DNA from: an uncultured Methanoregulaceae archaeon
GTDB lineage: Archaea; Halobacteriota; Methanomicrobia; Methanomicrobiales; Methanospirillaceae
Direction of reading: 5' to 3'
Length of the DNA: 64,000 nt
NCBI GenBank assembly: GCA_963705255.1
Contig: OY970061.1
Location: 224,001-288,000 of the forward strand
How positions within the stretch are numbered: the first letter of the stretch is position 1; each line of letters opens with the position of its first letter. Shown one piece after another: positions 1-64,000 of this stretch. Under the pieces are notes generated by a model. The model did not search any database. It worked only from the letters and a program-made list of their open reading frames with translations, and was not told the origin of the DNA. The translations under genes and the position numbers were made by a program.

Positions 1-884
1 ATTTTGCCGAGCATGCCCAGCGGGGCACCGGTGTGCAGGCAGAGATGGTCGTTGACCGGGAGGGAAACACCATACCCGTGATCGTCAGTTCGACGGCCAT
101 GGACCTTGGCGGGAGGCGGTGCCTGATGGGTATTTTCCACGATATCTCGGAGATCCAGCGGGCACAGGATGCGCTGAAGATAGCCAACAAAAAACTGAAC
201 CTGCTGGCGGAGATCACCCGCCACGACATCCGGAACAAGCTTACGGTCGTGGGAGGGTATCTCGAACTGGTCAGGGACCGTCCCGCCGAACCTGAATATT
301 CCATGTACCTGAGGAAGATCATCGACACCGTGAACACGATCGGGCAGAACATCGAGTTCACGAGGCTGTACCAGAACCTGGGCGTCACCGCCCCGGGCTG
401 GCAGAACGTCCATGAAGTCTTCTTCCGGGCATGCACCCATCTCGACATCAAGAGGATCTGTGTCCAGTCCGATGCCGACGGTCTTGACATATTTGCCGAT
501 CCCCTGCTCGAGCGGGCATTTTATAACCTTGCGGAGAATTCAATCCAGCACGGCGGGGATATCTCGATCATCCGGATCTCGGCGCAGGAAGAGGGTGACG
601 GGGTAACCATCCGGATAGAAGACAACGGTGTCGGCATACCGCCATTTGACAAGGAGAATATATTTTCCAAAGGGTTCGGGAAGAATACCGGACTCGGGCT
701 TTTCCTTGTGCAGGAGATCCTGATCATCACCGGTATCAGCATCCGGGAGACCGGGGAGTACCACCAGGGTGCCCGGTTCGAGCTCCATATCCCCAAGGGT
801 GCATACCGGTTCAACCCGGAAAAAAGCGACCGCTGCCACCTTGCGGTGCGCGGGTTCTACCAGGAAAAAGTCCGCGGCAATTAA
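1..884 (+). CDS. PAS-domain sensor histidine kinase (5' end probably outside window)
   Basis: PAC-like segment, H-box ITRHDIRNKL, N-box NLAENSIQHG, G-boxes EDNGVGI and TGLGLF. Confidence 0.9.
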   Translation, partial: FAEHAQRGTGVQAEMVVDREGNTIPVIVSSTAMDLGGRRCLMGIFHDISEIQRAQDALKIANKKLNLLAEITRHDIRNKLTVVGGYLELVRDRPAEPEYSMYLRKIIDTVNTIGQNIEFTRLYQNLGVTAPGWQNVHEVFFRACTHLDIKRICVQSDADGLDIFADPLLERAFYNLAENSIQHGGDISIIRISAQEEGDGVTIRIEDNGVGIPPFDKENIFSKGFGKNTGLGLFLVQEILIITGISIRETGEYHQGARFELHIPKGAYRFNPEKSDRCHLAVRGFYQEKVRGN

Positions 885-2029
885 AACAGGGACTTCAGCC
901 CGGACAGGAACAGGGGTCTGATGAGCCGGATCATGGCGGGGTTCAGCAGGAGTTTTCCGATGACCGCGCCTGGCCTGTCCATGTCGAAGTACTCTTCTAT
1001 AATCCGGATGACGGAGGGGTCATTGAGCGCCGTTATGAAGGCGTCAATATCCCCGTCCGACATCCGCTGGCGCATCCCGAAGAGCCGGAACCCGAGTCTC
1101 AGTTCCTTTCCGAAGTCAGCCTGCCACTTCTGTTCGTAGCCGGCGAGCGCTGCGTCATCGAACCTCCCGCGTTCGCAGGATTCCGCGGCGACCGCCGCTG
1201 CGTGCCGGGCCGAGCGTACACCGGTATAGATCCCGCCCCCGGAGGTAGGTTTTGCAAACCCTGCCGCATCCCCCACAAAGAGCGTGCGGTGTCCGTACGT
1301 CCTGGGCATGATCCCAAGGGGAAGGGTGCCGGTGACAAGGTTGGTTGAGCCTGCAGGACCGAAAGTCTTCATCAGGGCCTCAAACCGCTGCGGCACCTGC
1401 GTCTTCCCGCACAGCCCCACCCTGATCCGGTTCCCTGCGGTGGGAACGGACCAGCCGAAAAAATCCGGTGATGCATCCGGGTACAGTTCGACCAACCGGG
1501 GATCGCACTCGTGGGCTATATCGGCCTGGATGCCGGCAAGAAAGACGGGTGCCCGCTCCATCCCGAAGAGCCGGGCGATGGTGCTGCGGGGGCCGTCGGC
1601 AGCGATGAGCAGGTCAGCGCTCTGTTCTTCATGGCCGTTCACGCCCCTCGTCAGGACGGTGCGCCCCCGTACGCCATACACGGCGGTCCTGAGCCGGAAC
1701 TCTGCACCGGCATCGGCCGCAGCTCCCGCCATCTCCCAGTCGAGGGCACCCCGGTCGACGACCACGGCCCGGGTGGTTCCGGTATCGATGAGGATCTCGC
1801 GGCCCCGCCCGGACCGGACCCTGGCCCCGCTCACCCGGTTGAGCACGGACCGTTCCGATACGCGGCACTCGGCAAAGGCGGCATTCGAGAGGAGCCCGGC
1901 GCACTGCACGGGATACCCGATCGTCCCGTGCTCTTCGAGGCAGAGGGTCCTGAGGCCCTGCCGGGCACATTCGCACGCCGCGGCACTGCCGGCCGGGCCG
2001 GCGCCAACAACGATCACATCATAGGACAT
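881..2029 (-). CDS. Geranylgeranyl reductase family FAD-dependent oxidoreductase
   Basis: VVGAGPAGS Rossmann motif, PVQCAG, GDAAGFAKPTSGGGI. Confidence 0.85.
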   Translation of the reverse strand: MSYDVIVVGAGPAGSAAACECARQGLRTLCLEEHGTIGYPVQCAGLLSNAAFAECRVSERSVLNRVSGARVRSGRGREILIDTGTTRAVVVDRGALDWEMAGAAADAGAEFRLRTAVYGVRGRTVLTRGVNGHEEQSADLLIAADGPRSTIARLFGMERAPVFLAGIQADIAHECDPRLVELYPDASPDFFGWSVPTAGNRIRVGLCGKTQVPQRFEALMKTFGPAGSTNLVTGTLPLGIMPRTYGHRTLFVGDAAGFAKPTSGGGIYTGVRSARHAAAVAAESCERGRFDDAALAGYEQKWQADFGKELRLGFRLFGMRQRMSDGDIDAFITALNDPSVIRIIEEYFDMDRPGAVIGKLLLNPAMIRLIRPLFLSGLKSLF

Positions 2030-2088
2030 ATCTCGGGATACATTCCGGATGCAGTTTTCCCATTTTCCCCCGGAAAAAAATCAAAGGA

Positions 2089-2661
2089 TTATCTGTTTTC
2101 CCGGTCATCAGGGATCTCGCATGCAGCACTGCCTGCTGCAAAGTCTCCGTCCGAATCGTCCGGGTTATAGAACCCGAGCATGATAGAGAAGAGGCCGAAC
2201 ACCAGCGCGAAGGTCCCGACAACCGAGAGGGCGGGATCGCTCATGAATGCCGGGAAGTACGAGAACAACACTGCAAGGAGAACAAAACCGGAGATGACCA
2301 TAACGGGGATGAGGACATATTTGCTCTTCGGGTGAGCCAGGGCGAGCGTGATATCGGTAAAACCGTTATAGATGGCGATTGCCGCGATGATCAGGATGAG
2401 GAGAATCGCCACGAACGGGGCAAAGATGATGGAGAGCACCCCGACGATGAGCAGCGCTACAGCCATGCCGAACCAGAAGATCGATTCATCGCTTTTTGCT
2501 GTGATGGCAAGGAACAGGAACAGGGCTATGCCTATCGCGATCAGGATCCAGAACAGCCCGTAAAATGTTCTCTGAACAATTTCAGGGATAAGAAGGGCCA
2601 GAATCCCGAAAATAACCCCTGCAAATCCTCTTAAAAGGCATGATGTCTTTGCATCCAGCAT
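2089..2661 (-). CDS. HdeD/DUF308-like membrane protein
   Basis: About 6 hydrophobic helices; LRGxxxxIFGILAL start typical of DUF308. Confidence 0.65.
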   Translation of the reverse strand: MLDAKTSCLLRGFAGVIFGILALLIPEIVQRTFYGLFWILIAIGIALFLFLAITAKSDESIFWFGMAVALLIVGVLSIIFAPFVAILLILIIAAIAIYNGFTDITLALAHPKSKYVLIPVMVISGFVLLAVLFSYFPAFMSDPALSVVGTFALVFGLFSIMLGFYNPDDSDGDFAAGSAACEIPDDRENR

Positions 2662-2941
2662 AATTTCCCCTCACGTGACCGTGACCCGCTCACGTCCTAC
2701 ACTCACTTAGTGATACAACTACAAAATCCCATCCTGTCCGTTACCATGTCTTTGGGAATGCCTCTGCGGTGAAGAGTAGTATCTACTGGTCAGGACATAA
2801 AAATACCCTGATCACCGTGCCGGTCACGGATCTCACGCGGGAGCCGGGTGATGCGTGCCGCCGGCAGCTTGGCATTTCCCATGATAATGATGACCGTCTC
2901 AACAACGTATAAACGAACCGGCGGTGATGTTGTAGTAGGGA

Positions 2942-4129
2942 ATGGATTGCATGACAGGGGTACCCTTGAGCAGGGAGACCTGGCAGGATATTCGTCCTGA
3001 AATCCCGGTGATCACCGTGTTCCAGCGCTCTCCCAACACCACCGGCCCCCGGGAGGTCCGCGATGACGCCTTATTCAGGCAGGTCATCGGCAACGAACTC
3101 GCCGAGGTGCAAAAAAGCCGGGCCGCGTTCAGGTCCAGTACGGTACACGGTCTTCCCGAAGCGGTGATCCTGTTCTTCTGTCTCCTGGCAAACCTGGCGT
3201 TCCTGGTCGGGCGGCATGATTACCTTGCACTGTTTATTGCTGCCAGCTTCTACCTCAACATGTTCTATTTTATCACGCTCCTGATACCGACCAGCCCGGG
3301 TGCGGCCGGTCTCCCGAAAGCAGAACTCCGGAGGTTCCTTTCATGGCTGCGGGAGATCGGCCTCAAGGGCGGGACATCGCAGTTCACCCGCCTCTTTATC
3401 AACGTGTTTTTTATCAACAGCCGGGCCCTCTCCCTTGGAATCGGCCTGATCTTCTCGGTGGATATCGTATTTACCCTGTCTGCCTACCTTTTCCTCAAAA
3501 TCCCGGCCGGGATAACGCTCATCGTCGCAGCCCAGTGCACGATCATTGCCGTCTTCTATCTCCTGGTCTGGAAGATGGAGCCGTTCTCCTCCCGGTTTGC
3601 AAAAAACGTGGAAAAAATGAAAACACGGCTCTCAAAGGATTATATCCCCCCGTGGGTGATATCGGTCCTCTTCATGATCGGGTTTTTCTTAATAGTGATC
3701 CTCTTCCTGACAACGATCATCCTCCTGCCTGGCATCACCGTTGCTACATTTCTTTCGGAGTCTGGACTTGAAGCACTCGGGCACCTGGTCCTGCTCATCG
3801 CCATACTGGCAGCCAGCCAGTATTTCATTATCCGGTACTTCCACGGCATAAGCAGCCGCCTGATGGCAGAACGGCTTTTTGAGTACAAGGAAACGGCTCT
3901 CCGGGGCCTTATCGAACGGGAGAATAAAAAACAGGAGACCCTTCCCGTTCCGGCAGAAAACCCGTATGAGACCACAACCCTGCTCCTGGAGTCCAAGATT
4001 TACCAGGTCAGACGGATCTCATTATTCTGGACCTTCCCGGTGTATATCGTGGACCTTGACTTCTCCGTAATGCTGGACAGCACGACGCTGACTGCGATCC
4101 GGGGCTATATCCAGGAAGCCGGACCGTGA
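2942..4129 (+). CDS. Uncharacterised multi-pass membrane protein
   Basis: 395-aa ORF with about 6 TM segments; true start may lie further downstream. Confidence 0.7.
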   Translation: MDCMTGVPLSRETWQDIRPEIPVITVFQRSPNTTGPREVRDDALFRQVIGNELAEVQKSRAAFRSSTVHGLPEAVILFFCLLANLAFLVGRHDYLALFIAASFYLNMFYFITLLIPTSPGAAGLPKAELRRFLSWLREIGLKGGTSQFTRLFINVFFINSRALSLGIGLIFSVDIVFTLSAYLFLKIPAGITLIVAAQCTIIAVFYLLVWKMEPFSSRFAKNVEKMKTRLSKDYIPPWVISVLFMIGFFLIVILFLTTIILLPGITVATFLSESGLEALGHLVLLIAILAASQYFIIRYFHGISSRLMAERLFEYKETALRGLIERENKKQETLPVPAENPYETTTLLLESKIYQVRRISLFWTFPVYIVDLDFSVMLDSTTLTAIRGYIQEAGP

Positions 4130-4626
4130 AAGCGGCCCCGGCGGATGCACGGACCGGAAAAAGAGGGAGGTTCCCGGATCACGGGGAGGTATTCTGTCTC
4201 AGGCAACGGTGCGATCTGTTCCAGGATCGCGCTGTCGGCCGGGGTCACATAAACGAGGTGCTGGCCCACGACAACGAGGCTCCCCACCGGCTTTCCGCGG
4301 CCTACCGGGAAAGAATGGTAGAGCTGTACGGCAGCATCCCGGGACTCAGCGCTGTCGAACGACTGGGTCGATACCGTGACGGTGGTACCGGAACTGTCGG
4401 AGAGCACGTAGGTCTTCCCCCCGATCGCACCGGGCAGGTTCCAGGTCACGTCCTTTGCACTCAGGACCGTGATCCCCTTTGCCAGGGCCGCCTCTTTGAC
4501 CGGTTCACCGGAGACCAGGTAATATGGGGATTCTGCCGAGACGAAGATGATCAGTGCACAGGGGATCAGGAACATCGCGACGAGGAATATCGCAAGCCCG
4601 ATCTCAAGCCGGGTATAGGCAGTCAT
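4105..4626 (-). CDS. Uncharacterised membrane-anchored/secreted protein, third gene of the decarboxylase operon
   Basis: N-terminal TM helix, GAGGGGG RBS; C-terminus may be frameshifted near 4200 (alternative stop near 4179). Confidence 0.7.
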   Translation of the reverse strand: MTAYTRLEIGLAIFLVAMFLIPCALIIFVSAESPYYLVSGEPVKEAALAKGITVLSAKDVTWNLPGAIGGKTYVLSDSSGTTVTVSTQSFDSAESRDAAVQLYHSFPVGRGKPVGSLVVVGQHLVYVTPADSAILEQIAPLPETEYLPVIREPPSFSGPCIRRGRFHGPASWI

Positions 4627-4671
4627 GGACAACCCCCCTCTGCGGTAGTGGGATACAGGACGCTCATTTTT

Positions 4672-6109
4672 TTACCTCCGGTACCCGCCGGCTTTCTGCC
4701 AGCCGGGTTTTCTGAATTTCAGGAACACGAGGGGAGGTACTGCAAGCAGGAACGTCCCGAAGAGTACGGCTGCGACATAGGCGAGGCCGCTGGTCGCGAA
4801 GTAGGACGGGGGCATCAGCCCGACAATGAAGGCGAATACCGTGCCAAAAAGCCCGAGCCCCCCGACGACCCAGACTCCCGCCTTTCCGCCGGGGATCCTG
4901 AACGGCCGTGGTCTGTCCGGCTGGCTGTAGCGCAGCTTGATCACGGCGGCAAATACGAGGATGTAGACGATACACAGGAGCTCGACGGTCATTGCCGAGA
5001 GTATCCAGTACGCCTGGTTGACTGACGGGAGGAAGACGTAGAGGAGGGAGATGGCCGAACCGATGAGTGCCTGGATGACCAGCACTGCCACCGGGGCGCC
5101 GTACCGGTTGGTGCGGTCGAACATCGGCGGCATGTTGCCCTCTTCTGCGACAACCCCAAGCCCTTTGGCAGGACCGATGAGCCAGGCAGCAAGGGAGACG
5201 ACCCCGCCAAGGGTGATCAGGTCCTGCCATCGGCGCGACGAGCCCGGGCATGTGGGCGGCCGTGAAGAAGTACTGGATCGCCTGCATGACTCCCGACGCA
5301 AGGTTGAGCTGGTCGGCGGGGATGACGACCGCGATCGCGAGCGTGGCAAGGACCGTGCAAACGACAATGATAGCAGCGGACAGGGCCATGGCACGGGGGA
5401 AGTCCTTCTGGGGATCCCGGGTCTCCAGCGCGTGGAACCCTGCCATCTCCATGCCGGCAAAGAGGAGTATGATAGTGGCAAAGAACGGCAGGGTGGAAAC
5501 GTTGATGACCGGTATCAGGGCGCCCGGCGAAAAGGGCGGGAGGACGAGGGCTGCGCCGGAACCGAACCACCAGATCCCGAGCAGGATGATCAGGAGCGCG
5601 GGGATGATGCTTCCCAGGATGACGCCGATATTGGAAAATTTCGTGGACACGCCTTCCCCGAGGCAGGCGATTGCCGTCGTGCCCCAGAACGCGATCATCA
5701 TGACGCTGAACATGTACAACGAGCTGGCGGCAAGCGCCGGTGTCAGGGCAAATGCGAGGGTGGACGCGATGAAGGAGAGGACCGTGGGGAACCAGACCAG
5801 GTTGTTCGACCACTCGCAGAAGAGTGCGGTAAAACCGCCTTTCTCCCCGAACGCCTGCCTGACCCAGGCATAGACACCGCCGCCTTCCGGCCACCCGGTC
5901 GCCAGTTCCGCCCCGGCGAGGGATATGGGGATGAGGAAGAGGACGGCGCCGATGATATACCAGCCGATGCACGACCACCCGTAGATTGCCATGGACGGGA
6001 AATTCCTGATACTCAGCACTGCCGCCACGTTGATCATGGCCAGCGCAAAGAGGCCGAGCACTTTTTTCGATGGCAGGGCGGCTGCCCCGTCCGGACCGGT
6101 CCCGCTCAT
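4672..6109 (-). CDS. APC-family amino acid permease (GadC-like antiporter), frameshift near 5222
   Basis: AELATGWPEGGGVYAWV and FAGMEM motifs; ORFs 4664-6109 and 4672-5481 join into one ~478-aa permease; ATGA overlap with the decarboxylase. Confidence 0.85.
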
Positions 6110-8415
6110 TTCTTCTTCTCCCTGATGCAGTACATCATGTATTCTCCGTTGATATTCTCAATGCCGTGCGTATCGTGCCCGAACCCCGGGAAGCGGTTGT
6201 CGAAGTCCTGGAGGGATTTCAGGTACTGAAGCACCGGTTCATTCTGTTTCCCGGTCCGCTCCCCCGGTGCAAGGATGGGGATGCCGGGAGGATACGGCAC
6301 GATTCCCGTTGCCACGATGCGGTTGCCCGCTTTTGCTACCGGGACGTGTTCGACCTCGTTCCTCACGAGCCGGGTAAATGCTTCAGCATAGGTGACCGCG
6401 GGCTCGGGCAGGAGCGAGAATGCCTGCTGGAGCAGTTCGCACATGCGGTGCCCTTTTTTGAAGGCATGCATTTCGTCGACAAGCCCCTTGATGGTCATGC
6501 CGGCGTACCTCTCCGGGCAACCCCGGGTGAGATCCGGGAACACCTCTTCGAGCGGCACGTTCTCATCGTACAGCCGCTTGAACTCGAAGAGTTCGGTGAG
6601 GAGGGTGCCCCACTTTCCCTTGGTGATGCCCATCGAGAAGAGGAAGAGGATACTGTAATCACCGGACTTCTCGTTGATGATCCCCCGCGTGTCGAGAAAC
6701 CTGACCACGATGGCAGCCGGGATCCCCCACCCTGCCAGCGTCCCGTCGTCATTGACACCGGGCATAAGCACGGTGACCTTGATCGGGTCCAGCATGCAGT
6801 AGTTGTCCTCAAGGCCCTCAAACCCGTGCCATCTCTCACCCGGGTGGAGCACCCAGCAGGAGGGGTTGTCCCTGAGTGTCTCAAGCGGTAAAGCGGCAAA
6901 GGGGATCTTCTTCTTCGTCTTCGGGTCCCTGACGGTATCCGGCTGCCACATGGTGAACCACCAGTCGGTCCCGGTCTTTCCGGTCCCGAGTTCTTTCCCG
7001 ATACGTGCCATGGTGCGGCGGAAGCGGATGGCCTCCTCGATGGTCTCGGCGGTCAGCAGCCTGCCCGATGCCCCGTCCATCATCTTCGAGGAGACGTCAA
7101 GAGAGGCGATGATGGTGTAGAGCGGGGAGGTGGAGCTGTGCATCATGAACCCTTCATTGAACCGGCTGTGTTCTACCGGCACTCTCCCGTTCCTGACATG
7201 GATCATGGATGCCTGGGAGAGGGCCGCGAGCAGTTTGTGGGTGGACTGGGTCGCAAAAACGGTCGGGCCGCGGGCGTCCCGGGCACCGTCGCGCATGGCG
7301 AACCGGTTTGTATAGAGTGGGTTGAACCGGGCATAGGCATACCAGGCCTCGTCGAAGTGGATGCTGTCCACGCTCCTGCCGAGGAGTGCCTCCACCTCTT
7401 TTGCATGGTAGCACAGCCCGTCATACGTCGAGTTGGTGATGATGGCATGGACCGGTTTTTTGTCCGGGGCGGTCTTCGCAAGCGGGCAGGCCGCGATCTT
7501 TTTCCGGATCGCTTCCGGGGTCATCTCCGATTTCGGGATAGGGCCGATGATCCCGTAGCGGTTCCGGGTCGGGATCAGGTAGACCGCTACGGAATGGGTC
7601 ATGGTCAGGGCATGCTCCGCTGACTTGTGGCAGTTGCGGTCCACCATGACGATGTCGTCTTTTGTCACCCTGCCGAAGAAGACGATCTTGTTTGCGGTCG
7701 ACGTCCCGTTGGTAACAAAATAGGTCATGTCGGAACCGAACACCTTCGCCGCATACTTTTCTGCCTCGCCGACCGGTCCAGAGTGGTCGAGGAGCGACCC
7801 GAGCTCCCCGACCGATATGGAGAGGTCGGAGCGGAAGAGCTGTTCCCCGAAGAATGCATGGAAGAGCCGTCCCGGGGCCGACTTCCTGAAAGCCGTCCCC
7901 CCGGCATGGCCGGGCGTGTGCCACGAGTATTCGAAATCCTTCGAGAACCTGACCAGTTCGCCGAAGAACGGGGGGAGGAGGCGCTCCTGGTAGCGTTTTG
8001 CAGCGGCGGTGATACGCCCCGCGATGAATTCAGGGGTATCCTCCATGACGTAGATGTATTCACTGATCTCGCGGATCATGTCGACCGTGAGGGATACCGG
8101 GGTCTCGCTGGTGGCCTCGGCCATCAGGAAGATCGGGATATCCTCGTTGCGGTCGCGTATCTCGTGGATCAGGTCCTGGGTCTCTTTCTGCTTCTTGGGG
8201 GTGCCCCCGCCGAGGTTCCAGTTGATGAGGATACAGTTGACTGCAGGGAGGTTGGAGTAGGCGGCCCGGGCGTCGGCCGGTGAAGCCACGTCTGCGACCC
8301 TGATGCCATAGGCCTCGATCCCCTGCACGATCCGTTTGATAGCCCTCCCGTGCGGGGTATCCGTATGGATGGTGTCATCGATGATGGCGACCTGCAGGTT
8401 TTCATCCGGGTTCAT
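6106..8415 (-). CDS. Orn/Lys/Arg decarboxylase (PLP-dependent, wing domain)
   Basis: WHTPGHAGG, DRNCHKS, HFDEAW, PLP lysine in QSTHKLL, PYPPGIP. Confidence 0.95.
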   Translation of the reverse strand: MNPDENLQVAIIDDTIHTDTPHGRAIKRIVQGIEAYGIRVADVASPADARAAYSNLPAVNCILINWNLGGGTPKKQKETQDLIHEIRDRNEDIPIFLMAEATSETPVSLTVDMIREISEYIYVMEDTPEFIAGRITAAAKRYQERLLPPFFGELVRFSKDFEYSWHTPGHAGGTAFRKSAPGRLFHAFFGEQLFRSDLSISVGELGSLLDHSGPVGEAEKYAAKVFGSDMTYFVTNGTSTANKIVFFGRVTKDDIVMVDRNCHKSAEHALTMTHSVAVYLIPTRNRYGIIGPIPKSEMTPEAIRKKIAACPLAKTAPDKKPVHAIITNSTYDGLCYHAKEVEALLGRSVDSIHFDEAWYAYARFNPLYTNRFAMRDGARDARGPTVFATQSTHKLLAALSQASMIHVRNGRVPVEHSRFNEGFMMHSSTSPLYTIIASLDVSSKMMDGASGRLLTAETIEEAIRFRRTMARIGKELGTGKTGTDWWFTMWQPDTVRDPKTKKKIPFAALPLETLRDNPSCWVLHPGERWHGFEGLEDNYCMLDPIKVTVLMPGVNDDGTLAGWGIPAAIVVRFLDTRGIINEKSGDYSILFLFSMGITKGKWGTLLTELFEFKRLYDENVPLEEVFPDLTRGCPERYAGMTIKGLVDEMHAFKKGHRMCELLQQAFSLLPEPAVTYAEAFTRLVRNEVEHVPVAKAGNRIVATGIVPYPPGIPILAPGERTGKQNEPVLQYLKSLQDFDNRFPGFGHDTHGIENINGEYMMYCIREKKK

Positions 8416-8500
8416 CGGGTCCTCCCGACAGGTACGGGCCCAAGCTGTATCTCCTTGTGGTACAACATCCTGCGCATAACCAGTGGTAAAGGTCTTAACC

Positions 8501-8510
8501 TTTATATAAT
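8501..8510. promoter_or_regulatory. Putative TATA box between divergent decarboxylase and hdeD-like genes
   Basis: TTTATATAAT in an otherwise GC-rich intergenic region. Confidence 0.5.
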
Positions 8511-8684
8511 GGTGTACCGCCCGTGAATTACCCGCCGATTCTCATTATCCCGTCAGTTTCGGAATCAAAATCCCGCAACGAGCGATCGCCCGGATACCGG
8601 CACGGGAACCCGGTTGTCACGGGATGCAGGAAAAAGGAATAGTACAAATACTTCCTTTGTTTATTCTACACCGGAGATATTTGT

Positions 8685-9254
8685 ATGACCGAAGAAATTC
8701 CCAATGCTGAAAAGCTCCTGTCCAATCCGAACCTTTTTCCCTGGTGGCTCCTTCTCGTCTGGGGCATCCTTGCCCTGCTGATCGGGTGCATGTTCCTTGC
8801 CACCCCCGGGCTGACCACCGTCCTCTTTATCACGCTCCTCGGGGCGTACTGGCTCGTGAGCGGGCTGTTCGCGCTCGGGAGCCTGGCAGTCGACAGGACA
8901 AATGCGGGATGGAAACTGTTCCTTGGGATCATCAACATCCTTGCCGGGATCCTCATCCTCCTGTATCCCCTCTACAGCACGATCTTCGTGCTCTCGTTCT
9001 TTGTCATCTTCATCGGGTTCTGGGCCTGCTTCATCGGCGTTGCCCACCTGTACCAGGGGTTCACGACAAAGGATGGAGGCAACGGGGTGCTGGGGGCCAT
9101 CAGCCTGATCTTCGGGATACTCCTCCTCATCAACCCGTTCATCGTGGCAGCCCTCCTGCCCTTTGTCGCCGGCGGATTTGCCATCATCGCCGGCCTTGCG
9201 TCTATCATCGTCTCGTTCACGGCAAAGAAGACGCAGGAAATACCGGCGAAGTAG
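8685..9254 (+). CDS. HdeD family acid-resistance membrane protein
   Basis: WWLLLVWGILALLIG start, repeated DUF308-type helical hairpins. Confidence 0.85.
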   Translation: MTEEIPNAEKLLSNPNLFPWWLLLVWGILALLIGCMFLATPGLTTVLFITLLGAYWLVSGLFALGSLAVDRTNAGWKLFLGIINILAGILILLYPLYSTIFVLSFFVIFIGFWACFIGVAHLYQGFTTKDGGNGVLGAISLIFGILLLINPFIVAALLPFVAGGFAIIAGLASIIVSFTAKKTQEIPAK

Positions 9255-9372
9255 GCCGGTCATCTGATTTTACTTTTTTTCCGGGGAATCCCGGCGCGGA
9301 GCGGAGACCCGGCGCACCCTGCACACGACCTGCCGGGTCGGCCACGGGTTTATGGTATAATGCTATAAAAAA

Positions 9373-9734
9373 GACTTTGTTGGAACCCTATTTTTCTGAT
9401 CATTTGCTTATACTCTGCTGAGGTTAGGAGGGTAACCCCCTCTCTCAGGTCGCAGAACTCTGACGAGTTCTTCTCCAGTCTGCTCTTCCCTTCGGGAACA
9501 GCAGTCTCCCCGGAGGGGGAGGCAACCCAAGGGGAGCATCCCTTGAATCTCTGAGAGGTCTTCAGACCTCGAAGAGGAGAAGATTTACAAAGTAAATCTT
9601 CGACCCCATCGTTACTCATGGTAAAAGCAGACAATTCGAAGAACGCTGATGCGTTCTTCTCTTGTCTCCATGACTCCGTCATGTCGACACCCCCAAGAGC
9701 GACTGCATAGTTCTCTGAGGATTTCAACAAAGCC
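9373..9734. mobile_element. MITE copy A (IS903-like TIRs) with three nested hairpin cassettes
   Basis: Ends GACTTTGTTGGAACCCT / AGGATTTCAACAAAGCC; flanks ATAAAAAA / ATGAAAAA (7/8); colinear with 29924-30379 and the reverse complement of 48972-49224. Confidence 0.85.
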
Positions 9735-9764
9735 ATGAAAAATTAAAATTACATCGGTTTAGCG

Positions 9765-9989
9765 TCATCCACGCCCGAACCCGAAAAATGCAATGCCGAA
9801 TATCTTTTCGATGGCATAGAGGACACCAAAGAAGATGGCGGCATACAGCACGAAGTTGATGATAAATCCCGAAGCACCGGCGATGCCTGCTGCCGCCACG
9901 ATAGCGCTCGAAAGCGCATCGGCGATGATGATGGCACAGAGGATACCGGCAAAAAAGGTCACCCATTTTTTTACTGCTGACATGTCCAT
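9765..9989 (-). CDS. Small 2-TM membrane protein
   Basis: 74-aa ORF with two hydrophobic helices; TTTAATA upstream on the minus strand. Confidence 0.7.
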   Translation of the reverse strand: MDMSAVKKWVTFFAGILCAIIIADALSSAIVAAAGIAGASGFIINFVLYAAIFFGVLYAIEKIFGIAFFGFGRG

Positions 9990-10191
9990 ACCGGTACATA
10001 TGCTGCCGGACTATTAAATTTCAGGTACCCTGCAGGATACTATTGCGGTTCCCGGTTTTTTCGGATCCTCTGCCATCGTGCATGGACAGGGTGCCAATCC
10101 TGCACATGCCATGTCTTCGTAACGCTGTGGATCTCTGGTCTCCCGGATTTTTTATGACGGATTTATTAAATAAATCGCCATACACTTTGGT

Positions 10192-10707
10192 ATGACTTTT
10201 ACTATACGCGTTATCTCTCTCATCCTTATCATCGCTGTCCTTACGATCTCCGCGGGATGCACCCAGACACCCCGGAACGTCACCATAATACCGGTCTCAC
10301 CGACAGCACCCCCCTCACCGACAAAAGAGGATCTGGTTGCATTTGTGAAGGAAGCAGTTGCCTATGCAAAGGCCAACGGAAAAGAGAAAGCACTCGCCGA
10401 ATTCGACAAACGGAACGGCTCTTTTTTCAGAGGAGAGCTGTATATTTACGCGTATGACTACAACGGGACGACCATCGCGCACCCGGTGAACCCGGAAAAG
10501 ATCGGCGTGAACCGGCTCAACGAGACAGATGTATACGGCAACCTGTTCATAAAAAACCTCCGTGAAGCAGCCTATAACGGCAGCGGCTTTTCCGAATATT
10601 ATTACATCAATCCCCTGCACAACAACGCGATCGAGAAGAAACTCGGGTATGTGGAAAAAGTCGATGATTACTGGTGGCTCGGATCCGGTATCTACGCGGG
10701 ACCCTGA
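10192..10707 (+). CDS. Stand-alone single Cache-domain protein with lipoprotein-like signal
   Basis: ISAGCT lipobox-like end of signal peptide; FFRGELYIYAYDYNGTTIAHP and WLGSGIY Cache motifs. Confidence 0.85.
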   Translation: MTFTIRVISLILIIAVLTISAGCTQTPRNVTIIPVSPTAPPSPTKEDLVAFVKEAVAYAKANGKEKALAEFDKRNGSFFRGELYIYAYDYNGTTIAHPVNPEKIGVNRLNETDVYGNLFIKNLREAAYNGSGFSEYYYINPLHNNAIEKKLGYVEKVDDYWWLGSGIYAGP

Positions 10708-10863
10708 CGGGGAACGGTTTCCCTCACGGTGACCGCCGGGACCGAAGTTACCGGAATGATGGTCCGGGTGGCCGGGGGATCCGGACCGCGGGGAACATCC
10801 CCCGGATGACCCCAAACTTAAAAAACGCGCTCAGGGTATATTTCATCCGGAGAAAATATCTGT

Positions 10864-12174
10864 ATGGAAGCCAGGAGCGAGCGAAAAGGGGGAGTCCTGA
10901 TCTTTTTTGTGAGCGGGAGACTTGATGCCTTCGGTGCACAACAGCTGGATTCCTGGGCGCGTGAGGCGCTCAATGACGATGACCGGGAACTCGTGGTCGA
11001 CCTTTCCGGGTCAACGTATCTCAGCAGCGGCGGGATCCGGGTGTTCAACGGCCTGAAACGCGAGATGAAACGGAGGAACGGGCGGGTAGCCCTCTCTGCT
11101 GTCGGGGAGTACCCGAAAAAGGTACTGGACATGGCAGGGTTCACCACGGTCTTTGATCTGTTCCCGACTGCAGCCGAGGCGGTGGCCGATATCGTCAGAA
11201 AGCGCAGGAACCCGTCCCTCTTCAACGAGATCTTTTACAAGAACATCGTTGAGAACGGTGCCAGGTTCACCATCGAACCCGGGTGGATGACCGCCCCTCC
11301 GGTGCTCCGGGTGGTGGGGGATCTCAACAAAGTGCTGTACGCAAAAATATCGGAGGCCGATATCAGGAAAAAAAAGTTTTCCGAAGTCACGTATTCGCTG
11401 GGCCTGGGAGCACTTGGTGCGGATGTGAAGGAAGCGATGCCGCTCATGGGTGAGATGATCACCCTGTACGGATCGATGGTCTGGCTTCCCACGGATGGCA
11501 ATAATACGCCGGACTTCCTGACCCCCCTCGACGCGGCCAATGCCGATGTTCCGGTCTATACCGGTTACAATATCACCCTCGACGGTCCCTTCAACGAATA
11601 TTTCACGCTCGACACGACCGACCCCCGCGGCATCAGTATCACGGACATCTACCGTGCGGTCTTTTCCTCTGCGCACGGGCGCGTGGGCAGCTACCACGGC
11701 GTCATCGCACTCACCATCTGGGGGGTCCTCACCTCGCTCGCGAGTTCAGGCCTGAAGCGGGCACCGATCATCGGCGCAGGCCCTGAAAGTGGCGAATCCA
11801 TCATGGCACCGTCCCGGGTCCACGAGTGGATAGCATCCGATGCCGGGCATACCTATGCCGGTGACACGCTCGTCAGTTTCGGGATCGGGATCGACCTGAC
11901 CGGCGACCTCTCGTTCTTCAGGCCGGAAAGCCTCTCCTCGCTCTACTATGCCAACCCGCTGAATACCGGTGCGGCAAAACAGATGTACCTCCACAACCAC
12001 GGGGTGGTGTTCAGAAATGTCCCCTATGAGCCGACGCTCGACCTCAACACCCAGGTGAAAAAGATCGTGACCGATGGCGAGTTTGCCGACATGCGTCACC
12101 TGCTCGACAGCACCCGCCTGCGGAAGGCCAAGATCGGGGTCTCCTATATTCAGGATATCCTTCAGGAGCAATGA
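10864..12174 (+). CDS. STAS (anti-anti-sigma-like) domain fused to ~320-aa unknown domain
   Basis: SGRLDA, VVDLSGSTYLSSGGIRV, VLDMAGF STAS motifs in the first ~110 aa. Confidence 0.85.
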   Translation: MEARSERKGGVLIFFVSGRLDAFGAQQLDSWAREALNDDDRELVVDLSGSTYLSSGGIRVFNGLKREMKRRNGRVALSAVGEYPKKVLDMAGFTTVFDLFPTAAEAVADIVRKRRNPSLFNEIFYKNIVENGARFTIEPGWMTAPPVLRVVGDLNKVLYAKISEADIRKKKFSEVTYSLGLGALGADVKEAMPLMGEMITLYGSMVWLPTDGNNTPDFLTPLDAANADVPVYTGYNITLDGPFNEYFTLDTTDPRGISITDIYRAVFSSAHGRVGSYHGVIALTIWGVLTSLASSGLKRAPIIGAGPESGESIMAPSRVHEWIASDAGHTYAGDTLVSFGIGIDLTGDLSFFRPESLSSLYYANPLNTGAAKQMYLHNHGVVFRNVPYEPTLDLNTQVKKIVTDGEFADMRHLLDSTRLRKAKIGVSYIQDILQEQ

Positions 12175-12176
12175 TT

Positions 12177-12593
12177 TCAGGCGGTTTTCCGTTTGACCAG
12201 CACGAGGATATTTTTCCCGTTCTCGTGCCGGTACACGATCTCGTCCATGACCTGCCGGATCAGGAAGATGCCCAGCCCGCCGACCTGCCGCTCTTCGATG
12301 TCAGCGGTGAGATCCGGCTCGGGGAGCGAGAGCGGGTCGAAGGGGGGTGCCGCATCCTCGATCTGGACCTCGACAATCCCGCGGGTCGCCCGGCAGGTTA
12401 CCCCGATCTCGCCGCCCTGCTCCCGGTATCCGTGGACGATCACATTGGTTATCGCTTCCTCAACGGCCAGCTGAGTATCGAGGATATCTTCGTTGGCAAA
12501 AGAATGGTCGTGCATCAGTTCCTGCAGGGCAGATGAGACAACTGCAATCCCGGAGATCTCTGTCACGACGAGGTGCCTGGGGGATCGTTCCAT
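12177..12593 (-). CDS. RsbW/SpoIIAB-like anti-sigma factor Ser/Thr kinase (HATPase_c_2)
   Basis: LAVEEAITNVIVHGY, IEDAAPPFDP, GGLGIFLIRQVMD. Confidence 0.92.
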   Translation of the reverse strand: MERSPRHLVVTEISGIAVVSSALQELMHDHSFANEDILDTQLAVEEAITNVIVHGYREQGGEIGVTCRATRGIVEVQIEDAAPPFDPLSLPEPDLTADIEERQVGGLGIFLIRQVMDEIVYRHENGKNILVLVKRKTA

Positions 12594-12597
12594 GGTC

Positions 12598-12864
12598 TCA
12601 CACCACCACCCGTATGGCCATCGGGGTGATATCGTCGGACGGGGGAGGGTCTCCGCAGAACGCCTGGATGGATTTTAGGATCTTTGACATGTCATCCTTC
12701 ACGACCCGTGTGCGTGACCGGAGGATGATATGCGTTTTTATCGCGGGATGGCTGTCAGGGACTTCGGAGAAGAGCCTCCTGCATGTCAGGAGGTATGCCG
12801 CCACTACAATCACGCAGATGATCTGAAGATGGACAATCAACGAAGAGAGGATCGTGGCATCCAT
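12598..12864 (-). pseudogene. Internally deleted remnant of a membrane-anchored RsbU/SpoIIE-type PP2C phosphatase
   Basis: N-terminal TM start (ICVIVVAAYLLT) joined directly to a SpoIIE-type C-terminus (ILKSIQAFCGDPPPSDDITPMAIRV); only 88 codons. Confidence 0.7.
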
Positions 12865-13046
12865 AGCGTCTCCTATACGCATTGGATCCGGGTCATTTTA
12901 ATGTTCACGTAACCGCCATTCGGCACTGCCCGGCAACATCCTGCGGACATACCTGCGCTGTACAACCATGGATAGGATTATCTTTTTCAAACGCCGAAAT
13001 TCAAGAGAATATCCGGTTATCACTATCACCGAGAAGGGGAATTACC

Positions 13047-13379
13047 GTGGAAATTATACCAGCAATCCGCGATGGCACCACCGTCCTGTCCATCTCCGGG
13101 AGAATCGATACCGTGACCGCACCGGTGCTTGAACAGGCCATCAACCGGGAGATAGAGGGCGGACACAGAAAAGTCCTCCTGGACTTTTCCGCGGTCTCCT
13201 ACATCAGCAGCGGCGGCCTGCGGGTCCTCCTTGCGACCGCAAAGAAGCTCAAGGCCCCGGGTGACAGATTCGGCCTCTGCTGCCTTTCCGCAGAAGTCCT
13301 GAAGATCCTCAGACTCGCGGGATTCACCTCAATCTTTTCCATCTACCCTTCAGAGGGAGAAGCACGTGCCGGCTGGTAA
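13047..13379 (+). CDS. RsbV/SpoIIAA-like STAS anti-anti-sigma factor
   Basis: ISGRIDTVTAP, LLDFSAVSYISSGGLRVLL, ILRLAGF; GTG start. Confidence 0.92.
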   Translation: MEIIPAIRDGTTVLSISGRIDTVTAPVLEQAINREIEGGHRKVLLDFSAVSYISSGGLRVLLATAKKLKAPGDRFGLCCLSAEVLKILRLAGFTSIFSIYPSEGEARAGW

Positions 13380-15103
13380 CGACCAGCTCATCTCCCTTTC
13401 GTGGCAGCAGGTGCCCGGGACAGATGGTGCATCAATCTACCCCATCGTCAGGAAAATCGATACCATCTCTTCCAATTCGTACCTGATCGCCACACCCGAT
13501 GCAATCATCCTGATCGATCCGGGGGGGCTTCCTGAACAGGCAGAACAGCTGGCCTCGGTCATCGGAGAAATCCGGCAGGAACAGGATCGCCCGGTCATTG
13601 TCTTCCTCACGCATGCGCATATTGATCACTTTGCCGGCAGCCAGGACGTTCCCGCATTTGCTCACCCGGAGACCGTGATCTTTGCCGCCCATGAGACCGG
13701 CGCCGGAATACTTGGTCGCGGGGACTGCGGGTTTACCCAGGCAGACCTGCTCGGCCAGAAGGTCGTACCCATGAAGATCGGGTTCTCCCTCCTGACCGCG
13801 GACCGTTCCGGCCGGCCGGGAGTTCCGGTTGACCTCCATCTTGCCAACGGCGCCAGGGTCGCCGTGACCGATGACCGGATCGGGACAGGCGGGGTTGTGC
13901 TCCCCCGGGAGCGTATCGTATTCGGGCCCGGCCCCGCCCTTGAGATCCTCCATACCCCCGGTCACAGCCCGGACAGTATCTGCCTGCGGGTGGGCGGACT
14001 GCTTTTTATCGGGGATATTCTCTTTGCAGCAAATCCGGGAGTAGCCGGTATGCGCGGATGGGACCAGGCAGCCCTCATCCGCTCTCTTGACGGGATACTG
14101 GCACTCCTGTCCGGGGGCTGGGTTTCGTATGTCTGTCCCGGTCATGGCAGGGTAATTCCGCTGGATGACGCCATCCGGGTTCTCTCGGCCGTCAGAACCG
14201 ATGCCCTTGCCCTCGCAAATATTGCCGAACTCAACCGCGACCGGGCGGTGCAGACTGCGGCCTTTGCCGAAGACTGCATGGAGCAGGTGAACGAGCTCTT
14301 TACGGTCATGGCCGGACGCCTTTCCTTTGTCTCGTATGTCATGGAGGAGCTGGGCGAATCTGATGTGGCCGGACGGATGGAGTCCCTGATTAACAGCGAT
14401 ACCATTGATGAGCTCCTGAAAGCTTTTTCAGATTTTGCCGAGGAGCACCACCGGCATAACCGGGTCCCGGTACACCTTGCCCTCAAGGCTGCACAGGTCG
14501 TCATGAAACTTGAACGAGCGTTCAGAAAGGATGAGCTTTCACATATCATCGACCCGACCCTGGTCCAGAGAGCCGGCCGGCTGCTCTCAGATTATACGAC
14601 CATGATGCGGGGGTTCAGCCCGCCAGGCGAGTTGTCAGGATGTGACATCATTGCGCTCGTCGAGGCCCTCGTCACCGGGCTCTCCGTCTCCTCCTGCTCA
14701 GATGAGGAAGTTTTCAACTCAGACTGATGATGACGCAGCTTTCATGCAGATCCTCCTGGCACGGATCGGGACACGCCCGCTGCTTGAGGACGTTGCGTTC
14801 TCGATGGAACCGATGCAGGGCCCGCTCATGGCCTCCATAGACCGCGATCATTTCACCGATGTCCTTACGTATATTCTCGAAGATCTGGTCGGGACAGGGG
14901 CAGACCACATCGCAATAACTGTACAGCGTGATGGCCGGAACAGTGTCCTGACGGTTTCGGGTAAAGCAGGGCTCTTACCCACCGCAGAACAACGGAAAAC
15001 GTTCAGGTTTTTACGGGGGCTCTGTAACCGGGCCGGAGACTCCCTTGAGTATACAGGCAATAAAGAGATCCAGCAGTTCATGATCACAATCGGATTGATG
15101 TGA
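13366..15103 (+). CDS. MBL-fold metallo-hydrolase with C-terminal kinase-like extension, frameshift near 14722
   Basis: THAHIDH, HTPGHSPDS, GD, PGHG motifs; ORF 14642-15103 continues the protein after the shift. Confidence 0.8.
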
Positions 15104-15178
15104 TCCCTCCAAAAACCACCGTGTCTGCCCTGAAGACAATGTTTATCGGCTTGCCGGACCATCACCCGGATAACGGAG

Positions 15179-15592
15179 GTGCATACCGGCATGCAGGAAA
15201 CCAGTACTCTGGGGCTGACCCCCCTGCAGGAAGACGGGCTCAAGACCGCTCTTGAAAATACCTGCGAGCTCTGCCATGGGTACTTTCCATCCTCGTCCCT
15301 TGAACTTCACCGGATCAGCCGGCGGAATTACCGGGAGATGAACCGCGACGCCTCGACCCGGTTTCTGGTGGTATGCACGGACTGCCATGCCCATATCCAT
15401 GCACTGCCGGTCCCGGTTGCCCGGCAGCGGAAGATCGTCAGGAACCGTTCTTTCTTCAGCCAGCGGGACCTGAGGAAGATCCTTGGCTATGTCCCGAAAC
15501 GGTATGAACCTCCCCAATCGGTTGATCCTTCACAGGCATACGAAGAATATTTCGGGAATTGCCCGCAGGGGTCGTACAGGATGGGCGGGTGA
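15179..15592 (+). CDS. Small HNH-like zinc-binding protein
   Basis: CELC...LELHRI...VVCTDCHAHIH pattern. Confidence 0.6.
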   Translation: MHTGMQETSTLGLTPLQEDGLKTALENTCELCHGYFPSSSLELHRISRRNYREMNRDASTRFLVVCTDCHAHIHALPVPVARQRKIVRNRSFFSQRDLRKILGYVPKRYEPPQSVDPSQAYEEYFGNCPQGSYRMGG

Positions 15593-15845
15593 GATCCGCA
15601 GGCAGGGTGGAGAAACTACTTTCACCCTTCTCTGTCTCTCTCGGAAGATCGTGTTCCCGTATCAGCCTGCACCAAGGGATCCCGGGGATATTTTTGTCCA
15701 GGTCTCCCCGCCGGGCAGACAATGTCCCTTCCTGGAAACCCGGTACCGTAACATATAATGAGACAGCCGCACCTCATGTATGGGAAATGACGACCCCGGA
15801 TCAGCAAACGGATCTCCAGTCGGGAAACTAATCGGGAAAACCATC

Positions 15846-16655
15846 ATGAAAAGATCGCCCCTGCCCGGAGAAACTCCACACCTGCTGGAGTTTGAGAACA
15901 TCACGGTATTCCAAGGCACCAAAAAAGTCCTCGATAACCTTTCCATCACCGTGAGCGAAGGCGAACATCTGGCGATCCTCGGGCCCAATGGTGCCGGAAA
16001 ATCCTCGTTCATCAAGACCATCACCCGGGAGTTGTACCCCCTTGCAGACGAGAGGGGAAGTATCTTCAGGGTACGGGGACAGGAGGTCTGGGATGTCTTC
16101 GAGCTGAGGTCCTCCCTCGGCATCGTCTCAAACGATCTCCAGTCCGCCTTCACCCGCGAAATAACCGGCGAGGACGTCATCCTCTCCGGGTTTTTCTCCA
16201 GTGTCGGTCTCTTCAACCGCACACTCACTCCGGCGATGCACCGGAAAGCCGGGGAAGTCATCGATTTCCTTGAACTCGGGCACCTCATAGACCGCCAGAT
16301 GACTAGGATGTCATCGGGAGAATGCCGGCGGTTTCTGATCGGAAGGGCCCTTGTTCACGATCCGAAAACCCTTATCCTCGATGAGCCCACAACCAGCCTC
16401 GACCTGCACGCCCTCCATACGTTCCGCCAGACACTCAGGAAGATTGCACAGGGCGGGACCGGCATCATCCTCGTCACTCATCAGCTGCATGACATCATCC
16501 CCGAGGTCAAGCGGGTCGTGCTGATGAAAGAGGGAAGGTTCATCGGTGACGGGCCGAAACCTGCGATGCTGACTGAAGAAAAGATCGGGGGGCTGTTCCG
16601 GGTACCCGTCCGGATCAGGGAGGACTCGGGGTATTATTACACGCTGGGCTACTGA
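15846..16655 (+). CDS. ABC transporter ATP-binding protein (ModF-like)
   Basis: GPNGAGKS, MSSGE, ILDEP, VTH. Confidence 0.9.
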   Translation: MKRSPLPGETPHLLEFENITVFQGTKKVLDNLSITVSEGEHLAILGPNGAGKSSFIKTITRELYPLADERGSIFRVRGQEVWDVFELRSSLGIVSNDLQSAFTREITGEDVILSGFFSSVGLFNRTLTPAMHRKAGEVIDFLELGHLIDRQMTRMSSGECRRFLIGRALVHDPKTLILDEPTTSLDLHALHTFRQTLRKIAQGGTGIILVTHQLHDIIPEVKRVVLMKEGRFIGDGPKPAMLTEEKIGGLFRVPVRIREDSGYYYTLGY

Positions 16656-16732
16656 TCTTTCAGGTGAGAAACCCGATCGATACAAACCCTCATATCCCTT
16701 GAAAGCAAGGTGTCCTGTCTGAGGATGATCGT

Positions 16733-17212
16733 ATGAACCAGGTACCGATAATCCAACCCGGGGAAAAGGCGAAAAACTTCTCGCTGAAAGATCACGAGGA
16801 CAAGACGTTTGGCCTGTACGAGCATATGGGCCGGAGGGTTCTCCTCTCCTTCCACCCGCTCGCGTGGACTCCTGTCTGCGCCGCCCAGATGAAGTCCCTT
16901 GAGGAGAACAGGGAGCGGTTCGACCAGCTCAACACCGATGCGGTTGGTCTCAGTGTGGACTCGATCCCCTGCAAGAAGGCCTGGGCCGGGACGCTCGGCA
17001 TCGCCCACACCCCGCTTCTCTGCGATTTCTGGCCGCACGGGAACGTTGCCGCCCAGTACGGACTTTTCCGGGAAGCCAACGGCTTTTCCGAGCGGGCAAA
17101 TGTCATAGTCGACGAACACCTGAATATCGTGTTCGTCAAGGTATACCCCCTCCACATAGTCCCCGATATCATCGAAGTCATCGGGTTCATCGAAAGGCTG
17201 GGAAAAAAATAA
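16733..17212 (+). CDS. Peroxiredoxin (AhpC/TSA, AhpE-like)
   Basis: FHPLAWTPVC peroxidatic motif, DFWPHG, ERA. Confidence 0.9.
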   Translation: MNQVPIIQPGEKAKNFSLKDHEDKTFGLYEHMGRRVLLSFHPLAWTPVCAAQMKSLEENRERFDQLNTDAVGLSVDSIPCKKAWAGTLGIAHTPLLCDFWPHGNVAAQYGLFREANGFSERANVIVDEHLNIVFVKVYPLHIVPDIIEVIGFIERLGKK

Positions 17213-17349
17213 TGATCTTACCCAACCGGGTAGTGTTGTCCCCAGGCAACAGCCCGGGGCGCAACAGTCCTTTTTGCAGATCGAAGTGCTCTTTACCTCC
17301 AACGCCACATCTTTTATCCTGTAAGAAGCGATGACGGGAGAAGGATGCC

Positions 17350-19938
17350 TTGACAGCACCGGTGCAGGAAAAAGAACCCGGTCCGGGGGTGCAGTTCCAT
17401 CTCATGCCGGAACAGGACCTGTTTCCGGCCCTTGATTCATCTGTGACCGGCCTCTCGACCGGGCAGGCGGCGAGCCCACCGGGAACGTTCCGGCCCGAAT
17501 GATATATCGCATATCAGGAGAAGGCCGGTCATCCTCCAGTTCCTTGAACATTTCAAGAACCTCCTCGTTATCATCCTCCTCTTTGCCGCCACGATATCCG
17601 TATTTGTCGGGGATATCACCGATGCTGCCATTATTTTTATCATCGTTATTGCAAGTGTAACCCTGGACTTTTTCCAGGAATACAAGGCGGAAAATGCGGC
17701 GGAACTGCTCAGGCAGAAGATACTCACGAAGGCTTCTGTTGTACGGGACGGGAAACAGGAAGAACTTCCGATCATCGATCTTGTGCCGGGAGATATCGTG
17801 CATCTTGCCGCAGGCGATATTGTCCCAGCTGATGCCCGAGTCCTGGCATCACGGACTTTTATGTCAACCAGTCGGCACTGACCGGTGAGCCGTTCCCGGT
17901 GGCAAAAAATGCCGGCCTGGCAGATCCCGGCAAGCCTCTCGCTGAGGCAGGCAATTACATCTTTCTCGGAACGTCGGTTGTCAGCGGTACTGCAACAGCC
18001 ATTATTACCAGGACCGGTGCGTCAACTGAGTTTGGCAAAGTGGCAAAGACCCTCGTGGAGCGCCCGCCGGAGACCGAGTTCGAACGGGGGCTGAAACAGT
18101 TCAGCTTCCTGATGTCGCAGTTTGTCTTTTTCCTCGTCATCATCGTCTTTTTTATCAATGCCATGTTCCGGCACGGGGTCCTGGAATCCCTGTTGTTCTC
18201 TGTCGCGCTTGCCGTCGGGATGACACCGGAACTGCTTCCCATGATACTCTCCCTCAACCTGTCGAAAGGTGCGCTGGCGATGTCGGAGAAGGGCGCGATC
18301 GTTAAGCATCCGGAGTCCATCCAGAATTTCGGGAGCATGGACATCCTCTGCACCGACAAGACCGGGACCCTCACGCAGAACCAGATCGTGATGGTAAGGC
18401 ACCTCGACATCGATGGAAATGACAGCGAGAATGTCCTGCTCTTCTCCTATGTCAACAGCTACTTCCATTCCGGGCTCAAAAGCCCTCTTGACGATGCCGT
18501 TGTCCAGTTCCGGCACATCGATATCGACGACTACCGCAAGATAGACGAGATACCTTTTGACTTCGTCCGCAAGCGGGTCTCCGTCATCGCCTCCCGGAAG
18601 TCCGATACGGTCATCGTTTCGAAAGGCGCACCGGAAGAGATCCTGCGCATCTGCTCCTTTGTCGACCGCGAAGGAAAGGTCGAAGTCCTGACCGATGCCG
18701 GCAGGGAGAAGATCAATGCAATCTACTCTGCCCAGAGCAAGGAGGGGTTCCGGACGCTGGCAGTCTGCTACCGGACGGTTGCCGCTGACCAGAAGGCTTT
18801 TTCAGTAAGCGACGAAAAAGAGATGGTTCTTGTCGGCCTGATCACGTTCATCGACCCTCCCAAGGAAAGTGCGGGAGAATCCGTGCGGTTCCTCGCCCGT
18901 TCCGGTGTTGAACTGAAGATTCTTACCGGGGACAACGAACTGGTCACCCGTAAGACCTGCGAACTCATCGGCCTCGAGATCAAGGGGACCCTTACCGGTT
19001 CCGAGATCGAGACGATGGACGTCCAGACCCTTTCGCGGGTGGTCGGGAATGTCACGATATTCTCGAGGCTGACACCGGCACAGAAGAACCGGGTCATGAA
19101 GGCTCTCAGGCAGAACGGCCATGTCGTCGGGTTCATGGGTGATGGCATCAACGACGCCCCGTCAATCCGGGAAGCGGATGTCGGCATATCTGTTGAGAAC
19201 GCTGTGGATATAGCCAAAGAATCTGCCGATATCATCCTGGTAAAGAACGACCTCCGTATCCTCAACGACGGGGTGCTTGAAGGCAGGAAGACGTTCGGGA
19301 ACACGATGAAATATATCCTGATGGGCACGAGTTCCAATTTCGGGAACATGTTTTCTGTCGCAGGTGCTTCCCTGTTTCTGCCCTTCCTCCCGATGCTCCC
19401 CGTCCAGATCCTGCTCAACAACCTCCTGTACGATGTCTCCGAGGCAACGATCCCGACCGACAACGTCGATGCATCCTATGCCAGCACGCCAAAGAAATGG
19501 GACATCGGGTTCATCAGGAAATTCATCATGATATTCGGCCCGATCAGTTCGGTCTTCGATTTCATCACATTCTTCATCCTCCTGTTTGTTTTCCAGGCCG
19601 ATGCATCGCTCTTCCAGACTGCCTGGTTCATTGAATCGATCTGCACCCAGACCCTGGTGATCTTTGTCATCAGGACACGGGTCGTCCCGTTCTATGCGAG
19701 CAGGCCGAGCAGGGCCCTCCTCGCAAGCACGATACTTATCGTGCTCCTGGCATGCGCTCTGCCCTTCACGGTGATCGGGAGCTTATTCGGTTTTGTCCGG
19801 CCACCGCTCATCTTCTTCGGTGTACTGGGAGGCCTGATCATCGGGTACCTGGCCATTGTCGAACTGGTGAAGATCTGGTTCTACCGGCAGTATGTCCCTG
19901 TTCCCGATCAGAAGGTACGGAATCCTTCGGGCCCGTGA
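17350..19938 (+). CDS. mgtA: Mg2+-translocating P-type ATPase, frameshifts near 17480 and 17853
   Basis: SALTGE, TPELLP, DKTGTLT, GDGINDAP, SSNFGNMFS (MgtA signature); N-terminal part readable in neighbouring frames. Confidence 0.85.
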
Positions 19939-20040
19939 ATTTTTCCGCGTGAACGTTCACCGGTCCGGTACCTTCTGCCGCCCCATGCCCCACTGTCACG
20001 ATGCAATAGTTGATAAGATCCTGTGGACAGTAATCTTTCG

Positions 20041-20733
20041 ATGGACCGGAAAACTGGTTTAATAATCGTGATCATCCTGATTGTTGCTGCACTGGCCGCC
20101 GTTATTATTATTACCGGGCAGAATAGCCTGCAGGGGAATGCGGGTGGACCGACGACACTGCCAGCGGTGGAGGTGCGGTCGTATCAGGGAAAAGACCTCT
20201 CATCGATCAATGATTTCCATGAAAATTCCATCAATGGTCCCCAGCACATCAACATCACCGATTACCGCCTGACAGTTACGGGCCTGACAAACACGACACT
20301 CATGTATACCTATGCCGACATCCTCGGGAAATATCCCCACTATACCAAGGTGGTCACCCTCCACTGTGTCGAGGGCTGGGACGCCACTATCCTCTGGGAA
20401 GGTGTGCAGGTCCGGGACCTTATCCGGGATGCCGGAGTCCGCCCGGGCGCAAATACCATTGTCTTCACGGCACATGACGGGTACACGACCTCTTTTGCGC
20501 TCGACTATATCATGAACCGCGATATCATCATGGCCTACCGTATGAACAACGTCACGCTCCCGGCAGAACGGGGCTATCCCTTCGAGCTGGTGGCCGAAGA
20601 CAAATGGGGATACAAGTGGATCAAGTGGATCGAGAAGGTCGAGCTGACCGATAACCCTGACTACCGCGGTTACTGGGAACAGCGGGGGTACTCGAACTCC
20701 GGTGACCTGAATAAAAGTTTTTCCGGTGACTGA
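20041..20733 (+). CDS. Membrane-anchored molybdopterin oxidoreductase (sulfite oxidase/MsrP-like)
   Basis: LHCVEGW, RGYPFELV, WGYKWIKWI, GYWEQRGY. Confidence 0.88.
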   Translation: MDRKTGLIIVIILIVAALAAVIIITGQNSLQGNAGGPTTLPAVEVRSYQGKDLSSINDFHENSINGPQHINITDYRLTVTGLTNTTLMYTYADILGKYPHYTKVVTLHCVEGWDATILWEGVQVRDLIRDAGVRPGANTIVFTAHDGYTTSFALDYIMNRDIIMAYRMNNVTLPAERGYPFELVAEDKWGYKWIKWIEKVELTDNPDYRGYWEQRGYSNSGDLNKSFSGD

Positions 20734-20741
20734 ATCCTGCA

Positions 20742-20779
20742 GGAGGGAATGCGGGTGATCCCGCATCCCTCCCATTTTT
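20742..20779 (+). terminator. GC-rich hairpin followed by T-run after the oxidoreductase gene
   Basis: GGAGGG-A-ATGCGGG-tgat-CCCGCAT-CCCTCC then CATTTTT. Confidence 0.55.
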
Positions 20780-21156
20780 CCAACCTTATTTCACGATTTT
20801 TCCACAAAAATGGGGAGAGGCAGACATGAATCGATAGAGCTCACTCCGGAACCTTGAAAATCGTTCAGTTATGAGGGCTCCCCGCCTCAGGGCCTCTCCG
20901 AGGCACGGCGGGGCAAGGAGGTTGAACCGCCGCGGGGGCGCCCCGTCGGGGGCGGCGGCGTTCATCGCAACAATAAAAAGAGGGCTTATCTCCTGTGATA
21001 TCTGAATAACGCGACCCTCATAGGAAACGCCAGAATAATTTCGCGTACACCGGATTAAGATTCCCGACGGATTTTCACCGGTAAATCCTGACCGCTCGTA
21101 CTGGCATGGCAAAATCAGATTGATGCAGGTTGCGAACACCTCACCGTTCCTGCCCG

Positions 21157-22107
21157 TTACACCGCTTGGGAGACCCCGACAAGGGAACGGATCCACTTCT
21201 GGGTTTCTGCCGGGGTTCCGGCAGTGTTCACGAGGTAGACAGTCGTCCGGTCCAGGAGGTCCGCGACGTACTTGTTGCGGATGAGCGTTTTTGACGGGTT
21301 CCTGACGAGGAGGTGGGGGTTGAAATAATTATTTTCAGCGAAAAATTTCAGCCCGGTCTCGGGGTCGAGTGTCTGGACCACGTTCTCGTCCGACGGGGCC
21401 CTCCTGAGGACGATGATGATCTTCAGGGTTGTCATGGGAAGGATCCTCCCTTTCCCTATCACCCAGCGGACATCGGCTACCGCACGGCCATCGGCATCAT
21501 AGTCCCCTTTCTCGACAAGTCCCCCGAACCCTTTCCAGATGGTCTCGAGATCCTGCTGGATGTAAAAATTTTTTTCCGAGCCGTACACGAGGACATCGGG
21601 CCTGTATACCCGCGCGAAGAACCAGTCATCCGAAACGATGCGCGTGCTGGGGTCCCTGAGGAGGCCGTAGGTCTGCGTGGTCTTCCCTGCACCGGGACCG
21701 CCGACGATGCAGATGCCTTTTCCGTCGACATCGATGCAGGCGCCGTGGATCGAATAGATGTTGTGTTCGTCCTCGAGGATGTCCCCGGCAAGGCTGAGGG
21801 CGAGGGATTTGATCCAGCCGTAATACTTGAAATTCAGGAGGAATGCGGTCTTGGAGGCCGGGTCGTACAGCACGCTGTCCGGCGGGTAAGACGGGTCGCT
21901 GAAGATGAAGAGCCTGCCATGGGACCGGACATTTTGCGACATCGAATAAAAGTTATCCTCCCAGGTGTCCTTCAGGATGTGGTCATCGCAGAGGAGCTTG
22001 ATGCAGCACCCGTAAATCTCCGATTTGATCTCGTACCTGACCTGCGGGAGATACCGCTCCATCAGGCGTCCTTTCTCTTCGATGGATATGGCAGAAACCG
22101 TGTACAT
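21157..22107 (-). CDS. HPr kinase/PEP carboxykinase-like P-loop protein
   Basis: HGACI...GGPGAGKTT...VSDD motif set. Confidence 0.75.
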   Translation of the reverse strand: MYTVSAISIEEKGRLMERYLPQVRYEIKSEIYGCCIKLLCDDHILKDTWEDNFYSMSQNVRSHGRLFIFSDPSYPPDSVLYDPASKTAFLLNFKYYGWIKSLALSLAGDILEDEHNIYSIHGACIDVDGKGICIVGGPGAGKTTQTYGLLRDPSTRIVSDDWFFARVYRPDVLVYGSEKNFYIQQDLETIWKGFGGLVEKGDYDADGRAVADVRWVIGKGRILPMTTLKIIIVLRRAPSDENVVQTLDPETGLKFFAENNYFNPHLLVRNPSKTLIRNKYVADLLDRTTVYLVNTAGTPAETQKWIRSLVGVSQAV

Positions 22108-22295
22108 GGCAGGAAGCCCCCGCAGGCAATGATCGCTTCTTCCCGAAGACCTGCTCTTCCGGATCATGCCGGTCTTGCCGCCGGGAATCCGCGATGGTAG
22201 TATGATATCCGTATCTTCTCAGGCCACTTATCACTTCTGTTCGGGGTACTTGTCTCCGGACCTGATGTCCCGGACATCGTGGGAACTGAGGATCG

Positions 22296-22427
22296 TTACA
22301 CGTTATTGACCGGTACGGGACAGGTACCTGACCCTGCACCGTGCCAGATATACCAGCCGATGGAGAGCCCGATGAACATTCCGATTACCACGTATATGGC
22401 CGCACGGGCCAGGTTCTCTCTCTGCAT
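22296..22427 (-). CDS. 43-aa single-TM small protein (below ORF-track cutoff)
   Basis: Hand translation MQRENLARAAIYVVIGMFIGLSIGWYIWHGAGSGTCPVPVNNV*. Confidence 0.6.
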   Translation of the reverse strand: MQRENLARAAIYVVIGMFIGLSIGWYIWHGAGSGTCPVPVNNV

Positions 22428-22539
22428 GACCTGATCTTATTTCAGAACCCCCATAAACGTTCTGTACCTGAACCGGCACGCACTCATGCTTTTTTTAATC
22501 CTGTCTCCAATCTGGTACAACGCAACGGGTGCACCGGGC

Positions 22540-23397
22540 ATGAAGCATATTCCCAGATTCTCGACGGATTCGCTTTCCAGAAACTATCCCGAGCCGGAGG
22601 AGGTCCCCGCCCCGGGTGCCCGCTGGGTGGTGGTACGGGATATGGGCGTCGTTGTCACGACCAGCCCTGCTCCCACAATCCTGCTGGACCGCTATCCGGC
22701 ATCTTCAGGAATGGCCGTTAACCGCAGCCAGTACCTTGGGCACCTCGGCAGCACTCCTGTGTATGCGGCGGAAATACCCGGTGCGGCCCCACTTCCCGGA
22801 AGTATGGTATATTCCGGTGTACGTGAACTGTCGGGAACCATACCGGACGAAGAACTTGCCCTTGCCGGGATCGCCGTCCAGATCATCGGTTTTGACCGCA
22901 CGACACGGTTTTGCGGGGTGTGCGGGGAAGGGATGCGGCAGCTCCGGACCGAACGCGCAAAGAGATGCCCTGCATGCGGGCACACCGAATACCCCCGGCT
23001 CTCCCCAGCGATCATCGTCCTCGTCAGAAATGCCGATTCCGTCCTCATGGTACAATCAAAACAGGCGCCTGCGGGAAGGCACAGTCTTGTTGCAGGCTTC
23101 GTAGAGCCCGGCGAGGATCTCGTGCACGCGGTCCACCGCGAGGTCATGGAAGAGACCGGTATCAGGATAACCAATGTCAGTTATGCCGGAAGCGAACCGT
23201 GGCCGTTCCCGAACTCGCTCATGATCGCGTTTGTTGCCGACTATGATGGCGGCGGGATTGAACCTGACGGGACCGAGGTCGTTTCTGCGGGCTGGTTCCG
23301 GAGGGACAATCTCCCGTCAGTTCCCCCAAAACTCAGTATCGCCCGGTCACTCATCGACTGGTGGGTGGAGAACGGGACCCGGCCGGACTCCCGCTGA
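22540..23397 (+). CDS. nudC: NAD(+)/NADH diphosphatase
   Basis: FCGVCG...CPACG zinc ribbon, YPRLSPA, Nudix box AGFVEPGE...REVMEETG, EPWPFPNSLM. Confidence 0.92.
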   Translation: MKHIPRFSTDSLSRNYPEPEEVPAPGARWVVVRDMGVVVTTSPAPTILLDRYPASSGMAVNRSQYLGHLGSTPVYAAEIPGAAPLPGSMVYSGVRELSGTIPDEELALAGIAVQIIGFDRTTRFCGVCGEGMRQLRTERAKRCPACGHTEYPRLSPAIIVLVRNADSVLMVQSKQAPAGRHSLVAGFVEPGEDLVHAVHREVMEETGIRITNVSYAGSEPWPFPNSLMIAFVADYDGGGIEPDGTEVVSAGWFRRDNLPSVPPKLSIARSLIDWWVENGTRPDSR

Positions 23398-23568
23398 GGG
23401 TCCCGTACCGGGCGGCAAATTTTTCTTCACGGATTTATTGTTTTTCTTTGGTGTCTGGGGCCGCCAAGGCACCGGTAACTTCATTTCGACCAGAAATGCT
23501 ATTATACAGTATATAAAACATTATAAATAGGCAACGATCGTGCCAGTCCTATAGTGTGAGAGATTGTG

Positions 23569-26514
23569 ATGAGCGACCCCCCGTCCGATGAAGACGAAAA
23601 TACCGTTGATATTTTCGTGCTGAGTAAAGGTGAGAAAGAACCTCTTTTACAAAACGAGATCCTGAAAAAAAAGGGTTACCATATCACCCTTTTTACCGAC
23701 AGCACCCAGATCCAGGACTCCTTGCGGCATGGAAGGCCCAATCTCCTGATCTGCGATACGGTATCCCTCCCGCAGGAGGCGTATGACGTCTGCAGGCAGA
23801 TCAAGGCCGATGACCGGCACTGGATGATCCCGGTCCTCGTCGTCACGGCCGCTTCCAGCCTGTCCGACCTTCTGAACGTCCTGGACTGCAACGCAGACAA
23901 CTTCATCGCGCACCCGTTCGACCCGCCCTACCTTATCTCGCTCATCGAAGGTATGCTCTCCACTCCTGTCGAGCGGACGATGCCGGAGCAGATCAAGACC
24001 CAGTTCAGGATCCAGCATGACGACAAGGTCTACGTGGTCACTGCCGACCGCCGCAAACTGCTCGAGTTCCTCCTCTCATCCTTCGAAATTGCCATCAATA
24101 TTTCCGGCAATCTCTCCCGGGCACGAGAAGAGATAGCGGAGATCACGCGGTCCCTCAGACATTACGAATCGGTAGTCGGAGAACAGGCCCGGGTCATTGA
24201 GACCGTAAACGCAGCCCTGCTCAAAAAAGATCAGACCCTCAGGGAACTTGAAGAAAAACTTTCTGACCGGGAACATAACGTCTCACGGTTGTCGGATGCG
24301 AATGAGCAGCTCAGCAGGGAACTGGAAGGGAGCAAAGCGCTCCTTGCCACTGCAGAAGAGCGCATCCTGCAGATGGCAAGGGAAAATGATGCAGCCGCTG
24401 AAGTTCACCGATCTGAGATCGACGGACTGAACCGCCAGGTCAGTTCCCTTTCTGAAGCACTTGCCTCCACAAAAACGGAGTCTGAGAAAGCCGTCCGGGC
24501 CCTCGAAGAGAAGACGACGCAGTGTGAGGCGACCGTACAGGATCTCGATGAGATAACGGCGCACAGGGAACAGGCGGAAAAGTCCCTCCGTGCTCTTACC
24601 CTCGAACACGAACAGATGAAAGTCTCCCTTGCTGCAGAGAAGAACCGGGCGCAGGCCGCAGCAGAGGAGGTCAGGGAGGTTCTCCAGGCAAAGACGGATT
24701 CCGAACAGGACCTTACCCGGATCATCAACGAACTCAGGGATACCGCAAAAGAGCAGGCTCAAACCCTTGTCCGGAATACCGGGGAACTCGAGTCAGCAAA
24801 GAACCAGATCACCGCTCTTGAAAGGGATCTGAACACTATCAGAACGGAGAAGGAAAAAATGGAATCTGCGCTCCGTGACCGTGCAGACAGTATCAGCCAG
24901 GAGCTCTGCGACCTCCGGGTAAAATACGGGATGACCGTTGCCCAGTTCGAGGAGAAAGAGCGCCGCATCCCTCCCCTTGAACTGGAACTGAACCAGACCC
25001 GGGTGGAACGGGACAGGATCGGCGCCGATCTCCAGGCACTCACGCGGGAACTCGAAGCGGCCCGGGCCGCACTTGCTGAGGAGAAGGAAGCGCACCGCTC
25101 AGCGGAGGAGCGTTTAACCTCGATGGTCGGCGAGCGGGATGTCGCGCTCCGGACACTTCGTGCCGCGCATGATGGGTTAAAGACTGACCTCGATTCACAT
25201 AAAAACGGCCTGGTTCAGGCGAAAGGGGAGATCCAGTCCGCCTCGGAGCTGCGGGAGACCCTTGAATGCAGGCTTGAGGCCGGTGCCACACGGATCCGGG
25301 AGCTCGAGTCCGAAGTGCGCACGCTGTCGTCAGACCATGCGCAGGCTGCCCAGCAGGTGCGGACACTATCAGATGAACTGGAGCAGGTCAAAGCAGCACT
25401 CGGGAATGAGAGGAGGTTGCACCATGCAACGGACGAAAAACTGGTGGTCGTCAGCCAGGTGCGAGAACAGTTCCTGCATGACCTCCGGAAATCCGCGGAA
25501 GAGCTTGCCCTGCTGAAACACGAGCTTGAGGAAGAGCGCACGCTGCGCCAGGCCATGGAAGCGCAGAAATATTCAGCCGAGGTGGAGCAGGAGCAGTTTG
25601 CCCGGAACATTTCCCTGACTGAGAACGAGCGATCTGCAGCCGATGAAGAGCGGACTGCATCGATCCGAAACCTGACTTCAGACCTTGAATCAGCCCTTGC
25701 GCGGCAGCGGGTGCTGGAAGACCAGGTAACCGGTCTCACGAAAGAGAAGCAGCTCATCGAAGAGAAGGCCTCCGGCCTCTCGGAGGAGATCGACCAGGCG
25801 AGAACAGCGCTCGCGGACGAGTGGGAAGACCACATGAACGATCAGGAGCGGCTCGTTGTTGCCACGGAAAAGAAAGTACGGCTCGAAGAGGAGCTGCACC
25901 GGGCAGAGGAGCCGGAAGCGGAACAAACAAAAAAACGTGCGGTCATCATCAGGGAACAGGGCCTGCCGGTGGAAGTCAGGGCTGTTTCAAAAGCGCTTTC
26001 GCTACCTCTCCCGTCACAGGCCCCCGGGAGTCCGCCGCCACGCATAACCGGCGTCGAAGACCTTTTCGAGGAGGATGAGCCCCAGGAAAAAGAGACAGAC
26101 CCGCTCCCGGCAGTCACTATCGTCAGCGAGCCGTCCGCAGGCTTTGAAGATGAGAACTTGCCCAAGGATATTCAGGAAGATCCGGGAAGTGCCGAACCGG
26201 AGCCTGAAGAGGGCAAATCTCCTGATGGCGAGGTGGAGAGGAGAGAAGAGGAGGCTGGGATAGAAGAGATCTCTGGTACACCTGGTGAAATCCCCGGCCC
26301 GGCAAACCAGAGCGGTATAGCGTTCAACCGTGCACAATGGCTGGACCTCCTCAAATGGGCACACCATTCCGGGGCACTCTCGCAGGAGCAGCGCATGCAG
26401 ATCGTCAGGATGGGACGGCTGATCCAGAAAGGCAGGAAACTGACACGCAGGCAGGACGAGCAGGTCAGGAAGATGATGGTCCTCGTGCAGACGCTCGGCT
26501 ACCATTTAACCTGA
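23569..26514 (+). CDS. Receiver domain plus very long coiled-coil protein
   Basis: N-terminal REC-like region (PNLLICD, IPVLVVT, ADNFIAHPFD); ~600-aa E/A/L/R heptad region; acidic linker; small helical C-terminal domain. Confidence 0.85.
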   Translation: MSDPPSDEDENTVDIFVLSKGEKEPLLQNEILKKKGYHITLFTDSTQIQDSLRHGRPNLLICDTVSLPQEAYDVCRQIKADDRHWMIPVLVVTAASSLSDLLNVLDCNADNFIAHPFDPPYLISLIEGMLSTPVERTMPEQIKTQFRIQHDDKVYVVTADRRKLLEFLLSSFEIAINISGNLSRAREEIAEITRSLRHYESVVGEQARVIETVNAALLKKDQTLRELEEKLSDREHNVSRLSDANEQLSRELEGSKALLATAEERILQMARENDAAAEVHRSEIDGLNRQVSSLSEALASTKTESEKAVRALEEKTTQCEATVQDLDEITAHREQAEKSLRALTLEHEQMKVSLAAEKNRAQAAAEEVREVLQAKTDSEQDLTRIINELRDTAKEQAQTLVRNTGELESAKNQITALERDLNTIRTEKEKMESALRDRADSISQELCDLRVKYGMTVAQFEEKERRIPPLELELNQTRVERDRIGADLQALTRELEAARAALAEEKEAHRSAEERLTSMVGERDVALRTLRAAHDGLKTDLDSHKNGLVQAKGEIQSASELRETLECRLEAGATRIRELESEVRTLSSDHAQAAQQVRTLSDELEQVKAALGNERRLHHATDEKLVVVSQVREQFLHDLRKSAEELALLKHELEEERTLRQAMEAQKYSAEVEQEQFARNISLTENERSAADEERTASIRNLTSDLESALARQRVLEDQVTGLTKEKQLIEEKASGLSEEIDQARTALADEWEDHMNDQERLVVATEKKVRLEEELHRAEEPEAEQTKKRAVIIREQGLPVEVRAVSKALSLPLPSQAPGSPPPRITGVEDLFEEDEPQEKETDPLPAVTIVSEPSAGFEDENLPKDIQEDPGSAEPEPEEGKSPDGEVERREEEAGIEEISGTPGEIPGPANQSGIAFNRAQWLDLLKWAHHSGALSQEQRMQIVRMGRLIQKGRKLTRRQDEQVRKMMVLVQTLGYHLT

Positions 26515-26942
26515 CCCCTCTTTGCTGCAGTTGTCCTCCTGGTATCCCCTTTTCCGGCTCGTTTATTACCCGTACATTTACCTGTGCCTTCAGTTTCCCG
26601 TTTGGTACAGGCTACGGTAGTCCGGGTCAAAAAAAGGATTGGATTAGGCATGACAGATGGTGCCCCCTGCGGCTGATCCCCGCACTATGGGGAGGTACAT
26701 AACCGATTTTGGCAGGTGGCCCCTCAGCAAGACGGAGCCATTCCCGACAAGGCAGATACGGTCCGCGATCCGGCGTGAGAGTTCAAGGCCATCCGATCTC
26801 TCCATCCAGTTCCCCTGGGACGGAACTGAATAAAGTTTGGCATGACGCCAAAATTTCCCGCCCCCCCGGCCCATCGGAGAATGGGACCTGTTCAAATCCC
26901 GCCATGTTTAAAAATGCCGGAGGAGTAGTATTGGTGACTGCC

Positions 26943-28400
26943 ATGCCTCCCCGATCATTCCGTGACCGGTACCGTTCCATCTTCCAGACCAAACCTGTCA
27001 GCAAACTGATGGAATGCACCGGCGGGGTGCATGGGCTGAAAAAAGTGCTTTCGCCGTTCGAGCTTACGCTTCTTGGTATCGGGGCGATCATCGGAACGGG
27101 CATTTTTGTCATCACCGGTATCGTTGCAGCAGATTATTCCGGGCCGGCCCTGGTGGTCTCGTTCATCATCTCCGGGACCGTATGCGCCTTTGCAGCGCTG
27201 AGCTATGCGGAATTTGCCGCGATGGTGCCGGTTGCCGGGAGCGCCTATACGTACGGGTATGCCTCGCTCGGGGAGGTCTGGGCATGGATCATCGGATGGG
27301 ACCTCATCCTCGAGTACTCGGTGTCGATAGCCGCGGTGGCGGTCGGGTGGTCGGGGTATATGACAAGCCTCCTCGCCGGGGCCGGTATCACTCTTCCCGC
27401 CCCGCTTATCAACCCCCCGGGACTGGATGGCGGGATCGTCAACCTCCCGGCAATCCTGATCATCTTCGTCGTTACCGGACTCCTGATCCTCGGAGTGAAG
27501 GAGAGCGCCCGGGTCAACACGGTAATCGTGCTGATCAAAATCACGGTCATCCTGCTCTTCCTCTTCCTCGCCTTCTCGCACATCAATCCCGCAAACTGGA
27601 CCCCGTTCATGCCTTTCGGGTGGTCCGGGGTCCTCACCGGGGCGGCGATCGTTTTTTTTGCTTATATCGGGTTCGACGCGGTCTCGACGGCAGCGGAGGA
27701 AGTCAAAGACCCTCAGAAGACTCTCCCTATCGGGATCATCGGATCGCTGGTCGTATCGACCATCCTCTATATCGCCGTCACAACGGTCCTCACCGGGATA
27801 GTACCCTACAGTCTTTTCAAAAATACCGCCGCCCCTGTCGCGTTTGCTCTTGGGGAGATCGGCATCTCCTGGGGCTCGGCCCTCGTCTCTGTCGGTGCAA
27901 TCTGCGGGATCACCTCAGTCCTCATCGTTCTGCTCTTCGGCCAGACACGGATCTTCTTTGCCATGTCGCGGGACGGTCTCCTCCCCGCTGTCTTCCGGGA
28001 ACTCCACCCGGTGTACCGGACGCCGGTCAAAGTGACGCTGCTTGTCGGGGTCGTGACCGCGATCCTCGCAAGCCTCCTCCCGCTCCAGACAATCGCGGAA
28101 CTCGTGAATATCGGGACGCTCGCTGCGTTCATCATCGTCTCCCTCGGGGTCATCGTCCTGCGCAGGACGAAGCCGGATCTCGAGCGGCCGTTCCGTTGCC
28201 CGTTCGTACCGCTCGTACCCGCGCTCTGCATCGTCTCCTGCAGCGCCCTGATCTTCATGCTCCCGACCGTGACCCACCTGAGGTTCATCATCTGGCTGGC
28301 CATCGGGCTCGTCATCTATTTCCTGTACAGCATGCACCACAGCCGGATCAATGATGATACCACAGGACTAGAGTGCTGGGCCCCGCCGGGCAACCATTGA
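26943..28400 (+). CDS. APC-family amino acid permease (cationic amino acid transporter-like)
   Basis: GIGAIIGTGIF, YAEFAAMVPVAGSAYTY, FFAYIGFD, MSRDGLLP. Confidence 0.92.
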   Translation: MPPRSFRDRYRSIFQTKPVSKLMECTGGVHGLKKVLSPFELTLLGIGAIIGTGIFVITGIVAADYSGPALVVSFIISGTVCAFAALSYAEFAAMVPVAGSAYTYGYASLGEVWAWIIGWDLILEYSVSIAAVAVGWSGYMTSLLAGAGITLPAPLINPPGLDGGIVNLPAILIIFVVTGLLILGVKESARVNTVIVLIKITVILLFLFLAFSHINPANWTPFMPFGWSGVLTGAAIVFFAYIGFDAVSTAAEEVKDPQKTLPIGIIGSLVVSTILYIAVTTVLTGIVPYSLFKNTAAPVAFALGEIGISWGSALVSVGAICGITSVLIVLLFGQTRIFFAMSRDGLLPAVFRELHPVYRTPVKVTLLVGVVTAILASLLPLQTIAELVNIGTLAAFIIVSLGVIVLRRTKPDLERPFRCPFVPLVPALCIVSCSALIFMLPTVTHLRFIIWLAIGLVIYFLYSMHHSRINDDTTGLECWAPPGNH

Positions 28401-28419
28401 CGGCCCGCGTAAAAAGTGA

Positions 28420-28644
28420 TCAGATCCGGCCGGTCTTCTGAAGCCAGAGGCCGGTCCCCCAGTAGGCTGCACCGGCACCAAGGAGTGCAGCAAAGCTCAG
28501 TATGACAAACCCGTAATCCCCGGTCACGACTGCGTGTGCCTCCAGAAGCACAACGTTCACGGCGAAATACACGAATACAGCCACAACGACAACAAGCCCG
28601 ATGATGCCTGCTGTTCCCATGATGATGAGATCATCTGAAGTCAA
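28420..28644 (-). CDS. Small 2-TM membrane protein
   Basis: TTG start after GGGGTG RBS; two hydrophobic helices. Confidence 0.65.
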   Translation of the reverse strand: MTSDDLIIMGTAGIIGLVVVVAVFVYFAVNVVLLEAHAVVTGDYGFVILSFAALLGAGAAYWGTGLWLQKTGRI

Positions 28645-28699
28645 TGTCCCACCCCCCGTCGTGCCTGATGACCGGGATAACGGAGCGCGCTCAAGAACG

Positions 28700-29791
28700 T
28701 CACCGCCCGAGATACTGTGCCAGGATGTCGTCATACAGCCGTTCGACATTCTCACGGGTGCCGGGAATGGCAGGAAACCCGTTGTAGTTCCGTGTGGCAC
28801 TGATATCTTCAGCAAGCCGGAGGTGGTACTGGCTTACGGAATGGAACCAGCCGTTCTTCTCATAATAGGATGAGAGGTATTCCTGTTCGGTCTGGCCCGG
28901 TGTCGGGATCAGGAGGGCCCGTTTTTTGTCCAGTTCCGCAATCTCCATCATGGAAGTGTACCCGGACCGGCAGATGATCGTGCGTGCCCGGTTCATGAGG
29001 GACTCCTTCTCTCCGGTAGATGCGTAGCTGATTATGGTACAGTCACCGGACTGCTCACGTTCCCGGGTGTTCCTCGGGCTGCCGAGAAGCACCACCCGTT
29101 TTCCCGGGAGATCGTTTATCTGCGGCATGAGGATCTCCTCGAGCCGCTGCCTCTGGGGCTCCGGCCCGGATATCAGCACCAGGTAGTCCAGGTCCGTCGG
29201 CAGTTCCCGCCGGTGCATGCCGGTGAGGATACCGGCAAAGTAGGCCCTCCCGATCGTTGCTTCTGTACCGGGGCGGGACAGTTTTCCCGCGAGTGCCGCA
29301 GGGCCCGGCGGGCTGTCGGGAACAATGATGTGCCGGAACTTCTCGTGGTGGTAGCCATTTGCTTCGACTGCGAGGAGCTCGACCGGCCAGAAGGCGAGGG
29401 GGAGGTGGTAGTGGAGCTGGTGGGTTATGAAGACCGATGGAATCTCCGGAGAATAGACCCCCAAGCGGTTGTCGCTGATGATGAGGTCATAGCGGTCCTT
29501 CTCCAGAATCTTTACGAGGTTTTTCCGCTCATCGGAGATCGCCTTCAGCATCAGGGGGAAAGAAGCGAAGAATTTCGGGAGAAAAAACCTGCTCGAACTG
29601 TAGGGGACCGGGTAGTCAGGGAACTCGATGACCGCAAGGTCCGGGAACTCATTCTCCAGTACGGCCCGGGCATTCCCGCAGGCCGCGATGGTCACGTCGT
29701 GGTTGTGCCGGAGGAGGCTGTGGATGACGGGGATGTCCCGGGTCGCGTGACCCAGGCCCCAGTTCAGAGGCGATACCAGCACGTGCGCCAT
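28700..29791 (-). CDS. GT-B glycosyltransferase (GT28-like)
   Basis: WGLGHATR, ICRSGYTSMME, IPTPGQTEQ. Confidence 0.88.
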   Translation of the reverse strand: MAHVLVSPLNWGLGHATRDIPVIHSLLRHNHDVTIAACGNARAVLENEFPDLAVIEFPDYPVPYSSSRFFLPKFFASFPLMLKAISDERKNLVKILEKDRYDLIISDNRLGVYSPEIPSVFITHQLHYHLPLAFWPVELLAVEANGYHHEKFRHIIVPDSPPGPAALAGKLSRPGTEATIGRAYFAGILTGMHRRELPTDLDYLVLISGPEPQRQRLEEILMPQINDLPGKRVVLLGSPRNTREREQSGDCTIISYASTGEKESLMNRARTIICRSGYTSMMEIAELDKKRALLIPTPGQTEQEYLSSYYEKNGWFHSVSQYHLRLAEDISATRNYNGFPAIPGTRENVERLYDDILAQYLGR

Positions 29792-29923
29792 TCCTGCTCC
29801 GATCGATGATCAGAATTCTTCCACAATGGTATTGAATGATTCGTAACGGTTGTTCACCCGCTCACGGACGGGTTCCTTCCGGGTGTCCGGGAATGCCGGT
29901 CCGGCTGCCGGATTTGAAAATTC

Positions 29924-30379
29924 GGCTTTGTCGAAACCCTATTTTTCTAATCATTTGCCTTGTACTCTGCGGTTAGGAGAGTGACCCCCTCTCTCAAGTC
30001 GAAGAACCTGTCGGTTCTTCTCCAGCCCGCTCTTCCCAGCGGGAACAGCGGTCTCCCCAGTAGGGGAAGGCAACGCAAGGGGACCATCCCCTTGAATCTC
30101 TGAGAGGTCTTCAGACCTCGAAGAGGAGAAGATTTACAAAGTAAATCTTCGACCCCGTTTTTTCGGGTTTTCCATCAACCTTCTGAGGAACTATCCTAAT
30201 ATGGGGGATGCCCTAGCGGCGGGGACTGCCGAAGGCAGTGGAGAAGAATTCGCCAGAATTCTTCGACTGCGGAGGGTCGAAGAACGCTGATGCGTTCTTC
30301 TCCAGCCTCACCTCACGTTTCGTGAGGTTCGTCACCCCCAAGAGCGACTGCATGTTTTTCTGAGGATTTCAACAGAGCC
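29924..30379. mobile_element. MITE copy B (IS903-like TIRs) with four nested hairpin cassettes
   Basis: Ends GGCTTTGTCGAAACCCT / AGGATTTCAACAGAGCC; flanks GAAAATTC / AAAAATCC (6/8). Confidence 0.85.
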
Positions 30380-30398
30380 AAAAATCCCGTTCTCCGGT

Positions 30399-31235
30399 TT
30401 ACGTTACCACCGCTTTTTTGAACCGCCACCATGCCAGCAGGAATGTGATCCCGGTGAAGACCGTGAGCCCGGCAAACGAGACCACGATATCGGCAGTCGT
30501 AAACATATAGTGCTTCCCGAGCGCGACAAAGTCCGGGCCGATCGCAAAGTACCGGATGCCGGTGATGAGCAGGGTCATCGGGTTATAAACCGAGATGATT
30601 TTCAGGATCTCGGGGAACGCGTCAATAGGGTAGAGGGCGTTGCTGGCAAAGAATATCGGCATGGTCAGGAGAGTGATGACGCCCTGGAGCCCCTCAGGGC
30701 TCTCCATCGAGATGGCGATTGCTGCCGAGAGGAAGAGGAACCCGAGGGCGAACATGCCGACGAACGCGAGGATGCCGAGAACCCCCATGACGACTTGGAC
30801 TGCGGTATACCCGGAGAAAAATGCAGCACCGATCAGGATGCCGAAAACCATGATGATGATGGCCTGGATGAAGGACTTGGTCACTCCGGAGAGCCCGATC
30901 CCGAAGATGATGTGGTTCCGGTTCATCGGGCTTGCGAGGATCTCCCGCATGAGCCCCCAGTTCTTGTCAAACAGGATGACAATGCCGCCGAAGAGGCTGG
31001 TGAAGAGCGTGGTCATCGCGATGATGCCCGCTCCCATGAAGGTGAGGTAGCCTACCGCGTGCACCCCCGCGGGTACCGGCATCCCTGCCATGAGCCGGTC
31101 AAAATTACTTGACATGGCGATCCCGAAGAAGGCCAGCCAGAGCGCCGGCTGCAGGAGGGAGGAGACCAGCAGTGTCTTGAACCGGACAAAGCGGATCATG
31201 TCGCGCCAGTAGATGGTGGTAAACCCGTACGGCAT
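30399..31235 (-). CDS. ABC-2 type exporter permease
   Basis: About 6 TM; GLMREILASP, FASNALYP, NPMT motifs. Confidence 0.9.
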   Translation of the reverse strand: MPYGFTTIYWRDMIRFVRFKTLLVSSLLQPALWLAFFGIAMSSNFDRLMAGMPVPAGVHAVGYLTFMGAGIIAMTTLFTSLFGGIVILFDKNWGLMREILASPMNRNHIIFGIGLSGVTKSFIQAIIIMVFGILIGAAFFSGYTAVQVVMGVLGILAFVGMFALGFLFLSAAIAISMESPEGLQGVITLLTMPIFFASNALYPIDAFPEILKIISVYNPMTLLITGIRYFAIGPDFVALGKHYMFTTADIVVSFAGLTVFTGITFLLAWWRFKKAVVT

Positions 31236-31236
31236 C

Positions 31237-32250
31237 TCACCGCCCCCCGGCCCGCATGAACCTCGGGCGTGCGGGAGCCTGCCCTTCGTCCCGGATCTCT
31301 TTTCCGGTATAGAAGACGAAGACGTCGTCCATGGACGGCTTCTTCAGGTTGATGGTGGAGATCTCGATGCCGGCATTGCGGAGGGTGTCGATGATGCCGG
31401 GCAGCACTTTCGTCCCGTCCTCGTTCACCATCAGGGTGAACCCCCGCGTCTTGGCCTTGATGTCCCTGACCGGTGGCAAATCCTTCAGGAGTCCAAGGGC
31501 GGCCTCGTCGTTGTCCGTCTCGAGGTAGATCAGGTCCTGCCCGAGCGTATTCTTCAGTTCCCAGGATGTCCCCGTGATGATGATCTTCCCGTGGTCGATG
31601 ATGCTGATCCGGTCCGAGAGCTGGTCTGCCTCGTCCATGTAATGGGTCGTAAGGAAGATGGTGGTCCCTTCCCGGTTGACGCCCTTGATGTACTCCCACA
31701 TGCGCATCCTGGTCTGCGGGTCGAGACCGATGGTCGGTTCATCGAGGAAGAGGACTTTCGGGCGGGTCATCAGGCCGCGGGCGATCTCGAGCCTGCGTTT
31801 CATCCCCCCGCTCAGTCTCTTGGTGAGCTCGTTGCGCTTCGATTCAAGCTGGACCAGTTTCAGGAGTTCGTCAATCCGTTTCCGCCGCTCCCCGGCCGGC
31901 ATGGTATAGAGCCTCCCATGGAATTCCAGCAGTTCCCAGACAGTCATGTCCCGGTCGAGGGTGATGTCCTGGAAGACGATGCCGATCGATTCCCGGACTT
32001 TCTGCGGCTCTTTCGTGACGTCGTACCCGGCGATTGTCGCGCGTCCCTTCTGCAGGGCGAGCAGCGTGATGAGCACGTTGATCGCGGTGCTCTTGCCCGC
32101 GCCGTTCGGCCCGAGGAACGAGAAGATCTCCCCCCTCCTTACCGAGAAGCTGATACCGTCGACTGCCCTGAAGTCCCCATAGGCATGTTCGAGGCTCTCG
32201 ACGCATATGATCGTCCCGTCACTGCCACCTGCCGGGTCTTCTGTTTCCAT
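31237..32250 (-). CDS. ABC exporter ATP-binding subunit (DrrA-like)
   Basis: GPNGAGKS, LSGGMKRR, FLDEPTIGLDP, TTHYMDEAD. Confidence 0.92.
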   Translation of the reverse strand: METEDPAGGSDGTIICVESLEHAYGDFRAVDGISFSVRRGEIFSFLGPNGAGKSTAINVLITLLALQKGRATIAGYDVTKEPQKVRESIGIVFQDITLDRDMTVWELLEFHGRLYTMPAGERRKRIDELLKLVQLESKRNELTKRLSGGMKRRLEIARGLMTRPKVLFLDEPTIGLDPQTRMRMWEYIKGVNREGTTIFLTTHYMDEADQLSDRISIIDHGKIIITGTSWELKNTLGQDLIYLETDNDEAALGLLKDLPPVRDIKAKTRGFTLMVNEDGTKVLPGIIDTLRNAGIEISTINLKKPSMDDVFVFYTGKEIRDEGQAPARPRFMRAGGR

Positions 32251-32484
32251 ACCGGGAATATTCCTGAAGAGAATATATGAACGTGGCGATAGCGGCCAGC
32301 GGCCCGGAACAAGGCAGGGTCTCGGCAGGGCAGTTGACTGGCAACCAAGTACTGTGCAGGGATTTGCGGTACCAGGGATTCGCGCTCTCCCTTTCCGCAA
32401 TACAAATGTATAACCAAAAATACGGGAAAGATCTAATGAACGTTATCCACTACCAGTGCTCCGGATAGTGAGAGGTGAACACCA

Positions 32485-33159
32485 TTGAACGATACCCCAC
32501 TCCTTGATCAGCAGCCCCTCGGGCCCGTCACCTTTGCAGAAAATCCCGAACCCCGCTGCCCCTGCCTCCTGTTGCTGGACACGTCCGGTTCCATGGCAGG
32601 GCGTCCCATAGAGGAACTGAATGCCGGGATCCGCGCGTTCTACGAAGAGCTCCAGTCCGATTCCCTTGCGGTCAAACGGGTCGAGGTGGCACTCATCTCC
32701 TTTGGCCCCGTCAGGATCATCAGCAACTTCAGCACCGCCGATTTTTTCCTCGATCCGACGCTCGTTGCCGAGGGGGACACGCCGCTCGGCGAAGCAATAA
32801 CCATGGGGATCGACCTCGTCCGGAAGCGCAAGGAGGAGTACCGCTCAAACGGCATCTCCTTCTACCGCCCGTGGATCTTCCTGATCACGGACGGCTCGCC
32901 AACCGACAAGTGGCAGCATGCTGCGTCAATGGTCCGCGAAGGGGAGAACACAAAGTCCTTCGCATTTTTTGCCATCGGAGTCCAGAACGCGGATATGAAG
33001 GTGCTCCGGCAGATCTCGGTGAGAGAACCGCTCAGGCTCCAGGGCCTGAAGTTCCGGGAGTTCTTCCAGTGGCTCTCGAACTCCATGAAGTCCGCCTCCC
33101 GCAGCAACCCCGGGGACAAAATTCTGCTCGCTCCACCGTCAGGTTGGAGCGAGATATGA
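32485..33159 (+). CDS. terY: TerY/YegL-type vWA domain protein
   Basis: [42 protein letters not shown]; GAGGTGA RBS. Confidence 0.9.
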
Positions 33160-33920
33160 GCTGGAAATACACTGCTTCATCCGTGACCGGAAGAACACAT
33201 CTGGACCGGAACGAACCGGGCCAGGACTACTGCCGTGCCGGCGCAGTCCAGATCTCGGACCGGGAGTTTTTCATCGGTCTCGTAGCAGACGGGGCCGGGA
33301 GCACGAGGTGCGGCGGTGAGGGGGCAAGGACTGCCTGCGATACCGCTTATGAGTCCATAATGAAGACGATCAGGGTGGCGGGGGAGATCCACCCCATAAC
33401 GGACGCGGACGTCAGGGACTGGATCTGCTCTGCCCGGGGGGCAATCGTGGCACAGGCCGCTGCATCGGGAGCACCGGTCCGGGAGTATGCGTGTACCCTG
33501 ATCGGCAGCGTGATCGGCAACGGGCAGGCGATCTGCTTCCAGATCGGGGACGGGGCCATTGTCATGAAGGAACGCGATGAGTACCAAGTCGTTTTCTGGC
33601 CGGACCAGGGGGAATATGCCAATACCACCTTTTTTGTCACGGATGAATCGTTCCTGAAGCACCTGGAGATATCCCGGAAGGATTTTCTGCCGGAAGAGGT
33701 CGCGCTGTTCACAGACGGTCTGCAGAACCTCGTCCTCTCGTTCTCGAAAAAGGCTGCCCACGAGGGTTTTTTCCGCCCCCTGTTCGCTGCGGTACGGGCC
33801 CATTCGGGAAACCGGCTGCCGGACCTTTCCGCCCAGCTCGATGGGTTCCTGTCCCGCAGCGACGTCAATGAGCGGACCGATGACGATAAAACGCTGGTCC
33901 TCGCTGCCCACGTCCCGTGA
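33156..33920 (+). CDS. PP2C-like phosphatase (YegK-type)
   Basis: [39 protein letters not shown]; ATGA overlap with terY. Confidence 0.9.
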
Positions 33921-35881
33921 TCCCAATGAAGGAAAAAGGTCGTTCGTTCTTCGATTGCCATGGCAGGAGGATCCTGCCCGGGAAAAAGGTCGGGAGCGGG
34001 GGGAGGGCGACGTGTACGATATCGGGCAGGGCCAGCGCTATGTGGCAAAGATCTACCACAAGCCGCTCAGCATGCAGAAGCAGGAGAAACTCCGGCTGAT
34101 GGTCCAGGGGTGCAACGAGGAACTCGAGGAGATCTCCGCCTGGCCGGTCGACCTTGTCTATGACGGGCCGGACGGGCCGGTCTGCGGTTTTCTGATGCCC
34201 AAGGTGACGGATAGCGAGCCGGTCCACACGGTATACGGGCCAACGCACCGGAAACTCATCTTCCCGACCGCTGACTGGAAATTCCTGGTCCGGGCTGCAA
34301 AGAACCTCGCGGCCGCGTTCGACGTGATGCACCATTACGGGTACGTGATCGGGGACGTTAATGAAGGAAATATCCTGGTCAGCAACCATGCCTGCGTCAC
34401 CCTCATCGATTGCGACTCGGTTCAGGTGCGGGCTTCCGCCACCGTCTATTACTGCGAGGTCGGGGTGGCCCAGTTCACCCCGCCGGAGATCCAGAACTCG
34501 AAAGATTTCCGTATCGAGCGGTCGAAGAACCATGACAATTTCGGCCTTGCCATCTTGATCTTCCAGCTCCTGTTCATGGGCAGGCACCCGTTTGCCGGAG
34601 TCTATTCCGGCAGGGAGGACATGCCGATAGAACGGGCGATCGCAGAGTACCGCTTCGCGTTCGGCCGGGATGCACCAAAAAGGCAGATGTCGCCCCCGCC
34701 GAATTCGGTGGGTCTCGCTGTCGTCCCGCCGGAGGTGGCTCGCCTCTTCGAGCAGGCGTTTTGCCAGTCCCACGGGAAGGACCGCCCCTCTGCAGGGGAG
34801 TGGTGGACAGCGCTCGACTCGCTGGAACGGAAGCTGAAGCGGTGCAGTGCCGATTCGGGACACGTGCATCTCTCCGGTCTCTCCTCCTGCCCATGGTGCC
34901 GGCTCGAGCAGGAGTCCGGGGCGTTCCTCTTCCTGAGCCCGGATGCAGTCTCCAAATTCGACCTGGTTGCCGAATGGAAGAAAGTCACTGCATTTCCGCC
35001 GCCCGGTCCGCTCCCGGTCATCTCCCCGGACCAGTCCCATCCCGTTCCGGTCCCCCTGCCCCCGGATCTGGAACGATCGTTTTTCTTCACGAAAGTCCGG
35101 CTGGTTACAGGATTGGTGCTCGCGATCTGGTGCGGGCTTGTCCTCGCAAGCAGCATCTCCACAGACTACGGGATCATCGCAGCAGTCGGGGTCGTTGCTG
35201 CCGTCCTTCTCCTCTTCCCGGGAAAGGAGGCAGCGGAGAAGAGAAGGCGGCGGACGGTGTTTGAAAGTGCCCGCTACCGCTGGGACCTGATCCGGAAGAA
35301 GTGGACCGCGGAGGCGGGCGATGAAGCCTACCGTGTCAAGCTGGCGAAGCTTCAGGGGCTCAAAAATACGTACGCGTCGCTTGAGAGAGAGTATACGGTC
35401 GCCCGGGGCTCATTCCAGCACACGGCAAAGGAACGGCAGCTTGCAGCGTATCTCGGGACCTGCTTCATCGACAGCTACAACTTTCTCCGGATCGGTGCAA
35501 ACCGGAAAGCGGTGCTGAGGTCGTTTGGGATCGAGACCGCGGCAGACATCAACCGGGGGAGCCTCCAGCGCATCACCGAGTTTGGCGATATTCACCGGGA
35601 CGAACTCCTGTCCTGGCGCACACAGATGGAGGAGCGGTTCAGGTTTGATCCCTCCAAGGGGCTGCGACCCGGCGGACCGTCAGAACCTGATCCACCGATT
35701 CCAGCCGAAGATGCGCCCGGTCGAGCGGGAACTTCGGCTCGGGATCGAGTCCCTGAACCAGATCAGGCAGAAGATCCTGCAGAACCGGGCCCGGTACCGG
35801 CCTACGGTCGAACGAAGCGCCCGCGAACTTGCTCAGGCGGCCGCAGACCTCGAGGTCTTCACCCTCCTGAAAAAACCGTGA
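33917..35881 (+). CDS. YegI-type protein kinase with TM hairpin and HhH-like C-terminus, frameshifts near 34000 and 35660
   Basis: G-rich loop, VAKIY, GDVNEGNILV, IDCDS, HDNFGLA, GRHPF, CPWC, SFGIETAAD. Confidence 0.85.
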
Positions 35882-35919
35882 AACCGGGCGACCGGGCCGG
35901 AAATTTCCGGGTGAGGGGG

Positions 35920-36618
35920 TTATCCTAGCCCCGTCCGGAACAGATCGGCCGTTCTCTCCGGTTTCTTCCCGGTCAGCAGGAAGACGGTGAGCGCCCTCGT
36001 CCCCCCGCCGGGCACCGGTTTCAGGACAATTGCCGCGGTCTGGTTCCTGACCGATTCAAACCCTGCATCTTCCAGTTGTTTACGCAGGAGGCAGCGGTCG
36101 AACCCGGCATGGAAGACACCGGTATTGTCATCATGGAATGCTCCGCCGTCCGGATCAAGGTCCGCAACACAGAGAAGCCCGGAAGGTTTGAGAATCCGGG
36201 AAAACTGCCCGAGCAGCGGGCGGATGTCCAGGATGTGGTGGAATGTCATGCTGCTGACAACCAGGTCATACTGCCCCTCGAGCAGATCCCCTCGGTCAGG
36301 ATCCATGAGCCGGGTCTTCACGTTCTTCAGGCCCAGGCTGGAGATCTTCCTGTCGAGAATTTCCAGCATTCCCTGCGAACTGTCAACCGCAATGACAGAA
36401 CGGACTTCGGGCTGGAGCTCGAGGGTTAAGAGCCCGGTCCCGCAGCCGAAGTCGAGCACGTCCATATCGGGTCTGATCGCGATCGTCTCGCGGATGGCCC
36501 GGGCGACATCCTGTGCCATCTTCACCCGCCCCGGGTTCTCGTCCCAGGTTGCTGCTACGGAGTCGAAGTTGCGCTTCTCCCCGTTCACGGCATTGAAATC
36601 CCGTTTTTCGTCGCTCAT
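35920..36618 (-). CDS. Class I SAM-dependent methyltransferase
   Basis: LDFGCGTG, YDLVVSSMTFHH. Confidence 0.9.
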   Translation of the reverse strand: MSDEKRDFNAVNGEKRNFDSVAATWDENPGRVKMAQDVARAIRETIAIRPDMDVLDFGCGTGLLTLELQPEVRSVIAVDSSQGMLEILDRKISSLGLKNVKTRLMDPDRGDLLEGQYDLVVSSMTFHHILDIRPLLGQFSRILKPSGLLCVADLDPDGGAFHDDNTGVFHAGFDRCLLRKQLEDAGFESVRNQTAAIVLKPVPGGGTRALTVFLLTGKKPERTADLFRTGLG

Positions 36619-36896
36619 CTGATCTCAGGTTAGTTAGCGGGCGGCAGCGAATAAATTCATGGGATCTGTGTGCAATGGAGGGATACAACTCTTGTACGGG
36701 AGCCCGGATACCATGTGCCGGGAAGAACCGGCGGTTCTTTCCCGCATCTGCATCATGGCCGCCGGCCATCCAGGCGTATCGTTCTGGCAAGAAACCGGTC
36801 GCAGGCGATTGTAATGCGGATCCGTGATCCGGAACGTTTCTCGGAACATGGCGTCGTGCTATACCTATTTGACGTGAAGCGACCAAGAATAAAAGA

Positions 36897-37259
36897 ATGG
36901 TACCCGAGCCCGTATTCCGCTACAAACAGTGCCTGATCATCAGGAACGATATCAAGATGAGCTGCGGCAAACGGTGCGCCCAGGCCGGCCACGCCTCCAT
37001 CGGCGCGTATAACGGCGCGGACAAGGCCCTGCAGAAAGCATGGCTCTCTGAAGGGCAGAAGAAAGTGGTGCTCAAGGCAAATGACGAGCGGACACTCTTC
37101 GAACTCAAGGTCATCGCAGAACGATCCGGCATCTCCACATCGCTCATCCAGGACGCAGGAATGACCGAGATCCCTCCAGGTACAATCACGGCCCTCGGCC
37201 TCGGCCCTGCGAAGAGCGAGGATCTCGACAAAATCACCGGTGCTCTCTCTCTTTTATGA
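36897..37259 (+). CDS. pth2: Peptidyl-tRNA hydrolase, archaeal Pth2 type
   Basis: KMSCGKRCAQAGHA, GQKKVVLK, DAGMTEIPPGT. Confidence 0.95.
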   Translation: MVPEPVFRYKQCLIIRNDIKMSCGKRCAQAGHASIGAYNGADKALQKAWLSEGQKKVVLKANDERTLFELKVIAERSGISTSLIQDAGMTEIPPGTITALGLGPAKSEDLDKITGALSLL

Positions 37260-38530
37260 ACCAGAGCCCCTACTCCCTTGAACGCGAGCTCGGCATGCGG
37301 TACTACGCGAGCGATGCCGAGGGGATCGGCGGGAGACTGCGGTCGGTGCCCGGGGACTTCCGGGTAGAGGAGATCCCCCTGCCGGAGAAAGGGGGGACGA
37401 GCGGGCCGTACCTGATCTGCACCCTCACCAAGACCAACTGGGAGCTCCAGCACGCAGTAAAAGAGGTAGCAAAACGGCTGGGTATCAGCCACCGGCGCAT
37501 CGGCTGGGCGGGTACGAAGGACCGGAACGCCGTGACCAGCCAGCGGATCTCGATCTACAATGTCACGGCTGAGCAGGTTGCAGGTGTACGGCTGAAGGAC
37601 ATTCTCCTTGAACCCCTCGGGAATGCGAACGAGGCTCTGTCGCTCGGTGACCTGCAGGGAAACCGGTTTGACCTCGTGATCCGCGAACCTGATACGCCCG
37701 ATCCCGGGGAACGTATCCAGGAAATTACGGAAACGGTCAGGGACGGCGTACCCAACTATTACGGCCTCCAGCGCTTCGGCGCCATCCGTCCGGTCACGCA
37801 CAAGGTAGGGGAATGGATCCTGCGGGGCGACTTTGAGCAGGCCGTGCTGACCTACATCGGGCTTGCCTATCCCGCCGAGACCGACACGGTGAAAGCGATC
37901 CGGTCGGAATTTTACCAGAGCCGCGACCCCGCGCCGGCGCTCCGCAGTCTCCCGGTCCAGATGAACTATGAACGTGCCATGCTCCATCACCTGCACGTCC
38001 ATGCCGGCGATTATAGCGGGGCGCTCCGGGAACTGCCGCCCAAGCTGCTCTCGATGTTCGTCTCCGCGTTCCAGTCGTACCTCTTCAACTGTGCCCTGAG
38101 CCTCCGGTTTGACGATGGATACGGGCTCAGCGATCCCGTGCCAGGAGACCGGCTGTTGTTTGCCAACGGGCGGACTGATACCGCTACCACATCAAACCTT
38201 GCTGCGGTCTCGTTGCATATCCGGCGGGGACGGTGCAGCATTGCGCTCTTCATGCCCGGCAGAGAAAAGATGGATCCGAAAACAGAAGGCGGGCGCGTGA
38301 TGGAGGAACTCCTGGCAGGGTATTCGATCACCCCGGAGGACTTCGGACACGCTTCAGCATTCGTGCACACGAAGTTCGAAGGCGCATGGCGGCCGATTGC
38401 GCTGAAAACGGAGATCGAATCTGCCCTTGAGGGAAGCAGCGTCCGGCTGAAATTCACCCTGCCCCCCGGCCACTACGCGACAACGGTCTGCCGCGAGTTC
38501 ATGAAGGCAGACCCGGTCCGGATGATCTGA
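37256..38530 (+). CDS. truD: tRNA pseudouridine(13) synthase
   Basis: AGTKDRNAVT, PNYYGLQRFG, FTLPPGHYAT. Confidence 0.95.
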   Translation: MNQSPYSLERELGMRYYASDAEGIGGRLRSVPGDFRVEEIPLPEKGGTSGPYLICTLTKTNWELQHAVKEVAKRLGISHRRIGWAGTKDRNAVTSQRISIYNVTAEQVAGVRLKDILLEPLGNANEALSLGDLQGNRFDLVIREPDTPDPGERIQEITETVRDGVPNYYGLQRFGAIRPVTHKVGEWILRGDFEQAVLTYIGLAYPAETDTVKAIRSEFYQSRDPAPALRSLPVQMNYERAMLHHLHVHAGDYSGALRELPPKLLSMFVSAFQSYLFNCALSLRFDDGYGLSDPVPGDRLLFANGRTDTATTSNLAAVSLHIRRGRCSIALFMPGREKMDPKTEGGRVMEELLAGYSITPEDFGHASAFVHTKFEGAWRPIALKTEIESALEGSSVRLKFTLPPGHYATTVCREFMKADPVRMI

Positions 38531-38541
38531 ACGACGTGTGG

Positions 38542-39345
38542 TCAGCGGCGCGATTCCGCAAGTCTCTTGGCGCCGTCAATGGCATCGTTGAGGTTGCCCA
38601 GCTCGTCGACAATATTGAGTTTCACCGCGTCGGCGCCCCGGATCACCCTGCCGTCCTCAATATCTGAGCGTGCGATCACGCGCTGGGTGGTAACATCGGT
38701 GATGAACGCTTCGAAGCTTTCGTCAACGATCTGCCTGGCGTATTCCTGCTCGTTAGCAGTCATGGGGCGCGAATCCGAGCCCATGTCTTTCATGTTGCCC
38801 GATTCTACCACGCTCGTGTTGTAGCCTTCGTTCTCCATCCAGCGGCTGATATCGGAGAACCTCCAGATCACCCCTACCCCGGCCGTGAACGTATCAGGAT
38901 CCGCGTAGATCCTGTCCGCATGGGCACTTACATAATACGCAGCTGAAGTTGCCATATCTCCCATCGAGACCACGACCGGTTTTTTCGTCTTTGCGTATTC
39001 GAGGTCGCGGATGATCTCCTCAGCAGCTGCAGGTGAACCGCCAGGGCTGTCGACCCGCAGGACGATTGCCTCGGTCATCGGGTCATCAGCTGCCGACCTC
39101 AGGTTGTTGCCCACCACCTCACTTCCGATCGAGGTGCCATCATCCACCAGACCGGTGACCATGGTCCCTTCCATCCGGACTACGGTCACGCCACCGGTTC
39201 GTTCCGGGTGGGTGAGATACATGGCGGCGATGACAGCTCCCGTTACGACGATGACGAAAACGATGATGACGAAAATCCATTTCATAGCCGGCCGGCGTCC
39301 CACGCGAGCAGGACCTGCAGCACGTTGCCAGATATCCATGTCCAT
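38542..39345 (-). CDS. sppA: Signal peptide peptidase SppA (S49)
   Basis: RVDSPGGS, KPVVVSMG, ATSAAYY; start may be 39285. Confidence 0.9.
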   Translation of the reverse strand: MDMDIWQRAAGPARVGRRPAMKWIFVIIVFVIVVTGAVIAAMYLTHPERTGGVTVVRMEGTMVTGLVDDGTSIGSEVVGNNLRSAADDPMTEAIVLRVDSPGGSPAAAEEIIRDLEYAKTKKPVVVSMGDMATSAAYYVSAHADRIYADPDTFTAGVGVIWRFSDISRWMENEGYNTSVVESGNMKDMGSDSRPMTANEQEYARQIVDESFEAFITDVTTQRVIARSDIEDGRVIRGADAVKLNIVDELGNLNDAIDGAKRLAESRR

Positions 39346-39346
39346 G

Positions 39347-40033
39347 TTATACCCCGGCATAGAGTACATCGAATTCAGAGACGAGGTTGCTCCCGCACAT
39401 GTAGTATTTTTTCAGGTTGAGCCGGATCATCTCGTCTTCGCTGTTGATGTGCATCCCGCCGACAAGCGATGGCGTGTCGGAACCCCCGACGATGAACGGC
39501 AGGTGGATGAGACGGATCTCGTCCACGAGCCGGTCGTGCAGCATATGCCAGTTCAGGGTGGGCCCGCCTTCGATCATCAGCTTCTTCACGCCGAACTTTT
39601 CCCTGAGGATCTTCAGGAGCAGAGGGAGCTCGACATGGGTCTTTCCGGCAACGATGACGTGGGCACCTTTCTTCCTGATCGCTCCGACCCGCTCCTGCGG
39701 GGCCGCTTCGCAGACCGCGATTGCCGTCGGCGCATCGGGCCCGAGCACGTTGGCATCGAGCGGGATATCGGCCATACTGCACGGGATGACGCGGAGCGGG
39801 CTCTTCCCCGGCACCAGCCGGACCGTGAGGAACGAGTTGTCGATCCGGATAGTGTTGGCCCCGACCATGATGGCATCATATTCGGCCCGGGTGGTGTGCA
39901 GGAGGGTCTCAGTCTCGGGTGCCATGTATTTCATCAGGATCTTTGAGGATGCTCCTTTCTTGAGCGTGAGCTTGCCGTCCGCAGTAATTTCCGACATCAT
40001 CAGCACGTGCGGGCGGTCGTGTGTGGTTGTCAT
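39347..40033 (-). CDS. RibD C-terminal/pyrimidine reductase family protein
   Basis: TADGK, DAIMVGANTIRIDN, LMIEGGPTL, LVDEI. Confidence 0.88.
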   Translation of the reverse strand: MTTTHDRPHVLMMSEITADGKLTLKKGASSKILMKYMAPETETLLHTTRAEYDAIMVGANTIRIDNSFLTVRLVPGKSPLRVIPCSMADIPLDANVLGPDAPTAIAVCEAAPQERVGAIRKKGAHVIVAGKTHVELPLLLKILREKFGVKKLMIEGGPTLNWHMLHDRLVDEIRLIHLPFIVGGSDTPSLVGGMHINSEDEMIRLNLKKYYMCGSNLVSEFDVLYAGV

Positions 40034-40173
40034 TGCCGATCTTCTCGCCTCCTGTATTGGACGGGGAACATAAATAACGTGACGCTAGCGGCCACCGCCC
40101 GGCGCAGATCCCCGGTACTCCCGCTGCGCCCGATGAGCAACTATTAATGGTTTATGTACCCATGAATTGAGTT

Positions 40174-40806
40174 ATGAATATTACTGCACTCCGGCCACGG
40201 TTTATCAGGAATCTTGAGCCGGTCGCAGACGTCTTTGTCAGGCTCAGGATAACGCCCAACCAGATATCGCTGCTCGCACTCGCGGCCGGTATCGCATGTG
40301 CGGTTCTCTTCTGGCAGCGGCAGTTTCTTACGGGGGCTCTCTTCCTCCTGCTCTCCGCCGTCCTGGACCTCGTGGACGGGAGCGTTGCCCGGAAGACCGG
40401 TGCCCATACCGATTTCGGGGCTGTCTTTGACTGGATCGTTGACAAGTACGTGGACGCGCTGGCCCTGCTCGGCGTCGGGCTTGCCGGCATCCCGATCGTG
40501 AGCGGATTTTTCCCGGTGCCCCCCGCTGCCGACTTTGCCGTCGTCGCATTTGCGATCATCGGCTCCCTGATGAACACCTTCATCAAGCCCGTGGTCTACG
40601 CGGAGATCGGGTACCGTGAAAAAGTGGAGGGGAAGATCGACGACCCCCTCGAAGGGATCGGGTTCTTCGGCAGGCCGGAGACACTCCTTGTCCTGATCCT
40701 CGGCGGGGCCTTCAACCTGATCTGGGCCTCGGTCATCATCATCGCTGTCTTCACGAACCTGTCCGCACTCCAGCGGATCACGTACCTTTACCGAACGCTT
40801 TCCTGA
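40174..40806 (+). CDS. CDP-alcohol phosphatidyltransferase
   Basis: TPNQIS; DLVDGSVARKTG...FGAVFDWIVD signature. Confidence 0.92.
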   Translation: MNITALRPRFIRNLEPVADVFVRLRITPNQISLLALAAGIACAVLFWQRQFLTGALFLLLSAVLDLVDGSVARKTGAHTDFGAVFDWIVDKYVDALALLGVGLAGIPIVSGFFPVPPAADFAVVAFAIIGSLMNTFIKPVVYAEIGYREKVEGKIDDPLEGIGFFGRPETLLVLILGGAFNLIWASVIIIAVFTNLSALQRITYLYRTLS

Positions 40807-41587
40807 CCTCGCCGTAATAGATCTGGTAGAGGTCTTCAGCAAATTTCCCGAGGTTCGGGATGATGGTAAACAGCCCGTAGGCGATCACGATGAGACAGAT
40901 GAGGGCGAGGAATTCTGCGATGACATTGTGCGCCCAGAAGAAACTCTCGTAACCCAGTTCGCCGTTGCTGGCGATGTCCGGGTAATATGGGAACCATTGT
41001 TGCGTGTATGCCATGATGACAAAGACGTTCCTTAACAGGTTCAGGAAATAGATGGTCGGGGCGACGATGAGGAAGGCCAGTATTTTCTGCCGGAACGTCG
41101 TTGGCACGGCAGCCGATACCCCGAGCAGGATGGCGATGCTCTGGATGCCGGTGCAGGCGAGGATAATCTCCACGCGGAAACCGTTACGGGAGATGATGTT
41201 CCAGTCTGCAAGGTTCACGCTGAAATGGAGGAGGTTGAGCAGCCAGACGATCTGCCCGACGACCGCCCCGATGAGCCAGTCGCCGAGTACAGGAATATAT
41301 TCGAACGGGGCGTAGATGATGAACGCCACCGCGGCAGCCCGCGACAGGTGCATGACCCGCTCGTCATCGGCCATAAGGTACTGGGCCGTGATGACGAGGA
41401 ACGGTACCGAGAGTGCCGCTATGACCGGGTACATGAAATTATTCTCGCTGAAATAGAACGGCAGTTCGGCAAAGAGAGACAATACGATAAAAACCCAGCC
41501 GATGATGGCCGCATATTTACGGTGGGGACCGGGTATGAGGAACGCAAGAAACCCGATACAGGATATCAGGACCAGATACTCGATCAT
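40778..41587 (-). CDS. artA: Archaeosortase A
   Basis: IILACTGIQSI, LNLLRNVF, SFFWAHNV. Confidence 0.9.
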   Translation of the reverse strand: MIEYLVLISCIGFLAFLIPGPHRKYAAIIGWVFIVLSLFAELPFYFSENNFMYPVIAALSVPFLVITAQYLMADDERVMHLSRAAAVAFIIYAPFEYIPVLGDWLIGAVVGQIVWLLNLLHFSVNLADWNIISRNGFRVEIILACTGIQSIAILLGVSAAVPTTFRQKILAFLIVAPTIYFLNLLRNVFVIMAYTQQWFPYYPDIASNGELGYESFFWAHNVIAEFLALICLIVIAYGLFTIIPNLGKFAEDLYQIYYGEVRKAFGKGT

Positions 41588-41750
41588 TATAGGATTTATT
41601 CACCCAATACCAAAAAAAGGATTCTGAACGGGCACAGTTCAAGACGGGTTCCGGGACAGGATAACGGCTTTCCGGAGGCGCCGGACTCTCCGGGGAGCCT
41701 GACACGCACAAGACGAGGCTTAATCTCCTATGGTCGCGCATACTATACCG

Positions 41751-42062
41751 ATGTTCTGTCCTGAATGTAAAACCATGCTGATGTCATCTGCAGGCCAGCT
41801 GAAGTGCCGGAAATGCGGGTATATCCGGAAGATTGAAGGCGCTGACCAGATGAAGCGTAAGGTAAACCGCAGTGAGAATGAGATTGTGATCGTTGAGGAG
41901 GAGGGCCAGGAAAAGACCATGCCCACCATCCAGATCAAGTGTCCCAAGTGCGAGAACAATCTTGCTATCTGGTGGCTTCGTCAACTCCGTGCAGCCGATG
42001 AAAGCGAAGTCCGCTTCTTCCGCTGCACCGAATGCGGTCACACCTGGCGCCAGTACGACTGA
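41751..42062 (+). CDS. tfs: Transcription factor S
   Basis: MFCPEC...CRKC and CPKC...QLRAADES...CTECGHTWR. Confidence 0.95.
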   Translation: MFCPECKTMLMSSAGQLKCRKCGYIRKIEGADQMKRKVNRSENEIVIVEEEGQEKTMPTIQIKCPKCENNLAIWWLRQLRAADESEVRFFRCTECGHTWRQYD

Positions 42063-42309
42063 ATTTTTTCCCATAACTTTTTGTTTTAAATTGTGCCTGA
42101 ACGGGATTCATGGTATCAGGATCATACTTCCCATAATTTCAAACGGTCCTTGAAGACCAAAAATGCCGTTAAAACAGGATGCCGTACACACAAAATGACT
42201 GCTCCTGTTGTATACTATACGGGTCGGGTTCCCGCTCTTTTCGCCAGCGGAAAAGGGCAACCCTTAATTTGCGCCACTCATCACTCATAATGGTAAATCG
42301 GGGTTTTGC

Positions 42310-44201
42310 ATGACCGAAGACTTTGATGTCAGACTTACCGAGAAGCACTACATGCCCGACCCGTCCTACAAGCAGAACAGCTGGGTTGGTGACTATGCAA
42401 CGGTATACCGGGATTTCCTCCGGGACCCGGAACGGTTCTGGGACACTATTGCACGGGAGCTCCACTGGTTCTCCCCATACCGCAAAGTGAAGGAGTGGAA
42501 TTACCCGTACGCCCGCTGGTTCACCGGCGGCAAGACCAACATCACCTACAACTGCCTCGACCGCCACATGCAGAACTCACGGCGCAACAAGGTGGCGCTC
42601 ATCTGGAGAGGCGAGGATGATACCGAGCGGATCTACACCTACCGCCAGCTCTACCGCGAGGTGATGCGGGTTGCCAACGGCCTCAAAAAACTCGGGGTCG
42701 GGAAAGGCGACCGGGTCTGCATCTACATGCCGATGGTGCCGGAGCAGATCATATCGATGCTTGCCTGCGCCCGCATCGGGGTCGTCCACAGCGTGGTCTT
42801 CGGCGGGTTCGGGGCAGCGGCGCTCAACAGCAGGATCACGGGAGCCGGAGCCAAGGTTGTCATCACGGCCGACGTCACCTTCCGGCGCGGCAAGTCCATC
42901 CCGCTCAAGCACATCATCGAGGAGGCGATCATCAACGCCGAGACCGTCGAGCACGTCGTCGTTCTCCGGCGCGAGCAGCACCAGCCGGTCGAGATCCACC
43001 GCGAGATGGAGGTCGACTTCTACGACATGATCCGGGCGCCGGGGCTGACTGCGAACCCGAGGTCATGGACGCGGAAGACCCCCTCTTCATCCTGTATACC
43101 AGCGGCTCGACCGGGGCTCCGAAAGGGATCGTCCATACGTGCGGGGGGTACATGGTCGGAACCTACTACACCACAAAGAACGTCTTCGACATCAAGGACA
43201 CCGATGTCTACTGGTGTACCGCGGACCCGGGCTGGATCACCGGGCATTCCTACGTGGTCTACGGCCCGCTTTCCGTGGGTGCGACCATCATCATGACCGA
43301 AAGCACTCCCGATTTCCCCGACCCCGGGGTCTACTGGCGGATGGTCGAGGAGTTCGGGGTCACGATCCTCTACACAGCGCCGACAGCGATACGGATGTTC
43401 ATGAAGCTCGGGGAGGAGTGGCCGGGTAAATACAACCTGAGCACGCTGAGGATCCTCGGATCCGTTGGCGAACCACTCAACCCCGAGGCGTTCGAGTGGT
43501 ACTACCGCGTCATCGGGAAGGACCGCTGCCCGGTCGTGGACACCTGGTGGCAGACCGAGACCGGCATGCACATGGTGACAACCCTGATCGGGGAACCGAT
43601 GTACCCGGGGTTTGCGGGCAAGGCAGTCCCCGGCGTGGTCGCCGATGTCGTGGACAAAGACGGGAACTCTGTCCCGCCCGGAACCGGGGGTTTTCTCGTG
43701 ATCCGGGAACCCTGGCCTTCCATGCTCAGGACCGTATACAAGGACGACGACCGGTACAGGAAGGACTGGACAACGATCCCCGGGTGCTATGCAGTCGGCG
43801 ACCTTGCGGTCAGGAACAAGGAGGGCTACATCATGGTCCTCGGGCGGGCCGACGACCTGATCGTGGTCGCGGGCCACAACATCGGGACAGCCGAAGTCGA
43901 GAGTGCGCTCGTCTCCCACCAGGCTGTCGCAGAGGCTGCGGTCATCGGCAAACCGGATCCTGTGAAGGGAAATGTCATCAAGGCGTTTGTGATCCTCCGG
44001 GTCGGGCACATTCCCGGCGAACGGCTGAAAAACGAGTTGCTCTACCACGTGCGGATAACGCTCGGCCCCATCGCCATGCCCTCAGAGATCGAGTTCGTCC
44101 AGTCCCTGCCCAAGACCCGCAGCGGCAAGATCATGCGGCGGGTGCTCAAGGCCCAGGAGCTGGGTATGGACCCGGGCGACATCTCGACTCTTGAAGAATA
44201 A
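42310..44201 (+). CDS. acs: Acetyl-CoA synthetase (AMP-forming), frameshift near 43035
   Basis: [41 protein letters not shown]; one added G restores a single frame. Confidence 0.92.
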
Positions 44202-44220
44202 GGCCGGATCAAGACCCATC

Positions 44221-44230
44221 TTTTTAAATA
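44221..44230 (+). promoter_or_regulatory. Putative TATA box of tbp (near-leaderless transcript)
   Basis: TTTTTAAATA about 25 nt upstream of the ATG at 44253. Confidence 0.5.
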
Positions 44231-44252
44231 CTGTTTTGTGGCATTTATAAAT

Positions 44253-44813
44253 ATGAAGGTCAGACCAGAGGACTCCCTCAAGATCGAGAACATTGTCGCT
44301 TCCGCAAAGGTGACCGATTACCTGGATCTACCCGCGCTCGCATCCAAGATCAAGGACGCCGAATACAACAAGAAGCGGTTTCCGGGGGTCGTGCTCCGGA
44401 TGCAGGACCCCAAGATTGCGGCTCTTGTTTTCGGGTCGGGCAAAGTGGTGCTCACCGGGGCAAAGAGCATCGACAGCCTGAGCAAGGGGCTCAACATCCT
44501 TGGCGGGCTCTTGCGGAAACAGGGCATCGACATCCCCAAGAAACTGGAGTACAAGATCCAGAACATCGTCACCTCGGCCGATCTTGCCACCGCGATAAAC
44601 CTGAACAAGATCGCGGTTGGCTTCAACCTCGACCGGATCGAATACGAGCCCGAACAGTTTCCGGGTCTCGTTTACCGTCTGGACAACCCGAAAGTTGTGG
44701 TGCTCCTCTTCGGGTCCGGCAAACTGATCATCACCGGTGGCAAGGAACCGGACGACGCGAAGAAAGCGGTCGTCAAGATCCTATCAGACCTCCGCAGCCT
44801 CGGTCTCCTGTAA
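44253..44813 (+). CDS. tbp: TATA-box-binding protein
   Basis: Two repeats: NIVAS...FPGVVLR...FGSGKVVLTG and NIVTS...YEPEQFPGLVYR...FGSGKLIITG. Confidence 0.97.
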   Translation: MKVRPEDSLKIENIVASAKVTDYLDLPALASKIKDAEYNKKRFPGVVLRMQDPKIAALVFGSGKVVLTGAKSIDSLSKGLNILGGLLRKQGIDIPKKLEYKIQNIVTSADLATAINLNKIAVGFNLDRIEYEPEQFPGLVYRLDNPKVVVLLFGSGKLIITGGKEPDDAKKAVVKILSDLRSLGLL

Positions 44814-45001
44814 TTATCGTTCCCGGCAGGTTTACCTCCCGGGGTCCAATTTTATTTTTTATTTAACTATTATGATAATGCATATATTGCCCCGATTCAT
44901 CATATATAAAACAACCGGCCATTGCCTGACAATAACGGAGCCTATATATCCTCATTTGAATAAATATATACTAGGTAGTTTAAAAAATCTGGATGTGATG
45001 C

Positions 45002-45376
45002 ATGAGAACAGAGAACGTAATGTATTTTACTGAAAAGGAAGAGGAGTTTGCAAATCTCCTCATCGAGATCGGAACGAAACGGAATGTTGCAAAGGTGCTG
45101 GTATTCCTTGCAAACACATCCGAGGCGACATCACGCGCCATCGAACGCGGGACCGACCTCCGCCAGCCGGAAGTCAGCATTGCGATGCGCTACCTGATCG
45201 AGCAGAACTGGATCTCGAGCAGGGAGAGCAAGGCTGAGAGCAAGGGGCGCCCGGTCAAGATCTACGAGCTGGCCAAACCCATCCAGGAGATCATGGACAA
45301 CATCGAGAAAGAGAAGAAGAAGGAAGCAAACAACCAGCTCGCCCTGGTCCAGAAGTTACGGGACTACATCCGCTGA
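45002..45376 (+). CDS. Winged-helix transcriptional regulator (methanogen type)
   Basis: IERGTDLRQPEVSIAM helix-turn-helix, KGRPVKIYEL wing. Confidence 0.85.
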   Translation: MRTENVMYFTEKEEEFANLLIEIGTKRNVAKVLVFLANTSEATSRAIERGTDLRQPEVSIAMRYLIEQNWISSRESKAESKGRPVKIYELAKPIQEIMDNIEKEKKKEANNQLALVQKLRDYIR

Positions 45377-46069
45377 AGTAACAATCCTGCACTTTTTTTC
45401 GCCACCGACGATCACGGTGGTCTTGTCTGCAAAGCCGGTGAAGAGTCCGCTCTCCACAACTCCCGGCACGGAAGCAATTGCCGCTTCGAGCTCAGCGGGC
45501 CGTGTGATCTCTGCAAACGTGCAGTCAAGGATAAAATTCCCGTTGTCCGTTATGACCGGGCCGTCTTTTCTGGCCCCCTCGCGGATGACCGGGCGGCACC
45601 CGAACCCCCTGAGCTGGGTCATAACCGGGCGGACAGCAAACGGGATCACTTCCACCGGTACCGGGGCACCAAGCCGGGGAACCACTTTCTGTTCGTCAAC
45701 GATAACGACGAACCGGAATGCGGCAGCCGCCACGCATTTCTCCCGCGTGTGGGCGGCCCCGCGCCCCTTGATCAGGTTCAGGCCGGGGCCGACCTCATCG
45801 GCGCCGTCAATTGCGATATCGATGACCGGGTTATCATCGAGCGTGGTCAGCGGGATGGCATATTCACGGGCACGCATGGCGGTCTGGTAGGATGTGGGGA
45901 CCCCCGATATCTTCAGCCCTTCCCGGACCCGGGACGAGAGCCGCTCGATCATGTAATACACGGTCGAACCGGTCCCAAGCCCGATCACCATGCCGTCTTC
46001 CACCATATCCGCGGCATGATAGCCGGCCGCGCTCTTTGCCGCCGTAAGGGCCCTCACTTTCTCATCCAT
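45356..46069 (-). CDS. rpiA: Ribose-5-phosphate isomerase A
   Basis: GLGTGST, DGADEV, KGRGAA, TDNGN, PGVVESGLF. Confidence 0.95.
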   Translation of the reverse strand: MDEKVRALTAAKSAAGYHAADMVEDGMVIGLGTGSTVYYMIERLSSRVREGLKISGVPTSYQTAMRAREYAIPLTTLDDNPVIDIAIDGADEVGPGLNLIKGRGAAHTREKCVAAAAFRFVVIVDEQKVVPRLGAPVPVEVIPFAVRPVMTQLRGFGCRPVIREGARKDGPVITDNGNFILDCTFAEITRPAELEAAIASVPGVVESGLFTGFADKTTVIVGGEKKCRIVTSADVVP

Positions 46070-46131
46070 GCAAGTGATACGTATCGGTGCGAGAATAATT
46101 AAAACTGGTGATTCCGGGCAGGGCCCGGGCG

Positions 46132-46914
46132 TCAGGATAAAAAGATCTTCCTGGTGTCCTCGTGGGCCCTGTGAGCCGTGCAGTCGAGGGTGACCGGGGT
46201 TATCGAGACGTTGCCTTCCCTGACGGAATGGACATCGGTCCCCTCCCCGGCGTCGGTGAAGAGGGGGCCGTTGATCCAGAAATACGGGCGGCCGCGGGGG
46301 TCGAGCCGTTTTTCCACGCCGGTGTGGAAGAGCTTCCGGGCAAGGCGGGTCACCTCGTAACCGCCTCTCACCTTCGAAGGGATGTTCACGTTGATCACGT
46401 CCGCATCGGGAGGGAACCCGTGCGCGAGCACGCGATCGACGACGTCGCGTACGATCTTCTTTGCCGCATCGAAACTCTGGCCGTGCGTGCGGGGGTCGTC
46501 GAACTTGTCGCCCTGGTCCTCGACCTGAAGCGAGAAGGCGATGCCCTTGACACCCTGGTTCGAGGCTTCCAGTGCCGCCCCGACCGTCCCGGATGTCATG
46601 ATGGACTCGAACGAGAGGTTCTCTCCGATATTGATCCCGCTCACCACCATCGTCGGGTTGAGTTTGAGCGCGTAAAGCCCGATGATCACGGCGTCGGTCG
46701 GCTTGCCGGCCACTGCCCATGCAGGCACCCCGTTCAGCACGACCTGGTTTGCCCGCAGCGGCTCGAAGATTGAGATCGACCTGCCGACTGCGCTCTGCTG
46801 GGTGGCCGGGGCGACGACCGTCACGTCCGCGATGGGAACGAGGGCTTCGTACGCCGCCCAGAGCCCGATCGAGCTCACGCCGTCGTCATTGGTCAGCAGG
46901 ATGGAAGGTCTCAT
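46132..46914 (-). CDS. surE: 5'/3'-nucleotidase SurE
   Basis: ILLTNDDG, VSGINIGEN, SGTVGAA, SITP. Confidence 0.95.
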   Translation of the reverse strand: MRPSILLTNDDGVSSIGLWAAYEALVPIADVTVVAPATQQSAVGRSISIFEPLRANQVVLNGVPAWAVAGKPTDAVIIGLYALKLNPTMVVSGINIGENLSFESIMTSGTVGAALEASNQGVKGIAFSLQVEDQGDKFDDPRTHGQSFDAAKKIVRDVVDRVLAHGFPPDADVINVNIPSKVRGGYEVTRLARKLFHTGVEKRLDPRGRPYFWINGPLFTDAGEGTDVHSVREGNVSITPVTLDCTAHRAHEDTRKIFLS

Positions 46915-47121
46915 ATGCATCGTCTCTGGCTTCTTCTCCACACATAAAGTCGGAGACCTCCCTCTTATTCCTTTCCGGTCTTCTCGCAGGGGGATCCGCA
47001 CGCATCACCCACAACGACCAGTCCCGTTCATCTATCTGCGGCCGGTCGTGAACGGTACGGAACCCTGCGAGGGTTCACCGATCGGATAGGGTAATTTTCC
47101 CAGACAGCATAGGTACGGGGG

Positions 47122-48006
47122 ATGAAGGTCCTGCTTGCCGAATACACCACTGCCCATGACCCCGCCCTGGCCCGCGAGGGCAGGGCAATGCTCGAAGTCC
47201 TTACCCGGAGCTTCACGCGCTGCGGCCACGAACCGGTCCCTGTCGGGAGCGGTGACTTTGCATCGGAGATCGAACTCCTCGCCCCTGCCTGCGACATGGG
47301 GCTCGTGATCGCCCCGGACGAGATGCTCGCAAAGTATACGATGCTTCTCGAGCAGCACACCTACAACCTCGGCTGCGGGTTCATGACGGCAGCCCTCTGC
47401 GCAAACAAGGTGCAGACCGGCAAAGTCCTGCGGAGCCACGGCATCCCGGTCCCCGGCGATGCGGGGAAAGGGAAGCGGGTGATCAAACCGGTGAAAGGCT
47501 GCGGCTCGCAGGGAGTCAGGCTGTCGGACGGTGAACCGGGCGAAGGGGAGTTCGCGCAGGAGTACATCGAGGGAGAACACCTCTCGGTCAGCATCGTCTC
47601 AAACCGCGTCATCGGGGACGCCTGCCTCTACTTCACGGGAAATCCCGCGGCTGTCCTTGCGGTCAACCGGCAGCTCATCGGGACGGCCGAGGACGGGTCA
47701 TTCCGGTACCTTGGCGGGGAGACGCCGGTCCACCCGGCCCGCGAAGACGAGATTACCGGCGTGGCCAGAAAGGCGGCGGAGGTGCTCGGCTGCCAGGGGT
47801 ATTGCGGGATTGATGTCGTGGTCGCCGACAAGGTCTATGTCGTTGACGTGAACCCGCGGATCACGACGAGCCTCGTGGGGATTGCCGCCTGTATGGAGGA
47901 GGAGATCGCCGACCTCCTCATCTCAGCCTCGAAAGGCGAAGGGCCGGCTGAGGTCCACCTGAAGGGAAGCGTCCGGTTCGATACGCACGGGAAGGTCACG
48001 CAGTGA
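47122..48006 (+). CDS. mfnD: ATP-grasp protein, tyramine-glutamate ligase of methanofuran synthesis
   Basis: EGRAML, LVIAPD, KPVKGCGS, QEYIEG, VDVNPRITTS; adjacent to mfnF-like gene. Confidence 0.8.
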   Translation: MKVLLAEYTTAHDPALAREGRAMLEVLTRSFTRCGHEPVPVGSGDFASEIELLAPACDMGLVIAPDEMLAKYTMLLEQHTYNLGCGFMTAALCANKVQTGKVLRSHGIPVPGDAGKGKRVIKPVKGCGSQGVRLSDGEPGEGEFAQEYIEGEHLSVSIVSNRVIGDACLYFTGNPAAVLAVNRQLIGTAEDGSFRYLGGETPVHPAREDEITGVARKAAEVLGCQGYCGIDVVVADKVYVVDVNPRITTSLVGIAACMEEEIADLLISASKGEGPAEVHLKGSVRFDTHGKVTQ

Positions 48007-48971
48007 TGATCGGGATCGATGTCGGGGGCGCGAATCTCAAGGTTGTTGACAAAAATGGCGTCCACCTCCACTACTGCCCCCTCTGGGAGGAGGCGCCTGT
48101 CACGGACTACCTCCTGCGCTACGTGCAGGGGCCGGCCGATCCCGCGGCTGTCGTGATGAGCGGGGAGCTTGCCGACTGTTTTGAGAACAAGGCGCAGGGG
48201 ATCTCGTTCATCGTGGGTGCCGTGAAGGCTGCCTTTCCACGGGCGAAGTTCTATGGCACGGACGCCCGGTTCCACGATGGGGCAGCCCCGTTCCTTGCGG
48301 CTGCCAACTGGCTTGCCTCCGCGGACTACCTCAGGATACGCCACCCCGGCGCCGTCCTGCTGGACATCGGGAGCACGACGGCCGATATCATCCCCTTCGG
48401 GCGGTTCCCGGAACTGCACGACCTCACCGATCTCCTGCGGCTCCAGAAGGGATATCTCCTGTATACCGGCATGCTCCGCACGAACATCGCCACGCTCCTC
48501 CGGTCCGTGGATATTGAGGGTGTCTGGACACCGGTCAGCACAGAATATTTCGCCGCGAGCGCCGATGCCCACCTCGTCCTCGGGAATATCACGCCAGGAC
48601 AATACACCTGCGATTCTCCGGATCACCGGGAGAGGTCCCGGGAAGCATCGCTGCGGAGGCTTGCCAGGGTGGTCTGTGCCGACCTCGATGAGATTGGTGC
48701 GGAGGGAGCAGTTGAGATCGCCCGGCAGTTCTGGGATGTCCAGCGGGACCTGGTGTGTGGCCAGGTGAGAAAAGTCGCAAAGGATTCCCGTGCCCGGGAG
48801 ATTATTGTCGCGGGCATCGGGGCCCCGATTTTTGCCCGCGAACTGGGCGGCGCCGACCTCACGCAGGAACTGGGCCCTGCCGCCGATGCCCTGCCGGCGT
48901 TTGCCGTACGGGAGATCGCGGTGAGGGACGGGATATTTTCCGGGATAGGGAATAAAGAAAAAAGAGAATAA
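48003..48971 (+). CDS. mfnF: Hydantoinase/oxoprolinase-family protein of methanofuran synthesis
   Basis: GIDVGGANLK, MSGELADCF, AAANW, DIGSTTADIIP, RRLARVVCAD. Confidence 0.82.
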   Translation: MMIGIDVGGANLKVVDKNGVHLHYCPLWEEAPVTDYLLRYVQGPADPAAVVMSGELADCFENKAQGISFIVGAVKAAFPRAKFYGTDARFHDGAAPFLAAANWLASADYLRIRHPGAVLLDIGSTTADIIPFGRFPELHDLTDLLRLQKGYLLYTGMLRTNIATLLRSVDIEGVWTPVSTEYFAASADAHLVLGNITPGQYTCDSPDHRERSREASLRRLARVVCADLDEIGAEGAVEIARQFWDVQRDLVCGQVRKVAKDSRAREIIVAGIGAPIFARELGGADLTQELGPAADALPAFAVREIAVRDGIFSGIGNKEKRE

Positions 48972-49224
48972 GGCTCTGTTGAAATCCTCAGAGAAACATG
49001 CAGTCGCTCTTGGGGGCTCCAGCACTTCATGCTTCCGCCCCCGCCGCTCGGGCATCCCCCATATAGGGATAGTTCCTCAGAAGGTTGATGAAAACCCCGA
49101 AAAACGGGGGTCAAGGGGATGCTCCCCTTGGGATGCCTCCCCCGCTGGGGGAGAGAGGGGGTTACCCTCATAACCGCAGCAGTGTATAAGCAAATGATCA
49201 GAAAAATAGGATTTCAACAAAGCC
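48972..49224. mobile_element. MITE copy C (253 bp, cassette-free core, opposite orientation to A and B)
   Basis: 16/17 TIR GGCTCTGTTGAAATCCT / AGGATTTCAACAAAGCC; flanks GAGAATAA / AAGAATAA (7/8); abuts the mfnF stop codon. Confidence 0.9.
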
Positions 49225-49282
49225 AAGAATAAGGAAAAAAGCCTATGAACCTGTCGCCCGGCAGCGCAACCGGGGAACCTCC

Positions 49283-49534
49283 ATGAAATCCTGGAAGCTG
49301 AGCCTTCTCCTACTCGCCGGCTCCCTTGCGGTCACCGTACTCCTCTGGTACCTGGGCCTGCCGTTCTTCTTCGTCTTCCTCTTCGTCCCGCTTGCGCCCT
49401 TTTTCGGCCGCAGGAGGACGGTCAGGACGTGCCCTGTGTGCGGATGGGAAACCACAGGCAGCGAGCGCTTCTGCCCCCGTGATGCGACCCCCCTCCGGGA
49501 TCCGGGCGGCGAGGGTGGAGAGGGAGAGAAGTGA
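49283..49534 (+). CDS. Small membrane protein with zinc-ribbon-like tail
   Basis: Two short hydrophobic segments then CPVCG...FCPRD. Confidence 0.65.
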   Translation: MKSWKLSLLLLAGSLAVTVLLWYLGLPFFFVFLFVPLAPFFGRRRTVRTCPVCGWETTGSERFCPRDATPLRDPGGEGGEGEK

Positions 49535-49978
49535 GAACGGGAGCCTCATCCCGAATACGTCCGCGGTCGGGATATCCCCGAAATTCCGTCCCGCGTAATT
49601 CCGCCAGGTTGTGCGATCGACGACAATCCCCAGGGCATCGATCACCCTGGCAGCCCGGCTGGGTGGCATCGTGGTCGAGAGCGTGGAAAAAATATCAACG
49701 ACCGGTGACCCGATCCGGGTACCGGGATAAAACGGCTCATCGGCATAACAGAGGTTGCAGCATGTCTTACAGGTAAATCTTTTCACGCGGACGGTGACGA
49801 TGTAATCCTGGTCGTGCTCCATGAGCACAGCAAATTTTTTCCGTCTCGTGTCATAGCCCTGCAGCGGTCCCCCGCACTTCGGGCATCGGGACAATCCGGT
49901 GAATTCGATCCCGTCTAACGAGGAGATGGTGGTCTGTACCAGATCTCTGACCATCGGCGGGATGCGGGGAGGTCTCAT
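49310..49978 (-). CDS. Uncharacterised zinc-ribbon protein
   Basis: CPKCGG...VKRFTCKTC; 3' third overlaps 49283-49534 on the antisense strand. Confidence 0.7.
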   Translation of the reverse strand: MRPPRIPPMVRDLVQTTISSLDGIEFTGLSRCPKCGGPLQGYDTRRKKFAVLMEHDQDYIVTVRVKRFTCKTCCNLCYADEPFYPGTRIGSPVVDIFSTLSTTMPPSRAARVIDALGIVVDRTTWRNYAGRNFGDIPTADVFGMRLPFSLLSLSTLAARIPEGGRITGAEALAACGFPSAHRARPDRPPAAEKGRKRDEEEDEEERQAQVPEEYGDRKGAGE

Positions 49979-50074
49979 GGTGCGCACTCAGGGAACCTGA
50001 CCGTTCTTTCCTTTTTGCCGGCATGCAAACTGGTTTACCGGTCCAGGTTGTCATAGAAAACTCTATTGTTTTGC

Positions 50075-50128
50075 TTATATACCCCCCTGGTATTCATCAA
50101 TTTAATGTACGTTTTACGTAACATTAAA
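50075..50128 (+). promoter_or_regulatory. TATA box and 28-bp inverted repeat upstream of the fdhA-like operon
   Basis: TTATATA at 50075-50081; TTTAATGT-ACGT-ttt-ACGT-a-ACATTAAA at 50101-50128. Confidence 0.6.
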
Positions 50129-50166
50129 TACGATCAGGTGGAACCCTGTTTGTTCGAGGACAGAAC

Positions 50167-52026
50167 ATGGATTTCAATTACGTACCAAGCACCTGCCCCT
50201 ATTGCGGCAACGGCTGCGGGATCAACCTTGTCGTCAGGGACGGCACCGTTGCCGGGATCTCACCCTGGCACCGTAACCCGGTCAACGAGGGGAAGGTCTG
50301 CATCCGCGGGAACAAGTCGTTCGAGTTTGTCAACAACCCCGCGCGGCTCACCACCCCCCTGATCAGGAAGGACGGGAAGTTTGTCGAGACCAGCTGGGAA
50401 GACGCGTATAAGGAGATCGCCTCCGCGTTCAAGGCTATCAAGGGAGACGCAATCGGTGTTGTCGCCTCCGCACGGAACACCAACGAGGACTCTTTTGTCT
50501 TGAAGAACTTCGCGGCAAACGTGCTGAAGACCGCCAACATCGACTACTGCGGCCGCCGCTGCAATGCCGACGCGGTCAGGGGACTCGCTGACGCTTTCGG
50601 CGCCGGGGCAACCACCAACTCCCTCGCCGACCTGAGCGAGGCAAAGGCAATCCTTGTCGTGGGCAGCGACCCGCTTGCGGAGAACCCGCTTGCCGGCCGC
50701 AGGGTGATCATCGCCCAGCAGAACGGCGCAAAGATCATCGTCGCCGACGCCCGCACCACGGCAACGGCAAAGATCGCCGACCTTCACATCGCCTGCAACC
50801 CGGGCACCGGTGTCGCATTGGTCAACGGCATCATCAGCGCGATCGTCAGGGCCGGAAAGGAGGACAAGGACTTCATCGCAAAGAAGACGAAGGACTTCGA
50901 GAAGTGCAAGGCAGCCGCTGCCTCCGCAACCCCCGACGCGGTCGCCAAGATCTGCGGTATATCCGCTGACGCTGTCACCAGGGCAGCCGAGATCTTTGCA
51001 GCAGCCCAGCCCGCGGCAGTCGTCACCTCCGCAGGGGCAGGCTCGGGAGACCTTATCCGGGCAGTTGCAAATCTCCAGCTCGTGACCGGCAATGTCGGCA
51101 AGGCCGGTTCCGGTGTCAACCTCCTCCGCGGCAAGAGCAATGCCCAGGGAGCGGCCGATGTCGGTGCCGTCCCCGGAGAGGGCGGCCTGACCGTCCCGGC
51201 CATGATCGACGCGGCAGCAGCCGGCAAGATCAAGGCGCTCTACGTGGTCGGCGAGAACATCGCCTCCGCAGGCGCCCATGTCACTGATGCCCTCGGCAAG
51301 CTTGACTTCCTTGTTGTCCAGGACCTCTTCATGACCGAGACTGCAGCGAAGGCAAACGTTGTCCTGCCCTCTGCCTCCTTTGCAGAGCGCGACGGCACCG
51401 TCACCAACGCCGAGCGCCGTGTCCAGAGAGTGCGAAAGGCAGTCGAGCCGGTCGGGTCTTCCAGGGCAGACTGGCAGATCGTTGCCGAACTCGCCAAAGC
51501 GATGGGCCACGAGAAGGAGTTCGCCTTCAAGGACGCAGAGGCGATCTTCAACGAGATTGCAAAGGTAGTCCCTGCCTATGCAGGCATCACCTACGCGAAG
51601 CTCGAGCAGCCTGAGGCCGTCCAGTGGCCGGCAGCAGGCGGGGCGTTCGGCACCGCGATCCTGTATGCCGACAAGTTCGCGACCAGGGACGGCAAGGCAG
51701 CCTTCGCCGCAGTTGACTTCAAGGCAGGCGAAGCAGTCAGCGCAGAGTTCCCGTTCATGGTCGCCGCCCAGTGGCCCACGGGCACCCTGTCCGTCAACAC
51801 TGCCTCCATTGTCCGCGAATGGCCAAACCCCGCAGTCTCCATCAACAAGGAGGATGCAAAGGCCCTCGGGATCACGAGCGGCCAACCGGTAAAGGTGACC
51901 GGCAAGGGCGGCAGCGCAGTCCTCGAGGCGAAGGTCACCGCAGACATCAAGAAGGGTGTCGTCTCCATGCCGGCAACTTTTGCGGCTGCGGCGGTCAAAG
52001 TCGAGAAAGTAACGGAGGGAGCATAA
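50167..52026 (+). CDS. Formate dehydrogenase alpha-like subunit with degenerate active site
   Basis: CPYCGNGC...CIRG 4Fe-4S motif, LVVQDLFMTETA, GTVTNAERRVQ; CN where FdhA has C/U-H; 619 aa. Confidence 0.85.
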   Translation: MDFNYVPSTCPYCGNGCGINLVVRDGTVAGISPWHRNPVNEGKVCIRGNKSFEFVNNPARLTTPLIRKDGKFVETSWEDAYKEIASAFKAIKGDAIGVVASARNTNEDSFVLKNFAANVLKTANIDYCGRRCNADAVRGLADAFGAGATTNSLADLSEAKAILVVGSDPLAENPLAGRRVIIAQQNGAKIIVADARTTATAKIADLHIACNPGTGVALVNGIISAIVRAGKEDKDFIAKKTKDFEKCKAAAASATPDAVAKICGISADAVTRAAEIFAAAQPAAVVTSAGAGSGDLIRAVANLQLVTGNVGKAGSGVNLLRGKSNAQGAADVGAVPGEGGLTVPAMIDAAAAGKIKALYVVGENIASAGAHVTDALGKLDFLVVQDLFMTETAAKANVVLPSASFAERDGTVTNAERRVQRVRKAVEPVGSSRADWQIVAELAKAMGHEKEFAFKDAEAIFNEIAKVVPAYAGITYAKLEQPEAVQWPAAGGAFGTAILYADKFATRDGKAAFAAVDFKAGEAVSAEFPFMVAAQWPTGTLSVNTASIVREWPNPAVSINKEDAKALGITSGQPVKVTGKGGSAVLEAKVTADIKKGVVSMPATFAAAAVKVEKVTEGA

Positions 52027-52027
52027 C

Positions 52028-53281
52028 ATGGCAAAGAAAGGCGACATGCTCTATGCATGGACCAACGATGCGGAGATCAAGAAGAAGGCCGAGCTCGGTG
52101 GCGCGGTCACCGCGCTCTGGAAGCACGCGCTCGAGTCCAAGGCTGTCGACGCGGTGCTCGTCATCTCCCGGGGCAAGGATCTCTACGATGCAAAGCCGAC
52201 CCTTGTCAAGAACGCGGCCGATCTCGCCAAGACGGCAGGATCGCTCCACTGCGGTACCCTCCTCCTGCCAAAACTGGTGAAGAAGTACCTTGACGGCGCC
52301 GAGACCATGAAGATCGGTGTCACCGTCAAGGGCTGCGACGCGATGGCGTTCTACGAACTGGCCAAGCGCAAGCAGATCAACCTCGACAACATCGTCATGA
52401 TCGGGGTCAACTGCGGTGGCTCGGTCAGCCCGGTCCTCGCCCGGAAGATGATCGCCGACAAGTACGGCGTCGACCCGGACAAGGTCCACAAGGAAGAGAT
52501 CGACAAGGGCCAGTTCATCATCGAGTACGAGGGCGGCCACAAGGGCATCTCCGTGGACGAGCTCGAAGAGCACGGCTACGGGCGGCGCAGCAACTGCCGC
52601 CGCTGCAAGATGAAAGTCCCCCGCCAAGCAGACCTTGCCTGCGGGAACTGGGGTGTCATCGGCGAGAAGGCCGGCAAGGCCACGTTCGTGGAGGTCTGCT
52701 CAGAGAAGGGTGCAAACCTCCTCTCCGGCGCAGTAAAATCCGGCGTCCTCGCAACGGAGCCGGCAAATCCGAAGGGTCTCGACATCCGCGGCAAGGTCGA
52801 GGGCGCAATGATGAAGCTCGGCGACAAGTGGCGCAAGAAAGATTTCGAGGCACTCGGCGAAGGCAAGGACCGGCTCAAGAAGATCATGGCCGAGACCTCG
52901 CGCTGCATCAAGTGCTACTCCTGCATCTCGGCCTGCCCGATCTGCTACTGTGTCGACTGCACCACCAAGAACCCGTCCTACGTCACTCCCGGCGAAGTGC
53001 CCCCGAATTTCATGTTCCACCTCATCCGCTTCGCCCACATCGCCCCGTCCTGCGTGAACTGCGGCCAGTGCCAGGAACTCTGCCCGGCGGAGATCCCGAA
53101 CGCGCTCTTCATGCACGCCCAGCAGGTGGAACTCGAGAAGATGTTTGGCCATACCCCGGGTATCTCGATGGAGCTCCCGATCCTCGCATACGCAGAGGAG
53201 AAGGTGGAGCGCGAGCGGCTGCACAACACCGGCAGCGACATGATCTACGAGAACGTCTTCAACCCGCTTCCCAAACACTGA
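52028..53281 (+). CDS. fdhB: F420-dependent formate dehydrogenase beta subunit
   Basis: GGAVT, GSLHCG, KGCD, GVNCGG, RSNCRRC, two ferredoxin motifs (CIKCYSC, CVNCGQC). Confidence 0.93.
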   Translation: MAKKGDMLYAWTNDAEIKKKAELGGAVTALWKHALESKAVDAVLVISRGKDLYDAKPTLVKNAADLAKTAGSLHCGTLLLPKLVKKYLDGAETMKIGVTVKGCDAMAFYELAKRKQINLDNIVMIGVNCGGSVSPVLARKMIADKYGVDPDKVHKEEIDKGQFIIEYEGGHKGISVDELEEHGYGRRSNCRRCKMKVPRQADLACGNWGVIGEKAGKATFVEVCSEKGANLLSGAVKSGVLATEPANPKGLDIRGKVEGAMMKLGDKWRKKDFEALGEGKDRLKKIMAETSRCIKCYSCISACPICYCVDCTTKNPSYVTPGEVPPNFMFHLIRFAHIAPSCVNCGQCQELCPAEIPNALFMHAQQVELEKMFGHTPGISMELPILAYAEEKVERERLHNTGSDMIYENVFNPLPKH

Positions 53282-53299
53282 ATCAAAATCTTCTTTTTT

Positions 53300-53572
53300 T
53301 GCTCTGGAAAAATCGTTGTCTTTCATTAAGGACGCTCTTGGGGGCTACGTCTTCAGGGTCCAGATGGACCCTTCAGACTTTCGCCCCCGCCACTCGGGCA
53401 TCCCCAGTATCGCGATAGTTTCTCAGAAGGTTGACGAAAATATCTTGAAACGGGGGTCAAGGGGGGGTGCACCCCTTGGGCTGCCTCCCCATCTGGGGGA
53501 GAGAGGGGGCCACACTCATAATGTTGGCGGCTATAAGCGATTTAATCATTAAAAGAGGATCTCCTTCGAAGC
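53300..53572. mobile_element. MITE copy D, old and degenerate, same orientation as C
   Basis: Blocks CGCTCTTGGGGGCT, CTCGGGCATCCCC, CTCAGAAGGTTGA, AAACGGGGGTCAAGGGG, CTGGGGGAGAGAGGGGG colinear with copy C; TIRs eroded. Confidence 0.75.
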
Positions 53573-53613
53573 TTTTCTTTGCGGATCCATCCTCACCCTG
53601 ACCCGTTCCGGTT

Positions 53614-54105
53614 TCAGTTTTCCTTCTTGAAGGATCCCTCGAGCAGCTCCCTGAACTCCGCCAGCTTCAGTCCCGGTTCGCGCCTCATCGGGTGGACGTT
53701 GGATCCTTCCATCTCCCCGAGGGCGAATGCGAACCGCGCCCGGATCGTGGGGGGCAGCCCGCTCTCATCGATGGATTCGAACCCGAACGCCCGGTAAAAA
53801 GGGACGAGCCCGAGGACCGCGTGCATGTAGAGAAGATCATGGTGGCAGGCCTCGACAAGGGCGGCGACCGCGAGCTTCGCGTACCCGTGCCCCCTCAGGT
53901 CCACCGGAGTGAAGACCCCGTCGACCTCGTACCCGTCCGGGTGGCGCCGGCAGCGGGCGACGCTGACAAGGGCGTTGCCGGAGAAGACCCCGAATACCCG
54001 GTCGATCGATGGGTCACCTTTCGTCTGGTGGTAGTCCTCCCAGAGTTTTTCGGCGAGCCCAAACTCGTCGCTTTTCAGTTCCCGTGCACCTGCCTCACCC
54101 GTCAT
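53614..54105 (-). CDS. GNAT family N-acetyltransferase
   Basis: VFTPVDLRGHGYA motif A, FYRAFGF; ATGA-coupled to the upstream kinase. Confidence 0.88.
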   Translation of the reverse strand: MTGEAGARELKSDEFGLAEKLWEDYHQTKGDPSIDRVFGVFSGNALVSVARCRRHPDGYEVDGVFTPVDLRGHGYAKLAVAALVEACHHDLLYMHAVLGLVPFYRAFGFESIDESGLPPTIRARFAFALGEMEGSNVHPMRREPGLKLAEFRELLEGSFKKEN

Positions 54106-55448
54106 ACTATCCTGAACGCTCCTGAGGGGATATGGATCTCAAACCGCGCACCGCTGCCCGGTACCCCGGTCTCCGTGATGCTGATCCCTGTCACCCCGAG
54201 GATCTCCCGGTCGATGAAGAGGCCGAGGCCCGGGTGCTTCTCCGACCCGTACTCGAAGATCGCTTCCTTGTCGGTGTCCGGGATGCCGGGGCCGTTGTCC
54301 TCGACAACTAGGTCCAGCCCGTCCCCCGCAAGCCGGTAGGTCACGACAATGTCCGTTGCACCCTTCCCGTGCCTCACTGCGTTGTCGAGGAGGTTGGAAA
54401 AGACGTTCTTCAGCAGCCGGTCGGCGTAGACCTCCAGCCGTTCGGTCCAGACCCTGAGCGAGACCGTCCCGGGGTCTGGCCGGGAAACCTCGTTCAGGAT
54501 GACCTCCTGGACATGGTGCCAGACCGGCTCTTCCACTCCAAGGTCCTGGTAGTATTTCGTCAACTCGAGGCGCCGCCGGATATACCGCACCGGCTCCCAC
54601 AGCCTGCCTGCGAGGTCCCGGGCCTCGGGGCTCTGGCACCGCTCTTTTCCCGATCTCAGCATCTCCGACAGCCGCCCGGTCACGCCCAGCAGGTCGTTCC
54701 TGGTGACGCCCGAGAGGAGGTTGAGCTCCCGGTTGGCCTGCCGGAACGCGTCTTCGGTGCGTTTCCGGTCCGTGATGTCCACAAGCGTCACGATGAATCC
54801 CGAGTCCGATACCGCGCCGGCCGAGAGGATGCCCTCGACATGCGTCCCGTCCTTCCTGACCAGCCGGGCCTCGTGGGAATACCGGGCCCCGTTCTTCCGG
54901 ATCCCGCTGATGAACTCCTCTAGGTTACCGGGGTCGTCCCAGAACGTCCGGAAGGGTTCTCCCGCCATCTCCGCGGCACGGGTGCCGAGGATCTCCGCCC
55001 CCCGGAAATTGGCGTCCTCGATGATCGGGACGGGGCCGTCGAGCCGGACTACGAATGAGCCTGCCTCGGAGTGATCGAACAGCCCGCGGTACCGCTCCTC
55101 CTGTTCCTTCAGGTTCAGGGAAAGGTACGCCACTACCCAGCCGATGGCAACAAGGACCACGAACCGTGCTGCCGCCGAAATGATGTCGCCCGCTGCCGGG
55201 GGCGGGACCAGGCAGACCATGACAACATAGACGAGGCCGATGCAGGAGGCGAACAGAACCCCCCTCCGCGGGAAGCGGTACGATGCGATGATGATGGGGA
55301 AATACAGGAGGTGGGGGGCGACGATGGTGACGTGGTAGAGCAGCCCGAAAAGGTTGAAGGTCAGGCTTACTGCCGTGGCAAGGGCCAGGAGAAGAAGCCA
55401 CGCCCGGTCGTCCCGGAATATCCTTTCCAGTCTCCTTTGCAGTTCCAT
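54102..55448 (-). CDS. Membrane PAS sensor histidine kinase-like protein (H-box His replaced by Asn)
   Basis: About 4 TM, PAS, VTRNDLLG, NLLDNAVRHG, EDNGPGI, GLGLF. Confidence 0.88.
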   Translation of the reverse strand: MELQRRLERIFRDDRAWLLLLALATAVSLTFNLFGLLYHVTIVAPHLLYFPIIIASYRFPRRGVLFASCIGLVYVVMVCLVPPPAAGDIISAAARFVVLVAIGWVVAYLSLNLKEQEERYRGLFDHSEAGSFVVRLDGPVPIIEDANFRGAEILGTRAAEMAGEPFRTFWDDPGNLEEFISGIRKNGARYSHEARLVRKDGTHVEGILSAGAVSDSGFIVTLVDITDRKRTEDAFRQANRELNLLSGVTRNDLLGVTGRLSEMLRSGKERCQSPEARDLAGRLWEPVRYIRRRLELTKYYQDLGVEEPVWHHVQEVILNEVSRPDPGTVSLRVWTERLEVYADRLLKNVFSNLLDNAVRHGKGATDIVVTYRLAGDGLDLVVEDNGPGIPDTDKEAIFEYGSEKHPGLGLFIDREILGVTGISITETGVPGSGARFEIHIPSGAFRIV

Positions 55449-55525
55449 CGTGATCCCGCTGGTTCGGATCTATGAAAATGCTGCTATTTAAAACCCCGGG
55501 GTCGCACACCACCGGAAAAATACGA

Positions 55526-55978
55526 TCATTTCCACCCGAAAAGGGGGATCAGGGGCTTCAGGGGGTCGTAATCCCTGCCCAGCGCCGAGAGCAGGAACGA
55601 CTGCGAAAATTCCCGCCCCTGGCTATTCTCAAACCGGATCACCACTTTCAGTTCCGTCATCATTCCTCCGAGCGGGTGCCGGTGGGACTCATCCGCCCCG
55701 AGGGACGGGAGCTCGAACTCCTTATCCGCCGGCACGAGCGTGACGTGGATCCGGTGCGCAGCTGCGCTTCCCACGTTGGTAAGGATGAGTGTTTTTGCGT
55801 CCTCGCTGAGTGCCGCAGTGACCTCCGGAAGAGATGTGGAATCCTGCATGATCAGCAGGGACATCAGGACGGTGATGAAGATCACGAAGACGAAGCCGGC
55901 AAGATAGATATTGATAAAAAAGAATACGATGGTGAGGATGGGCCCCAGAACAAGGACGGCCCGCGTAGTTCTGTCCAT
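55526..55978 (-). CDS. Uncharacterised membrane-anchored protein
   Basis: Two N-terminal TM helices then beta-rich domain (LTNVGSAAAHRIHV). Confidence 0.75.
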   Translation of the reverse strand: MDRTTRAVLVLGPILTIVFFFINIYLAGFVFVIFITVLMSLLIMQDSTSLPEVTAALSEDAKTLILTNVGSAAAHRIHVTLVPADKEFELPSLGADESHRHPLGGMMTELKVVIRFENSQGREFSQSFLLSALGRDYDPLKPLIPLFGWK

Positions 55979-56071
55979 AGAGACTCTTCTCCGCGTGACT
56001 TTTTTTGTTTAACGGTTTGTTGTTTCTGCCCGTACCCGTTCTCCCCGCATCCCGGGCCGGTCCCTGCCTCC

Positions 56072-57109
56072 TTACAGGTGGTGGAGGCTGCGGAGTTTTG
56101 ACACAATCTCAGAGGTATGACGGGACGGGTCCCCGCTCTCTTTCCTGCAGGGGGATCCCTGCAATGCCCGGAAAATATGCCGTACTGCCTCGCCGTGGGA
56201 CGGGCCGTACCCCCCTTCCAGTACCAGGGCAAGCGGCTGCGAGCCTGAATCGAGCAGCAGGGCGGTGAGATGCCCGAGGTCTTCCGGCACAAGGTTCATA
56301 CCCCCGACCGGGTCGTCCGAGAGGGTATCCTGGCCTGCAGAGACCATCACCAGATCCGGCTTCATACGTTTGAGTAATGGCAGGAAGACTTCAGAAAAGA
56401 CGCAGGAATAATCAGCACCGCCCGAGCCCGGCAGGAGGGGGGCATTCACCGAAAAACCTTTTCCGGCGCCGGTGCCGGTCTCTCCAAGTGCCCCGGTGTG
56501 CGGGAAGAGACCGGACTGGTGGACCGAGCAGTAGAGGACGCGGTCGCTGCCATAGAAAATATCCTGCGTCCCGTTGCCGTGGTGGACGTCCCAGTCGATG
56601 ATGGCGACACGGTCGACCAGGGTTAAGGCTTTTGCAGCGGCGATCGCAACATTGTTCATGAGGCAGAACCCCATCGCCCATGCCGCGGCAGCATGGTGGC
56701 CGGGAGGACGGACGAGGGCAAAACAGCTCGTCCCGTCGAGTGCACGTTCCATCGCGGCGACCGCGGATCCCGCCGCATAGGTTGCCACGTCGTAGGAGTG
56801 AGGATTGATATAGGTATTCTGGTCGATGAACCCGGAGATGAAGGTGTTCTGTTCGAGATATCCCCCGGAGTACACGGTGTCCCGGACATAATCGTAATCC
56901 GTGTGCTGCAGGCACTGGCCCCTCAGCCATGCGAGGTATCCCGGATCGTGGACGCGTTCGATCTCCCCGCAGGCTGCGGCAACGGGTTCGATCAGCGGGA
57001 GGTTCTCCGGCAGGCGCCTGATGATGGAGACCAGGCGGTCATGGCTCTCCACATGGCCCTCCCGGTTGTGCTGTTCAAAGACCGGGCCGCTGATCGCTGA
57101 ACACTTCAT
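56072..57109 (-). CDS. Histone deacetylase family (AcuC/AphA-like) protein
   Basis: RPPGHHA, GFCLMNN, DWDVHHGNGTQ, SAGQD, LEGGY. Confidence 0.93.
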   Translation of the reverse strand: MKCSAISGPVFEQHNREGHVESHDRLVSIIRRLPENLPLIEPVAAACGEIERVHDPGYLAWLRGQCLQHTDYDYVRDTVYSGGYLEQNTFISGFIDQNTYINPHSYDVATYAAGSAVAAMERALDGTSCFALVRPPGHHAAAAWAMGFCLMNNVAIAAAKALTLVDRVAIIDWDVHHGNGTQDIFYGSDRVLYCSVHQSGLFPHTGALGETGTGAGKGFSVNAPLLPGSGGADYSCVFSEVFLPLLKRMKPDLVMVSAGQDTLSDDPVGGMNLVPEDLGHLTALLLDSGSQPLALVLEGGYGPSHGEAVRHIFRALQGSPCRKESGDPSRHTSEIVSKLRSLHHL

Positions 57110-57550
57110 TGATCTTATCAGGGGGATTATCCCGTATATATCTCTCTTTTCCGGCAGGAGACGGGGAGTGCTGAACCGGTGAAATGAATCGTCCGGACAT
57201 TTCAGCGAAAGACGGGTGGCAACCGTTCCGGTTTTTTCCGGAATTTCCGGCAATGCCGCTTTCCACCGGGGTTGCGCGTCTGACCCGGACCGGAAAAAAT
57301 TCCGGAGAATACGCGTTTTCCGGCGGTTCTTATACGGTTTTTTCCACGTATGGCAGATTCCGGTGAAAGTCAACGAAATATCATTGACCTGCCCCGCACG
57401 GGGTTCGCTTTTTTTCTGCAGTATTGCAGTCCGATCGGCGAACAATTCGAAAATTATTAATAACTACACAAAAAAGTGTTACTTTGGCCTATACGTGATG
57501 TTATATAATACGTTGCTGGTATAGGTGGACATTTCAGAGGTGTGTAAAGA

Positions 57551-58450
57551 ATGGCATTTCATCCTCCGGTAGCAATCATCGCAAAAGCGGGTGACTCCGG
57601 AAAGTACAAGGTAGGCCTGCCAGCATGGAACATGCTCCTCCGCGGGTTCCTCGCCGGCGCCTTTATCGCCATGGGCGGTGCGCTTGCAACGGTATGCAGT
57701 ACCAATATTGCTGCGAGTGCAGCGGCGATCAAGGACGTACCCGGCCTGGCATTTGGTGTGTCAAGTGCCGGGTTCGCACAGTTGATCCTGGGAGCCACGT
57801 TCCCTGTTGGGCTTATCATCATCGTCCTGACAGGCGCGGAACTCTTCACCGGTGACGCAATGCTCGCCCCGGTGGCGGCGTTCGTGCACAAGGTGAGCTG
57901 GGTGCAGGTCATCAACCTGTGGATCTGGGTCTATATCGGTAACTTCATCGGATCTATTGTCTGGGCATATATCATGGCCAACGGGCCGTTCGTCTCATTT
58001 GGCATGGATGCCACAACCGGGGCGACCACCGCAACGATCACCGCGTTCGGAACGAGGGCGATAGCGATCGCGGTTGCAAAGACCAGTTATGTGGGAATGA
58101 TGGGCATGTGGTCTGCGTTCCTCAAGGCAGTGGCCTGTAACTGGCTCGTCAACCTGGCCATCCTGCTCGGCATCTGCGCCGATGACCTGATCGGCAAGTT
58201 CTTCGGCATCTGGTTCCCGATCATGGCCTTCGTCTCGAGCGGGTTCGAGCACTCGGTTGCAAACATGTATTTCATCCCTGCCGGCATCCTGACCGCGGGC
58301 CTGACGAATACCGCAACCACGGTAAACTGGGTCAACATGTGGACGAGCAACCTTATCGTCGTCACTATCGGTAATATCGTTGGCGGGATGTTCTTTGTCG
58401 GTGTACTCTACTGGGTTGCGTTCCGGAAAGAGATCGCAGCACTGAAGTAG
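57551..58450 (+). CDS. fdhC: Formate/nitrite transporter
   Basis: FPVGL, GAELFTG, CNWLV, GFEHSVANM, TIGNIVGG; GAGGTG RBS. Confidence 0.92.
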   Translation: MAFHPPVAIIAKAGDSGKYKVGLPAWNMLLRGFLAGAFIAMGGALATVCSTNIAASAAAIKDVPGLAFGVSSAGFAQLILGATFPVGLIIIVLTGAELFTGDAMLAPVAAFVHKVSWVQVINLWIWVYIGNFIGSIVWAYIMANGPFVSFGMDATTGATTATITAFGTRAIAIAVAKTSYVGMMGMWSAFLKAVACNWLVNLAILLGICADDLIGKFFGIWFPIMAFVSSGFEHSVANMYFIPAGILTAGLTNTATTVNWVNMWTSNLIVVTIGNIVGGMFFVGVLYWVAFRKEIAALK

Positions 58451-58473
58451 ATTTACCACAAACACTCTTTTTC

Positions 58474-58998
58474 ATGAAGATCGGAAATGTTGACGTAAAG
58501 ATCTCGATCCTCGTCATTGTGGTGTTTGTCTTCTTTGCCCTCCTCATCGTCGTAGCATCCTTCTCCAGTCCCGCTGTCCGTTCCCAGCTCTACTGGATGC
58601 TTCCCGCGCTTATCCTGCTCCTCGTAATGCCGATGGCGCTCAACTACCTGAGCAGGAAAGAGTATGCGGAGCTCGAACCGGTATACGAACGTGAAGCACG
58701 CCCGGTCAGGATACGGATGATCAACGAGTCGATGATCGGGAAGATCGTGAAGATTGAAGGAGTGGTCGAGAGTGTCCGTTTCCAGTTCCTGAACCGACCC
58801 CAGTTCATGGTCGCGGACCGGACCGGGGAGATCCCGGTGAAGATGTTCACGAGCCCCCCGGAAGATATCCGCAAGGATGATCTCGTCGAAGTTCTGGGAT
58901 CCGTCATCCGCAGGTACATGGTTGTCGGCGACCCGGTGGTCAACTGCGTCTCGATCAGGAAACGGGATAAAAATACCCGGTCTGAGGGGAAGTCCTGA
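58474..58998 (+). CDS. Membrane protein with OB-fold domain
   Basis: Two TM then VKIEGVV...VADRTGEI...VEVLG. Confidence 0.75.
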   Translation: MKIGNVDVKISILVIVVFVFFALLIVVASFSSPAVRSQLYWMLPALILLLVMPMALNYLSRKEYAELEPVYEREARPVRIRMINESMIGKIVKIEGVVESVRFQFLNRPQFMVADRTGEIPVKMFTSPPEDIRKDDLVEVLGSVIRRYMVVGDPVVNCVSIRKRDKNTRSEGKS

Positions 58999-59065
58999 TC
59001 TCCGGTCCGGAAGTTGGTTATGAGCGCGAATATATCCAGAATCCTGATGTTCCGCATCCCCTGCC

Positions 59066-59899
59066 ATGACCCGCACTGACGCCGGCCTGCAGTCCAGGAG
59101 TGCCGGGACAAAATTCCTGGAACCTCTGGTCCCTGTCCTGTCATTTGGGGGGACGCTTGCGGGGATCTTCATCTGGAGCCTGGGCTTTCATTTCGGCATC
59201 CAGTACGCTGCAATCGGCTCTCTCCTGGGCTCGTGCATCCTCGCGTACCTTGCCTGGATACGGCAGAAAAAAGACATCGTCTCGCTGACAACGCCGATCT
59301 ATGCATTCATCTTCTTTATCGTGCCGGCAGACTACCTGCCCGGGATCGTGCTCCAGCTCCTCTTTGCTGCAGGTCTCACGATCCTCCTCGTGCGGCTGAA
59401 ATACCGGTTCGGCGCCTCGGACGAACCGGTTCCGGACGGCACGGTCCTTGCCGGGTCCCTCAGGACCTATGCGGAACGGGTGCAGGGCTCATTTTCTTCC
59501 CTGCCGCAGGGAGGTGCAGAGAGTGCGGGAGAAGTGTTCATCCGGTTTGCCCGGGGAGATTACGAGGAGGCTGCCCGGGAAGCAGACCGGGCAATACGGC
59601 ACCTGGGACCTGCCGGCGAGGCACAGCCTCTGATCCTCGCCTTTTCCGTAGTCAGCGAACAGGCGGCTCACCTGAACCGCTCGCTCCATCCCCCGGAACG
59701 CTATCTGAAATTCGGTCCGGAATATTCGTCGCTCCTCGCGAACCCCGACCCCGTCTCCCGGGACGAGGAGCAGGAATACCATACGACCCTGTATAATGCG
59801 CTGCTTCTCCTGTACGCGGTGGCGTGGAACCGATCAGGTGCGGATCGCGACCGGCTTCTCGCATGCCAGGATTTTGCCCTGAAATTATTCACGCAGTGA
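59066..59899 (+). CDS. Uncharacterised membrane protein with helical C-terminal domain
   Basis: About 4 N-terminal TM helices, 277-aa ORF. Confidence 0.7.
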   Translation: MTRTDAGLQSRSAGTKFLEPLVPVLSFGGTLAGIFIWSLGFHFGIQYAAIGSLLGSCILAYLAWIRQKKDIVSLTTPIYAFIFFIVPADYLPGIVLQLLFAAGLTILLVRLKYRFGASDEPVPDGTVLAGSLRTYAERVQGSFSSLPQGGAESAGEVFIRFARGDYEEAAREADRAIRHLGPAGEAQPLILAFSVVSEQAAHLNRSLHPPERYLKFGPEYSSLLANPDPVSRDEEQEYHTTLYNALLLLYAVAWNRSGADRDRLLACQDFALKLFTQ

Positions 59900-60018
59900 T
59901 ACTGGGCCAGAAGGAAAACCAGAATCCTGTCCGGGGCCTTCCCCGGTAGTACGTTTCTGGGTCCAATACGACATCCTCTTTTGTATTGACTGCGAAAAGA
60001 CCGGTTCTGGTCCTGCAG

Positions 60019-61861
60019 CTATAAAATTGGTTTCAGTGGCCAGGGATCTTGATCTTGTTTCCGGCAGGATGCCGAATGGCTTGAGCGGGCATACGCTTTC
60101 AGGATATCGGTCCTCGTGAGAAAGCCGACCAGCTGGTCCGGCGACTCTTTTGCCACGACAGGGAGATGATTGATGCCATGCCCTACCATGATCGCGATTG
60201 CATCCTCAAGAGTGTCTTCCGGATTGACAACGAACGGGGCCGGAGTCATGACCTGCCGTAAGGCCGGCCCCCCTCCTTCCGCGGTGCGGATAGTGCGTGC
60301 ATCCCGGTTCGTGATGATCCCTGCAAGACGATTGTCCGCGAGTACCTGGAAAACCGGAATGTCCTGTTGTCGCGGTGAGGTCGAGGACCTTTGCGGGCTC
60401 ATCTGACAGGGAGAGGGTGATGACTGCCTCCTGCGGGATCATTGCATCCCGGACCAGGATCCGTTCGAGTGTTTCCCGGTCATATTCCCCGCGATGGGCG
60501 CCGGACTGCGCTTTTGTCGGCACCTGTTGCCGGAAAATGGTCTTCTCCCCTTTTAACAGGGTTGAGACGGCAACCGCGGCCATAGCTGGTATCAGGATCG
60601 TGATGCTCCCGACCATCTCGACGACCATGATCAACACCGCGATGGGGGCATTTGCTACTGCCCCGAAGAGGGAGATCATACCGACAACAACAAACACCGG
60701 CACCGATTCCATCGGGACGTACGCCGGGGCAAGCAGGTGCAGGATTATGCCGAGCGCCCCGCCGATTGCTGCACCGATCGTAAGTCCCGGTGCAAAAACG
60801 CCCCCGCTCCCCCCCGAGCTGAGGGTAAAGGAGGTCGTCAGGATCTTGACAAACGGCAGCAGCAGGAGCACGGAGAGCGGGACCATGGAATAGATCATGA
60901 GCTGGGTAAAACCGTAGCCGGTCCCCATGCCGGCAAGACCGAGCATTTCTGCCTCCGGGGATATGAATGAAAGTGCAATGACGAGTATACCCAGAAGGAG
61001 AAAACCTGAGACCGGTTTTACGTACATCGGGAGATTGTAACGTTTGAATACGGCAGTCCACTGGTCGCGGGTCCAGTAAAAGACAAAGATATAGAGAAGA
61101 CCGAACACCGCACACAGGACCCCGAGCAGGAGGAACAGGGGGATCTGCCAGACATTCCAAGAGAGCGGACCGAGCGCAAAGATAGGGTCATACCCTTCGA
61201 AGAACCCGAAGATTGCGTACCCGATAACCGAGGCGAGGAATGCCGGGATGATTGCCTCGGATTCGAAATCCCGGGTATAGAGGACTTCTGCCGCGAGGAC
61301 TGCTCCTCCCAGGGGCGCCTTGAATATTGTCCCAATCCCTGCACCGATCCCGGTCGTGAGCGCAATTCTCCTCTCGCGGGGGCTGAGGCCGAGGATATCC
61401 GCGACAAGGGATCCAAAACCCGCAGAGATCTGGGCAGCCGGCCCTTCCCTTCCCGCACTCCCCCCGGTCGAGATGGTGAGGATTGCCGTGACCGCTTTCA
61501 GGACCGGAATCCGTTTGCGTATCCTGCCATCGCTGTGGAATGCCTTGATCGCTGAATCAGTGCCATGGCCTTCTGCCTCCGGTGCGTACTTTGTCACGAG
61601 TATGCCAGTCAGCAAACTCCCGAAACAGAGGATGGGAAGCAGGAGCAGGAGGGAATGGGGTTCGGACCACTGGCTGATCGCAGCCACTGTCTGCCCCTCC
61701 CGGGGATAGGCATACTGCAGGAGATTCCCCATGAAAAATGCCGTTCCCCATTTGAGCCCTTCATAAAAAAGAAGAGACCCGACACCGGCAATGACACCTA
61801 CAACTATTGCGATAACGAGGACTCGTTTTGTCGGCGTGATACCAGAGGGGAAAGAGAACAT
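60019..61861 (-). CDS. ClC chloride channel/H+ antiporter with CBS pair, frameshift near 60345
   Basis: GHGTD, GREGP, GGVFAP; CBS motifs continue in ORF 60019-60402. Confidence 0.9.
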
Positions 61862-62050
61862 CAGATATTCCGCGGATTTTTTTGCCAGATTCTATGTTAT
61901 TGATCTCATCGGCCATCAGGTTATCTGGACGGGACAGTTTTCCCTGGCCAGGGCATGCAACGAAGGGAGATCGAACCTTTTCATTCAGAGCGGGAGCTTT
62001 CAGAATGGAGAAACTCTGTTGCCCCGGGTTTTGCTGATTAATGGCAGGCT

Positions 62051-62344
62051 TTAGCCGGCTACCGGTTTTTTCTTCACTGACTGCCACATCCCGATGATGA
62101 ATGAGATGAGTGCAAGCAGAATGAACCCGAATTGTGAGGCATCGATGAATGAACTTTGAAGAAGGGTGGAGAAGAAAATATTTACTGCGTCGAGAATCGT
62201 GTACAGGAAAAGGAAGATCAGGCCTGCGAGGAATTCATTCCTCTTCCACAGTATTGCCAGCACAACGGCAATACACGCAACAACTATTTTGATAATTTCA
62301 TAGAGAAATATACCCGCATCAAAGATGACGGGTGGCATTATCAT
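62051..62344 (-). CDS. Small 3-TM membrane protein
   Basis: 97-aa hydrophobic ORF with GAGGT RBS. Confidence 0.7.
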   Translation of the reverse strand: MIMPPVIFDAGIFLYEIIKIVVACIAVVLAILWKRNEFLAGLIFLFLYTILDAVNIFFSTLLQSSFIDASQFGFILLALISFIIGMWQSVKKKPVAG

Positions 62345-62433
62345 TACCTCAGCAGGGTATTGAGCATGGGATTGTATTTAATTATTGAGAGAAACCTCCG
62401 GCCGGTTATTTCAGATCCCCTTCATAAACCAGG

Positions 62434-64000
62434 TTATGAATAGGGGTGGATCTTCCTGAATAAGCGGACCTTGATCTGGTCACTGATCAGGAAGGCCGCC
62501 AGTGCATACCCCCAGACAATAAGTGCAAGTGACCATCCGATTGGCGTCATGATGAAGACCCCATAGATCGCGATGAGGGTCGCTCCTACCTGCGTAAGTT
62601 CAGCCGTGCCAAAAAGAGCAAGCGAAGGAAACGGGCGCTCCCAGAAATGCTGCTGGCCGGTGCGGGCGAGATAAATGGTCATGTGACCGGCGACTGCAAG
62701 CTTGAGGAAGATGAGCGTCTGGATGACCCCGGCATCAAGGTGGAAATATTCCCTTGCCACCCAGAGGAGGATAAAGCTTGAGACAACCCCAAAAATCCCG
62801 AGGATAGTTGCGAGAGTCAGGATGCGGTTCATCTGCCAGCGTACGGGCTTTGGTGCGACCGGTGCGTTGTCGAACGCGATCATCATGATCGGGAGGTCGT
62901 TCAGGATCGCCAGCACGACCAGCATGAGCGCAGTAATCGGGTAGAAATCCAGAAGGACTATACAGAGGGTCAGGAAGATCAGGACCCTGACCGTCTCGGC
63001 GATCCGGTAAACTGCATAATTTTCCATCCGCCGGAATATTTCCCGGCTCCGCTCAATTGCATCGATGATGACCGAGAGCCCGGGTTTTGTTAAGACAATA
63101 TCCGCAGCAGCCTTTGCCGCATCGGTAGCACCGGCGACCGCTATACCGGCATCAGCCTCACGGAGTGCCGGCGCATCGTTCACGCCATCCCCGGTCATGC
63201 CGACAATGTGGTCGCCTTCCTGCAGGATTTTCACGATCTGGAACTTGTTCTCCGGAAATACCTGTGCAAACCCGTCGGCAGCCTCCAGCTGGTGACGGGT
63301 CTCTTCCCCGTCACCGGCAATGAATGCGGACTGGGGAAGGATGTTTGTGCCAAGCCCGACCTGCACGGAGATCTCGTGTGCAATGGCGATGTGATCCCCT
63401 GTCACCATCTTCACGTTCACGCCGAGTTTTTTTGCTTCAACTATCGTGGCTGCAGAATCCTCGCGGGGTGGATCGAAAAGCCCGATCAGGCCAAGGTAGT
63501 GCCATTTCCCGGAGTCATCGGTCTTCGCCACCCCGAGGGCCCGGAACCCTTTCTCTGCAAAACCGGTTACCCACCCGTCCAGTGTTGAGGCAAGAGCCCC
63601 GTCATTCCCGGCAAGGGACGCAATTGCCTGCGGAGCTCCCTTTGCCACGTCGAACGATCTTCCCGAACGTTCCCGGATCGAAGCCTTGGACAATTTCGCG
63701 ACCGGATCGAAGGGGACAAAATCCAGTATTTCAAAACCGGCAGTATCGGGCCGGGTCGTGAGAGTGTCATGCCGTGAAAAAATCGCCATGTCGATGGGAT
63801 CATTGCTCTCTTTTCTGGAGGCCAGTGCCGCTGCACTAACGACGTCCTGTTCCGAAACCCCGGGAAAGGTCCTGACATCTCCGACGCTGATGGAATTCTG
63901 GGTAATGGTCCCGGTTTTGTCGGAACAGAGAATATCCATGCCGGCCATCTCTTCGATGGCGGTGAGCCGGCTGACAATCGCCTCCTTTTTTGCAAGGGCC
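62434..64000 (-). CDS. Plasma-membrane H+-efflux P-type ATPase (type IIIA), 5' end outside window
   Basis: LCSDKTGT, KGAPQ, DPPREDS, TGDGVNDAPAL, YRIAET, AILND. Confidence 0.92.
   Translation of the reverse strand, partial: ALAKKEAIVSRLTAIEEMAGMDILCSDKTGTITQNSISVGDVRTFPGVSEQDVVSAAALASRKESNDPIDMAIFSRHDTLTTRPDTAGFEILDFVPFDPVAKLSKASIRERSGRSFDVAKGAPQAIASLAGNDGALASTLDGWVTGFAEKGFRALGVAKTDDSGKWHYLGLIGLFDPPREDSAATIVEAKKLGVNVKMVTGDHIAIAHEISVQVGLGTNILPQSAFIAGDGEETRHQLEAADGFAQVFPENKFQIVKILQEGDHIVGMTGDGVNDAPALREADAGIAVAGATDAAKAAADIVLTKPGLSVIIDAIERSREIFRRMENYAVYRIAETVRVLIFLTLCIVLLDFYPITALMLVVLAILNDLPIMMIAFDNAPVAPKPVRWQMNRILTLATILGIFGVVSSFILLWVAREYFHLDAGVIQTLIFLKLAVAGHMTIYLARTGQQHFWERPFPSLALFGTAELTQVGATLIAIYGVFIMTPIGWSLALIVWGYALAAFLISDQIKVRLFRKIHPYS

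Follow-up and report, generated by a model that had tools for sequence, protein, structure and literature searches.

REP sequences, BIME clusters and REPINs are bacterial repeats, which are mobilised by RAYT (TnpA-REP), a Y1 HUH enzyme, and the attC sites of integrons are recognised as a folded single strand. To our knowledge, nearly all REP-like elements and nearly all enzymes that act on a folded single strand come from bacteria. RAYT is described as binding and cleaving single-stranded REP DNA, which is recognised in its folded form (PMC3733652). Of the Y1 subclasses, a survey covering 172 archaeal genomes reports only the IS200 type in Archaea (PMC6006769).

The window, i.e., the whole 64-kb stretch of DNA that was analysed, contains paired hairpins that are best read as members of a family of mobile mini-hairpins in Methanoregula and Methanoculleus, similar to REP/BIME. 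With about 170 copies, purines on one strand and a presence differing among relatives, the family looks like an archaeal counterpart of REP. As no enzyme was found, the mechanism is proposed by analogy only.

Anatomy of the cassettes and their scaffold

The term cassette is used here as a working name for a two-hairpin DNA unit of ~50-60 nt (about 55 bases). On its GA strand, a variable hairpin 2 is followed by hairpin 1 with the layout GA-GAAGA-variable stem-loop-TCTTC-GA. The foot of hairpin 1 (GA-GAAGA / TCTTC-GA) is conserved, with a tandem G.A capping the GAAGA/TCTTC pairs, and bears a variable stem and a loop with a C-G closing pair. Hairpin 2, which is variable in sequence, is composed of an outer and an inner stem, separated by an internal loop with a tandem G.A or a single G.G, and a terminal loop. 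The stems co-vary freely. The two halves of the foot are separated by a few to ~20 nt, which pair perfectly in all but 19 of the 169 cassettes (150), and due to this varying gap the foot geometry is constant only in the self-folded strand. In paralogous cassettes, the similarity stops at TCTTCGA or just beyond.

Three cassettes are located at 9447-9689 of the window, with the hairpins at the positions given by the earlier note (Table 1). Folded as single-stranded DNA, each of them scores much better than its shuffles, with z values of -3.2 to -7.2.

Table 1. Cassettes, hairpins and scaffold copies in the window.
Feature	Position	Strand	Description
Mosaic element (MITE-like scaffold with three cassettes)	9373..9734	+	inverted ends GACTTTGTTGGAACCC ... 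GGATTTCAACAAAGCC; from repeat coverage, genome copies and 39-copy anchor comparison
Cassette 1	9447..9507	-	slot 1 of scaffold; hairpin 2 CTGCT-G-TTCCC-GAA-GGGAA-G-AGCAG, then GA-GAAGAACTC-GTCA-GAGTTCTGC-GA
Cassette 1, hairpin 1	9450..9475	-	GTCA loop; degenerate foot, GCAGAAC replaces GAAGAAC
Cassette 1, hairpin 2	9480..9504	-	G.G mismatch, C-GAA-G loop
Scaffold's own hairpins, outside any cassette	9508..9546	+	TCCCC-GGAG-GGGGA and CAAGGG-GAGCAT-CCCTTG; anchors A3-A4 in cassette-free scaffold copies
Cassette 2	9547..9603	+	slot 2 of scaffold; CTCT-GA-GAGGTC-TTCA-GACCTC-GA-AGAG, then GA-GAAGATTTAC-AAA-GTAAATCTTC-GA
Cassette 2, hairpin 2	9549..9576	+	tandem GA/GA internal loop, TTCA loop
Cassette 2, hairpin 1	9577..9603	+	AAA loop
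Cassette 3	9636..9688	-	right-hand slot of scaffold; GTC-GA-CATGAC-GGA-GTCATG-GA-GAC, then GA-GAAGAACGC-ATCA-GCGTTCTTC-GA
Cassette 3, hairpin 1	9636..9661	-	ATCA loop
Cassette 3, hairpin 2	9664..9688	-	tandem GA/GA internal loop, C-GGA-G loop
Second mosaic copy (same scaffold, four cassettes)	29926..30380	+	cassette loops (GA strands) GACA, AAA, GCCA, ATCA; from genome copies and anchor comparison
Short scaffold copy, every cassette slot empty	48972..49222	-	empty-state reference
Scaffold copy D with solo hairpin	53334..53521	-	solo hairpin replaces usual right-hand scaffold hairpin
Solo hairpin of copy D	53349..53378	-	GTCT-GA-AGGGTCC-ATCT-GGACCCT-GA-AGAC

The scaffold (~250 nt) is a classical TIR/TSD MITE, in which the cassettes occupy optional slots. 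It has inverted ends (GGCTCTGTTGAAA...), and target duplications of 5-10 bp were found in other copies. In the genome G000, TIR-bounded scaffold pairs span 159-578 nt only, and no autonomous parent element with scaffold ends could be found there. A scaffold insertion of 550 nt in the genome G089 is accompanied by a TGAAA(A) repeat, and G000 has the matching site empty.

The cassettes themselves are cargo or secondary insertions of this scaffold. The 20 scaffold copies with all anchors have slot 1 filled in eight cases and empty in 12, slot 2 filled in four and the right-hand slot in nine. The slot 2 cassettes have a single orientation in all four filled copies, and one scaffold can hold cassettes of both orientations, set by the slot. 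Besides these slots, cassettes occur alone, beside or inside one another (some are nested within the stems of others) and in head-to-tail arrays, which have a period of 51-56 nt in G000 and G019. Head-to-head pairs in G019 have TCGA in common. In total, the cassettes group in 108 dispersed clusters, 39 of which contain several cassettes, with mixed orientation in 23 of these 39. One contig of G089 terminates within a cassette mosaic.

Strand signature and gene context

The 2.6 Mb genome contains 169 strict cassettes, and 166 of 258 GAAGA...TCTTC hairpins are flanked by GA/GA (76) or TC/TC (90). Loop statistics were based on the 150 cassettes with a perfect inner stem, which represent 86 distinct stem/loop types. 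The loop ends in A in 73 of these types and starts with T in eight, and a C-G pair closes it in 73. Sorted by class, 23 types have a GNA loop, 14 GNNA, 22 HNCA and 27 another loop, and none falls into the reverse-complement classes. Counted by copy, 71 of the 150 loops are GNA or GNNA, 45 HNCA (mostly ATCA) and 34 others. More than 30 distinct loop sequences were found, of which ATCA is the commonest (39 of 150 copies; TTCA 4 of 150), and the tetraloops are mostly (A/G/T)TCA and GNCA, not GNRA or UNCG.

The mismatches follow the same strand. In 84 of the 169 cassettes, hairpin 2 was readable with a 2x2 internal loop, which is GA/GA in 56 of them and TC/TC in none. Of 67 internal-loop types, 54 are all-purine, 12 mixed and one all-pyrimidine. 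Single stem mismatches, read on the GA strand, are G.T in nine cases and A.C in one. In five cassette-rich genomes, the GA-flanked foot carries C-GNA-G 120 times and C-TNC-G four times, none of the latter being a centred triloop. The strand bias is repeated in other genomes, one of them from another family of the order. Unpaired positions are purine-biased, always on the same single strand.

The earlier note had described GNA/GNNA loops and GA mismatches as strand-specific and had taken one folded strand to be under selection. Tabulated by strand across the genome copies, the bias holds for both features, and the strand constrained in its loops is also the one marked by the internal loops, by the flanks of the foot and by the G.T wobbles. 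Its observation that some loops deviate was likewise borne out by the 79 copies outside the GNA/GNNA rule. According to a review of DNA mini-hairpins, the melting temperature is 76.5 C for d(GCGAAGC) and d(GCGAAAGC) and 39 C for r(GCGAAAGC), and a hairpin with an A-first loop, GCAAAAGC, showed no melting transition (PMC13037366). The ATCA and TTCA loops fall outside the hyperstable GNA/GNNA DNA class.

The note had further favoured DNA over RNA as the folded strand, a reading kept here as probable only. In nearest-neighbour models, the GA strand comes out ahead with DNA parameters (146 of 153) as well as with RNA parameters (131 of 153). Folding energies cannot separate the two; both sets score GAA and TTC triloops equally. 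The second count is in line with a constraint on RNA, in which GA-strand hairpins, transcribed from both strands or through read-through, would bind a protein or protect 3' ends, while the elements would spread as ordinary repeats. The tandem sheared G.A pairs and the excess of G.T(U), nine to one, are classic RNA features as well. Furthermore, 161 of the 169 cassettes are located outside of ORFs predicted with a crude in-house gene caller, and 55 of these 161 lie in convergent gene gaps, which make up ~24% of the intergenic length.

The orientation of the cassettes argues against such an RNA, which is considered unlikely. Between co-directional genes, 41 cassettes have the GA strand in sense and 39 in antisense orientation, for solo cassettes the numbers are 16 and 20 (p=0.62), and 23 of the 39 multi-cassette clusters are mixed, so that no tracking of host genes was found. 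A single scaffold holds both orientations, fixed by slot, and a single transcript would therefore include UC-type hairpins. The tetraloops, as listed above, are not of the GNRA or UNCG kind. The search of the 64-kb window with Rfam 15 at gathering thresholds resulted in no match, and a permissive search of 9300-9800 gave chance-level hits only (snoR9 with 20.4 bits at a cut-off of 90, and an Xist fragment). A reverse transcriptase was detected in one of five cassette-rich genomes searched (G000 only), which makes an RNA copy-back route unlikely; it is not a shared partner of the cassettes. In their behaviour, the cassettes are unlike terminators or other gene-linked RNA parts, and the proposal of the earlier note is supported in so far as one strand carries the constraint. 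Of the replication proxies, neither gene-strand bias nor GC skew showed an association with the cassettes; the skew is flat and thus carries no signal for judging a lagging-strand bias.

Turnover, spread and enzyme search

G000 and G089 share 97% identity over 6106-8415 of the window, and 694 kb of the two genomes could be aligned. Syntenic blocks contain or adjoin 46 cassettes of G000, and only 18 of these were found at the orthologous G089 site. The aligned sequence contains 21 indels of 44-70 nt, some of which could be precise losses; at least eight, judged by eye, are clean indels of a two-hairpin cassette. The flanking repeat comprises 0-1 nt in six of the eight clean indels and 2 nt and 5 nt in the others. 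Their 5' flanks vary and have no common tetranucleotide, and the 3' ends extend 0-6 nt beyond TCGA. Scaffold slots and paralogue comparisons had suggested a rule by which cassettes always insert 3' of GA and stop precisely at TCTTCGA. It was rejected on the clean indels: insertion 3' of GA fits the scaffold slots and only about two of the eight indels. When metagenomes were searched for the empty site by means of a flank of 31 nt, no match was obtained.

In a scan of 108 genomes of the genus, the GNA-cassette pattern was found in 29, with at least ten copies in 15 and no copy in 79, and the reversed pattern used as control gave two hits altogether. Copy numbers are alike in G000 (173), G019 (179) and G089 (168). 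A scan of named genomes resulted in at least 17 hairpin-type matches among the 120 loci listed, in records of Methanoregula, Methanoculleus and other Methanomicrobiales. For Methanoculleus marisnigri, two unannotated satellite consensus sequences in the supplement of PMC6749651 keep the GA flanks and the GNA loops on different feet, namely GCACC/GGTGC and GAAAACGC/GCGTTTTC; the word hairpin does not occur in the main text of that article. In the papers found on methanogen and archaeal repeats, REP and RAYT, no title or abstract describes the cassette family, and these satellites are its sole trace.

Identical foot and hairpin-2 sequences were found in genomes with just 70-80% gene identity, which could reflect a function at the level of the host instead of transfer. 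The cassettes would then be DNA structures serving the host, e.g., cruciform or hairpin sites for a protein of chromatin, replication or recombination. Selection would keep them and recombination, not a dedicated transposase, would move them. The like copy numbers fit this as well, as does the lack of a transposase candidate from the enzyme searches described below, and REPs of E. coli, which are reported to bind host proteins (PMC2817692), provide a precedent. However, over half of the sites differ at ~97% genome identity, cassettes are nested in each other's stems, and their placement and orientation are random relative to genes. The structure is also dispensable, since 79 of 108 genus genomes have no GNA-type cassette. 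Such a host function is therefore judged improbable.

The search for Y1 HUH transposases (PF01797) gave no hit in the cassette-rich genomes G000, G019, G002, G022, G038 and G089, while it was positive in six of 14 control genomes. Such transposases were found in 12 of 41 relatives, every one with few or no cassettes. The link to HUH transposases drawn in the earlier note had to be abandoned, with no Y1 hit in any of the six cassette-rich genomes searched, and the putative enzyme of the cassettes would be one other than a Y1 HUH transposase. TnpB was rejected as a partner, as it does not track the cassettes and is also present in cassette-free genomes such as G020. Within the ~3.2 kb locus of a TnpB-like ORF of ~250 aa examined in G000, no GAAGA...TCTTC hairpin was found. 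The multi-copy protein families of G000 turned out to be ordinary paralogues (glycosyltransferases, aldo-keto reductases, sensor kinases). No nuclease or recombinase domain was found in the cassette-flanked genes of G000 and G038, and one frame of 484 aa in G038 is apparently spurious and antisense.

Proposed mechanism and comparison with known systems

A third explanation, namely that the asymmetry was inherited from one founder with a purine loop and GA flanks while homogenisation at the DNA level kept the palindromic stems perfect, is very unlikely: the foot is almost invariant and the relatedness of the copies makes type counts overstate independence, but at least 86 stem/loop types of differing length with more than 30 loops include none of the reverse-complement classes, unrelated hairpin 2 stems share the purine-only rule (54 of 67 types), the M. 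marisnigri satellites keep flanks and loops on other feet, and G.T and A.C transition mismatches occur nine times and once where neutral decay predicts about equal numbers.

On balance, the hairpins probably represent a mobile DNA unit that is small and non-autonomous, and the folded GA strand of this unit would be recognised, likely as single-stranded DNA. By analogy with known systems, a putative protein may recognise this strand by its foot, its G.A pairs and the 3' A of the loop. The putative enzyme would excise or copy the cassette and insert it strand-specifically, most likely acting on single-stranded DNA as is the case for IS200/IS605 and REP elements.

It is possible, though distinctly less probable, that the cassettes are the substrate of an undescribed archaeal system of single-stranded DNA transposition or integration, neither Y1 HUH nor reverse transcriptase. 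In this case, the enzyme would read the foot capped by sheared G.A pairs together with a purine-closed loop. The two-hairpin unit would be pasted without target duplication, preferably into or beside other hairpins. Such pasting would account for mosaics that nest in themselves as well as for head-to-tail arrays.

Whatever the enzyme, a methanogen lineage is found here with ~170 hairpin units per genome, an unusually clean strand signature, fast turnover and the usual enzymes absent. The 15 cassette-rich and the 79 GNA-cassette-free genomes of the genus are a handle for finding a new hairpin-recognising protein, and the cassettes are a natural test for the in vivo use of the d(C-GNA-G) mini-hairpin and of tandem G.A stability. 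The mosaics break assemblies and create strain-level intergenic variation in methanogens that are important in peat and digesters.

Among the known systems, the mini-hairpin motif d(C-GNA-G)/d(C-GNNA-G) is matched by 71 of the 150 hairpin-1 loops, and the C-G closing pair, which is reported to be needed (PMC13037366, PMC3201870), is present in 73 of the 86 types. It is, however, a structural motif and no element family, and 45 HNCA and 34 other loops of the 150 fall outside. With integron attC sites the cassettes share a conserved structure at variable sequence and length, in which unpaired bases mark one strand. In contrast to these, they comprise 50-60 nt consisting wholly of two hairpins without an open reading frame, have a different conserved motif and are scattered (108 clusters), whereas attC sites are arrayed by an integrase and attI. 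The scaffold qualifies as a TIR/TSD MITE by its TIRs, target duplications and filled and empty sites; the cassettes differ in having no unit-spanning terminal inverted repeats and usually no target duplication.

IS200/IS605 elements and their miniature derivatives (PATEs) resemble the cassettes in their hairpins near both ends, strand-specific features and an apparent insertion mostly without target-site duplication (0-1 nt in six of the eight clean indels). They differ in that no TnpA (Y1) was found here, the TnpB-like ORF has no cassette-type hairpin in the examined locus, no fixed tetra- or pentanucleotide target emerged from the eight clean indels, and hairpin 2 varies in sequence by copy, unlike IS ends.

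The closest likeness is to REP and BIME. The cassettes are short imperfect palindromes, extragenic, present in at least 100 copies per genome, grouped in mosaic clusters of mixed orientation (23 of 39) and patchy among relatives, and the foot of the hairpin bears a single conserved tag that is specific to one strand. The tag itself is different (GA-GAAGA / TCTTC-GA, with neither GTAG nor CGTC in aligned copies), each unit joins two unlike hairpins in a fixed pair, and its signature includes tandem G.A pairs and GNA/NYCA loops. In further contrast to the REP-RAYT system, no Y1 gene was found in the six cassette-rich genomes, and the host is archaeal. The nearest precedent is the CGTC superfamily of REP, which is likewise presented without a dedicated transposase where it is treated in PMC3733652.

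Strand signature of the cassettes

A copy of a repeated mosaic element at window positions 9373-9734 contains three cassettes, two-hairpin units of about 50-60 nt (see table). On its own strand, a cassette begins with hairpin 2, in which a GA/GA or G/G internal loop separates the outer from the inner stem and the inner stem carries the loop. On its 3′ side lies hairpin 1, which reads GA-GAAGA, variable stem, loop, complementary stem, TCTTC-GA; this strand is called the GA strand and its complement the TC strand. As single-stranded DNA, each of these three cassettes folds far better than its shuffled versions (z = -3.2 to -7.2). The solo hairpin described in the earlier note agrees with that description when read on the minus strand.

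Coordinates of the cassettes, the solo hairpin and the short scaffold copy in the window
Feature	Position	Strand	Description
Cassette 1	9447-9507	minus	two-hairpin unit
Cassette 2	9547-9603	plus	two-hairpin unit
Cassette 3	9636-9688	minus	two-hairpin unit
Solo hairpin	53349-53378	minus	GTCT-GA-AGGGTCC-ATCT-GGACCCT-GA-AGAC
Short scaffold copy	48972-49222		shows the empty slot state

The genome holding the window (G000) is a single contig of 2,600,650 bp with a G+C content of 54.6%. It contains 258 GAAGA...TCTTC hairpins, of which 166 have asymmetric flanks (76 GA/GA and 90 TC/TC), and 169 strict cassettes could be oriented by their flanks. Perfect inner stems were found in 150 cassettes, corresponding to 86 distinct stem/loop types of hairpin 1. 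The loop ends with A in 73 types and is closed by a C-G pair in 73, and T is the opening loop base in just eight. By loop class on the GA strand, 23 types are GNA, 14 GNNA, 22 HNCA and 27 other, with no reverse complement of the three named classes among the 86; since the types are related copies, binomial p-values on these classes overstate independence. The caveat that not all loops fit was justified, as GNA and GNNA loops account for just 71 of the 150 perfect-stem copies and ATCA alone for 39.

Hairpin 2 has unrelated stems, yet it follows the same strand rule as the loops of hairpin 1. Parsing for a 2x2 internal loop succeeded for 84 of the 169 cassettes, 56 of which have GA/GA and none TC/TC. 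With a wider parser, 89 cassettes yielded 67 types, whose internal loops are all-purine in 54, all-pyrimidine in one and mixed in 12. A third, independent strand mark is given by the 19 hairpin-1 stems with a single mismatch (nine G.T, one A.C, five G.A, four other). Neutral transitions would yield G.T and A.C equally.

Despite the relatedness of the types, the strand bias recurs in other genomes. Within the GA-flanked foot, C-GNA-G occurs 47, 44, 6, 1 and 22 times in five cassette-rich genomes (120 in total), versus 1, 0, 2, 1 and 0 for C-TNC-G; none of these four occurrences is a centred triloop. In the relative G019, a by-eye count of the 100 listed of 179 matches gave about 72 loops of the GA-strand classes versus two of the reverse classes. 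The strand-specific signature of loops and internal loops claimed from the window is thus borne out both genome-wide (169 cassettes) and elsewhere, and in the tabulation by strand that had been set as its test the bias persists in the larger set.

Gene context was taken from a crude ORF caller of our own (2,337 genes, 75% of G000). It places 161 of the 169 cassettes in intergenic regions, with a certain enrichment of convergent gaps (55 of 161 cassettes versus about 24% of the intergenic length). In co-directional gaps the GA strand is sense in 41 cases and antisense in 39, so that orientation does not track transcription; for solo cassettes the numbers are 16 and 20 (p = 0.62). Across G000, cassette strand neither varies by region nor is associated with local gene-strand bias (p = 0.16). 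The cumulative GC skew is essentially flat along the 2.6-Mb contig, and origin and terminus are not readable from composition. With a persistent bias and an orientation independent of transcription, the proposal of selection on one folded strand rather than on an RNA terminator is supported.

Scaffold slots and turnover

Cassettes reside in a distinct scaffold of about 250 nt with inverted ends (GGCTCTGTTGAAA...) and short target duplications. Copies bounded by these ends measure 159-578 nt in G000, where no longer, autonomous copy was found. Among 20 copies with all six sequence anchors, slot 1 holds a cassette in eight and measures 9-11 nt, its empty state, in the other 12; slot 2 is filled in four and the right-hand slot in nine. 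Cassette orientation is constant per slot, namely TC in the first, GA in the second and a GA+TC pair in the right-hand slot. Of the 108 clusters in G000, 69 are single cassettes; cassettes are also found in head-to-tail arrays with units of 51-56 nt, and nested within the stems of other cassettes.

Several further loci were recorded. A 91-aa ORF (window 9724-9999, minus strand) has its stop codon within the right inverted end of the miniature transposon, whose insertion may therefore have reshaped the C-terminus of this small gene; shorter alternative ORFs lie at 9749-9952 and 9765-9989. The left end is overlapped by a match to the Rfam C/D-box RNA snoR9 (9305-9413, plus strand; 20.4 bits, gathering threshold 90, E = 0.015), most likely by chance. 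The densest cassette hot spot of G000 (C1:2466500-2472500, nine strict cassettes in 2 kb) is a cluster of small ORFs with no match in Pfam, which is duplicated (also 2058180-2060041 and 201320-201967) and encodes a 167-aa protein in three copies (P0001, P0002). Tandem arrays of cassettes were seen at G019:C1:200400-201500 and at the loci L040 and L041; one has a 110-nt unit of GA- and TC-oriented cassettes joined head to head by a common TCGA, and another, 55-nt head-to-tail, reaches the contig end.

Turnover was followed in a close relative from the genus-wide search (G089; 97% identity over window 6106-8415, 168 cassettes), of which 863 kb were taken and 694 kb aligned. For 46 G000 cassettes in or at most 1.5 kb from syntenic blocks, 18 are shared at the orthologous site, four match on a single flank and 24 lack an orthologous context. 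The two genomes differ by 88 indels of at least 25 nt, 41 of them repeat-associated by a strict test. The 21 indels of 44-70 nt include at least eight clean two-hairpin cassettes (by eye), four private to G000 and four to G089, with unpolarised direction. A regular target-site duplication is therefore absent, since the flanking direct repeat is 0-1 nt in six of these eight, and 2 and 5 nt in the others.

Several cassettes were inserted inside or adjoining another hairpin of the family: within a hairpin-1 foot (G000 1902483), on opposite strands flanking one scaffold hairpin (G000 2043378 and 2043442), and two bases past the TCTTCGA end of a preceding cassette (G089 C2:36241). The orthologous site of the mosaic in the window (G089:C6, about 20930-21210, same flanks) holds a scaffold of the same family in inverted, 221-nt short form with other cassettes, which suggests either that the element flipped between its inverted ends or that a single target was used repeatedly. 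Where G089 has a 550-nt mosaic, the G000 site is empty.

Folded strand and candidate partner enzymes

The bases between the two halves of the conserved foot vary in number, so the foot has a constant shape only when the strand is folded and not in duplex DNA; this argument applies to DNA and RNA alike. Single-stranded DNA is the more likely folded nucleic acid, albeit unproven. The cassette acts like sharply bounded DNA that has been inserted, its strand marks move with it regardless of local transcription, both orientations occur within one scaffold, and a reverse transcriptase is not common to the cassette-rich genomes. In a selection study, d(cGNNAg) was reportedly among the stable DNA tetraloops. 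C-GNA-G and C-GNNA-G loops are much stabler in DNA than in RNA: reported melting is at 76.5 °C for d(GCGAAGC) and d(GCGAAAGC), versus 39 °C for r(GCGAAAGC) (PMC13037366), and stability is described as dependent on the closing pair (PMC3201870).

RNA may also be the folded strand. RNA parameters favor the GA strand too (131 of 153, versus 146 of 153 with DNA parameters, both from energy tables without a GNA bonus), and ATCA-type loops lie outside the characterised DNA motif; for GCAAAAGC, no melting transition is reported in PMC13037366.

The suggested HUH transposase found no counterpart, with no match to PF01797 (Y1_Tnp) in the cassette-rich genomes G000, G019, G002, G022, G038 and G089; the domain was found in 12 of 41 relatives, all with few or no cassettes. 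TnpB was rejected as a partner: 23 of the 41 relatives have a TnpB-type domain, among them G020, a complete genome free of cassettes, and no cassette-type hairpin lies within about 3.2 kb of the TnpB locus examined in G000. Short PF07282 frames of about 250-300 aa (G000:C1:2543446-2543637, minus strand, and G000:C1:2035489-2035680; same size in G019, G002, G020, G003 and G015) resemble conserved relatives of TnpB, either truncated or domesticated, and TnpA is nowhere in G000. A reverse transcriptase was dismissed as the shared partner, occurring only in G000 among the five cassette-rich genomes (PF00078 at C1:316720-317175, E = 2.4e-10, in a 533-aa open frame, with cassettes at 318180 and 318936, some 1-2 kb away). 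The multi-copy protein families in G000 turned out to be ordinary paralogues, and no nuclease or recombinase domain was found in cassette-bracketed genes.

Distribution and comparison with known systems

Of the 108 genomes searched in the genus, 29 contain the GNA-type cassette pattern, 15 of them with at least 10 copies; the reversed-pattern control gave two matches summed over all 108. Among the 41 relatives, G038, which belongs to a different family of the order, gave 34 foot matches, mainly C-GAA-G and C-GGA-G. A scan of named species genomes gave at least 120 loci; among the matches listed, 17 have true hairpin complementarity, all in Methanoregula, Methanoculleus or other Methanomicrobiales records, and the remainder, in unrelated organisms, match by chance and form no hairpin. 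In Methanoculleus marisnigri, two published satellite consensus sequences with 44-51-nt units contain paired GA-flanked GNA hairpins with other feet (PMC6749651, supplement); the word "hairpin" is absent from the main text of that paper.

No Rfam family matched the cassettes in the window. They are not an integron attC array, nor a classical MITE, which the scaffold is. They resemble IS200/IS605 miniatures in that hairpins lie close to both ends and target duplication is mostly absent (six of eight clean indels), but no fixed target emerged and a resident IS is lacking. In behavior, the bacterial REP/BIME/REPIN system is closest, although its defining features, a GTAG or CGTC tag and an associated RAYT, are both missing from the cassettes. 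A survey of 172 archaeal genomes detected no RAYT-type Y1 subclass in Archaea (PMC6006769), and REPs lacking a transposase of their own have a precedent in the CGTC REP superfamily (PMC3733652). The cassette family is filed as short interspersed palindromic repeats, as a variant within that kind of element.

Follow-up and report, generated by a model that had tools for sequence, protein, structure and literature searches.

Candidate mobile hairpin cassettes nested in MITEs and other repeats of a Methanomicrobiales genome

The short inserts that distinguish copies of a MITE in this genome are, on balance, probably members of a family of miniature, noncoding, nonautonomous mobile DNA cassettes, REP/BIME-like but archaeal. 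A first-pass annotation of the window (the whole 64,000-nucleotide stretch of DNA analyzed here) had proposed a tiny mobile unit that hitchhikes on the MITE and is mobilized by an enzyme of the RAYT/HUH kind. Its picture of a separate unit with filled and empty sites, a covarying stem, and exchangeable modules is borne out by the analyses below, while the proposed mode of mobilization is not. No prior description of such a hairpin-cassette family was found in the literature searched.

Cassettes in two MITE copies

The empty form of the MITE is represented in the window by copy C (48972 to 49224, minus strand; 253 bp), which holds no cassette and is one of eight near-full-length empty copies in the genome. 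Compared with it by genome BLAST and alignment, copy B (29924 to 30379, plus strand), whose terminal inverted repeats (TIRs) are GGCTTTGTCGAAACCCT (29924 to 29940) and, reverse complemented, GGCTCTGTTGAAATCCT (30363 to 30379), carries inserts at 29996 to 30054 (59 nt), 30096 to 30152 (55 to 57 nt), and 30225 to 30334 (110 nt), the last of which consists of two cassettes arranged head to head. Alignment of copy A (9375 to 9734, plus strand) to copy C places inserts at about 9447 to 9507, 9547 to 9603, and 9633 to 9688; copy A is not simply copy C with inserts added, the middle of the MITE being missing or replaced (deletion of C165 to C197). All seven inserts claimed in the first-pass annotation were thus recovered, within 1 to 2 nt of the positions it gave.

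Every insert has the frame TC-GAAGA-variable stem-TCTTC-TC followed by a second hairpin, one of them as a TCGCAGA variant. The pattern TCGAAGA-N6-20-TCTTCTC matched exactly six times in the window against 0.01 expected, a count reached in none of 100 shuffles, and the seventh copy (9450 to 9475, the TCGCAGA variant) was recovered by a covariance model, R1, at genome positions 233447 to 233478.

In copy B, the cassettes follow one another in the order +, -, -, +. Cassette B1 (29996 to 30054, plus strand) begins with the leader AAG, continues with hairpin 1 (29999 to 30022; inner stem ACC/GGT) and hairpin 2 (30023 to 30054; a CTGCT-type stem with C/C and C/T mismatches), and is inserted at MITE position C85, immediately 5' of a CCCC-AGC-GGGG hairpin. 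Cassette B2 (30096 to 30152, minus strand), at MITE position C123, comprises hairpin 1 at 30126 to 30152 (TTTAC/GTAAA) and hairpin 2 at 30098 to 30125 (CTCT-TC-GAGGTC-TGAA-GACCTC-TC-AGAG). Cassette B3 (30225 to 30268, minus strand) has hairpin 1 at 30241 to 30266 (ATTC/GAAT) and a short hairpin 2 at 30225 to 30240 (TGCC-TTCG-GGCA). It stands head to head with B4 (30275 to 30334, plus strand) across a 10-nt spacer, as the first-pass annotation had described; B4 combines hairpin 1 at 30277 to 30302 (ACGC/GCGT) with hairpin 2 at 30303 to 30334 (GCC-TC-ACCTCACG-TTT-CGTGAGGT-TC-GTC) and adjoins CCCCCAAGAGCG of the MITE.

In copy A, cassette A1 (9447 to 9507, plus strand) has the leader AGG, the variant hairpin 1 at 9450 to 9475 (ACTC/GAGT), and hairpin 2 at 9476 to 9507; A2 (9547 to 9603, minus strand) has hairpin 1 at 9577 to 9603 (TTTAC/GTAAA) and hairpin 2 at 9549 to 9576; and A3 (9633 to 9688, plus strand) has hairpin 1 at 9636 to 9661 (ACGC/GCGT) and hairpin 2 at 9662 to 9688 (TGTC-TC-CATGAC-TCC-GTCATG-TC-GACA). 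The occurrence on both strands and the five inner stems agree with the initial description, as do two comparisons between the copies: at the first shared site, hairpin 2 shows a compensatory T-A to C-G change (CTGCT/AGCAG versus CCGCT/AGCGG), and at the last shared site, hairpin 1 (ACGC) is common to A and B, with an unrelated hairpin 2 (CATGAC... versus ACCTCACG...). Four cassettes folded as single-stranded DNA (three of B and one of A) each formed two hairpins, with z of -3.9 to -6.8 and equal stability in none of 200 shuffles.

Anatomy, covariation, and strand asymmetry

Cassettes are 45 to 65 nt long (about 55) and start with a leader of zero to three bases. Both hairpins follow one plan: one to five outer pairs are followed by a symmetric internal loop (TC/TC) and then by an inner stem that ends in a loop of 3 to 4 nt, with UUCG-like loops among these. 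The lower inner stem of hairpin 1, GAAGA/TCTTC, is conserved and its top varies, and in hairpin 2 the entire stem varies. As judged from the four folds and, for the boundaries, from filled/empty pairs, the hairpins lie near both ends on one strand without terminal inverted repeats. Neither TIRs nor a target-site duplication of the MITE type was found in the cassettes (the host element has 17-bp TIRs), nor was a GTAG or CGTC tag. Columns without variation read TC-GAAGA...TCTTC-TC (on the other strand, GA-GAAGA...TCTTC-GA).

The inner pairing of hairpin 1 extends over 3.34 consecutive pairs, compared with 0.72 in shuffles (maximum, 0.92 in 200), and the genome's copies contain 45 different inner arms. 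Covariation of this stem, which the first-pass annotation had expected, gave a strong signal among 25 distinct sequences selected by frame alone: 97.8% of cells were paired versus 86.4%, and there were 24 double changes versus 5.0, values reached in none of 500 shuffles. Slid controls scored at most 0.068, compared with 0.315. Selection on structure is a plausible reason for the maintained pairing, and templated correction of palindromes could be another.

The counterpart of the TC/TC loop on the complementary strand is a set of tandem G.A/A.G mismatches, and folding and recognition thus probably involve that strand. Non-Watson-Crick positions in hairpin 2 were pyrimidine-pyrimidine in 151 instances and purine-purine in 8. 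Among 292 hairpins with 2x2 loops, 104 had TC/TC, and the next commonest type was seen at most 6 times. The complementary strand was the more stable in 149 of 160 cassettes with DNA parameters, in 130 of 160 with RNA parameters, and in all four folded singly. Because cassette copies are related by descent, these strand and mismatch counts do not represent independent events.

Abundance and independence from the MITE

The 2.6-Mb genome contains 170 exact frames and 224 hairpin 1 copies under a relaxed definition. R1, which was trained on the 26-nt class, matched at least 132 times when 150 of 2438 candidates were scored; with only that many scored, it misses the short GAAGACC-type copies of genomes G038 and G090. 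Hairpins lie mostly outside long open reading frames (51 of 224 within ORFs of at least 600 nt, versus 78% of random positions). Some cassette copies are located directly upstream of start codons. Exact frames are spread evenly over the two orientations (92 versus 78 copies), and GC skew is flat. Close pairs with a gap of at most 45 nt were head to head in 12 cases and tail to tail in 1, but most of the 224 hairpins are singlets or same-strand neighbors, and inverted doublets are not the predominant unit.

At least 40 copies were present in 17 of 301 Methanomicrobiales genomes, and most had 0 to 10. For the genus of the present genome, the corresponding figure was 11 of 49 genomes. Copy number ranges from 0 to 5 in some congeners to as many as 178 in others. 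The same hairpin design was found in G019 and in G042, which belongs to another genus. Across genera and families the stems vary, but the frame and TC/TC loop stay conserved.

That the cassette is a unit separate from the MITE, as first proposed, is supported by its distribution. MITE-C homology was found within 60 nt of only 43 of the 224 hairpins and within 150 nt of 63, so that at most 63 are near this MITE; the other 161 lie beyond 150 nt. Of 160 cassettes, 18 had two unique flanks, 50 had one, and 92 were inside other repeats, and an identical 58-nt cassette occurred in unrelated flanks. No autonomous insertion sequence with the MITE's TIRs was found, all TIR pairs being at most 560 bp apart.

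Filled and empty sites and module exchange

An empty paralogue exists for 37 of the 160 cassettes, and both states were seen at 10 or more paralogous site classes, which include host repeats besides the MITE. At MITE sites C85 and C123, all four combinations of presence and absence occur. In the backbone tree, filled copies are scattered among empty ones; the C123-filled copy 1206397 clusters with two empty ones, 917557 and 1186686 (support, 0.98). Gene conversion between MITE copies could have produced such paralogous patterns.

Hairpin 1 and hairpin 2 types reassort, in keeping with the exchangeable modules described at first: at one site, hairpin 1 was swapped and hairpin 2 retained, and the reverse also occurs. 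Cassettes are also inserted inside the stems of other cassettes, and insertions often adjoin the 5' foot of a small G+C hairpin (^CCCC-loop-GGGG and ^TTCCC-GAA-GGGAA). The ^CCCC junction was used by 33 of 160 cassettes versus 1.7% at random; ^TTCC and ^TTCTCC were also favored, with no fixed word. Junctions show 0 to 7 nt of microhomology (TTC, CTC, TC, TCATC, and up to 7 nt of xTCGAAGA), mostly without duplication, and follow no single rule. Donors and recipients are often alike, with ...CGC before the cassette and CCCC after it.

Comparison with a close relative

Genome G165 aligns with this genome (G000) over 825,117 columns at 94.7% identity. A looser rule that considered frames only and left the hairpin unchecked flagged 18 of 45 indels, at least one of them a chance match: the indel at window positions 36556 to 36585 was rejected as a cassette, being an in-frame, diverged 10-codon duplication inside a gene. 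The indels were therefore recounted under a strict hairpin rule, by which 9 of 45 indels of at least 28 nt contained hairpin 1. Five of these were extra in G165 and four extra in G000, a two-genome comparison in which gain and loss are not polarized.

Both states thus occur at orthologous as well as paralogous sites, and two loci showed reciprocal filled and empty states of one host repeat. In filled/empty pairs, the unit present or missing was hairpin 1 plus hairpin 2 on one strand, and several clean orthologous events had 0 nt of microhomology. The site at window positions 20903 to 20904 is empty in G000 (GCCGTG^CCTCGGAGAGG; G165 C6:9143 versus G000:244903) and filled in G165 by a 53-nt cassette (a TCGAAGTTC variant plus a second hairpin). 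At B3, G165 keeps hairpin 1, followed by a different, longer hairpin 2 module.

Elsewhere, the differences involve the host elements. The copy A junctions enclose in G165 a shorter MITE of different inner makeup and opposite orientation, and the copy C locus holds other elements. At locus B, the G165 contig stops within the MITE's left part; what lies beyond the left TIR there is unlike the G000 flank, and the apparently empty C85 was therefore not counted as orthologous. Contigs of runs X1 to X4 break at repeats, and their readable result concerns whole MITEs rather than cassette-level differences: in X4, the whole of MITE B and the whole of MITE C are absent from their sites. MITE B is likewise absent at its site in metagenome locus L012, which is 94 to 95% identical, and neither the MITE nor hairpin 1 was found at locus B in 80 metagenome loci of the flanking gene.

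These comparisons bear on two accounts in which cassettes are not mobile DNA. In the first, copy C arose by deletion from a single long ancestral MITE already holding all the hairpins, and cassettes never moved. The eight empty copies could descend from one deleted ancestor, but such a history appears extremely unlikely in light of the 161 hairpins more than 150 nt from MITE-C homology, the 10 or more other site classes in other host repeats, the four C85/C123 combinations, the scatter of filled copies in the tree, and the orthologous cassette differences, in both directions, elsewhere in the genome. Copies are not confined to fixed positions in one ancestral MITE, and their stems covary.

The second account regards the hairpins as host-selected functional elements acting at the RNA or DNA level (transcript stabilizers, attenuators, or protein-binding sites, e.g., of the L7Ae type) and not as selfish mobile DNA. 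L7Ae-type proteins bind tandem G.A motifs. The conserved tandem G.A-type internal loops, the covariation, the UUCG-like loops, and the copies next to start codons are consistent with such roles; however, the internal loop is symmetric, 2x2, and without a 3-nt bulge and is therefore not a kink-turn. A search of Rfam 15 gave no match at the gathering score, the best being snoR9 at 20.4 bits versus 90, outside the cassettes. Together with the spread in copy number among congeners (0 to 5 up to 178), the presence/absence differences between genomes 94.7% identical, and the use of both orientations within one element, this makes a host function an unlikely explanation.

Search for a mobilizing enzyme

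PF01797, the family expected under RAYT or IS200-type Y1 HUH mobilization, had no match in G000, a single-contig genome; as a positive control, it was detected in 6 of 14 reference genomes. It was also absent from all four further hairpin-rich genomes and was found in only 1 of the 17 hairpin-richest genomes, compared with 36 of 301 Methanomicrobiales overall. No Y1/HUH gene flanked by the hairpins was found, and no cassette-bracketed gene resembled a nuclease or transposase; the bracketed ORFs were a histidine kinase, a rhodanese-like protein, a PMT_2-like protein, an antisense artifact, and two small ORFs without a family. DUF559 (PF04480) also had no match in G000. As possible partners, TnpB was rejected, with one to two TnpB-like genes per genome in hairpin-rich and hairpin-poor congeners alike, as was a multicopy transposase, with only four ORF families at three or more copies, all ordinary (glycosyltransferase, FdhB, and P-type ATPase only).

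The view that a Y1 HUH transposase (RAYT or TnpA) moves these hairpins, as it would classical REP/REPIN or IS200/IS605-type end hairpins, is therefore very unlikely, and for PF01797-like proteins it is largely refuted by these absences and the lack of a GTAG or CGTC tag. Among Archaea, moreover, only IS200-type TnpA-Y1 of subclass 1.1 is reported in the portion of PMC6006769 consulted. What it would account for are the small imperfect palindromes, the two hairpins per strand with conserved mismatches, the usual lack of target duplication, the excess of close head-to-head doublets (12 versus 1), and the IS200-type TnpA genes in the 36 Methanomicrobiales genomes.

Alternatively, cassettes may spread without any dedicated enzyme, by replication template switching together with gene conversion, which we consider possible if rather doubtful. 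Forks would stall at stable hairpins, and the nascent strand would re-prime by microhomology on another hairpin locus, copy one or two modules, and return, the conserved TCGAAGA/TCTTCTC feet and flanking C-runs being the switch points. The absence of a transposase candidate, the microhomology at many junctions, the shared ...CGC and CCCC flanks of donors and recipients, the insertions at hairpin feet, the swapping of hairpin 1 or hairpin 2 alone, and the 92 of 160 cassettes inside other repeats all fit this process. It is harder to reconcile with the 18 of 160 cassettes between two unique flanks and with the clean orthologous events lacking microhomology. A passive process would also let the frame and TC/TC loop decay, whereas these are conserved across genera and families with variable stems, and counts jump from 0 to 5 to more than 100 between congeners, as in mobile-element bursts.

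Relation to known hairpin repeats

REP/REPIN sequences with a RAYT (TnpA-REP) transposase are known in Escherichia coli and Pseudomonas, and as described in PMC3116915, they share with the cassettes short, imperfect, mostly extragenic palindromes at high copy, a foot that is conserved below a variable top, the occurrence of inverted doublets, lineage-specific copy numbers, and polymorphic excision and insertion. REP palindromes carry a conserved GTAG or CGTC tag at one of their ends (PMC3733652). The cassettes lack such a tag, and their genome lacks a RAYT or Y1 gene. The host is an archaeon, a domain from which the consulted portion of PMC6006769 does not report RAYT classes. In addition, a cassette consists of two tandem same-strand hairpins that differ from each other, whereas a REPIN is an inverted pair of the same REP, and inverted doublets are a minority among cassettes (12 close pairs among 224).

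Cassette modules, like those of BIMEs and BOX elements, are exchangeable and clustered in varying order and orientation. BIMEs and modular repeats such as BOX are clusters of a few hairpin and linker modules whose order and orientation vary. Cassette modules differ from these in their grammar (TC/TC loop and GAAGA foot) and in being inserted in each other's stems, in a TIR-bounded MITE, and beside unrelated hairpins. The cassettes resemble nonautonomous elements derived from IS200/IS605 in having two subterminal same-strand hairpins with conserved mismatches, in usually lacking a target duplication, and in showing a loose preference for the sequence next to the insertion point; however, they have no TnpA in the genome and no fixed tetra- or pentanucleotide target, and at only about 55 nt, they hold almost nothing between the hairpins. 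Small dispersed repeats (SDRs) are about 21 to 27 nt long. Like SDRs, the cassettes are very small hairpin-forming units nested in other mobile elements and recognizable from filled and empty sites, but they are distinct in sequence, size, and host domain; SDRs of cyanobacteria are named in PMC3116915.

Proposed model and implications

In the mobile-cassette model that we favor, cassettes would be gained or lost as whole units, mostly without target duplication. Often, insertion would be into another cassette or right at the 5' foot of a small G+C hairpin already in place. Cassettes would therefore accumulate within MITEs and other repeats, forming REP/BIME-like mosaics, and transposition of the host MITE would copy resident cassettes further. 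Movement may proceed as folded single-stranded DNA, catalyzed in trans by a structure-specific enzyme other than a PF01797-type Y1 transposase. A more specific version, which we offer only tentatively, is a RAYT-independent hairpin-cassette system of Methanomicrobiales in which the G.A/A.G-footed stem-loop is the recognition element. A structure-specific enzyme, from a class so far without a known role in transposition, would move the cassette in the form of folded single-stranded DNA; insertion would be directed to the feet of other hairpins, and the system would thereby build its mosaics and ride on MITEs.

To our knowledge, REP-type repeats have been explained only for systems that include a RAYT. 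The cassettes therefore raise a testable question, namely, what moves or copies such hairpins without a detectable Y1 enzyme, and the conserved G.A/A.G-type loop and strand asymmetry provide a handle for pulldowns and cleavage assays. On the practical side, these cassettes cause assemblies of Methanoregula-like genomes to fragment at repeats and can be mistaken for structured RNA genes. The hairpin family turns over between genomes about 95% identical, where it makes up a noticeable share (9 to 18 of 45) of the indels of 30 to 120 nt.

A Genome-Wide Family of Two-Hairpin Units

Comparison with the empty MITE copy C (window positions 48972-49224), a 253-bp form present in eight near-full-length copies in this genome (G000), confirmed the seven inserts that the first-pass annotation had described in copies A (9375-9734) and B (29924-30379); all three copies are bounded by TIRs. 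Relative to C, copy B carries extra DNA at 29996-30054 (59 nt), 30096-30152 (55-57 nt), and 30225-30334 (110 nt, a head-to-head pair of units), and copy A has the first two of these inserts plus another unit at 9633-9688. The frame TCGAAGA-N6-20-TCTTCTC has six exact matches in the window versus 0.01 expected, and the seventh unit is a TCGCAGA variant. The inner stems, the joining of the same hairpin 1 to unrelated hairpins 2 (A versus B), and a compensatory T-A to C-G change were all seen as claimed. Folding as single-stranded DNA gave two hairpins in each of four of these roughly 55-nt cassettes, of which three are from B and one is from A, with z of -3.9 to -6.8.

The genome, a single contig of 2,600,650 bp, contains 170 exact frames dispersed over the whole chromosome on both strands, 224 hairpins by a relaxed, structure-checked rule, and at least 132 matches to a covariance model of hairpin 1 (from scoring 150 candidates out of 2438). 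Only 43 of the 224 hairpins have empty-MITE homology within 60 nt, and 63 have it within 150 nt, which argues against a motif confined to fixed positions of one ancestral MITE. Of the 160 cassettes with a recognizable hairpin 2, 92 are embedded in other repeats; the flanking sequence is unique on both sides of 18 and on one side of 50. An identical 58-nt cassette was found in unrelated flanks. Long ORFs are avoided, with 51 of the 224 hairpins in ORFs of at least 600 nt, versus 78% of random positions. No Rfam family matches the cassettes.

The 2469-2471 kb region is unusually rich in cassettes and small ORFs. A 167-aa ORF (locus L096:344-847; genome C1:2469243-2469746) has no Pfam match, and its cassette-bearing 5' leader, through its first codons, recurs near C1:2059459. 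At C1:360068-360481 lies a tandem array of at least six copies of a 59-nt unit that starts with the TCGAAGA frame and lacks hairpin 1, the last element being a true cassette.

Covariation and Strand Asymmetry

The search pattern for hairpin 1 fixes the frame alone and does not impose inner pairing, and the inner part, with 45 distinct arms, is paired over 3.34 consecutive pairs versus 0.72 in shuffles. In 25 distinct 26-nt copies picked by frame alone, both sides change in all four variable pairs; double-change cells number 24 versus 5.0 in shuffles (a value reached by 0 of 500), and the covariation score is 0.315 versus 0.086 shuffled and at most 0.068 with the partner column slid. Hairpin 2, which comes immediately after, falls into 50 sequence clusters yet keeps a constant plan of three to five outer pairs, a TC/TC internal loop (sometimes C/C or C/T), an inner stem, and a loop (TGAT, TGAC, TGAA, TTCG, and others). 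Hairpin 1 fits this plan too; beyond TC/TC, an outer pair can form between the G preceding TCGAAGA and the C following TCTTCTC. The same design with other stem sequences occurs in G019 and in G042, a genome of another genus.

Since copies share descent, the strand and mismatch counts are not independent events: on the TCGAAGA strand, mismatches are pyrimidine-pyrimidine in 151 cases versus purine-purine in 8, and A.C in 33 versus G.T in 17, and folding favors the complement in 130 of the 160 cassettes with RNA parameters and in 149 with DNA parameters. Among the 292 hairpins in the genome whose internal loop is 2x2, TC/TC occurs in 104 and every other combination in at most 6. On the complementary strand, these loops become tandem G.A/A.G in a pyrimidine-GA-purine context, a stabilizing motif. 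Such stabilization fits both the better folding of the complement, in the 160-cassette set and in four of four individually folded cassettes, and the excess of A.C over G.T on the TCGAAGA strand.

Gain and Loss of Whole Units

Within the genome, 37 of the 160 cassettes have at least one empty paralogous site; the sites fall into 10 or more classes, and several host repeats are involved. The unit gained or lost is 45-65 nt long: zero to three leader bases (AAG, CAG, TAG, GA, and others) precede hairpin 1, and a C links it to hairpin 2. Some cassettes are nested in others, either within a hairpin-1 3' arm (GTTC^TTCTC) or at a hairpin-2 C/C mismatch. MITE positions C85 and C123 occur in all four filled/empty combinations; the copy at 1206397, filled at C123, has flanks 98.6-98.8% identical to those of an empty copy and clusters with two empty copies (support, 0.98).

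Decisive evidence of whole-unit gain and loss comes from orthologous differences between G000 and a close congener, G165 (164 frames), whose alignment spans 825,117 columns (identity, 94.7%) and draws on 1.10 of the 2.58 Mb of G165. A strict hairpin 1 is present in 9 of 45 indels of at least 28 nt, five extra in G165 and four extra in G000. A looser rule (frames only, hairpin unchecked) flags 18 of the 45, which is an upper bound because at least one is a chance match, the 30-nt stretch at window 36556-36585. This stretch, present in G000 and absent from G165 and from contigs of runs X2 and X3, was ruled out as a cassette indel; it falls in frame early in ORF 35920..36618 (minus strand) and is a diverged 10-codon tandem duplication, as NGEKRNFDSV is encoded right after the similar DEKRDFNAV. 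Further variants are cassette-like by eye only.

Clear cases extra in G165 are a 59-nt AG-H1-H2 cassette (hairpin 1, then hairpin 2) at G000:1099807 (flanks GGGGCGC / CCCCGCGG) and a 53-nt cassette at window 20903 (CCGCCGTG / CCTCGGAGAGG); those extra in G000 are a 45-nt AC-H1-H2 cassette at 1409412 (CCGCCGTG / CCCCGTAGGGG) and a 51-nt AG-H1-H2 cassette at 2043378 (CGCCACCAG / TCCCCCGA). At one locus the host repeat CGCCGCCGC^CCCCAACGGGG is filled by two cassettes in G165; at a second locus the filled form is that of G000. Modules have also been exchanged at an orthologous position: in MITE B of G165, hairpin 1 of the third cassette (window 30225..30268, minus strand) is kept, and the hairpin-2 module after it is longer and of another kind. 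Indels of 58-118 nt between the two genomes also come from a second family of frames found genome-wide, TCGAAGGTCGGC...GCCTCCCTTCTC, with a GAAGG/CCTTC foot (e.g., C1:1452385 and C1:1429422; G165 C1:108387); one of them lies within a hairpin-2 loop.

Turnover extends to whole MITEs. MITEs B and C are both missing from a contig of run X4, in which locus C consists of 8 letters only, and B is missing from a metagenome locus (L012) that is 94-95% identical. Loci A and C hold different elements in G165. At locus A (window 9375-9734; L252:2184-2373), a shorter MITE from this TIR family has identical flanking junctions, a different inner makeup (nested cassette form), and the opposite orientation, which suggests replacement or reinsertion at one site. 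Locus C (window 48945-49229; L254) contains a short, truncated MITE that carries one cassette, along with another repeat of the CCGCCGCG...GGAGAGGCCCTGAGGCGGGG type. At window 43565-44106, contigs from several runs (X1-X3) are continuous across a gap of about 540 nt; some element there is present in G000 and missing from related strains.

Insertion Targets and Candidate Movers

Small G+C hairpins (^CCCCGTAGGGG, ^CCCCAACGGGG, ^TCCCCCGATGGGGG, ^CCCCAGCGGGG in the MITE, and ^TTCCCGAAGGGAA) have many insertions precisely at their 5' foot, which would explain cassette buildup in hairpin-rich repeats, and CCCC follows within 7 nt of 33 of 160 cassettes, versus 1.7% of random positions. Clean events mostly lack a duplication, and some show 1-7 nt of microhomology; the main rival to an enzymatic mover is that microhomology-guided template switching plus gene conversion moves the cassettes. 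We favor, with moderate confidence, mobilization in trans by a structure-specific enzyme, because families share a conserved foot and mismatch loop despite drifting stems, and because copy number differs abruptly from one congener to the next.

Mobilization by a RAYT or IS200-type Y1 HUH enzyme, as first proposed, found no support. No Y1 HUH enzyme was detectable: PF01797 had no match in G000, in a search whose control worked, or in G019, G002, G022, and G038. It occurs in 36 of 301 Methanomicrobiales genomes and, among the 17 with at least 40 frames, in G090 alone. G000 likewise lacks a DUF559 nuclease, a multicopy transposase ORF, and an autonomous IS with the MITE's TIRs, and genes bracketed by cassettes are all ordinary. 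TnpB was rejected as a partner, with one or two TnpB-like genes per genome whatever the hairpin count. One TnpB-like ORF of approximately 253-256 aa, single copy in many congeners whatever the repeat load, looks domesticated and not part of an active IS.

Distribution and Relation to Known Elements

Within the genus, at least 40 frames occur in 11 of 49 genomes (maximum, 178) and most others have 0-7, with reversed-pattern controls of 0-4; expansions also occur in genera g12, g16, g3, g5, and g41, in three families. The F420-dehydrogenase FdhB paralogues of G000 fit a methanogen.

The cassettes behave like REP/BIME elements but fail three defining tests of the REP/REPIN-RAYT system, those for the tag, for a RAYT gene, and for a unit made of an inverted doublet. 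REPINs and RAYTs have been described in bacteria (PMC3116915), archaea do not appear in the main text of a survey of REPs tagged with GTAG or CGTC (PMC3733652), RepRanger counted generic palindromes in six archaea, Methanomicrobiales not among them (PMC12306157), and for Archaea IS200-type TnpA-Y1 alone has been reported (PMC6006769). No published description of the cassette family was found in the literature searched, supplementary files lying outside the search. The present work adds the anatomy of the cassette, its strand asymmetry, an order-wide test for RAYTs, and orthologous gains and losses.
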